A stretch of 25,675 nt of DNA from Candidatus Helarchaeota ASGARD archaeon Hel_GB_B. Lineage in GTDB: Archaea; Asgardarchaeota; Lokiarchaeia; Helarchaeales; HEL-GB-B. Position numbers and translations under genes: made by a program. This document shows positions 1 through 25,675 of the stretch, one piece after another (the stretch's first letter is position 1; each line of letters opens with the position of its first letter). The stretch is from the NCBI GenBank assembly GCA_005191425.1, contig SUPR01000047.1, positions 1 through 25,675 of the forward strand, written 5' to 3'. The notes below the pieces were generated by a model. That model did not search any database. It had not been told where the DNA came from and worked only from the letters and a program-made list of their open reading frames with translations.

Positions 1-2
1 GC

Positions 3-494
3 GTTTTTCCATGGAATATCTCAGAGAAAAAGATTGAAGATTTGGGACTGTCCAAGGAAAAATTATTTGAAATATTTAAAGAATTGAAAAAAGAAGAGTT
101 AGAATTTAGAATTGTTGCATTTTTAGAGAATTTTAATATTCCAAAGGAAATTTTAACAAAAATGATAGATGAAACTTCTTTTGTTGAACAAAAGTTAATA
201 ATTTTAGCTGCTATTCTTTCTCTGAAACCTTCTATACTTATTTTAGATGAATTTGATGCCGATATGGACATAATAACAAAAAGACTAGTTGTTAATAATT
301 TATTAAAAATAAATAGTCAATATCAAACTACAATTATTTTCTCTACACACGATCCATCTTTTTTAAAAGACCTCTCTCATAGAAGTTTAATTTTAGAAAA
401 TGGTAAAATAACAGAAATTAACACACCCGAAATAATTTATACAAAATTTTTAGAAACAATGAAAAATAGCTTGAAATATTCGTTAGTATTATAA
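3..494 (+). CDS. ABC-type ATPase, C-terminal part (5'-truncated by the window edge)
   Basis: The frame is open from base 3 (VFPWNISEKKIEDLGLSK...), so the TTG at 42 is not the true start. Walker B/D-loop ILILDEFDADMD and H-switch IFSTHD are present; the signature position reads TSFVEQK instead of LSGGQ. Confidence 0.8.
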   Translation, partial: VFPWNISEKKIEDLGLSKEKLFEIFKELKKEELEFRIVAFLENFNIPKEILTKMIDETSFVEQKLIILAAILSLKPSILILDEFDADMDIITKRLVVNNLLKINSQYQTTIIFSTHDPSFLKDLSHRSLILENGKITEINTPEIIYTKFLETMKNSLKYSLVL

Positions 495-528
495 AATTAA
501 AATATATTATTAAGTAGCCACCAAAAAT

Positions 529-1959
529 TCAACTTATTTTATTTAATAAAGCCTTAATACTATTTTCAATTAAATTAATCCTGTATTTACTTGTCATAGT
601 TTTTAAAATTTGGTTTCTTATGAACTTAGGGTTTGATAAAAATTTTGCATATGCATTCACCATTATTTTTTCCAATATTTCTTCCCCAAGGACATTAGGT
701 AAAACTTCAAAGACTCTAATATACTTTTTCCAATCGCGTTCTCTTGAAACAATGTTTTTTTTCTCGAGTTCCTTCCATAAATCTGAACCCATTAGTATGT
801 ATAAATATTGATATTGAATAAAAGTTAAATCTAATTTCATACTAAATTTTATTGTATTATTAATTTCATCTAAAGTTTCTCCAGGACCACCGAGGATAAA
901 TAATCCAATAATATTTTCGATTCTTGCTTTATGCGCATTTTTTATAGCTTGTTGTGATATTTCTGGTGTGATCCTCTTATTATAATAATTTAACATTCTT
1001 TTATTAGCACTTTCAATTCCAAATAATACTGATTTACAGTTTGATTTTTCCATTGTCCTTAGTAATTGTATGTTTGCTTGGTCAACTCTACCTTCACAGC
1101 CCCATGAAAAGTCGAACTTTTCTTTTTGCATCATTAAGCATAAGTCGACTGTTCTTTTTTGGTTTAAGACAAAACAATCATCAACAAAACTTATTTCTTC
1201 ATATCCACAATCTTCTAAATATTTTAATTCATCAATAACATTTTTTAAAGACCTTACCCGTAAAACTCCTTTTAAACCTGAATTTATATGAATTCCACAG
1301 AACTTGCAATTAAAGGGACAGCCTCGAGAAGTGGCTAGTATGGTAAATTTTTTTCCACTCATTGTATAGTTATAATCAATAAGATTTCTATCAGGGAACG
1401 GAATTTCATCAAGGTCTTTAATGGGTTTTGCATTAGGTGTCATCTTTATTTTATTATCTTTTCTGAAAGTAATCCCCCGGACATTTTCAAGTTCGTCTAA
1501 TTTATTTTTTTCAATAACATCTATTAAATTTGGTAAAGGTTTTTCGGCTTCGCCTCTAACGCAATAGTCTACAAAAGGGTAGTCCTTTAAAATCAGGTCG
1601 GAACATAAAGTTGCTAAAATATTTCCAACAATTAAATTTATGTTAGGATTCCAATTTTTAATTAATTTTGCAATTTCCATTGAAATATTAAAAGAGGGGG
1701 AAAGAGGCGATAGACCTACAATGTTTGGATCGAATTTCTTTATAGATTCTAATATTTGAGCTGGACTAGCACCAGTGACATCTTGATCTAAAATTTTTAC
1801 ATTATGACCTTCACGGGATAAAATTTCACCTAAATATAATAGACCTAGCGGTGGATAAGTATTTTGCCTTTTTACGATTTTATTATTCCTATTTTCTATT
1901 TCTACTGTTGGTGAAGGGTTGATTAAGATAATCTTCAGTATTAAAACACCTATTTTCAA
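529..1959 (-). CDS. Cobalamin-binding radical SAM protein (class B methyltransferase-like), paralogue 1
   Basis: N-terminal B12-binding domain (PPLGLLYL, VDYCVRGEAE), SRGCPFNCKFC (CxxxCxxC), FVDDCF, LFGIES. ORF-track start is TTG 1959; CTG 1938 is a better-supported start (see findings). Confidence 0.9.
   Translation of the reverse strand: MKIGVLILKIILINPSPTVEIENRNNKIVKRQNTYPPLGLLYLGEILSREGHNVKILDQDVTGASPAQILESIKKFDPNIVGLSPLSPSFNISMEIAKLIKNWNPNINLIVGNILATLCSDLILKDYPFVDYCVRGEAEKPLPNLIDVIEKNKLDELENVRGITFRKDNKIKMTPNAKPIKDLDEIPFPDRNLIDYNYTMSGKKFTILATSRGCPFNCKFCGIHINSGLKGVLRVRSLKNVIDELKYLEDCGYEEISFVDDCFVLNQKRTVDLCLMMQKEKFDFSWGCEGRVDQANIQLLRTMEKSNCKSVLFGIESANKRMLNYYNKRITPEISQQAIKNAHKARIENIIGLFILGGPGETLDEINNTIKFSMKLDLTFIQYQYLYILMGSDLWKELEKKNIVSRERDWKKYIRVFEVLPNVLGEEILEKIMVNAYAKFLSNPKFIRNQILKTMTSKYRINLIENSIKALLNKIS
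1947..1951 (-). promoter_or_regulatory. Candidate Shine-Dalgarno AGGTG, 8 nt upstream of CTG 1938
   Basis: Minus strand reads ata-GGTG-ttttaata-CTG AAG ATT ATC TTA ATC AAC; matches the archaeal SD consensus (GGAGGTGA). Confidence 0.45.
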
Positions 1960-2494
1960 TCCATATCATAATAAATGCTGAATTTTTAATTAAAATATTG
2001 TGATGACTTTATTTTTTTATCTTAATTTTATTTTAAATACATTTAATTTTTTTGTTGATTATTTATAATTTTTGATTTTATCCTTTTTAATAAATTTTAA
2101 ATTGCTTGAAATTCGCAGTAGTTTTTGAAACTCTGAAGTTCTAAATCGTCTAAAATTCAAGAAAAATTGAATAAAAAACAAATATTTTTAAATTATAATA
2201 AAGTAATATTCTAATTTTGTTTGAATTAAAATTTTACTAGTAAATTTCTTAATTAAATTTAAAATTCTTTTTTCAGATGTTTTATCATCCTTATATTTAA
2301 TTTGAATAAATGGAAATTATATTATTATTATAAATAACGGACATTTTGACCTTATTTAGAAGGTAAAAATCATTCCAATTCTTTAAAATTCTCAATTTTA
2401 TGAATTTAGAATGTACAATTGAAATATAAAATAAATGTTTATTTTCTAATCGCTAGAAAAATTAAAATTATATCATAAAATTTTAGATAATAAG

Positions 2495-3970
2495 ATGAAA
2501 ATACTATTAATCAATCCCAGTTCTAAGATTTTTGATTCATATATTGACCGGACAGATTATTATAATAAGAAGCATTTATTTACTGCATCAATGCCACCAA
2601 TGGGCTTATTATATTTGGATGCAATTCTAGATGATTCTGGATATAAAACAATGATTATTGACCATTCAGCAACTGGAATTTCGTTAAATTCAATGTTAAA
2701 GAAAATTAAGAATTTTGACCCAGAAATAATCGGTATATCAGTTTTATCTAATTCATCGCAGACATCTAATAAAATTGCGAGAAGTATTAAAAAATTGAAT
2801 CCAAATATTAAAATTGTTTATGGAAATTGTCATGCAACGATATGGGGAAAAAGGATACTTAAAAATTATCCTTTTGTTGATTATTGTGTAAAGGGAGAGG
2901 GCGAATATACTTTTTTAAAATTACTTGATGCAATTGAACACAATAAATCAATGGAAAATATTGATGGCTTGGTATATCGAAATAATGGTCATATTGTAGA
3001 AAATAAGGATGCTCCACTTATCGAGGAACTTGATAAATTGCCATTTCCTAATAGGGAAAAATTAAATATTGAATATTCATGGGATTTTGGGGGCTTCAAA
3101 TTTGCGCAAGGGAGATTTTCAACAATTCTATCATCGCGTGGATGCCCTTTTAAGTGTATTTATTGTATGAATAGTTTATTAGCCAGACATAAATGGCGGT
3201 CAAGGTCTATTGAAAATATAATTGAAGAGTTATTATTATTAGAAGAAATGAAGTACAAAGAAATATTTTTTTTGGACGATAATTTTACATTAAAAAGAAA
3301 TAGAGTAATTGAGATAAACGAGAGAATTAAAAAAGAAAAAATTGATATTGTATTTTCAGCTAGAGGAAGAGTTGATCAAAATAGCGGAAATATGTTCAAA
3401 TCTATGGTAGAAAAAGGTAATTTCAAATATATCTCTTTTGGGGTGGAAAGTGGCTCACAAAAGATTCTTGATTATTATAATAAAATGATTACTCCACAAC
3501 AAGCATATGATACGCTAAAGTTAGCGAGAAAGGCGGGGTTTGATTTTATCATGGCAAATTTTATGGTTGGAGCCCCTTATGAATCCTTAAGCGATATATA
3601 CCAGACCTTAAAATTTGTCTTAACTGCAGATATAAGCTGGCCTGTAATTACAATTGTACAAGCTGTTCCAGGGACTAAAATGTGGGTTGATCTTCAGAAA
3701 ATAAAATCATTAAACATAGATAAATATTGGGAAACTGGAGTCCCTGTAATTGACCTGAATATTAATGGTTATACGAGAGAAATTCTAAATAAATTAATAA
3801 TAGAAACATATTCCCGATTTACATCATTTAGAAGATTTAAGTTCTTATTCAATGAATTTCTTACATCTTTAAAAAGTTCATACAAATTAAAAAAGGTGAT
3901 TAACCTTCTTAGAAATTTAAATTTACTTAAAGGTATTTATTCAGAAATTGCTGATGGTATGAGCGCTTAA
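2495..3970 (+). CDS. Cobalamin-binding radical SAM protein, paralogue 2
   Basis: MKILLINP start, PPMGLLYL, YGNCHAT, VDYCVKGEGE, SRGCPFKCIYC, FLDDNFT, FGVESGS. Confidence 0.92.
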   Translation: MKILLINPSSKIFDSYIDRTDYYNKKHLFTASMPPMGLLYLDAILDDSGYKTMIIDHSATGISLNSMLKKIKNFDPEIIGISVLSNSSQTSNKIARSIKKLNPNIKIVYGNCHATIWGKRILKNYPFVDYCVKGEGEYTFLKLLDAIEHNKSMENIDGLVYRNNGHIVENKDAPLIEELDKLPFPNREKLNIEYSWDFGGFKFAQGRFSTILSSRGCPFKCIYCMNSLLARHKWRSRSIENIIEELLLLEEMKYKEIFFLDDNFTLKRNRVIEINERIKKEKIDIVFSARGRVDQNSGNMFKSMVEKGNFKYISFGVESGSQKILDYYNKMITPQQAYDTLKLARKAGFDFIMANFMVGAPYESLSDIYQTLKFVLTADISWPVITIVQAVPGTKMWVDLQKIKSLNIDKYWETGVPVIDLNINGYTREILNKLIIETYSRFTSFRRFKFLFNEFLTSLKSSYKLKKVINLLRNLNLLKGIYSEIADGMSA

Positions 3971-3995
3971 AATTATAGATAGACAAAATAAAATT

Positions 3996-4211
3996 TTAAT
4001 CTTCTGGAATCAACATCCTAAAGATACCTGCCATTCCACCAAAAGTGAGCATTTTTACTGTATCGTCTCGCCCATACTCTCTAAAAGAATATTTAATACG
4101 TTCTTTCAAGATCTTTGAAATTGCAATTATTCCAATTGATATTATCGGAAATAAGAATAATTCTAAAAGAGTAAATATAAAAAACGAAATTTTTCTTTTT
4201 ATGTGAGTCAT
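3996..4211 (-). CDS. Small membrane protein A (71 aa), paralogue of 7249..7494
   Basis: ATG start, hydrophobic residues ~8-32, fills the gap between two genes, 23/71 ungapped identity with the 81-aa ORF at 7249. Confidence 0.8.
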   Translation of the reverse strand: MTHIKRKISFFIFTLLELFLFPIISIGIIAISKILKERIKYSFREYGRDDTVKMLTFGGMAGIFRMLIPED

Positions 4212-4232
4212 TAATAGAATTATTTAATAGAT

Positions 4233-4244
4233 ACTTAAATAAGT
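4233..4244. promoter_or_regulatory. Candidate bidirectional TATA-like/operator element ACTTAAATAAGT
   Basis: Dyad ACTTA-AA-TAAGT centred in the 57-bp gap between divergent starts 4211(-) and 4269/4275(+), about 27 and 30-36 nt from them. Confidence 0.35.
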
Positions 4245-4268
4245 TATCATCAATTAAATCATTAATGA

Positions 4269-5693
4269 GTGCTTATGAAAATCTTATTACTCCACCCAGG
4301 TATTCATTATTTCCGCGAAGGGAATAAATTAATAGTGAAAAAAAAGACAGTCATTACAGACCATACATTACCGCTGGGTATTTTATATATTGCAGAAGTT
4401 TTAAAAAGAAATAACATTGAAATAGAAGTTTTTGATCATGCGGTAATCAATTTATCAGTTGATAAATTAGTAAAATGGATTATAAAAAATGATTTTGACC
4501 TTGTTGGATTATCTGTAATGGGTGGGTCTTTTATAACAGCCATTGAAATTTCTAAACGTCTTAAAAAATTAAACCCAAACATTATAATAGTATTTGGCGG
4601 AGTTCAGTCTACACTCTGTCATGATAGAATAATGGAAAAGTATAACCAGGAAGTAGATTATTGTGTTCGTGGTGAAGGAGAATATACATTTTTAGAATTA
4701 ATTGAAGCGCTTAGGAAAAATAAAGAGATAAAAGACGTCCGTGGAATAACTTATTACGAACATGGTATTGTAAAATTTACTGAAGATAGGCCCGAGTTAA
4801 AAAATCTTGATGATTTACCAATTCCTGATAGGTCAATCCTTACAAAAAAGTTTAGATATTTACTTGGGGGAAAAGTAAGTCCGTTAATATCATCTCGCGG
4901 CTGTATTTATAATTGCAGGTTCTGTTCGTGCGGAGTTTTGTATAAACGTCGGTTAAGATTCAGGAGCGTAGAAAATGTAATTAAGGAATTAATATATTTA
5001 GAAAATGAAGGGTTTAAGGAAATAAATATAGTTGATGATTGTTTTACAATCAATGTAAAAAGAGTTCATAAAATATGCGAGCAAATTAAAAAAGAGAAAT
5101 TAGATCTTAAATGGCACTGCCTCTGTAGGACCAATATTGGTGATTATAATATGTACAGACATATGGCTACTGCAGGGTGTGCTACTGTATCTCTGGGTAT
5201 CGAAAGTGCAAATCAACGAATTCTCGACTATTATGATAAAAAATCAACTGTCGAGAATGCAAAAATAAGTGTGAAAAATGCTAATAAAGCAAGAATACCA
5301 AATGTTTATGGAGGATTTATAATAGGAGCGCCAGGTGAGACGGTTCAAGAAGTTTTAAACACAATTAAATTTGGTCTTAAATTAAATTTGTCCTTTATGC
5401 AATTTCAGTTATTAAATGTTTTACCCAAAACTCAAATTTTTGATGAATTTGTCCGTAAAGGTTGGTTAGATCCATCACAAACATGGGAACAGCCAGTTAT
5501 TGCAGCAGATGTTTGTCCAACAGCTGTCCCTAAAAAAATTCTTGAAAAAATTGTTGAAGTAGCGTATATACACTTTGTCGGAGATTCAAAAAGAATTATT
5601 AAAGAATATCTCCGGTCAATGAGAGCAGAATATCGATTTCAGATATTTAAGAATATACCCGAGCAATTGAAAAAAGTATTAAGTAAATATTAA
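4269..5693 (+). CDS. Cobalamin-binding radical SAM protein, paralogue 3
   Basis: LPLGILYIA, VDYCVRGEGE, SRGCIYNCRFC, IVDDCFT, LGIESAN. ATG 4275 (MKILLLHP) matches the start of paralogue 2. Confidence 0.92.
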   Translation: MLMKILLLHPGIHYFREGNKLIVKKKTVITDHTLPLGILYIAEVLKRNNIEIEVFDHAVINLSVDKLVKWIIKNDFDLVGLSVMGGSFITAIEISKRLKKLNPNIIIVFGGVQSTLCHDRIMEKYNQEVDYCVRGEGEYTFLELIEALRKNKEIKDVRGITYYEHGIVKFTEDRPELKNLDDLPIPDRSILTKKFRYLLGGKVSPLISSRGCIYNCRFCSCGVLYKRRLRFRSVENVIKELIYLENEGFKEINIVDDCFTINVKRVHKICEQIKKEKLDLKWHCLCRTNIGDYNMYRHMATAGCATVSLGIESANQRILDYYDKKSTVENAKISVKNANKARIPNVYGGFIIGAPGETVQEVLNTIKFGLKLNLSFMQFQLLNVLPKTQIFDEFVRKGWLDPSQTWEQPVIAADVCPTAVPKKILEKIVEVAYIHFVGDSKRIIKEYLRSMRAEYRFQIFKNIPEQLKKVLSKY

Positions 5694-5705
5694 TGTGATT
5701 TTTTA

Positions 5706-7235
5706 ATGACAGGCTTACGAATTTTAGGTATGTCTTTTTCAAAATTAATTAACAAAATACTTTATTCATATAAAGATCCATTATTAATACAGAGAAAAAT
5801 TTTAACAAACATAATAAAGGTAAACAAAAACACTTTATTTGGAAAAATTCACAAATTTAGCCAAATTAAGTCAATTAAAGATTTTCAGTCCCATTGTCCC
5901 ATTTACACTTATTCTGACATTGAACCATATATTAAAAAAATGTTAAATGGTGAAAAAAATGTACTAATTGGGAGTAAACAAATTTATTGGGGGAAAACTG
6001 CGGGTACTTCTGGAACTCAAAAATTTATACCAATAACAAGAAAAAGTATATTTAATGCATCTAAATGCTCTTTACGTATAATTTTATCATATATTTCTGA
6101 AAATACTAAAGAGAATTCAAAAATTCTTGATGGTATTATGTATCTATATTCATCCGATCCATATTTGGGGGAAATAAATGGTCTGCCTGTTGGTTTTGGA
6201 ACGGGTGCATTTGATCAATCATCCTCAACAGGTTTTTTAAGATTTTTAAAATTAAATCTGTATTCTAATTCCAAGTTTTACAATATTAAAAACTTTGATA
6301 TAAGGACAAACATGATGGTACAAGATTGTTGTAAATTAAATATAACATCTTTTTTTGGAGTAACTTCAATATTAATCAATTTTATGGAGACGATACTACA
6401 AAAAGCGCCAGATCTTGGAATTCAAGCCGATAAGTTAATAGATATTTTTCCCAATTATAAATTTTCAATTATGGGTGGAGAACCGCTACAGTTTTATAGA
6501 AACAGATTAAGACATGTTGTGGGTTCTGAAGTTGACTGTAGAGAATTATATGGTGCAACCGAAGAGATTATTGCTGCCCAGTTTGGAAGTAAGTCTAGTT
6601 TGACTCCTATGTTGGACGCAAACTTTTTTGAATTTGTTCCAGTTGATAATCCCGAAGAAAGATTACTTATAAATGAAATTAATAAACACAAAGAATATTT
6701 TATAATTATTACAAATTATAATGGATTATATTCATATAATTTAGGTGATATTATTGAATTTGTTTCTACTACACCGCCTTTATTGATCTTTAAAAGAAGA
6801 AAAGACACAATTAATTTGGCTTCAGAAAAAATAACTTTAGATCAACTTTATCGTAGTATTAGAAATGCAAATCAAAAATTTGGTAGTAAAACAAAGGATT
6901 ATATCATATGTGGTATATTTCACCCCAAACCTCGCTATATATTATTGATTGAATTTTTCCCTAATTCACATCCAACAGATTATAATAAATATTTATTTGA
7001 ATTTAATTCAAATTTAATGAAATATAGTAGCGTATATGCCGATTTAATTAAGGTACAGCATGCTATTTCCCCTCCTATTATGTGGGTTCTTGAAAATGAT
7101 TCGTTCAAAAAATATCAAATTCAAATTTTAAATAATGGACATCCTGCTGGTCAAGCTAAATTTCCTAGAATAACTGTAAAAAAAGAAATTCTTGAATATT
7201 TTTCTAAAAAAATTATTAAAAAAGTAGAGATTTAA
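5706..7235 (+). CDS. GH3-family acyl acid-amido synthetase (adenylate-forming ligase)
   Basis: N-terminal Q..IL..IIK.NKNT.FGK.H.F segment, motif I KTAGTSGTQKFIPIT, motif II LYGATE, FFEFVP, motif III YSYNLGDII, C-terminal GQAKFPR. Confidence 0.88.
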   Translation: MTGLRILGMSFSKLINKILYSYKDPLLIQRKILTNIIKVNKNTLFGKIHKFSQIKSIKDFQSHCPIYTYSDIEPYIKKMLNGEKNVLIGSKQIYWGKTAGTSGTQKFIPITRKSIFNASKCSLRIILSYISENTKENSKILDGIMYLYSSDPYLGEINGLPVGFGTGAFDQSSSTGFLRFLKLNLYSNSKFYNIKNFDIRTNMMVQDCCKLNITSFFGVTSILINFMETILQKAPDLGIQADKLIDIFPNYKFSIMGGEPLQFYRNRLRHVVGSEVDCRELYGATEEIIAAQFGSKSSLTPMLDANFFEFVPVDNPEERLLINEINKHKEYFIIITNYNGLYSYNLGDIIEFVSTTPPLLIFKRRKDTINLASEKITLDQLYRSIRNANQKFGSKTKDYIICGIFHPKPRYILLIEFFPNSHPTDYNKYLFEFNSNLMKYSSVYADLIKVQHAISPPIMWVLENDSFKKYQIQILNNGHPAGQAKFPRITVKKEILEYFSKKIIKKVEI

Positions 7236-7248
7236 GGAAGATTATAAA

Positions 7249-7494
7249 ATGGGCAAATTATCATCTATCGTTTTTAGAATTTTATTATTACTATTAATAT
7301 TATTTTTTTACCCTACAATTTTTATTGGGTCTTTTGCTTTATCTAGACTAATGAATCTACGAATAATACAATTGATGAAAAAATATGGGCGCGAAGATGT
7401 CATTAAAGTATTATTGATGAGTGGTTTCAGTGGATTTATAAGATTATTATTCAGTAACCCCGAAAGATCTGATAGAATTAAGCATAATTCATAA
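7249..7494 (+). CDS. Small membrane protein B (81 aa), paralogue of 3996..4211
   Basis: ATG 13 bp after the GH3 stop, preceded by purine-rich AAGGAAG; hydrophobic residues ~7-31; shares the YGRxD..K.L...G..G..R.L pattern with protein A. Confidence 0.82.
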   Translation: MGKLSSIVFRILLLLLILFFYPTIFIGSFALSRLMNLRIIQLMKKYGREDVIKVLLMSGFSGFIRLLFSNPERSDRIKHNS

Positions 7495-7522
7495 AAATAT
7501 ACAAAAAAAATATAAAAGAAAT

Positions 7523-8422
7523 TTAAAGCCATTTAATTTTTAATTTTTCTCTTGGAGGGGCTCTGAGAAACCGTATTGCGGGATATCCTATAATTAAAAC
7601 GCCTTGACATACCCTATTGTTTTTTATTCCTATCCATTGTCTTAACTTTGCATCTCTTTTTATTGCTTCTTGAGCGAATCCAATCCAGCATGTTCCTAAT
7701 CCTAAAGACTGTGCTGCTAGCATTCCATGTGTAATTGCAATTCCTGCATTATTACCTTCCATTCCACCATATTTTGGTAAGTCCAAGACAATAATACACG
7801 GCGCATTGTAAAATATTCTATCAATCCCCATTTCATAACTTCTAATCAGGTCATCAACGAACTTTTTTGTTTTAGGATCAGTTAAAAATTTCTTTTTATA
7901 ACCAAAAACAAAAAATCTAAAGATATTTTTAAATTTTAAAATAGTTCTAAAGAAGTAGAAAGATTTCATTATTTGTTTTTGAAAATATTTTATTTTATCA
8001 GGGTCTGTAATAACAGTATAATTCCAATCTTGTAAATTACTGGCACTGGGTGCATATCGCATAGCTTCTAAAATTAATTCAATTTTCTCTTTAGGGACTT
8101 TTTTATTTTGAAATCGTCTGATTGACCTTCTTGACCTTATAAATTTCATTAAATTATTTATATCTATAATTTTAGACGGGTCTTTTATCTCTTCAAATTC
8201 CCATAAATTGTCATCAATTTCCTTGTCCCACATGATGGCATTTCTTGGACATATTGCAATACAGTGCCCACATAAAATACACGCATTAAATTCATCGTCA
8301 AATACTATTTTTGGGCCTTCTTGGTCATTAGTTTCTTCTTTTCTATATAATTTTGAAGGACATTCTTTAATGCACTCTTCGCACCTAATACATTTATTTA
8401 AATCTACGCCAATAATTTTCAT
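7523..8422 (-). CDS. Nitroreductase-family flavoprotein with N-terminal 2x[4Fe-4S] ferredoxin domain
   Basis: CIRCEECIKECP and CILCGHCIAICP; FMN-binding RRSIRRF and APSASNLQ; LAAQSLGLGTCWIG. Confidence 0.92.
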   Translation of the reverse strand: MKIIGVDLNKCIRCEECIKECPSKLYRKEETNDQEGPKIVFDDEFNACILCGHCIAICPRNAIMWDKEIDDNLWEFEEIKDPSKIIDINNLMKFIRSRRSIRRFQNKKVPKEKIELILEAMRYAPSASNLQDWNYTVITDPDKIKYFQKQIMKSFYFFRTILKFKNIFRFFVFGYKKKFLTDPKTKKFVDDLIRSYEMGIDRIFYNAPCIIVLDLPKYGGMEGNNAGIAITHGMLAAQSLGLGTCWIGFAQEAIKRDAKLRQWIGIKNNRVCQGVLIIGYPAIRFLRAPPREKLKIKWL

Positions 8423-8531
8423 TTTAATTCTTTTCGAGAAGTTTATTCAGCAAGAGCGATTCTATAAGTAGATAGTACTTTTCCAATAAATTATATTTGG
8501 AATTTTTTCAAATTTATCTATTAAAAAAAAA

Positions 8532-9716
8532 TTAAGTAAATTTGGATAGAATTTTTCCTATCCAAGTTTTACCTTCACTCCAGTCATTATCGTGTTTACT
8601 GACCCAGAGGAAACATAACCAGCTAATAGTAGACCCCATAAATGCGGTTAATGATGGTACATAGGGTTCTCCAACACCGAAATTGATAGCAAATACAAAT
8701 GCAACTTCAAGGAATGCTGGAATTAACCATACAAATCGCTTCTTTTGTATATAACAGATTATTGCAAGAAAACCGATAAAACCTAAGTGTAAATATAGGT
8801 TTCCTGCTAATCCTAATGGAACATAGAACCATATATCAACAAATTCAATTCCAACAGCGATCAGTCCAGCAGTTAATAGCAATGTAGTATCATTTCTTTT
8901 TTCAGAATTTAAATGTACCCTTTTTAGATATTTATTTTGCCAATCAACTCGCATAAAGATATATGTAGCCACTATTAATATTGAACCAATAACCCATAAG
9001 GCAGGAAATGCAGTTAATCTATTTCTAGAAATTGGATAATCGGTTTGAAATAGTGTTAAAGTCTTTCTTGAACCAACTCCACCATCCCAAGTCTCAATAA
9101 GTCCGCAAGTTAAGTCTAGTTTTGCAATAACTACTTTATTTTTGGATGAGTCATATATAGCTATTTGAAAACTAGCTTGTGCACCTAAAATAGGCCACAG
9201 TTTTTGGGATGAAGGCCACCATACTAGTCTTTTTTCCACAATAGCCGTATAATTACTTCCAGCTGGCCCCATAAACCCTGTGGGGTCGATTACCTTAAAA
9301 ATGGCCCCAGGTTGTATACCAAACCCAGATGTTAATTGTAATAATGGATTTGATACATGTACCCACCAAATTGAATAATTACCCTTCAATTTACCGTTTT
9401 GATAAACAATTCCATTTGGATTTACAAAAAAAGAACCTTGAATTTTATTTCCTATTTTAATTGTAACATTAGAATGAGTTTGATTTATAACAGTTGAAGT
9501 TACTGATAACACTAAATCATTAGTTTGCCCCATTGTCCCATTATTGTAATAAAAATAGGCATATCTATTTGTCTCAAAAAATTTTGGGTCTTCTTGATTT
9601 GGCCCAAAAGGCAATTTTATCATTATTTGGTTGAACAGAAATGCCCCTAACGCAGCTGATAACACCAGAATTAATATTAATAACCTCGTTTTCCAATTTA
9701 ATGACATAATTTTCAT
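8532..9716 (-). CDS. Hypothetical integral membrane protein
   Basis: 394-aa ORF: one N-terminal TM segment, a ~200-aa soluble Gly/Asn/Thr-rich domain, about five C-terminal hydrophobic segments. No family recognised. Confidence 0.75.
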   Translation of the reverse strand: MKIMSLNWKTRLLILILVLSAALGAFLFNQIMIKLPFGPNQEDPKFFETNRYAYFYYNNGTMGQTNDLVLSVTSTVINQTHSNVTIKIGNKIQGSFFVNPNGIVYQNGKLKGNYSIWWVHVSNPLLQLTSGFGIQPGAIFKVIDPTGFMGPAGSNYTAIVEKRLVWWPSSQKLWPILGAQASFQIAIYDSSKNKVVIAKLDLTCGLIETWDGGVGSRKTLTLFQTDYPISRNRLTAFPALWVIGSILIVATYIFMRVDWQNKYLKRVHLNSEKRNDTTLLLTAGLIAVGIEFVDIWFYVPLGLAGNLYLHLGFIGFLAIICYIQKKRFVWLIPAFLEVAFVFAINFGVGEPYVPSLTAFMGSTISWLCFLWVSKHDNDWSEGKTWIGKILSKFT

Positions 9717-9958
9717 CTTCCTTGATGTATAAAAATTAAATCGAGTGATACTTTATTAAGATTTATGGTTTAAGAAATTATAAAAAGTATTTTAATTATA
9801 AACGAACAACGAATTTTTAACAAAATTCATATCCAATCAAAATCTTTTATTTACATAGTAAAAAAGAATATAAATAGAAAAAAAAGCAAAAAATAATAAA
9901 TTAATTCAAATATTTTTTATTACATATTCAAAATTAAAAAATTAAAAGCTGAACTTAT

Positions 9959-11110
9959 ATGAAAATTGAAAATACTCAAGAAAAATGTGATGAAATTTTA
10001 GAAAATGCTAGAAAAATTTTTGAAAAAAGCGATTTTGCAAAATCTAAAGAATTAATCTTAGAAGCTATGGAATTAGCAAATGAAATTAATTATAAAAAGG
10101 GTATAGCGTCTGGAAATTTCTTGTTGGGCATAATTTCATTTGAAGGAGGAGATTATGAATGTTCATTAAATTATTATAAAAAAAGTGTTGAATTGTATAG
10201 GGAATTAAATAATTCACTTATGATAGACTCAATTCAATATGAGATTGGCTTGGTTTATTACCGACAAGGAAGATTAATGGAAGCTCTTGATATTTTTAAA
10301 AAAAATATTGACAATAGCACGATAATTAATAATAAAATTATCGCTATGCACCAATGCGCAAATGTCCTTTTTGATATGGATAAGGTAAATGAAGCTTTAG
10401 ACATGTATAATGAAGCATTAAATCTTATTAAAAATGCTGATCAAACTGATCAAGTCAATAAAAAATTTTATGCAAATCTATTACATGAAATAGGGTTGGT
10501 TTATTTATCTAAAAATCAGACCGATATTGCGGAAAATTATTTTATAAAAAGTCTAGATATTAAAAAAACAATTGAATATAATCAAGGAATAGCCAGGAGT
10601 TATTATTGTTTGGGAAATGTTTATGAAATTAAAAATTCATTTGAAAAAGCAAGTGAATATTATAATAAATCTCTTAAAATTTTCAAAGAAATTAAAGACC
10701 CCTACGGTGAAGCAATTTCTTATGAAGGAATTGGCACAATTTTTTATATTGAAGGTAATTTAAATAAAGCAGAAAACTTTTTATTAAAGAGCTTTTCAAT
10801 TAGACACAAAATAGGGAATATTATTGATATAAATATTATTTTAGAAAAGCTAGGATTTATTTATTTGAAGAAAGGAGATTTAGACCAAGCAATTAAAAAT
10901 TTCTCAGATTCATTAGAAAACAATAAAATAATTAGAAATCAAATTGGTATGGCAAATGATTTATATTTTATTGGGTTAGTTTTTGAATCAAAAAATGAAA
11001 TAAATAATTCTTTGAATTATCTTAATTTAGCTTTAGAATTAGCAAAACAATTAAAAGATACTCAATTAATTGAAAAAATAGAAAAAAAGATTGGCACATT
11101 AGATAGTTAA
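9959..11110 (+). CDS. Tetratricopeptide repeat protein
   Basis: Eight or more helical repeats of the type LG.VY...G..E.A..YY.KSL.I (e.g. EIGLVYLSKNQTDIAENYFIKSLDI, CLGNVYEIKNSFEKASEYYNKSLKI). Confidence 0.88.
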   Translation: MKIENTQEKCDEILENARKIFEKSDFAKSKELILEAMELANEINYKKGIASGNFLLGIISFEGGDYECSLNYYKKSVELYRELNNSLMIDSIQYEIGLVYYRQGRLMEALDIFKKNIDNSTIINNKIIAMHQCANVLFDMDKVNEALDMYNEALNLIKNADQTDQVNKKFYANLLHEIGLVYLSKNQTDIAENYFIKSLDIKKTIEYNQGIARSYYCLGNVYEIKNSFEKASEYYNKSLKIFKEIKDPYGEAISYEGIGTIFYIEGNLNKAENFLLKSFSIRHKIGNIIDINIILEKLGFIYLKKGDLDQAIKNFSDSLENNKIIRNQIGMANDLYFIGLVFESKNEINNSLNYLNLALELAKQLKDTQLIEKIEKKIGTLDS

Positions 11111-11120
11111 AGTTTGCATA

Positions 11121-12560
11121 GTGCTTGTGATGAAGAATAAAGATTTTAGAAATCCTAATATAATTTTATTTATAACTCATGATCAAGGGCAAGCTGTCGG
11201 AATTTATAATTCAGAGCAGAATCCAATTCCTATTAAAACTTTAAATCTAGATAAAATTGCAAAAAAAGGCGTTTATTTTACAAATTATTTCTGTACTGCG
11301 CCTCAATGCAGTCCGAGTAGGGCAAGTATTCAAACAAGTAAATATCCCCATCAAAACGGTATAATGGGTTTAATAAACGAGGGTTGGACGTTAAAAAGTA
11401 AATTTACAATGCCAAAATTTTTCAATGAAATTGGTTATTCTACTAATTTAATTGGATTTCAACATGAAGTAAAGAACCCTCAAGCCTTGGGATATTCAAA
11501 AATAGGTAGACGCAAGATTGCATTTAGATATAGTTCTTCTGTGGTTATTGATGAATGTATCGAATTTTTAGAGAATTATGACCATAATTCTAAACCATTT
11601 TTTTTAAATATTGGTGTTACTGAATGCCATAGACCATTTCAGATTTTTTCGGAACCAATAAATATAAAAAAGGTTAAGGTCCCACCGTACCTTCCAGATA
11701 CCGCCCAAATTAGGAGAGAATTAGCAGAATTTTTTGGAGCAGTATCAGATGTCGATAGAGCTGTAGGAAAATTATATCATCAAATAGAGAAACTTGGGAT
11801 AAATAAAGATACGTTATTTATTTTTACAACAGACCATGGAATAGATTTCCCTAGGAGTAAATGTACATTATATGACCCGGGAATTAAGACGGCATTATTA
11901 ATGTATTGCCCAGGAATGGAGTTATTTAAAGGAGGAAAGAAAATAGATGCCATGATTTCTAATATTGATTTGTTTCCTACTTTAATTGATTTATTTGTAG
12001 ACAAAAATTTTGATAATCAATTAGAAGGTAAAAGTTTTTTACCTATTTTAAAAGGCAAATCTAGCTATATTCATGATGAAATTTTTATGGAAAAAACTTA
12101 TCATAACATTTATGACCCAATGCGGGGGTTAAGGACATTAAAATATAAATATATACGAAATTTTAGAGGCTCAGAGCAACTGAATTTTAAATTTCAAATT
12201 CCAGATGATACTTTTTCTTATAAATGCAAGAAATCTATAAAATTCGAGCATAGTGGGGAACGGCCATTAGAAGAATTGTATGATTTAATTAATGATCCAT
12301 TAGAAAGAATAAATTTAGCTAAAAATCCAGAATACCAAAATACTTTACAATATCTACGAGCCCAATTAAATAAATGGATGATAAATACAAATGATCCTCT
12401 TCTTAAAGGATTTGTATATCCACCTCAAAAATACATAAAGAATAGAAACAATACATTTAAAAAAATATTAAGAAAAAATTCAGTATATTTATTTGAACAT
12501 TTGATTAATTTTAAAATTTTTAGGACTGCAAGTCATAAAATATTGAAACAAATAAAATAA
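11121..12560 (+). CDS. Sulfatase (formylglycine-dependent, Cys-type; N-sulfoglucosamine sulfohydrolase-like)
   Basis: PNIILFITHD, CSPSRAS (CxPxR), YPHQNG, FTTDHG, ELYDL.NDP.E..NLA. ATG 11130 is a probable start. Confidence 0.92.
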   Translation: MLVMKNKDFRNPNIILFITHDQGQAVGIYNSEQNPIPIKTLNLDKIAKKGVYFTNYFCTAPQCSPSRASIQTSKYPHQNGIMGLINEGWTLKSKFTMPKFFNEIGYSTNLIGFQHEVKNPQALGYSKIGRRKIAFRYSSSVVIDECIEFLENYDHNSKPFFLNIGVTECHRPFQIFSEPINIKKVKVPPYLPDTAQIRRELAEFFGAVSDVDRAVGKLYHQIEKLGINKDTLFIFTTDHGIDFPRSKCTLYDPGIKTALLMYCPGMELFKGGKKIDAMISNIDLFPTLIDLFVDKNFDNQLEGKSFLPILKGKSSYIHDEIFMEKTYHNIYDPMRGLRTLKYKYIRNFRGSEQLNFKFQIPDDTFSYKCKKSIKFEHSGERPLEELYDLINDPLERINLAKNPEYQNTLQYLRAQLNKWMINTNDPLLKGFVYPPQKYIKNRNNTFKKILRKNSVYLFEHLINFKIFRTASHKILKQIK

Positions 12561-12579
12561 ACATTATTTTTACAATTAA

Positions 12580-13758
12580 TTGAAATGGTGGTTTTCTTTG
12601 AATTATTTTGTAGAAAGAACTCTTAAATTTCAAGAAAAAATGAAAAAATCGATGGTCGATTATTCAATTATTTTCAATTCAAGGCATATTTACTATTTTA
12701 CGGGTACAGCTCAACATTCAATTTTATTAATTCCCTCAAACTCCGAACCTATTTTATTCGTAAGACGCGATTTTGATCGAGCTAAAAAAGAATGCGTTAT
12801 AAAAGATTTGGTCCAAATCAAATCAACTAAAGATATTTTTAATGGAATTAAGGATTTCGATAAAAAAGAATTATTAATTGGAATTGAATATAATTTTTTA
12901 CGAGTTGGACAGTTTTTTTCAGTAAAAAAAGAATTGAAAAAATCTAAATTCGTTGATATTTCGAGTACCATTCAAGAATTAAGAATTATTAAAGATGATC
13001 TTGAAAAAAAGCTAATTAGAAATAGCGCAAAAATTAGTGAAAAAGTCCAACAAATTGCAAGAGAATATTTGCGTCCAGGTATTACTGAATTAGAATTAGC
13101 AGGTGAAATTCAAAGAGAAATCACAAAATATGGGAGTATATTTTCTTACTTCGACGGCTATTGGGCAAGAACGCCGTTTATTATAGCTTCTGGAGAGAAT
13201 TTGTGGGCAAGAAGCGACTTTCCCCCAGTTTTATCTGGAGTTGGCCCATGTAATGCTGAACCACACGGACCTTCAAATAGAGTAATTAAATCTGGCGATA
13301 TTGTAGTTGTTGATGTTGCTACTGTAATTGAAGGATATACTGCAGATCATTCACGAACTTATTATGTTGGAAATAAAATATCTGATAAATTTAAAAAGAT
13401 TCATAATATTTTATTAAAAGCGCGACTAAAAGCAATTAATTTTATGCAAGCCGGGAACAGTATTGCAGAATTTTGTAAAATTATATTGAAAAATATTCCT
13501 GTTGAATTTCGGGATTATTTACAAGGATACGACCAATTTAAAGAGGGATTTGGACACGGAATTGGATTATGCCTTGATGAATTGCCTTTTTTGATTTTAA
13601 ATACTAACCAAAAATTCCAAAAAGACATGGTAGTAGCATTTGAACCTAAAATAATAATTCCTGGATGGGGTGCAGTAAATTTTGAAGATGATTTTATTAT
13701 TAATAGAGAAGTCCCACCAGAACAAATAACTAATAGTCCTATTTACTCTTTTTCCTAG
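12580..13758 (+). CDS. M24B Xaa-Pro aminopeptidase/prolidase family peptidase
   Basis: All five metal ligands present: VVVDV, ADHSRT, GHGIG, FEPK, FEDD. TTG 12598 (GGTGG 6 nt upstream) is a likelier start than TTG 12580. Confidence 0.9.
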   Translation: MKWWFSLNYFVERTLKFQEKMKKSMVDYSIIFNSRHIYYFTGTAQHSILLIPSNSEPILFVRRDFDRAKKECVIKDLVQIKSTKDIFNGIKDFDKKELLIGIEYNFLRVGQFFSVKKELKKSKFVDISSTIQELRIIKDDLEKKLIRNSAKISEKVQQIAREYLRPGITELELAGEIQREITKYGSIFSYFDGYWARTPFIIASGENLWARSDFPPVLSGVGPCNAEPHGPSNRVIKSGDIVVVDVATVIEGYTADHSRTYYVGNKISDKFKKIHNILLKARLKAINFMQAGNSIAEFCKIILKNIPVEFRDYLQGYDQFKEGFGHGIGLCLDELPFLILNTNQKFQKDMVVAFEPKIIIPGWGAVNFEDDFIINREVPPEQITNSPIYSFS

Positions 13759-15154
13759 CGAAAATTCTTTTCAAATAAATTGAAACCCGTAGCATAATAT
13801 CTTTTACCATTTTTTCCTCTTCTTTAAATGGCATTAAATAGTTAACGCTATAATCTTGAAATAATTTAATTCTATGACCTGTTTTAATATGAATTCCTAA
13901 AAATTCTTCGGTATCATCTTTTTCATTCTTTAATTTTACAGCATATAGTGGCAAATTACCCGGTTTAACTGAGATATTATTAAGAAAATTTATGGCTTTT
14001 TTAATTTGGTCTATAGAAAGTTTTCTTTGAATATCTGAAGACCCTTCAATATATATTTTAACATCTTCAGAATCCTCCATATATTCCGGAAATCTTTCTA
14101 TAATTGAATCTTTAAGATATAAAAATTTACCAGACATATCATCAATTAGAATAGTTTTTTTAATATCAATTTTCTTTTTAAAAAATAGCCATTTTCTCTT
14201 TTTAATTTCAACTAACCCATTCACAATCCAAATAGGATATTGAATAGTATCAACAGACTCTATTTTCATTTGTGGTGGTAATGTACTTTTAAGGTCGAGT
14301 AATAATGATCTATTTATAGTTTCACCAAATCTATCATAAAGCATGTCAATCCACGACCTTCCTATTAAAAAGCCACCAAAAGTTATTAATCCTAATGCTA
14401 ATACAGTTATTATTAACTTAAAATAATCGAAATTAAATAAAGGAGAATAATAAAGGCCTGCAGATATTCCACAAAATATAAAACCAGTTGTAAAATCATT
14501 TAGTTTTGTATATTTTTTAAGTAATGGAGCAGGAGACTTCCAGAAATCTTCGTGCTCCTCGCGTTGCCCACCTTCTTTTATTTTTTCAATCAATAGACCA
14601 TGTCTAATATCATTCCAATCTCTTCCGATAAAAAATGTACTTAATATATTCCCTCCACCACCAATAGCCAGACAAATTATATGGGAAATAGAAGAAGTCC
14701 AAGGAGTAAAGTATGTGATTATCACAGGAATAAACATTATTATCGAAGAAATTATATATAGTACTAGGCCAATAAATCCTTCATGTAGATGGTATTTCCC
14801 AACGCCACTATCTTCCATACCCATATGAAATCTTGACGAATATTTAGGAAGTATAATTAACAAATATACAAAAAAGAATAACATACCAGCATCAGATATG
14901 ACCTGAAATATTACCTTGATATTGTCTATAATTTCTAAATTTAATGTTATAAAATAAAGAATTGCAGAAACGATCATTATTGAAATTGCCAATTTGCCAA
15001 ATTTTTCAATATTTTTGACTATTATTCCAAAATATATTAAGATAAACATTAAGTAAAAATAAAAAATATCATATAAAAATGGAAAAATTATAGTAATTAC
15101 TAAAAAGCTTAGAAAACCTAAAATTAATGCAAAAATTACCCTTTTTTTATTCAT
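13739..15154 (-). CDS. Hypothetical multi-pass membrane protein with internal duplication and soluble C-terminal domain
   Basis: 471-aa ORF with about seven hydrophobic segments in the first ~270 aa and two IGRxWxD-ending units; 3' end overlaps the convergent M24 gene by 20 bp. Confidence 0.78.
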   Translation of the reverse strand: MNKKRVIFALILGFLSFLVITIIFPFLYDIFYFYLMFILIYFGIIVKNIEKFGKLAISIMIVSAILYFITLNLEIIDNIKVIFQVISDAGMLFFFVYLLIILPKYSSRFHMGMEDSGVGKYHLHEGFIGLVLYIISSIIMFIPVIITYFTPWTSSISHIICLAIGGGGNILSTFFIGRDWNDIRHGLLIEKIKEGGQREEHEDFWKSPAPLLKKYTKLNDFTTGFIFCGISAGLYYSPLFNFDYFKLIITVLALGLITFGGFLIGRSWIDMLYDRFGETINRSLLLDLKSTLPPQMKIESVDTIQYPIWIVNGLVEIKKRKWLFFKKKIDIKKTILIDDMSGKFLYLKDSIIERFPEYMEDSEDVKIYIEGSSDIQRKLSIDQIKKAINFLNNISVKPGNLPLYAVKLKNEKDDTEEFLGIHIKTGHRIKLFQDYSVNYLMPFKEEEKMVKDIMLRVSIYLKRIFARKKSK

Positions 15155-16157
15155 TGCTAATATTTCCTATCTTTTTTTTTATAAATTTGTTTTTTCAATT
15201 TCATTACTAAAATATAATTTCTCTTTTAAAATCTCTATTATTTTAAAATCCTTTCTTAGACCATTTATATTTTTTTTAGAAAAATATGAAATTTAACTAA
15301 TAGATCACTTTATTACAATTATAAGTGATTGATTTTATAATCTTAGTGGAATATTTAAAATTGTTTAATAATAACTTGAAATTTCTGTTTCTAAATCTAA
15401 AAATATTTTTCTAAAATTTTTATTTTCGGTTCAATCTTTCTTTTTTAAATTTCAATTTGTTTTTTACTCATGTTTTTTAAATTTTATATTTATTAATCAC
15501 TCGAAACCGGATAAATCATTAATAAATATTTTTTCCTCTATTTTGCTTCCAAATCGATAAATTTTTTTTTTTCATATAATTATTATATTAATTTTCCTAT
15601 TTTTTGACTATTTCCTCTATTTTATAAATATTAGAGAAAATGAAATTTTCCATATTAATTCTTTAGAAATATCCTCTATTTTTATGTTTAATTAACAATA
15701 AACTTTTTTTTTTATCAATTATCTCATTATTAAACCTTATTGCTTTTTTTTTCCTAAATATTTGAAAATTATATATAAATTCATCTATTAGGCACATTTA
15801 TATTTCTACTATATTAAACAAATATATAAATCACATAATTTATTATTTTATATCTCAAATAATTTTCCATTTATTAAAATGATTGATTTATTAAGTAATT
15901 TTTTAATGACGTCTTAAAAATATTGCTTATTTTTGGTATCTTTCTTTCTCAATTATAAAAAACATTTTTTTACTTTAATTTTGAAATAAATTAACATTTA
16001 ACAATAAAATAAAGTTTGAGTTATTTAATGAGTATAAAAAGTATGGTTTGAATTAAAAAATGTTAAAAGACTCTGAAAATCAAGATTCAATTATGGCTAT
16101 AACTAAACTTTTAATGAGTTTAAGGGTCAAACACTCTCTTTTGCTGCTAAATTAGAA

Positions 16158-16304
16158 CTACACTTCTAACTTTCTAAAATATTGGCACTTTTTACAGTTT
16201 TTGTGTTTTGGACATTGTATTCCATTACGGGCGTCTGAAACAATACAAATATATAAAATTTTGCCCTCATTAAGATTATCTTGGGGTTTTATTCCATCTC
16301 TCAT
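16158..16304 (-). CDS. Candidate 48-aa Cys-rich small protein
   Basis: Hand-translated: MRDGIKPQDNLNEGKILYICIVSDARNGIQCPKHKNCKKCQYFRKLEV*; C-x10-C-x5-C-x2-C; below the ORF-track cutoff. Confidence 0.45.
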   Translation of the reverse strand: MRDGIKPQDNLNEGKILYICIVSDARNGIQCPKHKNCKKCQYFRKLEV

Positions 16305-16397
16305 AACTATTTTTTCTAACTTTTATATTTAATGTCCTCTAAATAATAAAATTTCATTATATTAAGATTATATTTTCTTTTATGAAGGAATCAGGCT

Positions 16398-16745
16398 TCA
16401 AGTATTTTCCTCCTCTTTTAAGATTTTAAGTAATCTTTCTTTTAGTGATGGGATGTCTTTTGTTGCTGTATCCCAAACAGCATCTAAATCTACTCCAAAA
16501 TATCCATGTATAAGCTTATCTCTCATCCCGGCTATTTGTTTCCATGGTATATCCGAATATTTATTTATGAAATCTGCTGAATAATTCTTAGTAGCTTCGC
16601 CGATTATTTCGATTTCTCTTATTACAGCATCTTGGAGCATATGATTACTTCTAAATTCTTGAAAGTTTTTTCCCTTAAGATAATCTTCTATTAGGCTAAT
16701 CGCGTCAAGAACGTGTTTGAGGAATACCGTATTGTCTTTTTTCAT
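16398..16745 (-). CDS. hepT: HEPN-domain (DUF86, HepT-like) ribonuclease toxin
   Basis: DAVIREIEIIGEA, IPWKQIAGMRDKLIHGYFGVD with the R-x4-H motif; ATGA overlap with the upstream MNT gene. Confidence 0.9.
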   Translation of the reverse strand: MKKDNTVFLKHVLDAISLIEDYLKGKNFQEFRSNHMLQDAVIREIEIIGEATKNYSADFINKYSDIPWKQIAGMRDKLIHGYFGVDLDAVWDTATKDIPSLKERLLKILKEEENT

Positions 16746-17029
16746 CCCAGCACCAGCTTAGACTCTTTTTCAATTCTATCTCTTAAATATGGACTTATAG
16801 ATGCCTCTGTAAGTAAATCAACCTTTATTCCCAACACATCTTCCAATTCCTGCTCTATTCCCACGATCTCAAGTAAACTTTTTCTTTCAGAAAATTCTAC
16901 AATTACATCCAAATCACTTTCTAGGTTTGCTTCTCCTCTAGCGTAGGAGCCGAATATCTTAATTTTCTTGACCCTGTGTTTTTTCAGTATTTCTATTAAT
17001 TTTTTTATTTTTTTATCCATTTGTTTCAC
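16742..17029 (-). CDS. mntA: Minimal nucleotidyltransferase (MntA-like antitoxin)
   Basis: FGSYARGEANLESDLDV (GS-x10-DxD), LEDVLGIKVDL; directly upstream of the HEPN gene. ATG 17020 is an alternative start. Confidence 0.9.
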   Translation of the reverse strand: MKQMDKKIKKLIEILKKHRVKKIKIFGSYARGEANLESDLDVIVEFSERKSLLEIVGIEQELEDVLGIKVDLLTEASISPYLRDRIEKESKLVLG

Positions 17030-17799
17030 TTTTAGAGCGGTTTTGGAATTTCGCCTAACGAATATTTTACTCGCTTTTTATTTGCGTAATTTTCCAAGTT
17101 AGAGATAAAATGTCTTATAAATTCAAACATTTAATTTATATACCTTTTTTTGATAAAAGATATGTTTAAAAATATATAAAAAAGTGATTGAAATTTTAAA
17201 AAGAAAGAAAAGTTTGAAAAATGATCAAAATCTTAATAATTTAGAAAATGGAATTGATTAGATCAAATGATACGGGATATTTTTAGAAATAAGGAAATAA
17301 AAAATAATATATTATAAAAATATGGTTTTTTAATAAATTAAAATTTAATTAATATTTAAAAAATAAATTTATCATTATTAATAATTTTAGTTTTTATAAT
17401 TTTGGATTAATTCGATGAGCTTTATTGCATATAACTATTTTAAAAGTTTGATATTATTACCCAACAATCTATATTTAATTATTGAATGGATAGATTGCTC
17501 GATATATATTTTATTGCAACTTAGGGATTTAAAAATATCTTTTTATTTGGATTAGTTATCAAAAGATATTTTATTATTAAGCAACTTTTGACTGAAATAT
17601 TATGGATGAAAATATGAGAGATCATATAAACAAGATTCATCAAATAGAATTTCGAACAGTAATCTGTACTACATATTTTTTCATATTTTTGGTATTAAAT
17701 TCATTTATTTTTTAAATTCTTAGAAAAATTGTCAATAAAATCTTGAAAATTTCCAGTATTAATGTAGGCTTCTTGCATTTTTAGCCAGAAAACGATGGT

Positions 17800-17807
17800 A
17801 AGGAGGT
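17800..17807 (+). promoter_or_regulatory. Shine-Dalgarno AAGGAGGT
   Basis: Near-perfect SD 6 nt upstream of GTG 17814 in otherwise GC-poor DNA. Confidence 0.6.
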
Positions 17808-17813
17808 AATTTA

Positions 17814-18053
17814 GTGGTAATTTTAAGAAGAAAAAACGATCCTGATAAACTTATTGACATTATAAATAATGCTATTGATTATTTTAGAAAAATTGAAAAA
17901 TCTTCAGAGAAAATGTTATTAAATGCTAAGATGTGGTTTAAAGATAAAAATTACCAAGAAAAAGAATATATCATAATACACCACCTTTTTGAATTTTATA
18001 AAAAAAATAAAAATGATGAAAAGTCTCTAAATATGAATATTAATTTATTTTAG
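17814..18053 (+). CDS. Hypothetical 79-aa protein
   Basis: GTG start with a strong SD; predicted helical and charged; no family recognised. Confidence 0.55.
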   Translation: MVILRRKNDPDKLIDIINNAIDYFRKIEKSSEKMLLNAKMWFKDKNYQEKEYIIIHHLFEFYKKNKNDEKSLNMNINLF

Positions 18054-18560
18054 CAATCTAAAAAGATATATATTAAATAATTAATATTGACATTTCTTAA
18101 TATCAATCAATTTCTTTTTTTAAAAATAGTATTTCTATCAATTTTAATATTATAAATAATTAATTGATAATTTCAATTCAGGAACAAAATAGGTCATGAA
18201 AATTAATCTAACAAGATTATTGGCACTAATTTTCGGATAGAATAATGCCAATAATTTTTAAAATAAGAGAAAAAAATTTAAGTCGGAATCTCCTAAAGCT
18301 AAGTTTGATTCAGAAAATTCACATTAAAAGGATAAAAAGCATGTAAATTATTAATAATTTTATTTATTTTTTATTTGAAATAGCGGCAGATTTTTTAAAA
18401 ATTCTTTATCAATATTTAAAAAATTCTTCATAAATAAGAATAAAATTATTAAACATTTGAAATAACCTTTTTCTTATTGAAATGGGAGTAAATTAATAAT
18501 ATTATCAATAAAATGTGTTTAAATTTCAAGTTTTTATTTAATTAAAACTAAAAATTATAA

Positions 18561-19118
18561 ATGTGGAATAAAATGAACTGGAAAATAGACGATATTTTTA
18601 GATTTAAAGTTGTAGTAATCGGCGATGCAGCAGTAGGTAAGACTTCAATTATACGCAAGTATTCTTTAAACCAATTTTCTGAAAATTATAAAATGACTGT
18701 TGGAGCTGATTTTAATGTAAAAGTAGTTAAATTCAAGGATTTGGGTGAAGTCTCTTTAACTATCTGGGATTTTGGAGGTCAAGAAAAGTTTGAAGAAATC
18801 CGCCGATATTATTATTATGGCGCTCACGCAGCTATTATAGTATTTGATATAACTAACAGAGATTCTTTCAACAATATTAAAAAATGGTTAACCGACCTCC
18901 AATCAGAAGTAGGAAATATACCATACTTGATATTGGCAAATAAATCAGATTTACAAGATGATCGACAAGTTTCTAAGTCTGAAATAGACCAATTATCTGA
19001 TGATCTCAAAATAAAAATTTTCGATACTTCCGCTAAAACAGGTGATAATATAGAAAAAGCATTCTATGAAATAGCCAAAGAATGTCTTTCTGCTTATAAT
19101 ATCCAATTTCAAACATAA
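18561..19118 (+). CDS. Rab-like small GTPase (Ras superfamily)
   Basis: G1 GDAAVGKTS, G2 YKMTVGADF, G3 WDFGGQ, G4 NKSD, G5 TSAK; RabF-like motifs VGADF, LTIW, YYYGA, IVFDIT. ATG 18573 is an alternative start. Confidence 0.93.
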   Translation: MWNKMNWKIDDIFRFKVVVIGDAAVGKTSIIRKYSLNQFSENYKMTVGADFNVKVVKFKDLGEVSLTIWDFGGQEKFEEIRRYYYYGAHAAIIVFDITNRDSFNNIKKWLTDLQSEVGNIPYLILANKSDLQDDRQVSKSEIDQLSDDLKIKIFDTSAKTGDNIEKAFYEIAKECLSAYNIQFQT

Positions 19119-19396
19119 TTTTTTTAAAATCAATTCAATTTACTACCCTAAATCATTTTCTTTTTAATTTAATTATTTAAAAATATGACTAAAGACCAAT
19201 TTTCATTTTTATTACAATAAATTTTACTATGGATACCAGTAGTTAATGCATTTTAGTTTTCTATATTGCCCACAATATTAATTATTAAATTTTTTTTAGG
19301 TTTTTATATCTATTGTAAAAGACGATAGTAAGCAGAGAGTACCCTCCATTTAGAATTATAGAAAATTTGATTTGTTTTTTTATATTAGTTGTTTAG

Positions 19397-19412
19397 AAAA
19401 TTAGCTAATTTT
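19397..19412. promoter_or_regulatory. Perfect 16-bp palindrome AAAATTAGCTAATTTT
   Basis: Read directly; intergenic, upstream of thrS. Function unknown. Confidence 0.35.
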
Positions 19413-19663
19413 TAATGTAGTTATAATTAAATTAGAGGCAATATATATCAAGATTTAGTGTTAGTAATATTGTAAATAGGAGACAAGATTATCGAATTTT
19501 TTAAATTAGTAGATTTGATTAAATATTAAATCAAAGATAATAAAGTTTTTAAATTTTAAAAGAAAATCTTTTTCAGTTAGTTATTAATCAATTAATTTTT
19601 TAATTGAGGAGCAAATAAAAAAGACCAATTAGATTTTCATATTGAAATACAACAATTCAAAAA

Positions 19664-19668
19664 AGGTG
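19664..19668 (+). promoter_or_regulatory. Candidate Shine-Dalgarno AGGTG for thrS
   Basis: aaaAGGTGcattaaa-ATT: 7 nt upstream of the ATT that aligns with Met1 of archaeal ThrRS. Confidence 0.6.
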
Positions 19669-19675
19669 CATTAAA

Positions 19676-21538
19676 ATTAGAATATTAACAATTCATTCGG
19701 ACTATATTGAAATCGAAGTTAAAAAGAAAGCAATAAAATCGCCTGAACCAATTAAAGAAAAAAAAATTAAAGTAGGTAATTGTCTTGTAGTTTTTACAGC
19801 GATAGAAAGAGATGATGGATCAGATATAAAAGAAGCTGCAAAAAAGTTAGCGGAGGAAGTTGAAGGAATTTCAAGTCAGATTAGTGAGAAAACCATTGTA
19901 CTATATCCTTATGCACATTTAAGTTCAGATTTAATAAAAGACCAGAATATTGCAATGCAGATTTTAGACGAGACCAAAAAAATATTAGAGGAAAAGAATT
20001 ATATTGTATATAAAGCGCCATTTGGGTGGTATAAAGCATTTAAAATATCTTGTAAAGGGCATCCATTATCTGAATTGTCCCGACAAATTTTTGTTGAGCA
20101 AATTACAAGGGAAGAGGTTGTTAAGGAAATAGAATCAAAATACATCATTTTAACTCCTGAAGGTAAGGAATATAAGATTAATTTAGACAATTTGGACCAG
20201 CTTCAAAACATATTAAAAGAAATTAATAACGAATTACTTGAAAAATATATTTATTCTGAAGAATTAGAAGGAATTCCACATAAAGAACCTCCATCAATTT
20301 CTGCAATGCAACATTTAGAATTAGTGGATTATGCTCCAGAAGCTGATGCAGGTCATTTTAAGTTTTTTCCAAAAGGAAAATTAATTTTTGACTTAATTTG
20401 TGATTGGGCATTTGAAATTGCAGTTAATAGATTACATGCAATCGAAATTGATACACCAATTTTATATAATTGGGATGATCCAGAAATTAAAAAACAAGGG
20501 CTTTCTTTTCATGAAAAACATTACATAGTGACCGGTGCAGATACCAAGAAAAAATTAATTTTAAGATTTGCAGGAGATTTTGGACTATTTAAAATGATGA
20601 AAAAAGCAAAAATTAGTTATAAAAGTCTACCACTTCGGGTTTATGAATTTTCTAAAAGTTTTCGATATGAAAAACATGGTGAATTAACCGGGTTGCGTAG
20701 ATTACGAGGTTTTCATATGCCAGATATTCACTGTTTTACAGCCAATTTAGATAAAGGTTGGGAAGAATATCAAGAATTATATCGTCATTATGATGATTTA
20801 GCTAAAGGGACAGGCATTGAATTCGCTGTTGTATTTAGAGTAGTGGACACTTTTTATGAAAAAAATAAAAATAAAATAGTCGAATTATTAAAATACTCAA
20901 AATTACCAGCTTTTATTGAAATACTATCTTCAATGAAACATTATTGGGCTGTTAAACATGAGTTTCAAGGGATTGATTCTGTTGGAGGTAATTGTCAACT
21001 TTGCACAGTCCAGTTAGATGTTGTTGATTCTGAAACTTATGGACTCACATATACAGATAAAGATGGAGAAAAAAAGCCATTTATTATTGTTCATTCATCA
21101 TTGGGGAGTATAGAAAGATGGATGTTTTCAATATTAGAAGATGCATTTAAAAAGGAAAAACCGATGCTACCTATTTGGCTGTCCCCTACACAAGTAAGAA
21201 TTATTCCGGTTCAAATTGATAAAAATTTGATGGACTATTGTGAGAAAATTTCTGAGAAATTAGAGTCTAGCAAAATACGCGTTGATATTGATGACCGAGA
21301 CGAAACGCTGTCCAAAAGAATCAGAAATGCGGAACTTGAATGGATACCTTACATTGTCGTGATTGGTAATGAAGAATTAAATACAAATAAATTAGCTATA
21401 AGAATAAGAGAAGATAATAGCCAAAAGAAATTAGAATTAGACAAATTGATTTCAATTGTTAAAGATAAAACCAGTAATATGCCTTTTAGAAAATTAAGCC
21501 TATCAAAATATATATCAAGACGTCCGTCATTTATTTAA
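19676..21538 (+). CDS. thrS: Threonine--tRNA ligase, archaeal type with N-terminal editing domain (620 aa from ATT 19676)
   Basis: 93 sense codons upstream of ATG 19955 read IRILTIHSDYIEIEVKKKAIKSPE...LYPYAHLSSD; then KAPFGWYKAFKISCKGHPLSELSR, FRYEKHGELTGLRRLRGFHMPDIH, HSSLGSIER and the anticodon-binding domain WLSPTQVRII. Confidence 0.95.
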   Translation: MRILTIHSDYIEIEVKKKAIKSPEPIKEKKIKVGNCLVVFTAIERDDGSDIKEAAKKLAEEVEGISSQISEKTIVLYPYAHLSSDLIKDQNIAMQILDETKKILEEKNYIVYKAPFGWYKAFKISCKGHPLSELSRQIFVEQITREEVVKEIESKYIILTPEGKEYKINLDNLDQLQNILKEINNELLEKYIYSEELEGIPHKEPPSISAMQHLELVDYAPEADAGHFKFFPKGKLIFDLICDWAFEIAVNRLHAIEIDTPILYNWDDPEIKKQGLSFHEKHYIVTGADTKKKLILRFAGDFGLFKMMKKAKISYKSLPLRVYEFSKSFRYEKHGELTGLRRLRGFHMPDIHCFTANLDKGWEEYQELYRHYDDLAKGTGIEFAVVFRVVDTFYEKNKNKIVELLKYSKLPAFIEILSSMKHYWAVKHEFQGIDSVGGNCQLCTVQLDVVDSETYGLTYTDKDGEKKPFIIVHSSLGSIERWMFSILEDAFKKEKPMLPIWLSPTQVRIIPVQIDKNLMDYCEKISEKLESSKIRVDIDDRDETLSKRIRNAELEWIPYIVVIGNEELNTNKLAIRIREDNSQKKLELDKLISIVKDKTSNMPFRKLSLSKYISRRPSFI

Positions 21539-21600
21539 TAAATAATAAAAACTAAAAAAAATATTTTCTTATTTTTAATTAAAAATCCAATTTCCCGAAT

Positions 21601-22290
21601 TTAAGAGAATAGAATATTTTTTTCTTTTATCTTATCAATATATTTAAGAACGATCTCATTGTCCAATTTATAATATTCATTATAAGAATTTCTTACTTGA
21701 AAGAAAAATGAATCTACAATATTTGGACAAACAATATGCGGTGTATAACGGTTTATAACCATAATTGCATGGAAGCTAGAAGTAGGGATGGCTACTATTA
21801 TTATTTTTGGTTCTGTTATTAAATTAATGGATTTGATTGCCCCGATCATTGAATAACCAGTTTCTGCGCCTTCATCAACAATAATTACATATTTATCTTT
21901 TAGAAGTTCCAAATTTATAAGAGGGATCTCATATAATTCGATTTTATTTACCATTTTATCAATAACTTCTTTTTCTATTTTACTTATTTTGTCTTCCCTT
22001 AGCCGATATTTATTAATCATTGCATCATTTAACACAGTAGTCCCATCAATTGTAATTGACCCAAACCCAATGTCCGAATTCGGTAATTTTAATTTTCCAA
22101 CCACAATTAAATTTATTTTTAAATTTAACTCGTTTGCTACTACATATGCAGGTATTACACCTTCATCTGGGATCGCTAATATAACTGCATTATCTTGATT
22201 GATATCGATATTCCTTTTTTTTGCCATATAAGATATTTCTCTCGCTAAAATCCGCCCTGCATCCTCGCGGTCTTTATACTTCTTACTCAT
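21601..22290 (-). CDS. Phosphoribosyltransferase-fold protein
   Basis: YKDREDAGRILA N-terminus typical of the stand-alone PRTase family; PRPP-loop region VIIVDEGAETGYSM; IIIVAIPT. Confidence 0.8.
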   Translation of the reverse strand: MSKKYKDREDAGRILAREISYMAKKRNIDINQDNAVILAIPDEGVIPAYVVANELNLKINLIVVGKLKLPNSDIGFGSITIDGTTVLNDAMINKYRLREDKISKIEKEVIDKMVNKIELYEIPLINLELLKDKYVIIVDEGAETGYSMIGAIKSINLITEPKIIIVAIPTSSFHAIMVINRYTPHIVCPNIVDSFFFQVRNSYNEYYKLDNEIVLKYIDKIKEKNILFS

Positions 22291-22725
22291 TTATAATCCT
22301 TTTATTTTCAAATTAATGTTCTCAATAAATTTTACCGATATTAATTAAATTCAAATTACTTTTGAAGTTAATTATTTTAAATTATTTTCTTATTATTCTA
22401 TTAAATATATTATGTTTAATTGTTAAAGAATTTTCTGTAATTCTTAATAAATAATATATATACAATTACTGAAATGATCTTTTTAAGGACCAGATTAACT
22501 TATTTTTAAATGCAATAATAAATTGAAATTAAAATTTGTTCCACTAAATTTTGTAAGCTATATAAATTGTATTTAATTAGTTGTTATTATTATATTTTTT
22601 TTAATGATTAATTGATTAAATCAATAATTAAAAAAAAAATGTGGTTTAGTTATTGAAATTTTGAAATTTTGTTTTTCTAATCTCTTATATAAAAATAGAG
22701 TATAATGTTCCAATAATTTTTCGAT

Positions 22726-22779
22726 GAAATTTGTTAATTAGCTAATAATAAAATGAGAAATTTATTAATTAGCTAATAA
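22726..22779. repeat. Direct repeat of 23 bp (1 mismatch, 31-bp period), each copy containing the palindrome ATTAGCTAAT
   Basis: 22726-22748 GAAATTTGTTAATTAGCTAATAA and 22757-22779 GAAATTTATTAATTAGCTAATAA. Confidence 0.75.
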
Positions 22780-22853
22780 GAAGAAGGAAGTTTATATTGT
22801 TTTAGATTTAGTGTTAGATTTATTCTAAAACTATTAAATTTTAGAGTAGGGCT

Positions 22854-25541
22854 TTAATAGTGGTTTAAAATTTCTTGAATAGTGTTAATTTCATCTTTTA
22901 ACGTATCTACTTTATTTTTAATTTCAGCTATTTTTTGTTCTTTGGCTTTTGGGTCATCTTTGAAGGCTTTAGTTAAAAAGTTTTTATTATGAAGTAATTT
23001 TTCATTCTTGGCCAATTTTATCTCTAATTTTTTCAATTTTCTGATTAACCGCTCTTTTTCTAGTTCAATATTTTTTGAAGTATTAATTATAGAAATGAAA
23101 TTCTCTCCTGTAATTGCTGGAAATTTAGCTAATTTTTCGTCTTTTTCTTTCAATAAATCAAGTTTTCCAATATTACAAATTTTTAGCATTAAGTTCTTCA
23201 TTTCATCTGTTAATATTGTTTCTACTTTTTCTTTTATAATAAGATAAACTTCAACTTCCTCTTTTTTCGGGAAATTTGATTCTAATCTTAATTTTCTTAT
23301 TGAGGTGATGATATTTTGATATATTTTGAAATTATCTTCTAATTCATCTGAGATCAATGATTCATCTGCTTTAGGCCAATCAGAATCAATTATATAGTTA
23401 TTATTAAAGGTAAATTTGGACCAAATTTCTTCGGTTATAAATGGTGCAAATGGATGTAGTAATTTTAGGGAATCTAATAAAATTTTAATTCCCAAAAGTT
23501 TCATGTTTTCCTTGATTTTTTTGTCAGCATATTTATTATAAATTTTTACAATTTCTACATACCAATCACAAAAGGAATGCCAGATAAAATGATGAATTTC
23601 AACGATACTACCGTTAAAATTATAATTTTCAAAATGTGCATTTACTTTTTTTACAGTTCTATTGAACCGTGATAAAATCCACTTATCGAATGTATTAAAC
23701 AAATTAGGATCAATTTTATTTAAGTCAATTTTGTCCATTTCGGCAGTTAAAAGCATTAATAATCTAAAAACATTCCATAATTTTCTTAAAAATTGTTTAG
23801 ATTTAACTATAGTACTTTCATCAAAAATTATATCTCTATCGATGGGGTTTGGTAAGACATAGCTCAACCTAACTGCATCTGCGCCATATTTGTCGATTAA
23901 TTTTAGAGGTTCTGGTGAGTTTCCTAAGCTTTTAGACATTTTTCTTCCCAGTTTATCACGGAGAAGTCCATTAAATATAACTACTGAAAAGGGATTTTTA
24001 CCCAAAAATTCTTGACTGGCAAATATCATACGAGCTATCCAGAAAAAAATTATATCAGGAGCGCTAACTAATACCGATGTTGGGAAAAAAGTTTTGAGGT
24101 CCATTGTTTCTTTAGGCCATCCAAGTATAGCAAATGGCCATAACCAGGATGAAAACCAAGTATCAAGTACATCTGGATCTTGTTTAAATTTATTATTTCC
24201 ACATTTTTCACATATTTTTGGCATTTGGTGTCCTACATTTTGATGCCCGCATTTTTCGCAATAATAAACGGGAATTCTATGTCCCCACCATAATTGCCTA
24301 GAAATACACCAGTCTTTAATATTATATAACCAATTGTAATAGCTATTTTCCCAGCGTTGCGGATAGAACCTAATTTCACCATTTTTTACGGCATTAATTG
24401 CATTTTCGACAAACGGATCCATTTTAAGGAACCATTGTTGTGAAAGAATATATTCAATTATTACATTTGCCCTTTGTGAATAGGGGACATTATGTACACA
24501 TTTTTCTTCTTTAACAAATAAACCCATATCTTTTAATTGTTTGATAATGTTTTTTCTTGCTTCAAACCTATCTTGACCTTTAAATTGTGCTCCATTTTCA
24601 TTAATTGTGGCGTTTTCATTAAATATATTAATAAATTCCAGTCCATGTTCTTTTCCGATTTCAAAATCGGCTGGGTCATGAGCGGGAGTGACTTTAACAA
24701 TGCCAGTCCCAAAATCAGTTTTTACCCTTGAATCACCAATGATTTTAACTTTACGGTTTACAAATGGAATAATTGCATATTTTCCAATATATTTCTTATT
24801 TTTCTCATCATCTGGATTAATTGCTACGGCAGTATCACCTAATAATGTTTCGGGGCGAGTAGTTGCTACTATAATATAATCATTTTCATTGACTAATGGA
24901 TATTTTATGTAATATAATGACCCTTCCTCTTCTTTCATATCAACTTCTTCATCAGATAAAGCTGTAAGCGAGGCTGGACACCAATTTATTAATCTTTTAT
25001 CTTTAAAAATTAAACCCTTTTTATAAAGCCTGATGAAACATTCTATTACAGCATAATAATACTCTTTGTCCATAGTATAACGGCTGCGAGTCCAATCAAG
25101 GTAATATCCTTGCCGTTTTAATTGTTTTGTAATTATTTCTTTTTTATTTTCGCTCCATTCTACACAATATTCTAGAAATTTTTCTCTTCCTAGGTCTTTT
25201 TTATAAATATTTTGTTTTCTTAGATATTCTTCGACTTTTATTTCGGTAGCTATACTAGCATGGTCAAAGCCAGGAATCCATAGGACATTGTACCCTTTTA
25301 ATTTATGTAATCTAATTAGAATATCTTGGAGTAAATTGACTAGTCCATGCCCCATTGTTAATTTGCCAGTAACATTTGGGGGAGGCATTGAAATAACAAA
25401 GGTTTTTTTTTCTTTGACTTCCGCGCTAGCTCTACGCTGATCCTCTAAATTATCCCAAATTTTAAGCCATTTTTCTTCTACTTCAGAAAAGTTATAATTT
25501 TTATCTATTTCTATTTTCTTATTTGAGGATAGGTCAGTCAT
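22854..25541 (-). CDS. valS: Valine--tRNA ligase, bacterial type
   Basis: PPPNVTGKLTMGH, DHASIATE, VATTRPETLLGDTAVA, GTGIVKVTPAHD, DWCISRQLWWGHRIP, DPDVLDTWFSS, KMSKS, C-terminal coiled coil. Confidence 0.97.
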   Translation of the reverse strand: MTDLSSNKKIEIDKNYNFSEVEEKWLKIWDNLEDQRRASAEVKEKKTFVISMPPPNVTGKLTMGHGLVNLLQDILIRLHKLKGYNVLWIPGFDHASIATEIKVEEYLRKQNIYKKDLGREKFLEYCVEWSENKKEIITKQLKRQGYYLDWTRSRYTMDKEYYYAVIECFIRLYKKGLIFKDKRLINWCPASLTALSDEEVDMKEEEGSLYYIKYPLVNENDYIIVATTRPETLLGDTAVAINPDDEKNKKYIGKYAIIPFVNRKVKIIGDSRVKTDFGTGIVKVTPAHDPADFEIGKEHGLEFINIFNENATINENGAQFKGQDRFEARKNIIKQLKDMGLFVKEEKCVHNVPYSQRANVIIEYILSQQWFLKMDPFVENAINAVKNGEIRFYPQRWENSYYNWLYNIKDWCISRQLWWGHRIPVYYCEKCGHQNVGHQMPKICEKCGNNKFKQDPDVLDTWFSSWLWPFAILGWPKETMDLKTFFPTSVLVSAPDIIFFWIARMIFASQEFLGKNPFSVVIFNGLLRDKLGRKMSKSLGNSPEPLKLIDKYGADAVRLSYVLPNPIDRDIIFDESTIVKSKQFLRKLWNVFRLLMLLTAEMDKIDLNKIDPNLFNTFDKWILSRFNRTVKKVNAHFENYNFNGSIVEIHHFIWHSFCDWYVEIVKIYNKYADKKIKENMKLLGIKILLDSLKLLHPFAPFITEEIWSKFTFNNNYIIDSDWPKADESLISDELEDNFKIYQNIITSIRKLRLESNFPKKEEVEVYLIIKEKVETILTDEMKNLMLKICNIGKLDLLKEKDEKLAKFPAITGENFISIINTSKNIELEKERLIRKLKKLEIKLAKNEKLLHNKNFLTKAFKDDPKAKEQKIAEIKNKVDTLKDEINTIQEILNHY

Positions 25542-25675
25542 TTTTGTAATATCACTATCTATTTTTTTTCTGTTTATTTTTTCTTAATCTATTAAATATA
25601 AAATAAAAAATCAATCCAATAACCATTAAAATTAAATTAATTGGGACAATTACCCAATTCTCAGATCTCCAATAG

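Follow-up and report, generated by a model that had tools for sequence, protein, structure and literature searches.

The results establish a conserved, uncharacterised Helarchaeota-type gene cluster, here in an uncultured Asgard archaeon, in which a GH3-family adenylating acid-amine ligase adjoins paralogous B12-binding radical SAM enzymes (rSAMs) and members of a small membrane-protein family, and in which, as the main new point, the small proteins partner the rSAMs, mostly one to one, rather than the GH3 ligase. Our preferred reading, to which we assign a probability of about 0.4, is that the small proteins tether rSAMs that tailor a membrane-bound substrate, and that GH3 amidates this substrate. 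The original prediction, of an undescribed pathway comprising three rSAM paralogues, GH3, two small membrane proteins, and a ferredoxin-nitroreductase, stands in part: the genes are real, the core co-occurs in related genomes, and the combination corresponds to no characterised pathway, but the nitroreductase is not a core member and the small proteins are not simply a pair that goes with GH3.

Gene content of the cluster

The window (the whole stretch analysed, 25,675 nt) carries the genes at positions 529–8422. The three predicted B12-rSAM genes are present and intact, each encoding PF02310 and PF04055 domains and a CxxxCxxC motif: rSAM1 (529–1959, minus strand, 476 aa), rSAM2 (2495–3970, plus strand, 491 aa), and rSAM3 (4269–5693, plus strand), assigned to orthogroups III, I, and IV, respectively. 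rSAM3 comprises 474 aa from a GTG at 4269 or 472 aa from an ATG at 4275; the ATG is probably the true start, given a database gene call of 472 aa. The divergent rSAM1 and rSAM2 genes are separated by an AT-rich spacer of 535 bp (1960–2494) that has no open reading frame of 50 aa or more and no Rfam match, and that presumably serves both genes as a shared promoter region. Between rSAM2 and rSAM3, convergent with the former and divergent from the latter over a 57-bp spacer, lies smallA (3996–4211, minus strand), which encodes a 71-aa protein predicted from translation, hydropathy, and family profile to be a single-pass membrane protein. Downstream of rSAM3, after a gap of 12 bp, comes the GH3 gene (5706–7235, plus strand, 509 aa, orthogroup GH3-a; PF03321, PF23571, PF23572), and, after a further 13 bp, smallB (7249–7494, plus strand), which encodes an 81-aa protein likewise predicted, from translation and hydropathy, to cross the membrane once. 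The coordinates bear out both short gaps, which suggest that rSAM3, GH3, and smallB form one transcript. smallA was described as a second copy of smallB, and the two are indeed paralogous (39% identity over 54 aa, E 7e-12). The expected 2x[4Fe-4S] ferredoxin-nitroreductase fusion (299 aa; two CxxCxxCxxxCP motifs plus PF00881) is encoded beside the cluster at 7523–8422 on the minus strand.

The three rSAMs exhibit pairwise identities of 37–40%, with the motif cysteines invariant (C214, C218, and C221 in rSAM1 numbering), and form one clade, separate from the other tested paralogues of the source genome (support 97/97 in a first tree, of source-genome paralogues and locus homologues), which has about 22 B12-rSAM-like frames in 3.5 Mb. 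The solved folds nearest to the AF2 model of rSAM3 (pLDDT 91) are OxsB, AprD4, TsrM, MgmA, CysS, and TokK, and in Swiss-Prot the uncharacterised PH0819 comes closest, at 34% identity. The best curated NCBIfam matches of rSAM1-3, near full length, are the other closest named relatives, HpnJ, BchE, and PhpK, with scores (157–189 bits) far under the equivalog cut-offs of 481–600; models of RiPP methylases also match below threshold (ApyD, 140–159 bits; rSAM_ocin_1, 85–108 bits).

The GH3 ligase aligns with JAR1 (E 1.6e-22) across the motifs TAGTSGTQK, YGATE, and YxLGD, and none of the motif residues varies among 13 Asgard GH3 sequences; as judged from this alignment, the catalytic motifs are intact. 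Its sole NCBIfam match, and the only characterised prokaryotic GH3 family that it matches, is OlsH (NF052613; E 3e-41, full length; PMC12493201), with a score of 141.5 bits where the cut-off is 620; the window GH3 is therefore not an OlsH equivalog. Asgard GH3 sequences form a clade of their own, apart from the bacterial sequences tested (support 100/100). All NCBIfam equivalogs thus fall far below cut-off, in agreement with the prediction that the combination matches no characterised pathway, and among the papers searched none contained all three of GH3, radical SAM, and Asgard as terms.

Conservation across Helarchaeota-type loci

We compared the window with loci from a sister species of the same genus (G001), from Hel_GB_A (G004), from G006, and from contigs L022, L023/L024, and L025. 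In all of these, GH3 occurs together with two or three clade-specific B12-rSAMs and one to three small-protein genes. The core of GH3, B12-rSAM, and small protein is present in every Helarchaeota-type locus inspected, in the same genus, in a second family that includes Hel_GB_A, and in metagenome contigs; the predicted co-occurrence in related genomes is therefore found, and chance adjacency is ruled out. Gene order and strands are rearranged among the window, L014, L023, and L025, and GH3 flanks the rSAM block in each. Two distinct GH3 orthogroups adjoin the cluster across loci, and in related loci GH3 is joined by a hexapeptide-repeat acyltransferase, whereas GNAT-like genes are absent here. 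In L025, a MarR-like gene is adjacent to GH3.

Within the order, GH3 is present in 5 of 7 genomes (G000, the source of the window, and G001, G002, G004, and G006) and the small protein in 4 of 7 (the same set less G002), such that all genomes in which the small protein was detected also carry GH3; the two family f3 genomes, each 94% complete, yielded neither. In G001 a deletion takes out part of rSAM3 and smallA, so either G001 can do without the cluster or its assembly contains an error.

The nitroreductase, by contrast with the core, is not conserved as a cluster member, and in the second family it lies away from the cluster. A Fer4-nitroreductase stands beside the cluster only in the window and L022. 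Orthologues in G004 and G006 (56–57% identity) lie on other contigs; G005 has a homologue at 45% identity; the G001 locus lacks the gene, and a search of the G001 genome did not find it; and loci L014, L023, and L025 lack it as well. We conclude that the nitroreductase is a neighbour and not a core member.

Pairing of small proteins with rSAMs

All 14 small proteins compared have one 19-residue stretch of mean hydropathy 2.2–3.1, a C-terminal part with net positive charge, and no cysteine. smallA fits this pattern (mean Kyte-Doolittle value 2.44, net positive C-terminal part), as does the hydrophobic segment of smallB (mean value 2.53), whereas rSAM1-3, GH3, and the nitroreductase have no hydrophobic segment of this type. 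Conservation peaks after the helix, in a tail carrying GR[DE]xx[VI]K and GxxG, and S32, G47, and G62 are invariant or nearly so. The AF2 model of smallA (pLDDT 89) has a long helix (residues 2–46) and, in addition, two short helices arranged as a helical hairpin. The family is rare, with 40 representatives among 1.84 billion proteins (HMMER); the whole G000 genome contains just two small-protein genes. The family has no Pfam match, and smallA scores 92 bits against the family profile. smallA has an orthologue at the same position in L022 (70% identity), and smallB orthologues sit after GH3 in L013 and L022.

Rather than simply being two copies that go with GH3, the small proteins pair with rSAM subfamilies in other loci and in the trees. 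The second-family loci have three small-protein genes each, every one beside one rSAM orthogroup at a gap of at most 22 bp or with overlap, and in L014, L015, L023, and L025 the small-protein genes overlap an rSAM gene or sit at most 22 bp away. Small-protein clades Z, X, and Y (support 98/97, 99/96, and 97/99) adjoin rSAM orthogroups II, IV, and III, respectively; the tree leaves the placement of smallA and smallB between clades X and Y unsettled. The orthogroup IV clade, to which rSAM3 belongs, has support 97/97. In orthogroup III (support 100/99), L014_6225, L023_2930, and L025_1297 each have a small-protein gene directly downstream, whereas rSAM1 has none. Orthogroup I, in which rSAM2 groups with L022_6754, L013_9825, and L023_4323 (support 98/96 and 94/91 in two trees), has no small-protein gene clearly its own in L023 or the window. 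Since rSAM2 lacks a small-protein gene of its own and rSAM1 has no such neighbour, pairing in the window is not strictly one to one.

The pairing extends to a distant archaeal pair of loci, L030/L031 (GC 55–57%), which fall in rSAM group II (support 100/100) and small-protein clade Z, and in which the rSAM and small-protein genes overlap by 4 bp, with no GH3 at the pair; in L030 a gene for an Fe-S protein then follows. At P0298, too, there is an overlap with the end of an rSAM gene. The same rSAM family also has a large "solo" clade (Bathyarchaeota, Zixibacteria, and others) with neither small partner nor GH3, so the small partner is dispensable for catalysis in general. Complex prediction for rSAM3 with smallA gave a score of 0.33, against 0.01 for the best control, with runs sharing at least 72% of contacts and a partner pLDDT of at least 65. 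Of 80 solved complexes, 58 clear the pass mark, as do 2 of 110 mismatched pairs; passing scores of 0.60 or less came from only 7 of these solved complexes and from both of the mismatches, and by the tool's own caveat a pass of this kind is wrong more often than right when the guess was not likely beforehand. The prediction gives weak support to a possible rSAM3-smallA complex.

Possible functions

A short open reading frame beside a radical SAM gene, with matching clades, is the classic maturase-precursor pattern, and RiPP pairs of the rSAM_ocin_1 or ApyD type (B12-rSAM C-methyltransferases) likewise show joint diversification and several rSAM paralogues per cluster. The small protein could thus be the substrate of the adjacent B12-rSAM, for example by side-chain C-methylation, with GH3 adenylating and amidating a peptide carboxylate (C-terminus or Asp/Glu) to give a modified membrane-active peptide. 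The gene overlaps in L030, P0298, and L023 and the sub-threshold ApyD and rSAM_ocin_1 matches fit this account; S32, G47, and G62 could be recognition or target sites; and the complex score suits enzyme-substrate binding as well as it suits a subunit. However, in Pfam domains across the loci compared, the core has no recognisable, conserved RRE/PqqD domain, leader peptidase, or exporter, all of which are present in a Clostridium estertheticum RiPP locus around a related rSAM; the short frame encodes a strong transmembrane helix, a conserved cytoplasmic tail, and variable basic tails typical of membrane anchors; the RiPP models score under HpnJ, BchE, and PhpK; orthogroup I rSAMs have no peptide of their own; and we know of no GH3 enzyme that acts on peptides. 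Modification of the small protein appears less likely than tethering, and we lean towards a membrane partner rather than a substrate.

A soluble pathway, in which the rSAMs and GH3 would tailor a natural product or tetrapyrrole-type cofactor and the small proteins would be accessory subunits (helping, for instance, with stability, cobalamin loading, or the delivery of electrons at the membrane) rather than provide lipid access, draws on the similarity to BchE, a tetrapyrrole-acting enzyme among the best NCBIfam and Swiss-Prot matches; on the CobN, ChlI/D-like, and URO-D-like neighbours of the two other GH3 paralogues of G000; on L023, where up to three GH3 ligases and a hexapeptide acyltransferase next to the cluster resemble stepwise amide assembly; and on the Fe-S protein in L030 and the Fer4-nitroreductase in the window and L022. 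We regard it as improbable, since the CobN neighbourhood is restricted to G000, the Fe-S neighbours are not conserved and have no homology beyond the ferredoxin motif, a transmembrane partner is hard to explain in a purely soluble process, and a link to alkyl-CoM reductase fails (G005 has three McrA genes, and GH3 and the small protein were not found there). The presence of rSAM-small modules without GH3 in L030/L031 raises a further possibility, that modules and GH3 serve different processes and that their adjacency is inherited synteny; of 301 Asgard genomes sampled, 89 have GH3 without these rSAMs, and the small protein turned up in just one of the 89 (G000), and the genomes that bear the linkage are close kin, not independent. 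Against such separate units, which we consider quite improbable, GH3 still flanks the rSAM block despite rearrangement and does so with two orthogroups, the short gaps from rSAM3 to smallB suggest one transcript, and within the order the small protein, where found, always occurs with GH3, while family f3 yielded neither.

Known systems offer partial parallels for membrane-tethered tailoring. HpnJ, BchE, and PhpK (class B radical SAM; TIGR03471, TIGR02026, TIGR04479) share the two-domain architecture of rSAM1-3, and HpnJ and BchE have hydrophobic substrates; neither a small membrane partner nor a neighbouring GH3 gene is known for the three families. The archaeal enzymes GrsA/B, Gmm, Cgm/Pgm, and Ted, compared here by description rather than by sequence, are B12-binding rSAM paralogues, diversified by duplication, that act on membrane lipids at unactivated carbons (PMC11214058; bioRxiv 10.1101/2025.10.20.683597). 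They are predicted to be peripheral membrane proteins, so a membrane location is to be expected for such enzymes; the predicted binding, however, is via their own C-terminus, with no separate membrane partner or GH3 described (bioRxiv 10.1101/2025.10.20.683597). OlsH, the GH3-like lyso-ornithine lipid synthetase of Singulisphaera acidiphila, shares prokaryotic GH3-fold adenylating acid-amine joining and makes a membrane lipid, but its partners are acyltransferases, not B12-rSAMs, and radical SAM is not mentioned in its description (PMC12493201). Against the tethering proposal, ornithine lipids are absent from archaea, which are not known to make acyl-amide lipids (PMC12493201), and GH3 could act in a different step or pathway, since rSAM-small modules occur without it.

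We infer, for the tethering proposal, repeated two-part units, each a cytoplasmic B12-binding rSAM with, mostly, a cognate single-pass membrane protein of about 75 aa, whose predicted N-terminal transmembrane helix and conserved cytoplasmic helical tail (GR[DE]xx[VI]K and GxxG) would bind the rSAM and anchor or orient it on the cytoplasmic face of the membrane. The paralogous rSAMs would act in turn on unactivated carbons of a hydrophobic substrate embedded in the membrane, with C-methylation the most likely reaction, and the GH3 enzyme or enzymes would adenylate a carboxyl of the same molecule or of a precursor and couple an amine, much as OlsH makes lyso-ornithine lipid, to yield an amide-linked, lipid-like product. 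The cluster most likely makes a modified membrane-bound compound.

Gene content of the window and the B12 radical SAM enzymes

The original prediction listed three B12-binding radical SAM genes (rSAM1, rSAM2 and rSAM3), a GH3 ligase gene, two small open reading frames (smallA and smallB) and a convergent 2x[4Fe-4S] ferredoxin-nitroreductase fusion, all within positions 529–8422, and this list matches the window exactly. The intergenic distances are 12 bp for rSAM3-GH3 and 13 bp for GH3-smallB; smallA lies on the minus strand, with a 57-bp divergent spacer between it and rSAM3. The window has a GC content of 27% and also encodes a Ras-family GTPase and archaeal-type tRNA synthetases, and its homologues carry Helarchaeota or Lokiarchaeota labels. 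Sequencing runs containing window DNA are hydrothermal-vent and marine-sediment metagenomes, and no RNA run matched among the runs listed. An Rfam scan of the window gave no riboswitch or other RNA match, and sigma-70 and terminator scans, which are ill-suited to an archaeon, gave results at background level.

Beyond the cluster, orf394 (8532–9716, minus strand) and orf471 (13739–15154, minus strand) lack any Pfam or NCBIfam match and carry hydrophobic anchor or signal segments at the N-terminus; with a TPR protein, a sulfatase and an M24 peptidase they make up a separate block of proteins with N-terminal signal or anchor segments that is kept in close kin only. The possibility that orf394 is a relative of URO-D-like genes at two other loci (L016 and L025) was ruled out, there being no similarity. 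Positions 15155–16397 are a ~1.2-kb stretch of ~16% GC with no open reading frame of at least 50 aa and no Rfam match, and positions 16398–17029 (minus strand) hold overlapping genes for a HepT-like RNase and an MNT nucleotidyltransferase, a toxin-antitoxin-type pair.

The three rSAM proteins share 37–40% pairwise identity, and each matches both PF02310 (69–77 bits) and PF04055 (77–100 bits), the domain architecture of class B enzymes; the CxxxCxxC motif is invariant among the three, and its cysteines are invariant across 43 sequences. The predicted structure of rSAM3 (pLDDT 91) matches the solved cobalamin-dependent radical SAM enzymes OxsB, TsrM, MgmA, CysS and TokK (E 1e-20 to 1e-24; TM by query 0.64–0.74), pointing to a class B fold. 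Among the nearest solved relatives is also AprD4, annotated as a diol dehydratase and not a methyltransferase, so that cofactor use and reaction type cannot be taken for granted. The best Swiss-Prot match of the model is the uncharacterised protein PH0819 of Pyrococcus horikoshii (34% identity; TM 0.84–0.87). NCBIfam matches to HpnJ, BchE, PhpK and ApyD, at 140–189 bits, fall far under every equivalog cut-off, and we rejected assignment of the rSAMs as HpnJ, BchE or PhpK equivalogs (best scores 189.1, 183.5 and 167.7 bits against cut-offs of 578, 481 and 600, respectively).

The window's own genome carries ~22 B12-rSAM-like frames. In a first tree, the window's three rSAMs and the rSAMs of related loci form one clade that excludes the six other paralogues from this genome that were tested (97/97). 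A large clade of stand-alone rSAMs (from Bathyarchaeota, Zixibacteria and others), 39–40% identical by alignment, branches among orthogroups II–IV of the rSAM tree described below; these are the nearest relatives of the window rSAMs outside the cluster, and neither GH3 nor a small partner was found at the inspected loci. Two loci inspected for plasmid B12-rSAM matches proved to be one glycan locus and one RiPP locus, with no GH3 cluster. Surveys of archaeal lipid B12-rSAMs filtered for a length of at least 495–500 aa, whereas the window rSAMs are 472–491 aa. For the archaeal lipid rSAMs Grs, Gmm, Cgm and Ted, the enzyme's own C-terminus is the predicted site of membrane binding, with no partner described (bioRxiv 10.1101/2025.10.20.683597).

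Small membrane proteins and their pairing with radical SAM genes

The smallA and smallB proteins are paralogous (39% identical; E 7e-12) and have no Pfam or NCBIfam match. A profile built from the two detects three small genes at locus L014, three at L025 and two at L023, and in all 14 members across seven loci were compared. The family is rare: an exhaustive profile search returned 40 proteins at E ≤0.001 among 1.84 billion representatives, three of them spurious repeat proteins, and fifteen more distant sequences inspected have the same architecture. Members are ~65–95 aa long and have one predicted N-terminal transmembrane helix, a conserved, predicted cytoplasmic motif S...GR[DE]..K...G..G and a gene beside a B12-rSAM gene. 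All 14 proteins have one strongly hydrophobic 19-residue stretch, a C-terminal part of net positive charge and no cysteine. Conservation peaks after the helix (S32, G47-R48, K53, G59, G62), and the C-terminal tails are basic and variable in length. An AlphaFold2 model comprises a long helix (residues 2–46) and two short helices (pLDDT 89). The rSAMs, GH3 and the nitroreductase contain no transmembrane-grade segment.

Small genes lie no more than 22 bp from an rSAM gene, or overlap it, at L014, L015, L023, L025, L030 and the contig of the distant small-protein hit P0298, which overlaps the 3' end of its B12-rSAM gene. The rSAM tree resolves four orthogroups, of which I contains rSAM2, III contains rSAM1 and IV contains rSAM3, II being missing from the window; the small-protein tree resolves three clades (Z, X and Y), adjoining rSAM groups II, IV and III, respectively (98/97, 99/96, 97/99). 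The tree does not settle whether smallA and smallB belong to clade X or Y. A second distant hit, P0306, comes from an archaeal metagenome-assembled genome of 55–57% GC; it shares 4 bp with its rSAM gene, an Fe-S protein gene comes next, and there is no GH3. The rSAM at this locus belongs to orthogroup II (100/100), and the small-protein clade that corresponds to this orthogroup includes both P0306 and P0298. The persistence of such distant pairs, one of them (L030) without GH3, indicates that the minimal conserved unit is a B12-rSAM plus a small protein. We conclude that Helarchaeota-type clusters add GH3 to this unit.

The pairing has exceptions: orthogroup I has no small gene clearly its own, and no small gene lies beside rSAM1. 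The frame just downstream of rSAM1 (421–528) scores 5.8 bits against the small-protein profile, the best extra match in the window scores 7.8 bits, and a search of the whole genome found no third small gene (total of two). No rSAM-small (Rosetta-stone) fusion was found among the collected proteins. At the P0306 locus, the gene 5 bp after the rSAM-small pair (L030:8296–9006; L031:1938–2648) encodes a protein of 236 aa that carries a Fer4_16 double-cluster domain at its C-terminus and whose resemblance to the window nitroreductase is limited to the ferredoxin motif.

In a controlled complex prediction, rSAM3 with smallA scored 0.33, versus 0.01 for the best control; runs share at least 72% of contacts, with a partner pLDDT of at least 65. 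The mark for such scores is passed by 58 of 80 solved complexes and by 2 of 110 mismatched pairs, and passes at scores of 0.60 or below comprise only 7 of the 80 solved complexes plus both passing mismatches. The modelled complex thus weakly backs an association of rSAM3 with smallA.

Recurrence of the cluster and the GH3 ligase

The expectation that GH3, B12-rSAMs and the small protein co-occur elsewhere was borne out: the combination recurs in a sister species of the same genus (G001), at L022, in G004 (Hel_GB_A) and G006, both of the order's second family, and at L023/L024 and L025. The G001 locus comprises rSAM2, a partial rSAM3, GH3 and smallB; L022, on a 527-kb contig, has the order rSAM, small (minus strand), rSAM, GH3, small, ferredoxin-nitroreductase; G004 has GH3, rSAM, small, rSAM, small, rSAM, small, GH3; and G006 has a similar arrangement. 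GH3 was detected in 5 of the 7 genomes of the order, and 4 of these also carry the small protein; these counts are not independent, the genomes being kin. Neither was found in the two genomes of family f3, both 94% complete.

The G001 locus has a deletion of ~0.76 kb (L013:8872–9796, contig C114, versus window 3996–5693) that leaves rSAM3 residues 273–473 and smallA residues 35–69, in a stretch without Ns and with rSAM2, GH3 and smallB intact beside it. The deletion may reflect genuine decay of an rSAM and its partner, or else an error in the assembly.

The ferredoxin-nitroreductase, which the original prediction had counted as part of the pathway, does not belong to the cluster: it adjoins only in the window and L022, the G004 and G006 orthologues lie on contigs other than that of the cluster, none was found in G001, and a homologue is present in G005, a genome in which searches detected no GH3 and no small protein. 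A link to alkyl/methyl-CoM reductase was likewise rejected. McrA is distributed across families f1 and f2 and G005 of f3, and G005 has three McrA genes yet lacks any detected GH3 or small protein, so that the overlap of GH3 and the small protein with McrA reflects order-level phylogeny at most. Elsewhere in the window's genome (G000:C103:30835–31227, 35531–36955), a McrA-like gene (609-aa frame) is followed ~4.3 kb downstream by another B12-rSAM paralogue, a candidate reductase-modifying methylase unrelated to the window cluster.

GH3 ligases are best known from plant hormone conjugation and lately from bacterial ornithine lipids; to our knowledge, no Asgard GH3 ligase has been studied to date. 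The window GH3 matches PF03321 (121 bits), PF23571 (52 bits) and PF23572 (43 bits), all over cut-offs. Alignment to JAR1 shows that the nucleotide-binding and adenylation motifs are kept (AGTSGTQKFIP, YGATE and YNLGD, against the reference P-loop-like SSGTSxGxxK, YGxSE and YRLGD), and residues T98, G100, K106, A284, E286, Y344 and D348 are invariant across 13 Asgard GH3 sequences. The sole curated relative is OlsH, lyso-ornithine lipid synthetase, and equivalence to OlsH was rejected (NF052613, 141.5 bits versus a cut-off of 620). Radical SAM goes unmentioned in the OlsH paper, according to which archaea lack such lipids (PMC12493201).

Asgard GH3 sequences separate from the bacterial sequences tested (100/100) and split into orthogroups GH3-a, which adjoins the rSAMs; GH3-b, which at L014 and L023 borders the cluster on its opposite side and in the window's genome lies on contig C92; and GH3-c, paired with a 380-aa hexapeptide-repeat protein. 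The nearest bacterial GH3 genes (a Flavobacteriales MAG match and plasmid matches H3 and H5) have no rSAM neighbours. The other two GH3 paralogues of the window's genome are near neighbours, separated by 5 kb (L016; G000:C92:13000–32999), in the order URO-D-like, CobN, ChlI/D-like, GH3-b, a 902-aa glycyl-radical enzyme, a 327-aa protein of no known family, the hexapeptide-repeat protein, GH3-c, a SAM methyltransferase, GNAT and an ABC-2 transporter. The hexapeptide-repeat/GH3-c pair is kept across the class (L017:8193–13493; L018:7994–13081) and in family f4 is followed by two 2-hydroxyacyl-CoA-dehydratase-like (HGD-D) genes, suggesting a separate acid-activating pathway. GH3 is present in 89 of 301 sampled Asgard genomes, and in genus g36 of Asgard family f15 four to five GH3 genes stand in tandem (G070:C1:1246–9274; G141:C43:13645–25024; also G060 and G110).

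A proposed membrane-associated system and its alternatives

The reading that we favour, with a probability of roughly 0.4, is that membrane-tethered rSAMs tailor a membrane-bound substrate and that GH3 forms an amide on the same molecule. According to this hypothesis, the small protein would be the tether. A broader proposal, which we put forward only tentatively, is that these enzymes constitute a new two-component class of B12-rSAMs, in which every enzyme has a co-evolving single-pass partner that brings it to the membrane, and that together with GH3 they yield a radically tailored, amide-linked compound that is a membrane lipid or is anchored in the membrane. Among the papers searched, none mentions GH3, radical SAM and Asgard together.

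A RiPP-like system in which the small proteins are the substrates would account for a short gene adjoining, or overlapping, a maturase gene, and is in our estimate unlikely. No RRE/PqqD, leader-peptidase or exporter Pfam domain is present in the window genes, nor in the core that L022, L023 and L025 share, whereas a real RiPP locus around a related rSAM has an RRE, a peptidase and an exporter; the absence of these recognisable components and the membrane-anchor character of the small proteins disfavour the RiPP reading, although not decisively. Equally unlikely in our estimate is a pathway to a soluble metabolite or cofactor in which the small proteins serve as accessory subunits. We give still less credence to the proposal that the rSAM-small modules and GH3 are independent neighbours; an rSAM-small pair does occur apart from GH3 (L030), and the three components stay together across loci despite differing gene order and strands.

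Helarchaeota are Asgard archaea debated for hydrocarbon cycling and eukaryote origins, and we know of no measurement of their lipids in culture. B12-dependent radical SAM enzymes are responsible for most unusual tailoring steps on archaeal membrane lipids and also on many natural products. If the broader proposal above is true, the cluster would represent an acyl-amide-type lipid pathway, the first in archaea, and a novel route for radical enzymes to membrane substrates. The cluster provides a concrete, testable context for one Asgard GH3 ligase. If each enzyme has a single-pass partner dedicated to it and diversifying alongside it, the radical SAM superfamily would gain a new organising principle, and the small partner would also be an easy genomic marker for spotting membrane-acting B12-rSAMs.

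Follow-up and report, generated by a model that had tools for sequence, protein, structure and literature searches.

Archaeal membrane lipids are tailored mainly by B12-dependent radical SAM (rSAM) enzymes. The characterised archaeal examples described to act on such lipids, the GDGT ring synthase GrsA/B, the GMGT and GDGT methylases and the tetraether desaturase Ted, are by prediction and description peripheral to the membrane (bioRxiv 10.1101/2025.10.20.683597; PMC11214058), and their descriptions include neither a dedicated small membrane subunit nor a GH3 partner. A small membrane protein does accompany another B12 enzyme, the corrinoid reductive dehalogenase RdhA of Dehalococcoides and other organohalide respirers: each RdhA gene is adjoined by one for RdhB, a membrane anchor of ∼ 90 amino acids, with 32 paralogous pairs in one genome and biochemical evidence for pair-specific interaction (PMC6005880). 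In Singulisphaera acidiphila, OlsH and OlsI form a GH3-dependent ornithine-lipid pathway, and archaea are stated to have no amino lipids of this type (PMC12493201). That pathway contains no rSAM enzyme and no small membrane partner. Finally, a short ORF lies beside a B12-rSAM gene in the PoyA/PoyC and ApyA/ApyD systems, in which PoyC and ApyD are methyltransferases and PoyA and ApyA their RiPP precursor peptides.

The locus described here shares features with each of these systems. It lies in a 25,675-nucleotide stretch of the genome of the Helarchaeota archaeon Hel_GB_B (hereafter the window), and its features are as follows.

r1, positions 529 to 1959, minus strand: B12-binding rSAM enzyme of the clade with small partners, basal in subclade B/E (Pfam and tree)
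r2, positions 2495 to 3970, plus strand: B12-binding rSAM enzyme of a separate clade without a small partner (Pfam and tree)
s1, positions 3996 to 4211, minus strand: bitopic membrane protein of 71 amino acids, subtype A (sister to subtype D)
r3, positions 4269 to 5693, plus strand: B12-binding rSAM enzyme of the clade with small partners, subclade A/D (Pfam and tree)
GH3, positions 5706 to 7235, plus strand: GH3-family ATP-dependent amide (acyl-amido) synthetase (PF03321, PF23571 and PF23572 above threshold)
s2, positions 7249 to 7494, plus strand: paralogue of s1 of 81 amino acids, subtype B (basal to subtype E)

Two paralogous small membrane proteins

An earlier, sequence-only reading of the window had proposed that s1 and s2 are related, real and under selection. 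Translation verified both ORFs at these coordinates and strands, and the ungapped alignment from Met1 contains 23 identities in 71 positions, the same positions as had been counted by hand. Shuffling of s1 and s2 with segment composition kept (5000 trials) gave 7.6 identities on average and never more than 17. The local alignment score of 118 compares with 32 ± 6.5 in the shuffles (z = 13), and BLASTP aligned the two proteins with an E-value of 7e-12. Selection is evident from orthologue pairs, in which synonymous change is saturated (pS 0.83–0.88) and pN is 0.27–0.32, and from retention in at least two Asgard lineages.

Judged from their sequences, s1 and s2 are genuine genes of a rare, hitherto unnamed family. 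The family profile, which s1 and s2 match with E-values of 7e-25 and 2e-23, recovered 39 clusters among 1.84 billion representatives, and every member with a named source organism comes from an Asgard archaeon (Helarchaeota or Hodarchaeota). Its members are predicted to be single-pass membrane proteins, of ∼ 70–85 residues. Scans of s1 and s2 against Pfam and NCBIfam gave no family match, a PDB profile search with the small proteins returned only unrelated membrane helices at chance level (E ≥ 0.1), and a Foldseek comparison of the small-protein model with the PDB gave no match. The ESM Atlas gave no usable feature match, the structural look-alikes being generic helical proteins only.

In the window, s1 and r3 are divergently transcribed with ∼ 60 bp between them. 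The s2 start lies 13 nt downstream of the GH3 stop, as the final gene of a predicted r3-GH3-s2 operon, and an s2 orthologue occupies the equivalent position in a genome of the same genus (G001). The Hel_GB_B genome contains these two copies only; a search of the window around r1 and r2 and of the rest of the genome revealed no third small gene.

The architecture first read from the letters (membrane helix, basic amphipathic linker, YGR[DE]D and a GxxGxxR segment) is also that of the AlphaFold2 model of s1, which is all-helical with a pLDDT of 92.3. In the model a single helix, residues 2–46, comprises the membrane helix and continues into the basic amphipathic stretch; this helix breaks at G47, inside the YGRDD motif, and is followed by helices 48–58 and 60–67, which bear the GxxG elements. 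Lysine plus arginine averages 1.7 in the N-terminal flank, compared with 4.1 over the 15 residues past the membrane helix and 3.2 over the tail, and from this excess the C-terminal part is predicted to face the cytoplasm. The fold as predicted comprises a long membrane helix and two short helices on the cytoplasmic side.

Co-diversification with one clade of radical SAM enzymes

All three rSAM enzymes match PF02310 and PF04055 above threshold and display the CxxxCxxC motif in the alignment, which places them in class B. In no rSAM enzyme of the set was a membrane segment or a signal sequence found. The r1 protein probably starts at about residue 8 of the ORF as listed, because its G001 orthologue (73% identity) begins there. 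The best NCBIfam matches of r3 are HpnJ, PhpK, ApyD and BchE, each far under its cut-off. Since one sister locus adjoins MCR genes, a role for r1–r3 as MCR-modifying B12-rSAM enzymes (Mmp10, glutamine C-methyltransferase) was considered. It was rejected on the TIGR04014 score of 82 bits against a cut-off of 360, and also because the cluster occurs on a Hodarchaeota contig (L025) with no MCR genes within the 13 kb fetched.

Genomic context was surveyed for 23 family members in 11 loci. A B12-binding rSAM gene directly adjoins 21 of them, often with a gap of 2 nt or an overlap of 4 nt, and the other two adjoin the GH3 ligase gene, one gene away from an rSAM. The sequence-only reading had linked the small proteins to an rSAM/GH3 cluster, a link to be abandoned if homologues occurred mostly elsewhere; all 23 lie inside such clusters, and the link is thereby strongly supported. 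Conversely, no family member was found in rSAM arrays that lack GH3 (L029, L030 and L032) or in loci with GH3 but no rSAM (L031 and L033–L035). Within the order, small proteins are present in four of seven species genomes, and the same four have the GH3 and rSAM cluster. A search for related loci with the GH3 alignment returned only three, all already in the set. Two other genes of the window, the ferredoxin-nitroreductase gene (7523–8422) and the TPR gene, were set apart from the cluster because the same-genus locus lacks them. The M24 peptidase gene of the window recurs only in the same-genus genome.

Since all of the loci come from related Asgard lineages, these counts are inflated by shared ancestry, and the adjacency could in principle be inherited synteny, the small proteins being functionally unconnected membrane proteins (stress- or ion-related micro-proteins, for instance) that travel with the cluster. 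This explanation is highly improbable. The adjacency withstands changes of orientation, the small gene lying upstream or downstream in the same direction, or divergently, and no member was found outside the clusters. Furthermore, in G001 the orthologues of s1 and r3 are both truncated, but those of s2 and r1 are both intact.

The phylogenies also argue against simple synteny. The rSAM enzymes with a small neighbour are monophyletic (support 100/98) and divide into subclades C, A/D and B/E. The tree of the small proteins, built from ∼ 80 columns with supports of 81–100 (81–87% on the deeper branches), has the topology ((C),((A,D),(B,E))), which is that of the partnered rSAM tree. Subclade and subtype agree in every adjacent pair except at one rearranged locus (G006 C488). 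The mirrored trees therefore indicate duplication as units of enzyme plus partner, which took place twice, with the duplicates retained in Helarchaeota and Hodarchaeota. Mapping of the window's proteins onto the trees suggests that s1 is cognate to r3 and s2 to r1; since 5.3 kb of the window separates s2 from r1, the latter pairing is drawn from the tree. In contrast, r2 falls outside the partnered clade, together with G001_9825, L021_3144 and L041_4323, and in some lineages enzymes of the r2 type replace the subtype-C enzyme and its partner. The r2 clade and the outgroup arrays keep a loop of 5–7 residues before CxxxCxxC and a longer C-terminus, both of which are absent from all partnered enzymes.

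The GH3 ligase is the constant companion of these pairs, being found in each locus whose length allows a judgement. On an alternative reading, the small proteins would not be simple one-to-one tethers but would serve as scaffolds for, or regulators of, a larger membrane assembly of rSAM enzymes and GH3, or would present a lipid substrate; they might, for example, form oligomers by way of the GxxG helices and bring in GH3 too. In favour of this, helix packing is a typical function of GxxG motifs, the s2 gene and its G001 orthologue lie immediately 3′ of GH3 and are probably co-transcribed with it, every subtype-E member is flanked by an rSAM gene on one side and a GH3 gene on the other, and the family is restricted to places where rSAM and GH3 co-occur. 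Set against this, subtype tracks the rSAM clade and not the GH3 copy, the 2–3 small genes per locus show no fixed ratio to the 1–3 GH3 genes, and modules of GH3 and a hexapeptide transferase exist without any small protein. A scaffolding role is consequently regarded as unlikely.

Candidate roles of the small proteins

Two readings had originally been given equal weight, an accessory subunit and a RiPP-type precursor; of these, the present data favour the former and disfavour the latter. The reading that we prefer, at about an even balance of probability, is that the small proteins are dedicated membrane-tethering or docking subunits, one for each cognate cytoplasmic B12-rSAM enzyme. The subtype-specific pairing of the family with a single rSAM clade, in adjacency and in the mirrored trees, is as expected of such subunits.

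The precursor reading would make the small proteins substrates, each given a post-translational modification (C-methylation, for instance) by its own B12-rSAM enzyme and perhaps acylated or ligated by GH3 to give a membrane-anchored RiPP-like or carrier product. One-to-one adjacency, translational coupling and co-diversification would be expected equally of such maturase–precursor pairs. Moreover, the position of a short ORF beside a B12-rSAM gene recalls PoyA/PoyC and ApyA/ApyD, the rSAM enzymes match ApyD (E 1e-46) and rSAM_ocin_1 (E 5e-31), both far under cut-off, and the family shows fair conservation of the G-R-D/E motif and of K/R53.

The small proteins themselves look otherwise. Conservation runs along the whole chain; there is no division into leader and core, no hypervariable region and no conserved leader or follower joined to a variable core, the variable part being the last ∼ 10 residues, a polybasic tail. 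Only Ser32, Gly47 and Gly62 are conserved in > 88% of the family, a pattern that appears structural rather than indicative of a modification site, and Ser32 is the sole reactive side-chain kept family-wide (R48 is found in 32 of 51 members and K53 in 27 of 51). Peptide substrates of rSAM enzymes are normally extended, whereas s1 and s2, unlike PoyA and ApyA, combine a membrane helix with a conserved helical fold, confidently predicted over the full length. The rSAM enzymes consist of B12-binding and Radical_SAM domains only in Pfam, without an RRE or PqqD domain, and the 11 loci share no protease, peptidase, exporter or other transporter.

Duplicated short ORFs beside rSAM genes had been taken as typical of RiPP loci, but that generalisation does not apply here, since pairs of enzyme and partner are duplicated rather than precursors of one enzyme. 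One ORF per enzyme sets these loci apart from the PoyA/PoyC and ApyA/ApyD systems, and three enzyme–substrate pairs per cluster would be unusual for RiPPs. A substrate role is thus improbable, and it is quite improbable that Asgard archaea make membrane-anchored, radically modified lipo-peptides from the small proteins by means of rSAM enzymes and possibly GH3, which would be a hitherto undescribed, membrane-embedded type of RiPP-like product.

For the preferred tethering role, we infer binding, topology, tethering and a lipid substrate in the following form. The N-terminal helix would span the membrane with its short N-terminus outside, and all that follows would face the cytoplasm: the basic amphipathic stretch that prolongs the helix, the turn at G-R-D, the pair of short GxxG helices and the polybasic tail. 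This cytoplasmic part may hold an otherwise soluble rSAM enzyme at the bilayer, giving it access to a membrane-embedded substrate. The substrate would most likely be a lipid, amide-linked (of the N-acyl-amino-acid type) or other, that is built or modified by the co-clustered GH3.

Co-folding of r3 (45-row alignment, 43 used) with s1 (34 rows) scored 0.20 against a mark of 0.32, in a run without controls, and speaks neither for nor against binding. Some observations temper the tethering proposal. Among the 39 profile hits there is no fusion of an rSAM enzyme to the anchor; a few long hits were discarded as fusions, since the match covers only 13–30 residues of repeats. Finally, the rSAM arrays of other Lokiarchaeia and the r2 clade lack a partner, so that a tether would not be a general requirement.

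RdhB offers the nearest parallel, in that one small membrane protein is provided per B12 enzyme and the two are duplicated as pairs. The likeness is functional and genetic only. RdhB shows no detectable sequence relationship to s1 and s2, which match no Pfam or NCBIfam family, and has two to three predicted membrane helices as compared with one. Its neighbour is a reductive dehalogenase and not an rSAM enzyme. Furthermore, RdhA is exported by means of a Tat signal and acts at the outer face, whereas the partnered rSAM enzymes lack a signal sequence and the conserved part of the small proteins is predicted to be cytoplasmic. In sequence, in helix number and in lacking an rdhA neighbour with a Tat signal, s1 and s2 are distinct from RdhB-type anchors.

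Lipid context and significance

Among curated families, the window's GH3 protein is best matched by OlsH, a GH3 ligase from a prokaryote with an amide-linked lipid as its product. The score against the lyso-ornithine lipid synthetase model NF052613, the best NCBIfam match, is 141.5 bits and so far under the cut-off of 620 that the protein is not an OlsH equivalog; its nearest relatives outside Asgard archaea are 28–30% identical. Sister loci also contain genes for a hexapeptide acyltransferase, a PEMT-like membrane methyltransferase and SCP2. The GH3 protein is nearest to an enzyme of amide-linked lipids, a class that archaea are currently stated to lack.

The cluster, with three rSAM enzymes, one to three GH3 amide ligases and acyltransferases, is uncharacterised and restricted to Asgard archaea, which among prokaryotes are the closest relatives of eukaryotes. 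The small proteins provide a compact marker with which to locate and dissect its rSAM and GH3 pathway. A dedicated membrane partner of an rSAM enzyme was not found described in the family libraries and literature searched. If the tethering role is correct, it would answer, for one group of rSAM enzymes, how soluble Fe-S/cobalamin enzymes reach substrates buried in the bilayer, and heterologous reconstitution would follow a simple rule, co-expression of each enzyme with its cognate small gene.

Two small membrane proteins in a six-gene cluster

The sequence-only reading had claimed a 71-aa and an 81-aa ORF in the window (s1 and s2), and both are present as stated. They belong to a cluster counted here as six genes, which also includes three B12-binding radical SAM (rSAM) enzymes, r1 to r3.

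r1: 529-1959, - strand, B12-binding rSAM enzyme
r2: 2495-3970, + strand, B12-binding rSAM enzyme
s1: 3996-4211, - strand, 71-aa ORF
r3: 4269-5693, + strand, B12-binding rSAM enzyme
GH3: 5706-7235, + strand, GH3-family adenylating amide synthetase
s2: 7249-7494, + strand, 81-aa ORF

Ungapped comparison of s1 and s2 from Met1 gives the 23/71 identities originally reported, with every listed position matching. When the sequences were shuffled 5000 times with composition preserved per segment (N-tail, membrane helix, linker and C-terminal part), identities averaged 7.6 and never exceeded 17. The local alignment score was 118 against 32 +/- 6.5 for shuffled sequences (z = 13), and BLASTP returned E = 7e-12. 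Moreover, orthologue pairs of the small proteins show saturated synonymous change (pS 0.83-0.88) and a pN of only 0.27-0.32, which bears out the claim that both ORFs are real: s1 and s2 are genuine coding genes under selection, and chance ORFs of AT-rich DNA are ruled out. They are the only two copies of the family in the window's genome, a 3.5-Mb Asgard MAG that is 94% complete.

Gaps of 12-13 nt separate r3, GH3 and s2, which are predicted to form a single operon, while s1 and r3 are divergently transcribed with ~60 bp between them. The three rSAMs scored far under the cut-offs of curated class-B rSAM models (HpnJ, BchE, PhpK, ApyD and others). The sole curated match of the GH3 protein was OlsH, a lyso-ornithine-lipid synthetase (PMC12493201), with a score of 141.5 bits where the cut-off is 620, and its nearest non-Asgard relatives share only 28-30% identity. 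The TTG codon given as the start of r1 probably lies too far upstream: in the same-genus genome G001, the orthologue starts at the position of r1 residue 8.

Elsewhere the window encodes a Ras-family GTPase and archaeal tRNA synthetases, and close homologues of its proteins carry the name Candidatus Helarchaeota, all of which assigns it to the Helarchaeales. Convergent to s2 lies a gene (7523-8422, -) for a 2x[4Fe-4S] ferredoxin domain fused to a nitroreductase-fold domain with a weak BluB-like match; it is missing from the same-genus locus and is therefore probably outside the cluster core. Proteins of 394 and 471 aa (8532-9716, - and 13739-15154, -) have no Pfam or NCBIfam match, and Pfam-less ORFs of 391 and 469 aa occupy corresponding positions in the same-genus genome, by sulfatase and M24 peptidase genes. 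The stretch 16398-17029 (-) looks like a HepT/MNT-type toxin-antitoxin pair: a 95-aa ORF and, downstream and overlapping its end, the gene of a HepT-like ribonuclease (115 aa).

Distribution of the family and its gene neighbours

A profile built from 11 sequences and searched against 1.84 billion representative proteins (E <= 0.001) gave 39 matches, nearly all stand-alone proteins of 60-95 residues; a few long matches, aligned over 13-30 residues only, were discarded as spurious. No relatives were found in Pfam, NCBIfam or the PDB. The family is present in 4/7 species genomes of the order and on public contigs labelled Hodarchaeota and Helarchaeota, and the 301 sampled genomes of the phylum held no convincing member outside the window's own genome. 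s1 and s2 represent a rare new family of predicted single-pass membrane proteins, confined to Asgard archaea.

All ORFs of 20 fetched loci were scanned with profiles for the small family, rSAM and GH3. Eleven loci contained 23 small genes, 21 of which immediately adjoin a B12-rSAM gene; many lie only 2 nt downstream of it or share a 4-nt overlap with it. These counts rest on contigs with context, several homologues lying on contigs too short to show neighbours. The exceptions are s2 and its orthologue in the same-genus genome, which come immediately after GH3 with an rSAM one gene away. The link to rSAM and GH3 genes proposed from the sequence therefore holds, members not lying mostly elsewhere. 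The most complete loci are Hel_GB_A contig L017, L028, L042 and Hodarchaeota contig L025, each with three rSAM and three small genes plus two GH3 genes, and all four genomes of the order's seven with small genes have GH3 beside rSAMs of the partnered type, that is, of the type with a small-gene neighbour. Sister loci also hold hexapeptide acyltransferase, PEMT-like and SCP2 genes.

Other Lokiarchaeia have three to five paralogous B12-rSAM genes from the same broad family in tight tandem arrays without GH3 (L029 in G031, L030 in G021, L032 in G029); these arrays have no small gene and no space for one. Small genes are likewise absent from the rSAM-less modules of GH3 and hexapeptide transferase (L031, L033-L035).

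Several of these loci have features of their own. The window's own genome (contig C92, L031:3790-15748) carries a second, different GH3 cluster, comprising GH3, a 902-aa glycyl-radical (PFL-like) enzyme, a 327-aa protein, a hexapeptide transferase, a second GH3, a SAM methyltransferase, a GNAT and an ABC-2 exporter, with neither a B12-rSAM nor a small membrane protein. Hexapeptide transferase and GH3 recur as a two-gene module in Lokiarchaeia (L033:6193-11493 in G035, L034 in G012, L035:24-2398 in G002), followed in G035 by two 2-hydroxyacyl-CoA dehydratase (HGD-D) subunits in place of rSAMs. On the Helarchaeota contig L028 (13904-17915), the rSAM/small/GH3 cluster includes a PEMT-like membrane methyltransferase gene, lies ~2 kb away from genes for MCR alpha and beta of the alkyl-coenzyme M reductase type, and has beta-oxidation genes on its flanks (acyl-CoA dehydrogenase, 3-hydroxyacyl-CoA dehydrogenase and enoyl-CoA hydratase).

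Matching trees of enzymes and small proteins

A maximum-likelihood tree of 34 rSAMs groups the enzymes that have a small neighbour in a single clade (support 100/98), divided into three subclades labelled C, A/D and B/E (each 100/98-100). For 22 small proteins the tree has an identical shape, with subtype C (98/96), then A with D (81/77) and B with E (84/87). Subtype and subclade match in every adjacent pair except at one rearranged locus (G006 C488). The mirrored trees indicate that the unit that duplicated, twice, was therefore the enzyme together with its partner. That the small genes adjoin rSAMs by mere synteny is very improbable, because the adjacency has outlasted changes of orientation and both pair duplications.

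The window's genes take equivalent places in the two trees. Among the enzymes, r3 and L021_1392 are sister to the rSAMs partnered by subtype D, and r1 branches at the base of those partnered by subtype E. Among the small proteins, s1 and L021_2907 are likewise sister to subtype D itself, and s2 and its orthologue branch basally to subtype E. On these positions s1 is the predicted partner of r3, and s2 that of r1. The window has three rSAMs and two small genes because r2 belongs to a separate, never partnered clade (with G001_9825, L021_3144 and L041_4323), whose members are found in exactly those loci without a subtype-C pair.

A single event in G001 agrees with this mapping. On contig C114 (L016:8866-9820), a deletion of ~0.8-0.9 kb, which may be an assembly artefact, took the promoter region between the divergent r3 and s1 orthologues together with the 5' part of each gene. 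A 197-aa rSAM fragment is left, along with the small protein's C-terminal half; the orthologues of r1 (73% identity) and s2 are both intact.

Fold of the small proteins and possible membrane tethering

AlphaFold2 with the family alignment predicts a long helix (residues 2-46), a break at Gly47 and short helices (48-58 and 60-67) parted at Gly59, with a mean pLDDT of 92.3; no structural match to this fold was found. Among 51 family members, conservation is strong only at Ser32 (45/51), Gly47 (45/51) and Gly62 (48/51), and weaker at Arg48 (32/51) and Lys53 (27/51), with D/E/N at position 49 in 48/51. This pattern is structural rather than that of a conserved reactive site. Mean Lys+Arg counts are 1.7 ahead of the membrane helix, 4.1 in the next 15 residues and 3.2 in the variable tail. 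The positive-inside rule therefore predicts a cytoplasmic location for the 40 conserved residues at the C-terminus, in the compartment where rSAMs and GH3 are synthesised.

The rSAMs themselves contain no hydrophobic segment. The partnered enzymes all lack a 5-7-residue loop just ahead of CxxxCxxC and end in a C-terminus shorter than that of the unpartnered clades, a shared derived feature, which may mark a docking site for the small protein.

The sequence-only reading had offered precursors or carriers and membrane-tethering subunits as alternatives. We give an even chance to the second, in which every small protein would hold its cognate B12-rSAM, itself soluble, at the cytoplasmic membrane face, where the enzyme could reach a substrate embedded in the bilayer. 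That the small proteins are instead RiPP-like or carrier substrates of the rSAMs would fit the one-to-one pairing and co-diversification equally well, but is unlikely: a conserved reactive residue is lacking, leader/core split, RRE, protease and exporter are all absent, and both the confident all-helical membrane fold and the single ORF per enzyme fit poorly. A reading that overlaps with tethering, in which the small proteins would scaffold or regulate a larger assembly of rSAM and GH3, has a similarly low probability.

For a tethered enzyme, several non-decisive points suggest a lipid substrate: OlsH as nearest curated match of the GH3, the acyltransferase, PEMT-like and SCP2 genes, and the existence of lipid-tailoring rSAMs, the known archaeal B12-dependent examples of which are described as peripheral membrane proteins.

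No comparable partner for a radical SAM enzyme appears in the libraries and papers searched. The closest likeness is to RdhA, a cobalamin-dependent reductive dehalogenase, each copy of which has its own adjacent membrane anchor of ~90 aa (RdhB); one genome carries 32 pairs, and biochemical evidence supports specificity within pairs (PMC6005880). The genetic logic of one adjacent small membrane protein per cobalamin enzyme is the same. The small family is genetically locked one-to-one to a particular B12-rSAM clade within an uncharacterised GH3-containing cluster, and in kind it resembles the known small membrane anchors of cofactor enzymes.

Follow-up and report, generated by a model that had tools for sequence, protein, structure and literature searches.

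The gene for threonyl-tRNA synthetase (thrS) in the window, by which we mean the whole stretch of DNA analysed (25,675 nt, the entire length of one contig of a 3.54-Mb, 182-contig MAG, 28% GC), probably begins at an ATT codon at position 19676, where an ordinary initiator tRNA, led by a Shine-Dalgarno (SD) motif, would start a normal ThrRS of 620 amino acids in a lineage tolerant of near-cognate starts. AUU initiation is rare and regulatory in bacteria (infC, pcnB), and archaeal initiation is usually described with AUG, GUG and UUG only. SD-driven AUU initiation of thrS, proposed in an earlier note on this DNA, gained comparative support from orthologues and from SD spacing, but the thrS-specific translational control suggested along with it did not. 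Below, G000 is the genome carrying the window and G001 is a genome of the same genus (sister species). The thrS locus comprises the following features.

19594 to 19624, + strand: block conserved with the upstream region of G001 (TTTTAAT ... CAAATAAAAA), a possible BRE/TATA promoter by inference
19643 to 19645, + strand: in-frame TGA closing the thrS frame upstream
19655 to 19657, + strand: ATT, chosen as start by a single public record (627 aa); improbable
19664 to 19668, + strand: AGGTG Shine-Dalgarno motif, 7 nt before ATT 19676
19676 to 19678, + strand: ATT, most likely thrS initiation codon (Met via initiator tRNA), from orthologue alignment, Met1 alignment and SD offset
19676 to 19954, + strand: 93 editing-domain codons (Pfam PF08915) omitted by canonical-start gene calls
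19676 to 21538, + strand: thrS, full-length archaeal-type threonyl-tRNA synthetase, 620 aa plus stop, Pfam domains in order
19682 to 19684, + strand: ATA, chosen as start by two public records (618 aa); a less likely alternative
19955 to 19957, + strand: ATG, start of Prodigal-type callers (527-aa product); internal Met94, probably no start

On recheck, all coordinates given for this gene in the earlier note (the TGA, a second in-frame stop 5' of it at TAA 19616-19618, ATG 19955, the 93 codons, AGGTG and the 620-aa product) were exact. Past TGA 19643 the frame reads N T T I Q K R C I K I R I L T I H S D and contains near-cognate codons at 19655 (ATT), 19670 (ATT), 19676 (ATT) and 19682 (ATA). 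Its earliest ATG, GTG or TTG is ATG 19955, separated from ATT 19676 by 93 sense codons, and no ATG was found in any frame between 19540 and 19954. At the codon frequencies of thrS itself, 93 codons free of ATG, GTG and TTG have a probability of about 0.03, and G001 thrS also lacks these three codons over the same 93-codon stretch past codon 1. The gap alone is only mildly unusual; a whole conserved domain with no canonical start ahead of it exceeds chance. The archaeal ThrRS editing domain (PF08915) was matched with an E-value of 2.9e-45 over model positions 2-137 of 137, from codon 19679 onward, and was followed in the expected order by the class II catalytic core (PF00587) and the HGTP anticodon-binding domain (PF03129), both above gathering score. 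The YPYAHLSS block of the editing domain is conserved, and thrS is the sole ThrRS match in G000. Its residues 1-620 are 75% identical to the G001 orthologue. Codons 2-93 have evolved relative to G001 as has the remainder of the gene (dN 0.19, dS ~1.6, dN/dS ~0.11), a pairwise ratio that covers both branches and does not isolate the period after loss of the ATG.

ATT 19676 had been placed where archaeal ThrRS has Met1, and G001, all 178 further relatives and the Pyrococcus abyssi structures agree with that placement. G001 reads ATG AGG ATA CTA ACA where the window reads ATT AGA ATA TTA ACA, and the aligned codon in order-level relatives is ATG in G003, ATG in G002 and TTG in G005. A stop precedes Met1 by one to three codons in G001 (three), G003 and G005, and by 20 in G002. 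Inspection of orthologue starts, which the earlier note had put forward as a check, was extended, in collections of genomes and metagenomes, to 178 further archaeal-type thrS loci; the aligned codon was ATG in 162, TTG in 14, GTG in 2 and any other codon in none. The contig scans, which were free of records from the window's species, surveyed 160 distant thrS loci. At the protein level, residues 1-142 align end to end with residues 1-143 of the P. abyssi editing-domain chain (E-value 3e-39), and residue 1, encoded by ATT 19676, falls on Met1 of PDB 2HL1/1Y2Q, that is, on the first residue of a solved, functional domain (PDB 1Y2Q, 2HL1, 3PD2). The P. abyssi gene, unlike thrS of the window, has a canonical start, as do 178 of the 178 relatives surveyed.

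The closest named protein matches of this ThrRS are labelled Promethearchaeota and Sigynarchaeota. Of two relatives about 70% identical, P0002 and P0003, the former has a product that begins with L. In class-level relatives (G007-G030), ThrRS open frames are ~690-770 aa long and match from residue 50-70 onward, and many of these genomes encode the editing domain separately, in a gene of ~145 aa. In the window's order ThrRS is of the fused archaeal type, and beyond its closest relatives named matches come mostly from DPANN lineages (55-57% identity). This distribution suggests that thrS may have been replaced or transferred in one of these lineages.

The spacing of the SD motif was compared with that of the genome's own starts. 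GGTG before 852 unambiguous G000 starts is sharply concentrated at offsets -14 to -9, with a peak at -12/-11. It occurs at -13 to -9 in 8.2% of 849 clear starts (0.4% at a control offset), and an SD 4-mer is correctly spaced in 28.7% of them (1.6% at a control offset). GGTG 19665 lies at -11 from ATT 19676, the modal SD offset of G000; the earlier claim of an SD 7 nt ahead of the ATT therefore stood, at a spacing that fits this distribution. No 16S rRNA gene was found in the MAG, so the anti-SD of G000 was deduced from motif enrichment only. TTG makes up 21% of unambiguous G000 starts and GTG is rare (4.6%); an SD is present at 42% of TTG starts versus 26% of ATG starts. The thrS ATG of G001 has no well-spaced SD, whereas the ATT of the window has a perfect one, and both contrasts fit a putative compensation of weak start codons by SD strength. 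Further upstream, the block at about 19594-19624 is the sole conserved stretch of an otherwise diverged 300-nt alignment with G001, and a promoter there could possibly yield an SD-containing leader of ~25-35 nt. The intergenic region before thrS (19119-19675) measures 557 nt and has no ORF of at least 40 aa and no Rfam match.

We screened G000 irrespective of SD motifs by scoring frames that are open and coding-like 5' of their first canonical start. Near the top of this screen stood thrS, alongside folD, cbf5 and a GH2 glycosidase gene, and in 4/4 of these GGTG lies 9-12 nt ahead of an in-frame ATT, ATA, ATC or ACG (genome baseline 8.2%). A second, SD-anchored count took near-cognate codons that are correctly spaced from an SD and are followed by no canonical start over 15 codons or more, and returned 47 codons (ATT 19, ATA 13, ATC 7, ACG 5, CTG 3). 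Control offsets gave 14-21 (five upstream offsets) and 7-12 (two downstream offsets), which leaves an excess of ~25-30 genes under strict criteria, a lower bound. The loci outside the window that were checked with Pfam and orthologues are listed here with their probable start codons, together with the gene for initiation factor aIF1.

C45:9627-10475 (L181): folD, start ACG or ATA; next canonical start +81 codons, removing the catalytic domain; G001 has ATG at the ACG
C99:29220-30218 (L182): cbf5, start ATT; next canonical start +108 codons, removing the DKCLD domain
C178:1810-2418 (L185): small Arf/Rag-like GTPase, start ATC; next canonical start +30 codons, removing the P-loop; ATG in three relatives
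C19:13025-15322 (L191): GH2 glycosidase, start ATC; next canonical start 160 codons downstream
C107:21544-21861, - strand: aIF1/SUI1, single copy in G000; no canonical start before the ICPKC zinc knuckle

In folD, cbf5, the GTPase and the GH2 enzyme GGTG sits at -9 to -12, the Pfam domains start 3-13 residues from the near-cognate codons, and the canonical start of the GH2 gene would remove an N-terminal sugar-binding domain (residues 3-167). In cbf5 of G001, ATT is kept at the same -12 SD offset and is followed by TTG. Several high-scoring start-less frames that resemble antisense shadows or possible frameshift fragments were excluded from the count, and FlpD (C122), a CoA-ligase-like gene (C104) and MazG (C128) were set aside as genes in which a nearby canonical start could be the real one. 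The frame of a DGC-domain protein (C125:24773-25207, L192) has 144 codons with zero ATG, GTG or TTG, and close to its 5' end a G-rich stretch (TGGGGGGTA) precedes ATC codons. Taken across the genome, the pattern looks like a relaxed use of start codons, not a switch specific to thrS.

The gene for aIF1, the factor that proofreads start codons, shows the same feature over a wider range of relatives (L213-L241). In G000 an ATA has GGTGA 9 nt ahead of it, and a canonical start is not reached until 34 codons in; G001 has the same GGTGA/ATA arrangement, G003 and G005 have an ATA behind GGAG, and in three order-level genomes the start is TTG. A canonical start is missing from 17 of 23 class-level loci, which instead retain a conserved ATT, replaced by ATC in one, at five or six codons ahead of the zinc knuckle; the remaining six have GTG or TTG. 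A non-AUG start of this kind (ATT, ATC or ATA) occurs in 3/5 related families sampled, and most other copies have TTG or GTG. Three of the genes differ in how far the trait extends: in a comparison of the two species thrS has lost its ATG recently, with ATG retained in the sister species, the ATT of cbf5 is common to both, and the non-AUG start of aIF1 is kept across the class. The literature searched (including PMC7531240, a review listing archaeal starts, and PMC6237735) names AUG, GUG and UUG only for Archaea and does not mention a non-AUG start of aIF1.

The tRNA-Met(CAU) of G000 is a standard initiator (CAU anticodon, A1:U72, three G-C pairs), a finding that concerns the single such tRNA detected in a very incomplete set, as Aragorn recovered just 6-8 tRNAs in the MAG. 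When introns were allowed, one of six tRNAs was called as tRNA-Pyl(CUA), with low confidence, most tRNAs of the MAG having been missed.

One reading of these data, possible but doubtful, is a stringency regulon made up of the near-cognate starts, in which aIF1 abundance would co-tune thrS, folD, cbf5 and tens of AUU, AUA, AUC and ACG genes. According to a passage of PMC4705826 that cites Hasenöhrl et al., aIF1 of Sulfolobus discriminates against AUU in vitro. The aIF1 gene keeps a non-AUG start, and on this reading the level of aIF1 would therefore be self-limiting and initiation stringency low. If true, such a regulon would parallel, in Archaea, the feedback loops of IF3/infC and eIF1, but with housekeeping genes as clients.

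Narrower, and unlikely, is the reading of the ATT as a regulatory device dedicated to thrS, by which ThrRS synthesis would answer initiation stringency or ThrRS itself, as AUU does in infC. The in vitro rejection of AUU by aIF1 speaks for it, as does the conserved non-AUG start of aIF1 in the clade, by which AUU-started genes would in principle respond to the aIF1 level. The thrS gene of Escherichia coli, moreover, is under translational autoregulation. That system concerns the same enzyme, and its control point is initiation, as it would be here; it works by a leader that mimics tRNA-Thr and leads to translational autorepression, whereas thrS of the window has neither a stable leader structure nor an Rfam match, and its archaeal-type product has an N-terminus unlike that of E. 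coli ThrRS. We found no structured leader near the SD that would mimic the tRNA-Thr anticodon arm: the start region (19640-19720) has an MFE of -2.1 kcal/mol and is less structured than shuffled sequences, 197 of 200 of which fold at least as well. An Rfam scan of 19100-19760 returned no family at E < 0.2, only a chance-level match.

Closest among known systems are infC and pcnB of E. coli. In these and in thrS an intact housekeeping gene has AUU in place of AUG as the codon of its true N-terminus, with an SD at functional spacing, a start missed by gene finders and decoding by the normal initiator tRNA (predicted for thrS). As in cases of the infC/pcnB type, thrS has no canonical upstream start, AUU at the position of the orthologue start, and an SD spacing typical of the organism. 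The fidelity factor would be aIF1 in the archaeal host of thrS in place of the IF3 that acts on infC. The infC AUU, however, is conserved and mediates IF3 autoregulation, whereas the thrS ATT is confined to one species, with ATG in G001 and a non-canonical start in 0/178 relatives, and no gene-specific circuit is evident. The arrangement is, moreover, shared by unrelated genes (folD, the GH2 enzyme, the GTPase), and relatives start folD and the GTPase with ATG. Because the ATT is derived and species-specific, no leader structure or RNA element was found, and many genes are alike in this respect, the infC-like control of thrS raised in the earlier note was not borne out; genome-wide tolerance of weak starts explains the thrS codon, so gene-specific control is not needed.

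It is about as improbable that translation begins at another near-cognate codon in the frame, namely ATA 19682 (618 aa), ATT 19670 (622 aa) or ATT 19655 (627 aa). All three lie in the thrS frame past TGA 19643, public annotations have chosen 19682 and 19655, and aIF1 of G000 probably begins with AUA, as a start at 19682 would. The SD, however, would be at -17 from ATA 19682 (0-1 cases among 852 starts) and at -5 from ATT 19670 (0 cases among 852), both outside the observed distribution, and ATT 19655 sits 5' of the SD, with GGTG downstream of the codon. ATT 19655 has no counterpart in thrS orthologues and ATA 19682 falls two codons within the conserved N-terminus M-R-I-L; 19676 alone coincides with the start codon of every orthologue.

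Frameshifting or recoding from an upstream start was rejected, as no frame between 19540 and the ATT contains an ATG; TTG 19642 and GTG 19666 are out of frame and open frames of 10 and 2 codons that both end at TAA 19672-19674, and reading TGA 19643 as sense would add eight codons and still no start. The 10-codon frame, which contains GTG 19666, ends 1 nt before ATT 19676 and has no SD of its own. G001 has an in-frame mini-frame (ATG AGG ATA TGA) 21 nt upstream of its thrS that repeats the first three codons of the gene. These short frames are probably incidental in both genomes.

A start at ATG 19955, with a 527-aa ThrRS devoid of a working editing domain and the 93 upstream codons as a recently silenced remnant, is very improbable. 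This ATG is the earliest canonical start and is chosen by most callers, some archaea carry catalytic and editing functions on separate proteins, and the class-level relatives described above have a separate editing-domain gene; no such gene was found in G000, however, and a start at 19955 would split the editing fold between the YPYAHLS and FGWYKAF blocks. No SD 4-mer occurs within 25 nt upstream of ATG 19955, whereas the SD at 19664 is perfectly spaced for the ATT, and neither a stop nor a frameshift interrupts the 93 codons, which show the same evolution relative to G001 as the rest of the gene.

To these calls the public records add a view of the codon itself. A cluster of ThrRS proteins at 90% identity comprises six products from NCBI, JGI and ENA records, on about six contigs (163,200 nt, 29,025 nt, the 25,675 nt of the window, 5,465 nt, and others no longer than 18,562 nt). 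A length of 618 aa (ATA 19682) was called for two sequences, which lie on four contigs; two sequences, including that of JGI on the 163-kb contig, were called at 527 aa (ATG 19955), and one record at 627 aa (ATT 19655); the last spells I-K-I-R-I-L, and Ile therefore stands at the Met1 position. None of the same-species records in the cluster has a canonical N-terminal start. The ThrRS on the 163,200-nt contig differs by one Ser-to-Leu change, by which variant this contig represents a separate population. The records of the window's own contig carry the 527-aa product, which confirms that standard callers truncate the editing domain, as had been predicted. An error of sequencing, assembly or consensus at base 19678, with ATG as the true codon, would need only one G-to-T difference in a 182-contig MAG, yet it is extremely improbable: same-species contigs of varied size from three databases, if possibly from related samples, all lack a canonical start, and since one of them is a variant strain a random error in one assembly is very unlikely; one record has Ile at Met1, and the ATA, ATC, ACG and CTG of other G000 genes are not accounted for by any single error mode.

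SD-led AUU initiation at 19676 can then be set out as a sequence of steps. A G-to-T change at 19678 would have removed the thrS ATG after the split from the sister species. AGGTG 19664-19668 would base-pair with the 16S rRNA 3' end, setting the AUU in the P site, where the CAU initiator tRNA would read it with a third-position mismatch and insert Met, and the 620-aa enzyme would be made at an efficiency probably below that of AUG. Initiation at AUU, insertion of Met and the reduced efficiency are all inferred from the nucleotide and protein comparisons above. Loss of the ATG would have been tolerated because, in tens of genes, aIF1 included, the lineage appears to accept AUU, AUA, AUC, ACG and CUG where a strong SD site precedes them.

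As a further case of an SD-led AUU start, thrS is notable for lying in an archaeon, for being an essential single-copy gene and for belonging to a pattern seen across the genome, the fidelity factor included. Gene callers drop 93 residues from the organism's sole ThrRS, and the public lengths of 527, 618 and 627 aa conflict; tens of genes are similarly miscalled, which biases the proteomes, phylogenies and domain counts derived from Asgard MAGs of this kind. That an essential single-copy gene should carry a predicted AUU start, and that a natural population should have fixed it, indicates a tolerance of third-position mismatches by SD-led initiation in this lineage.
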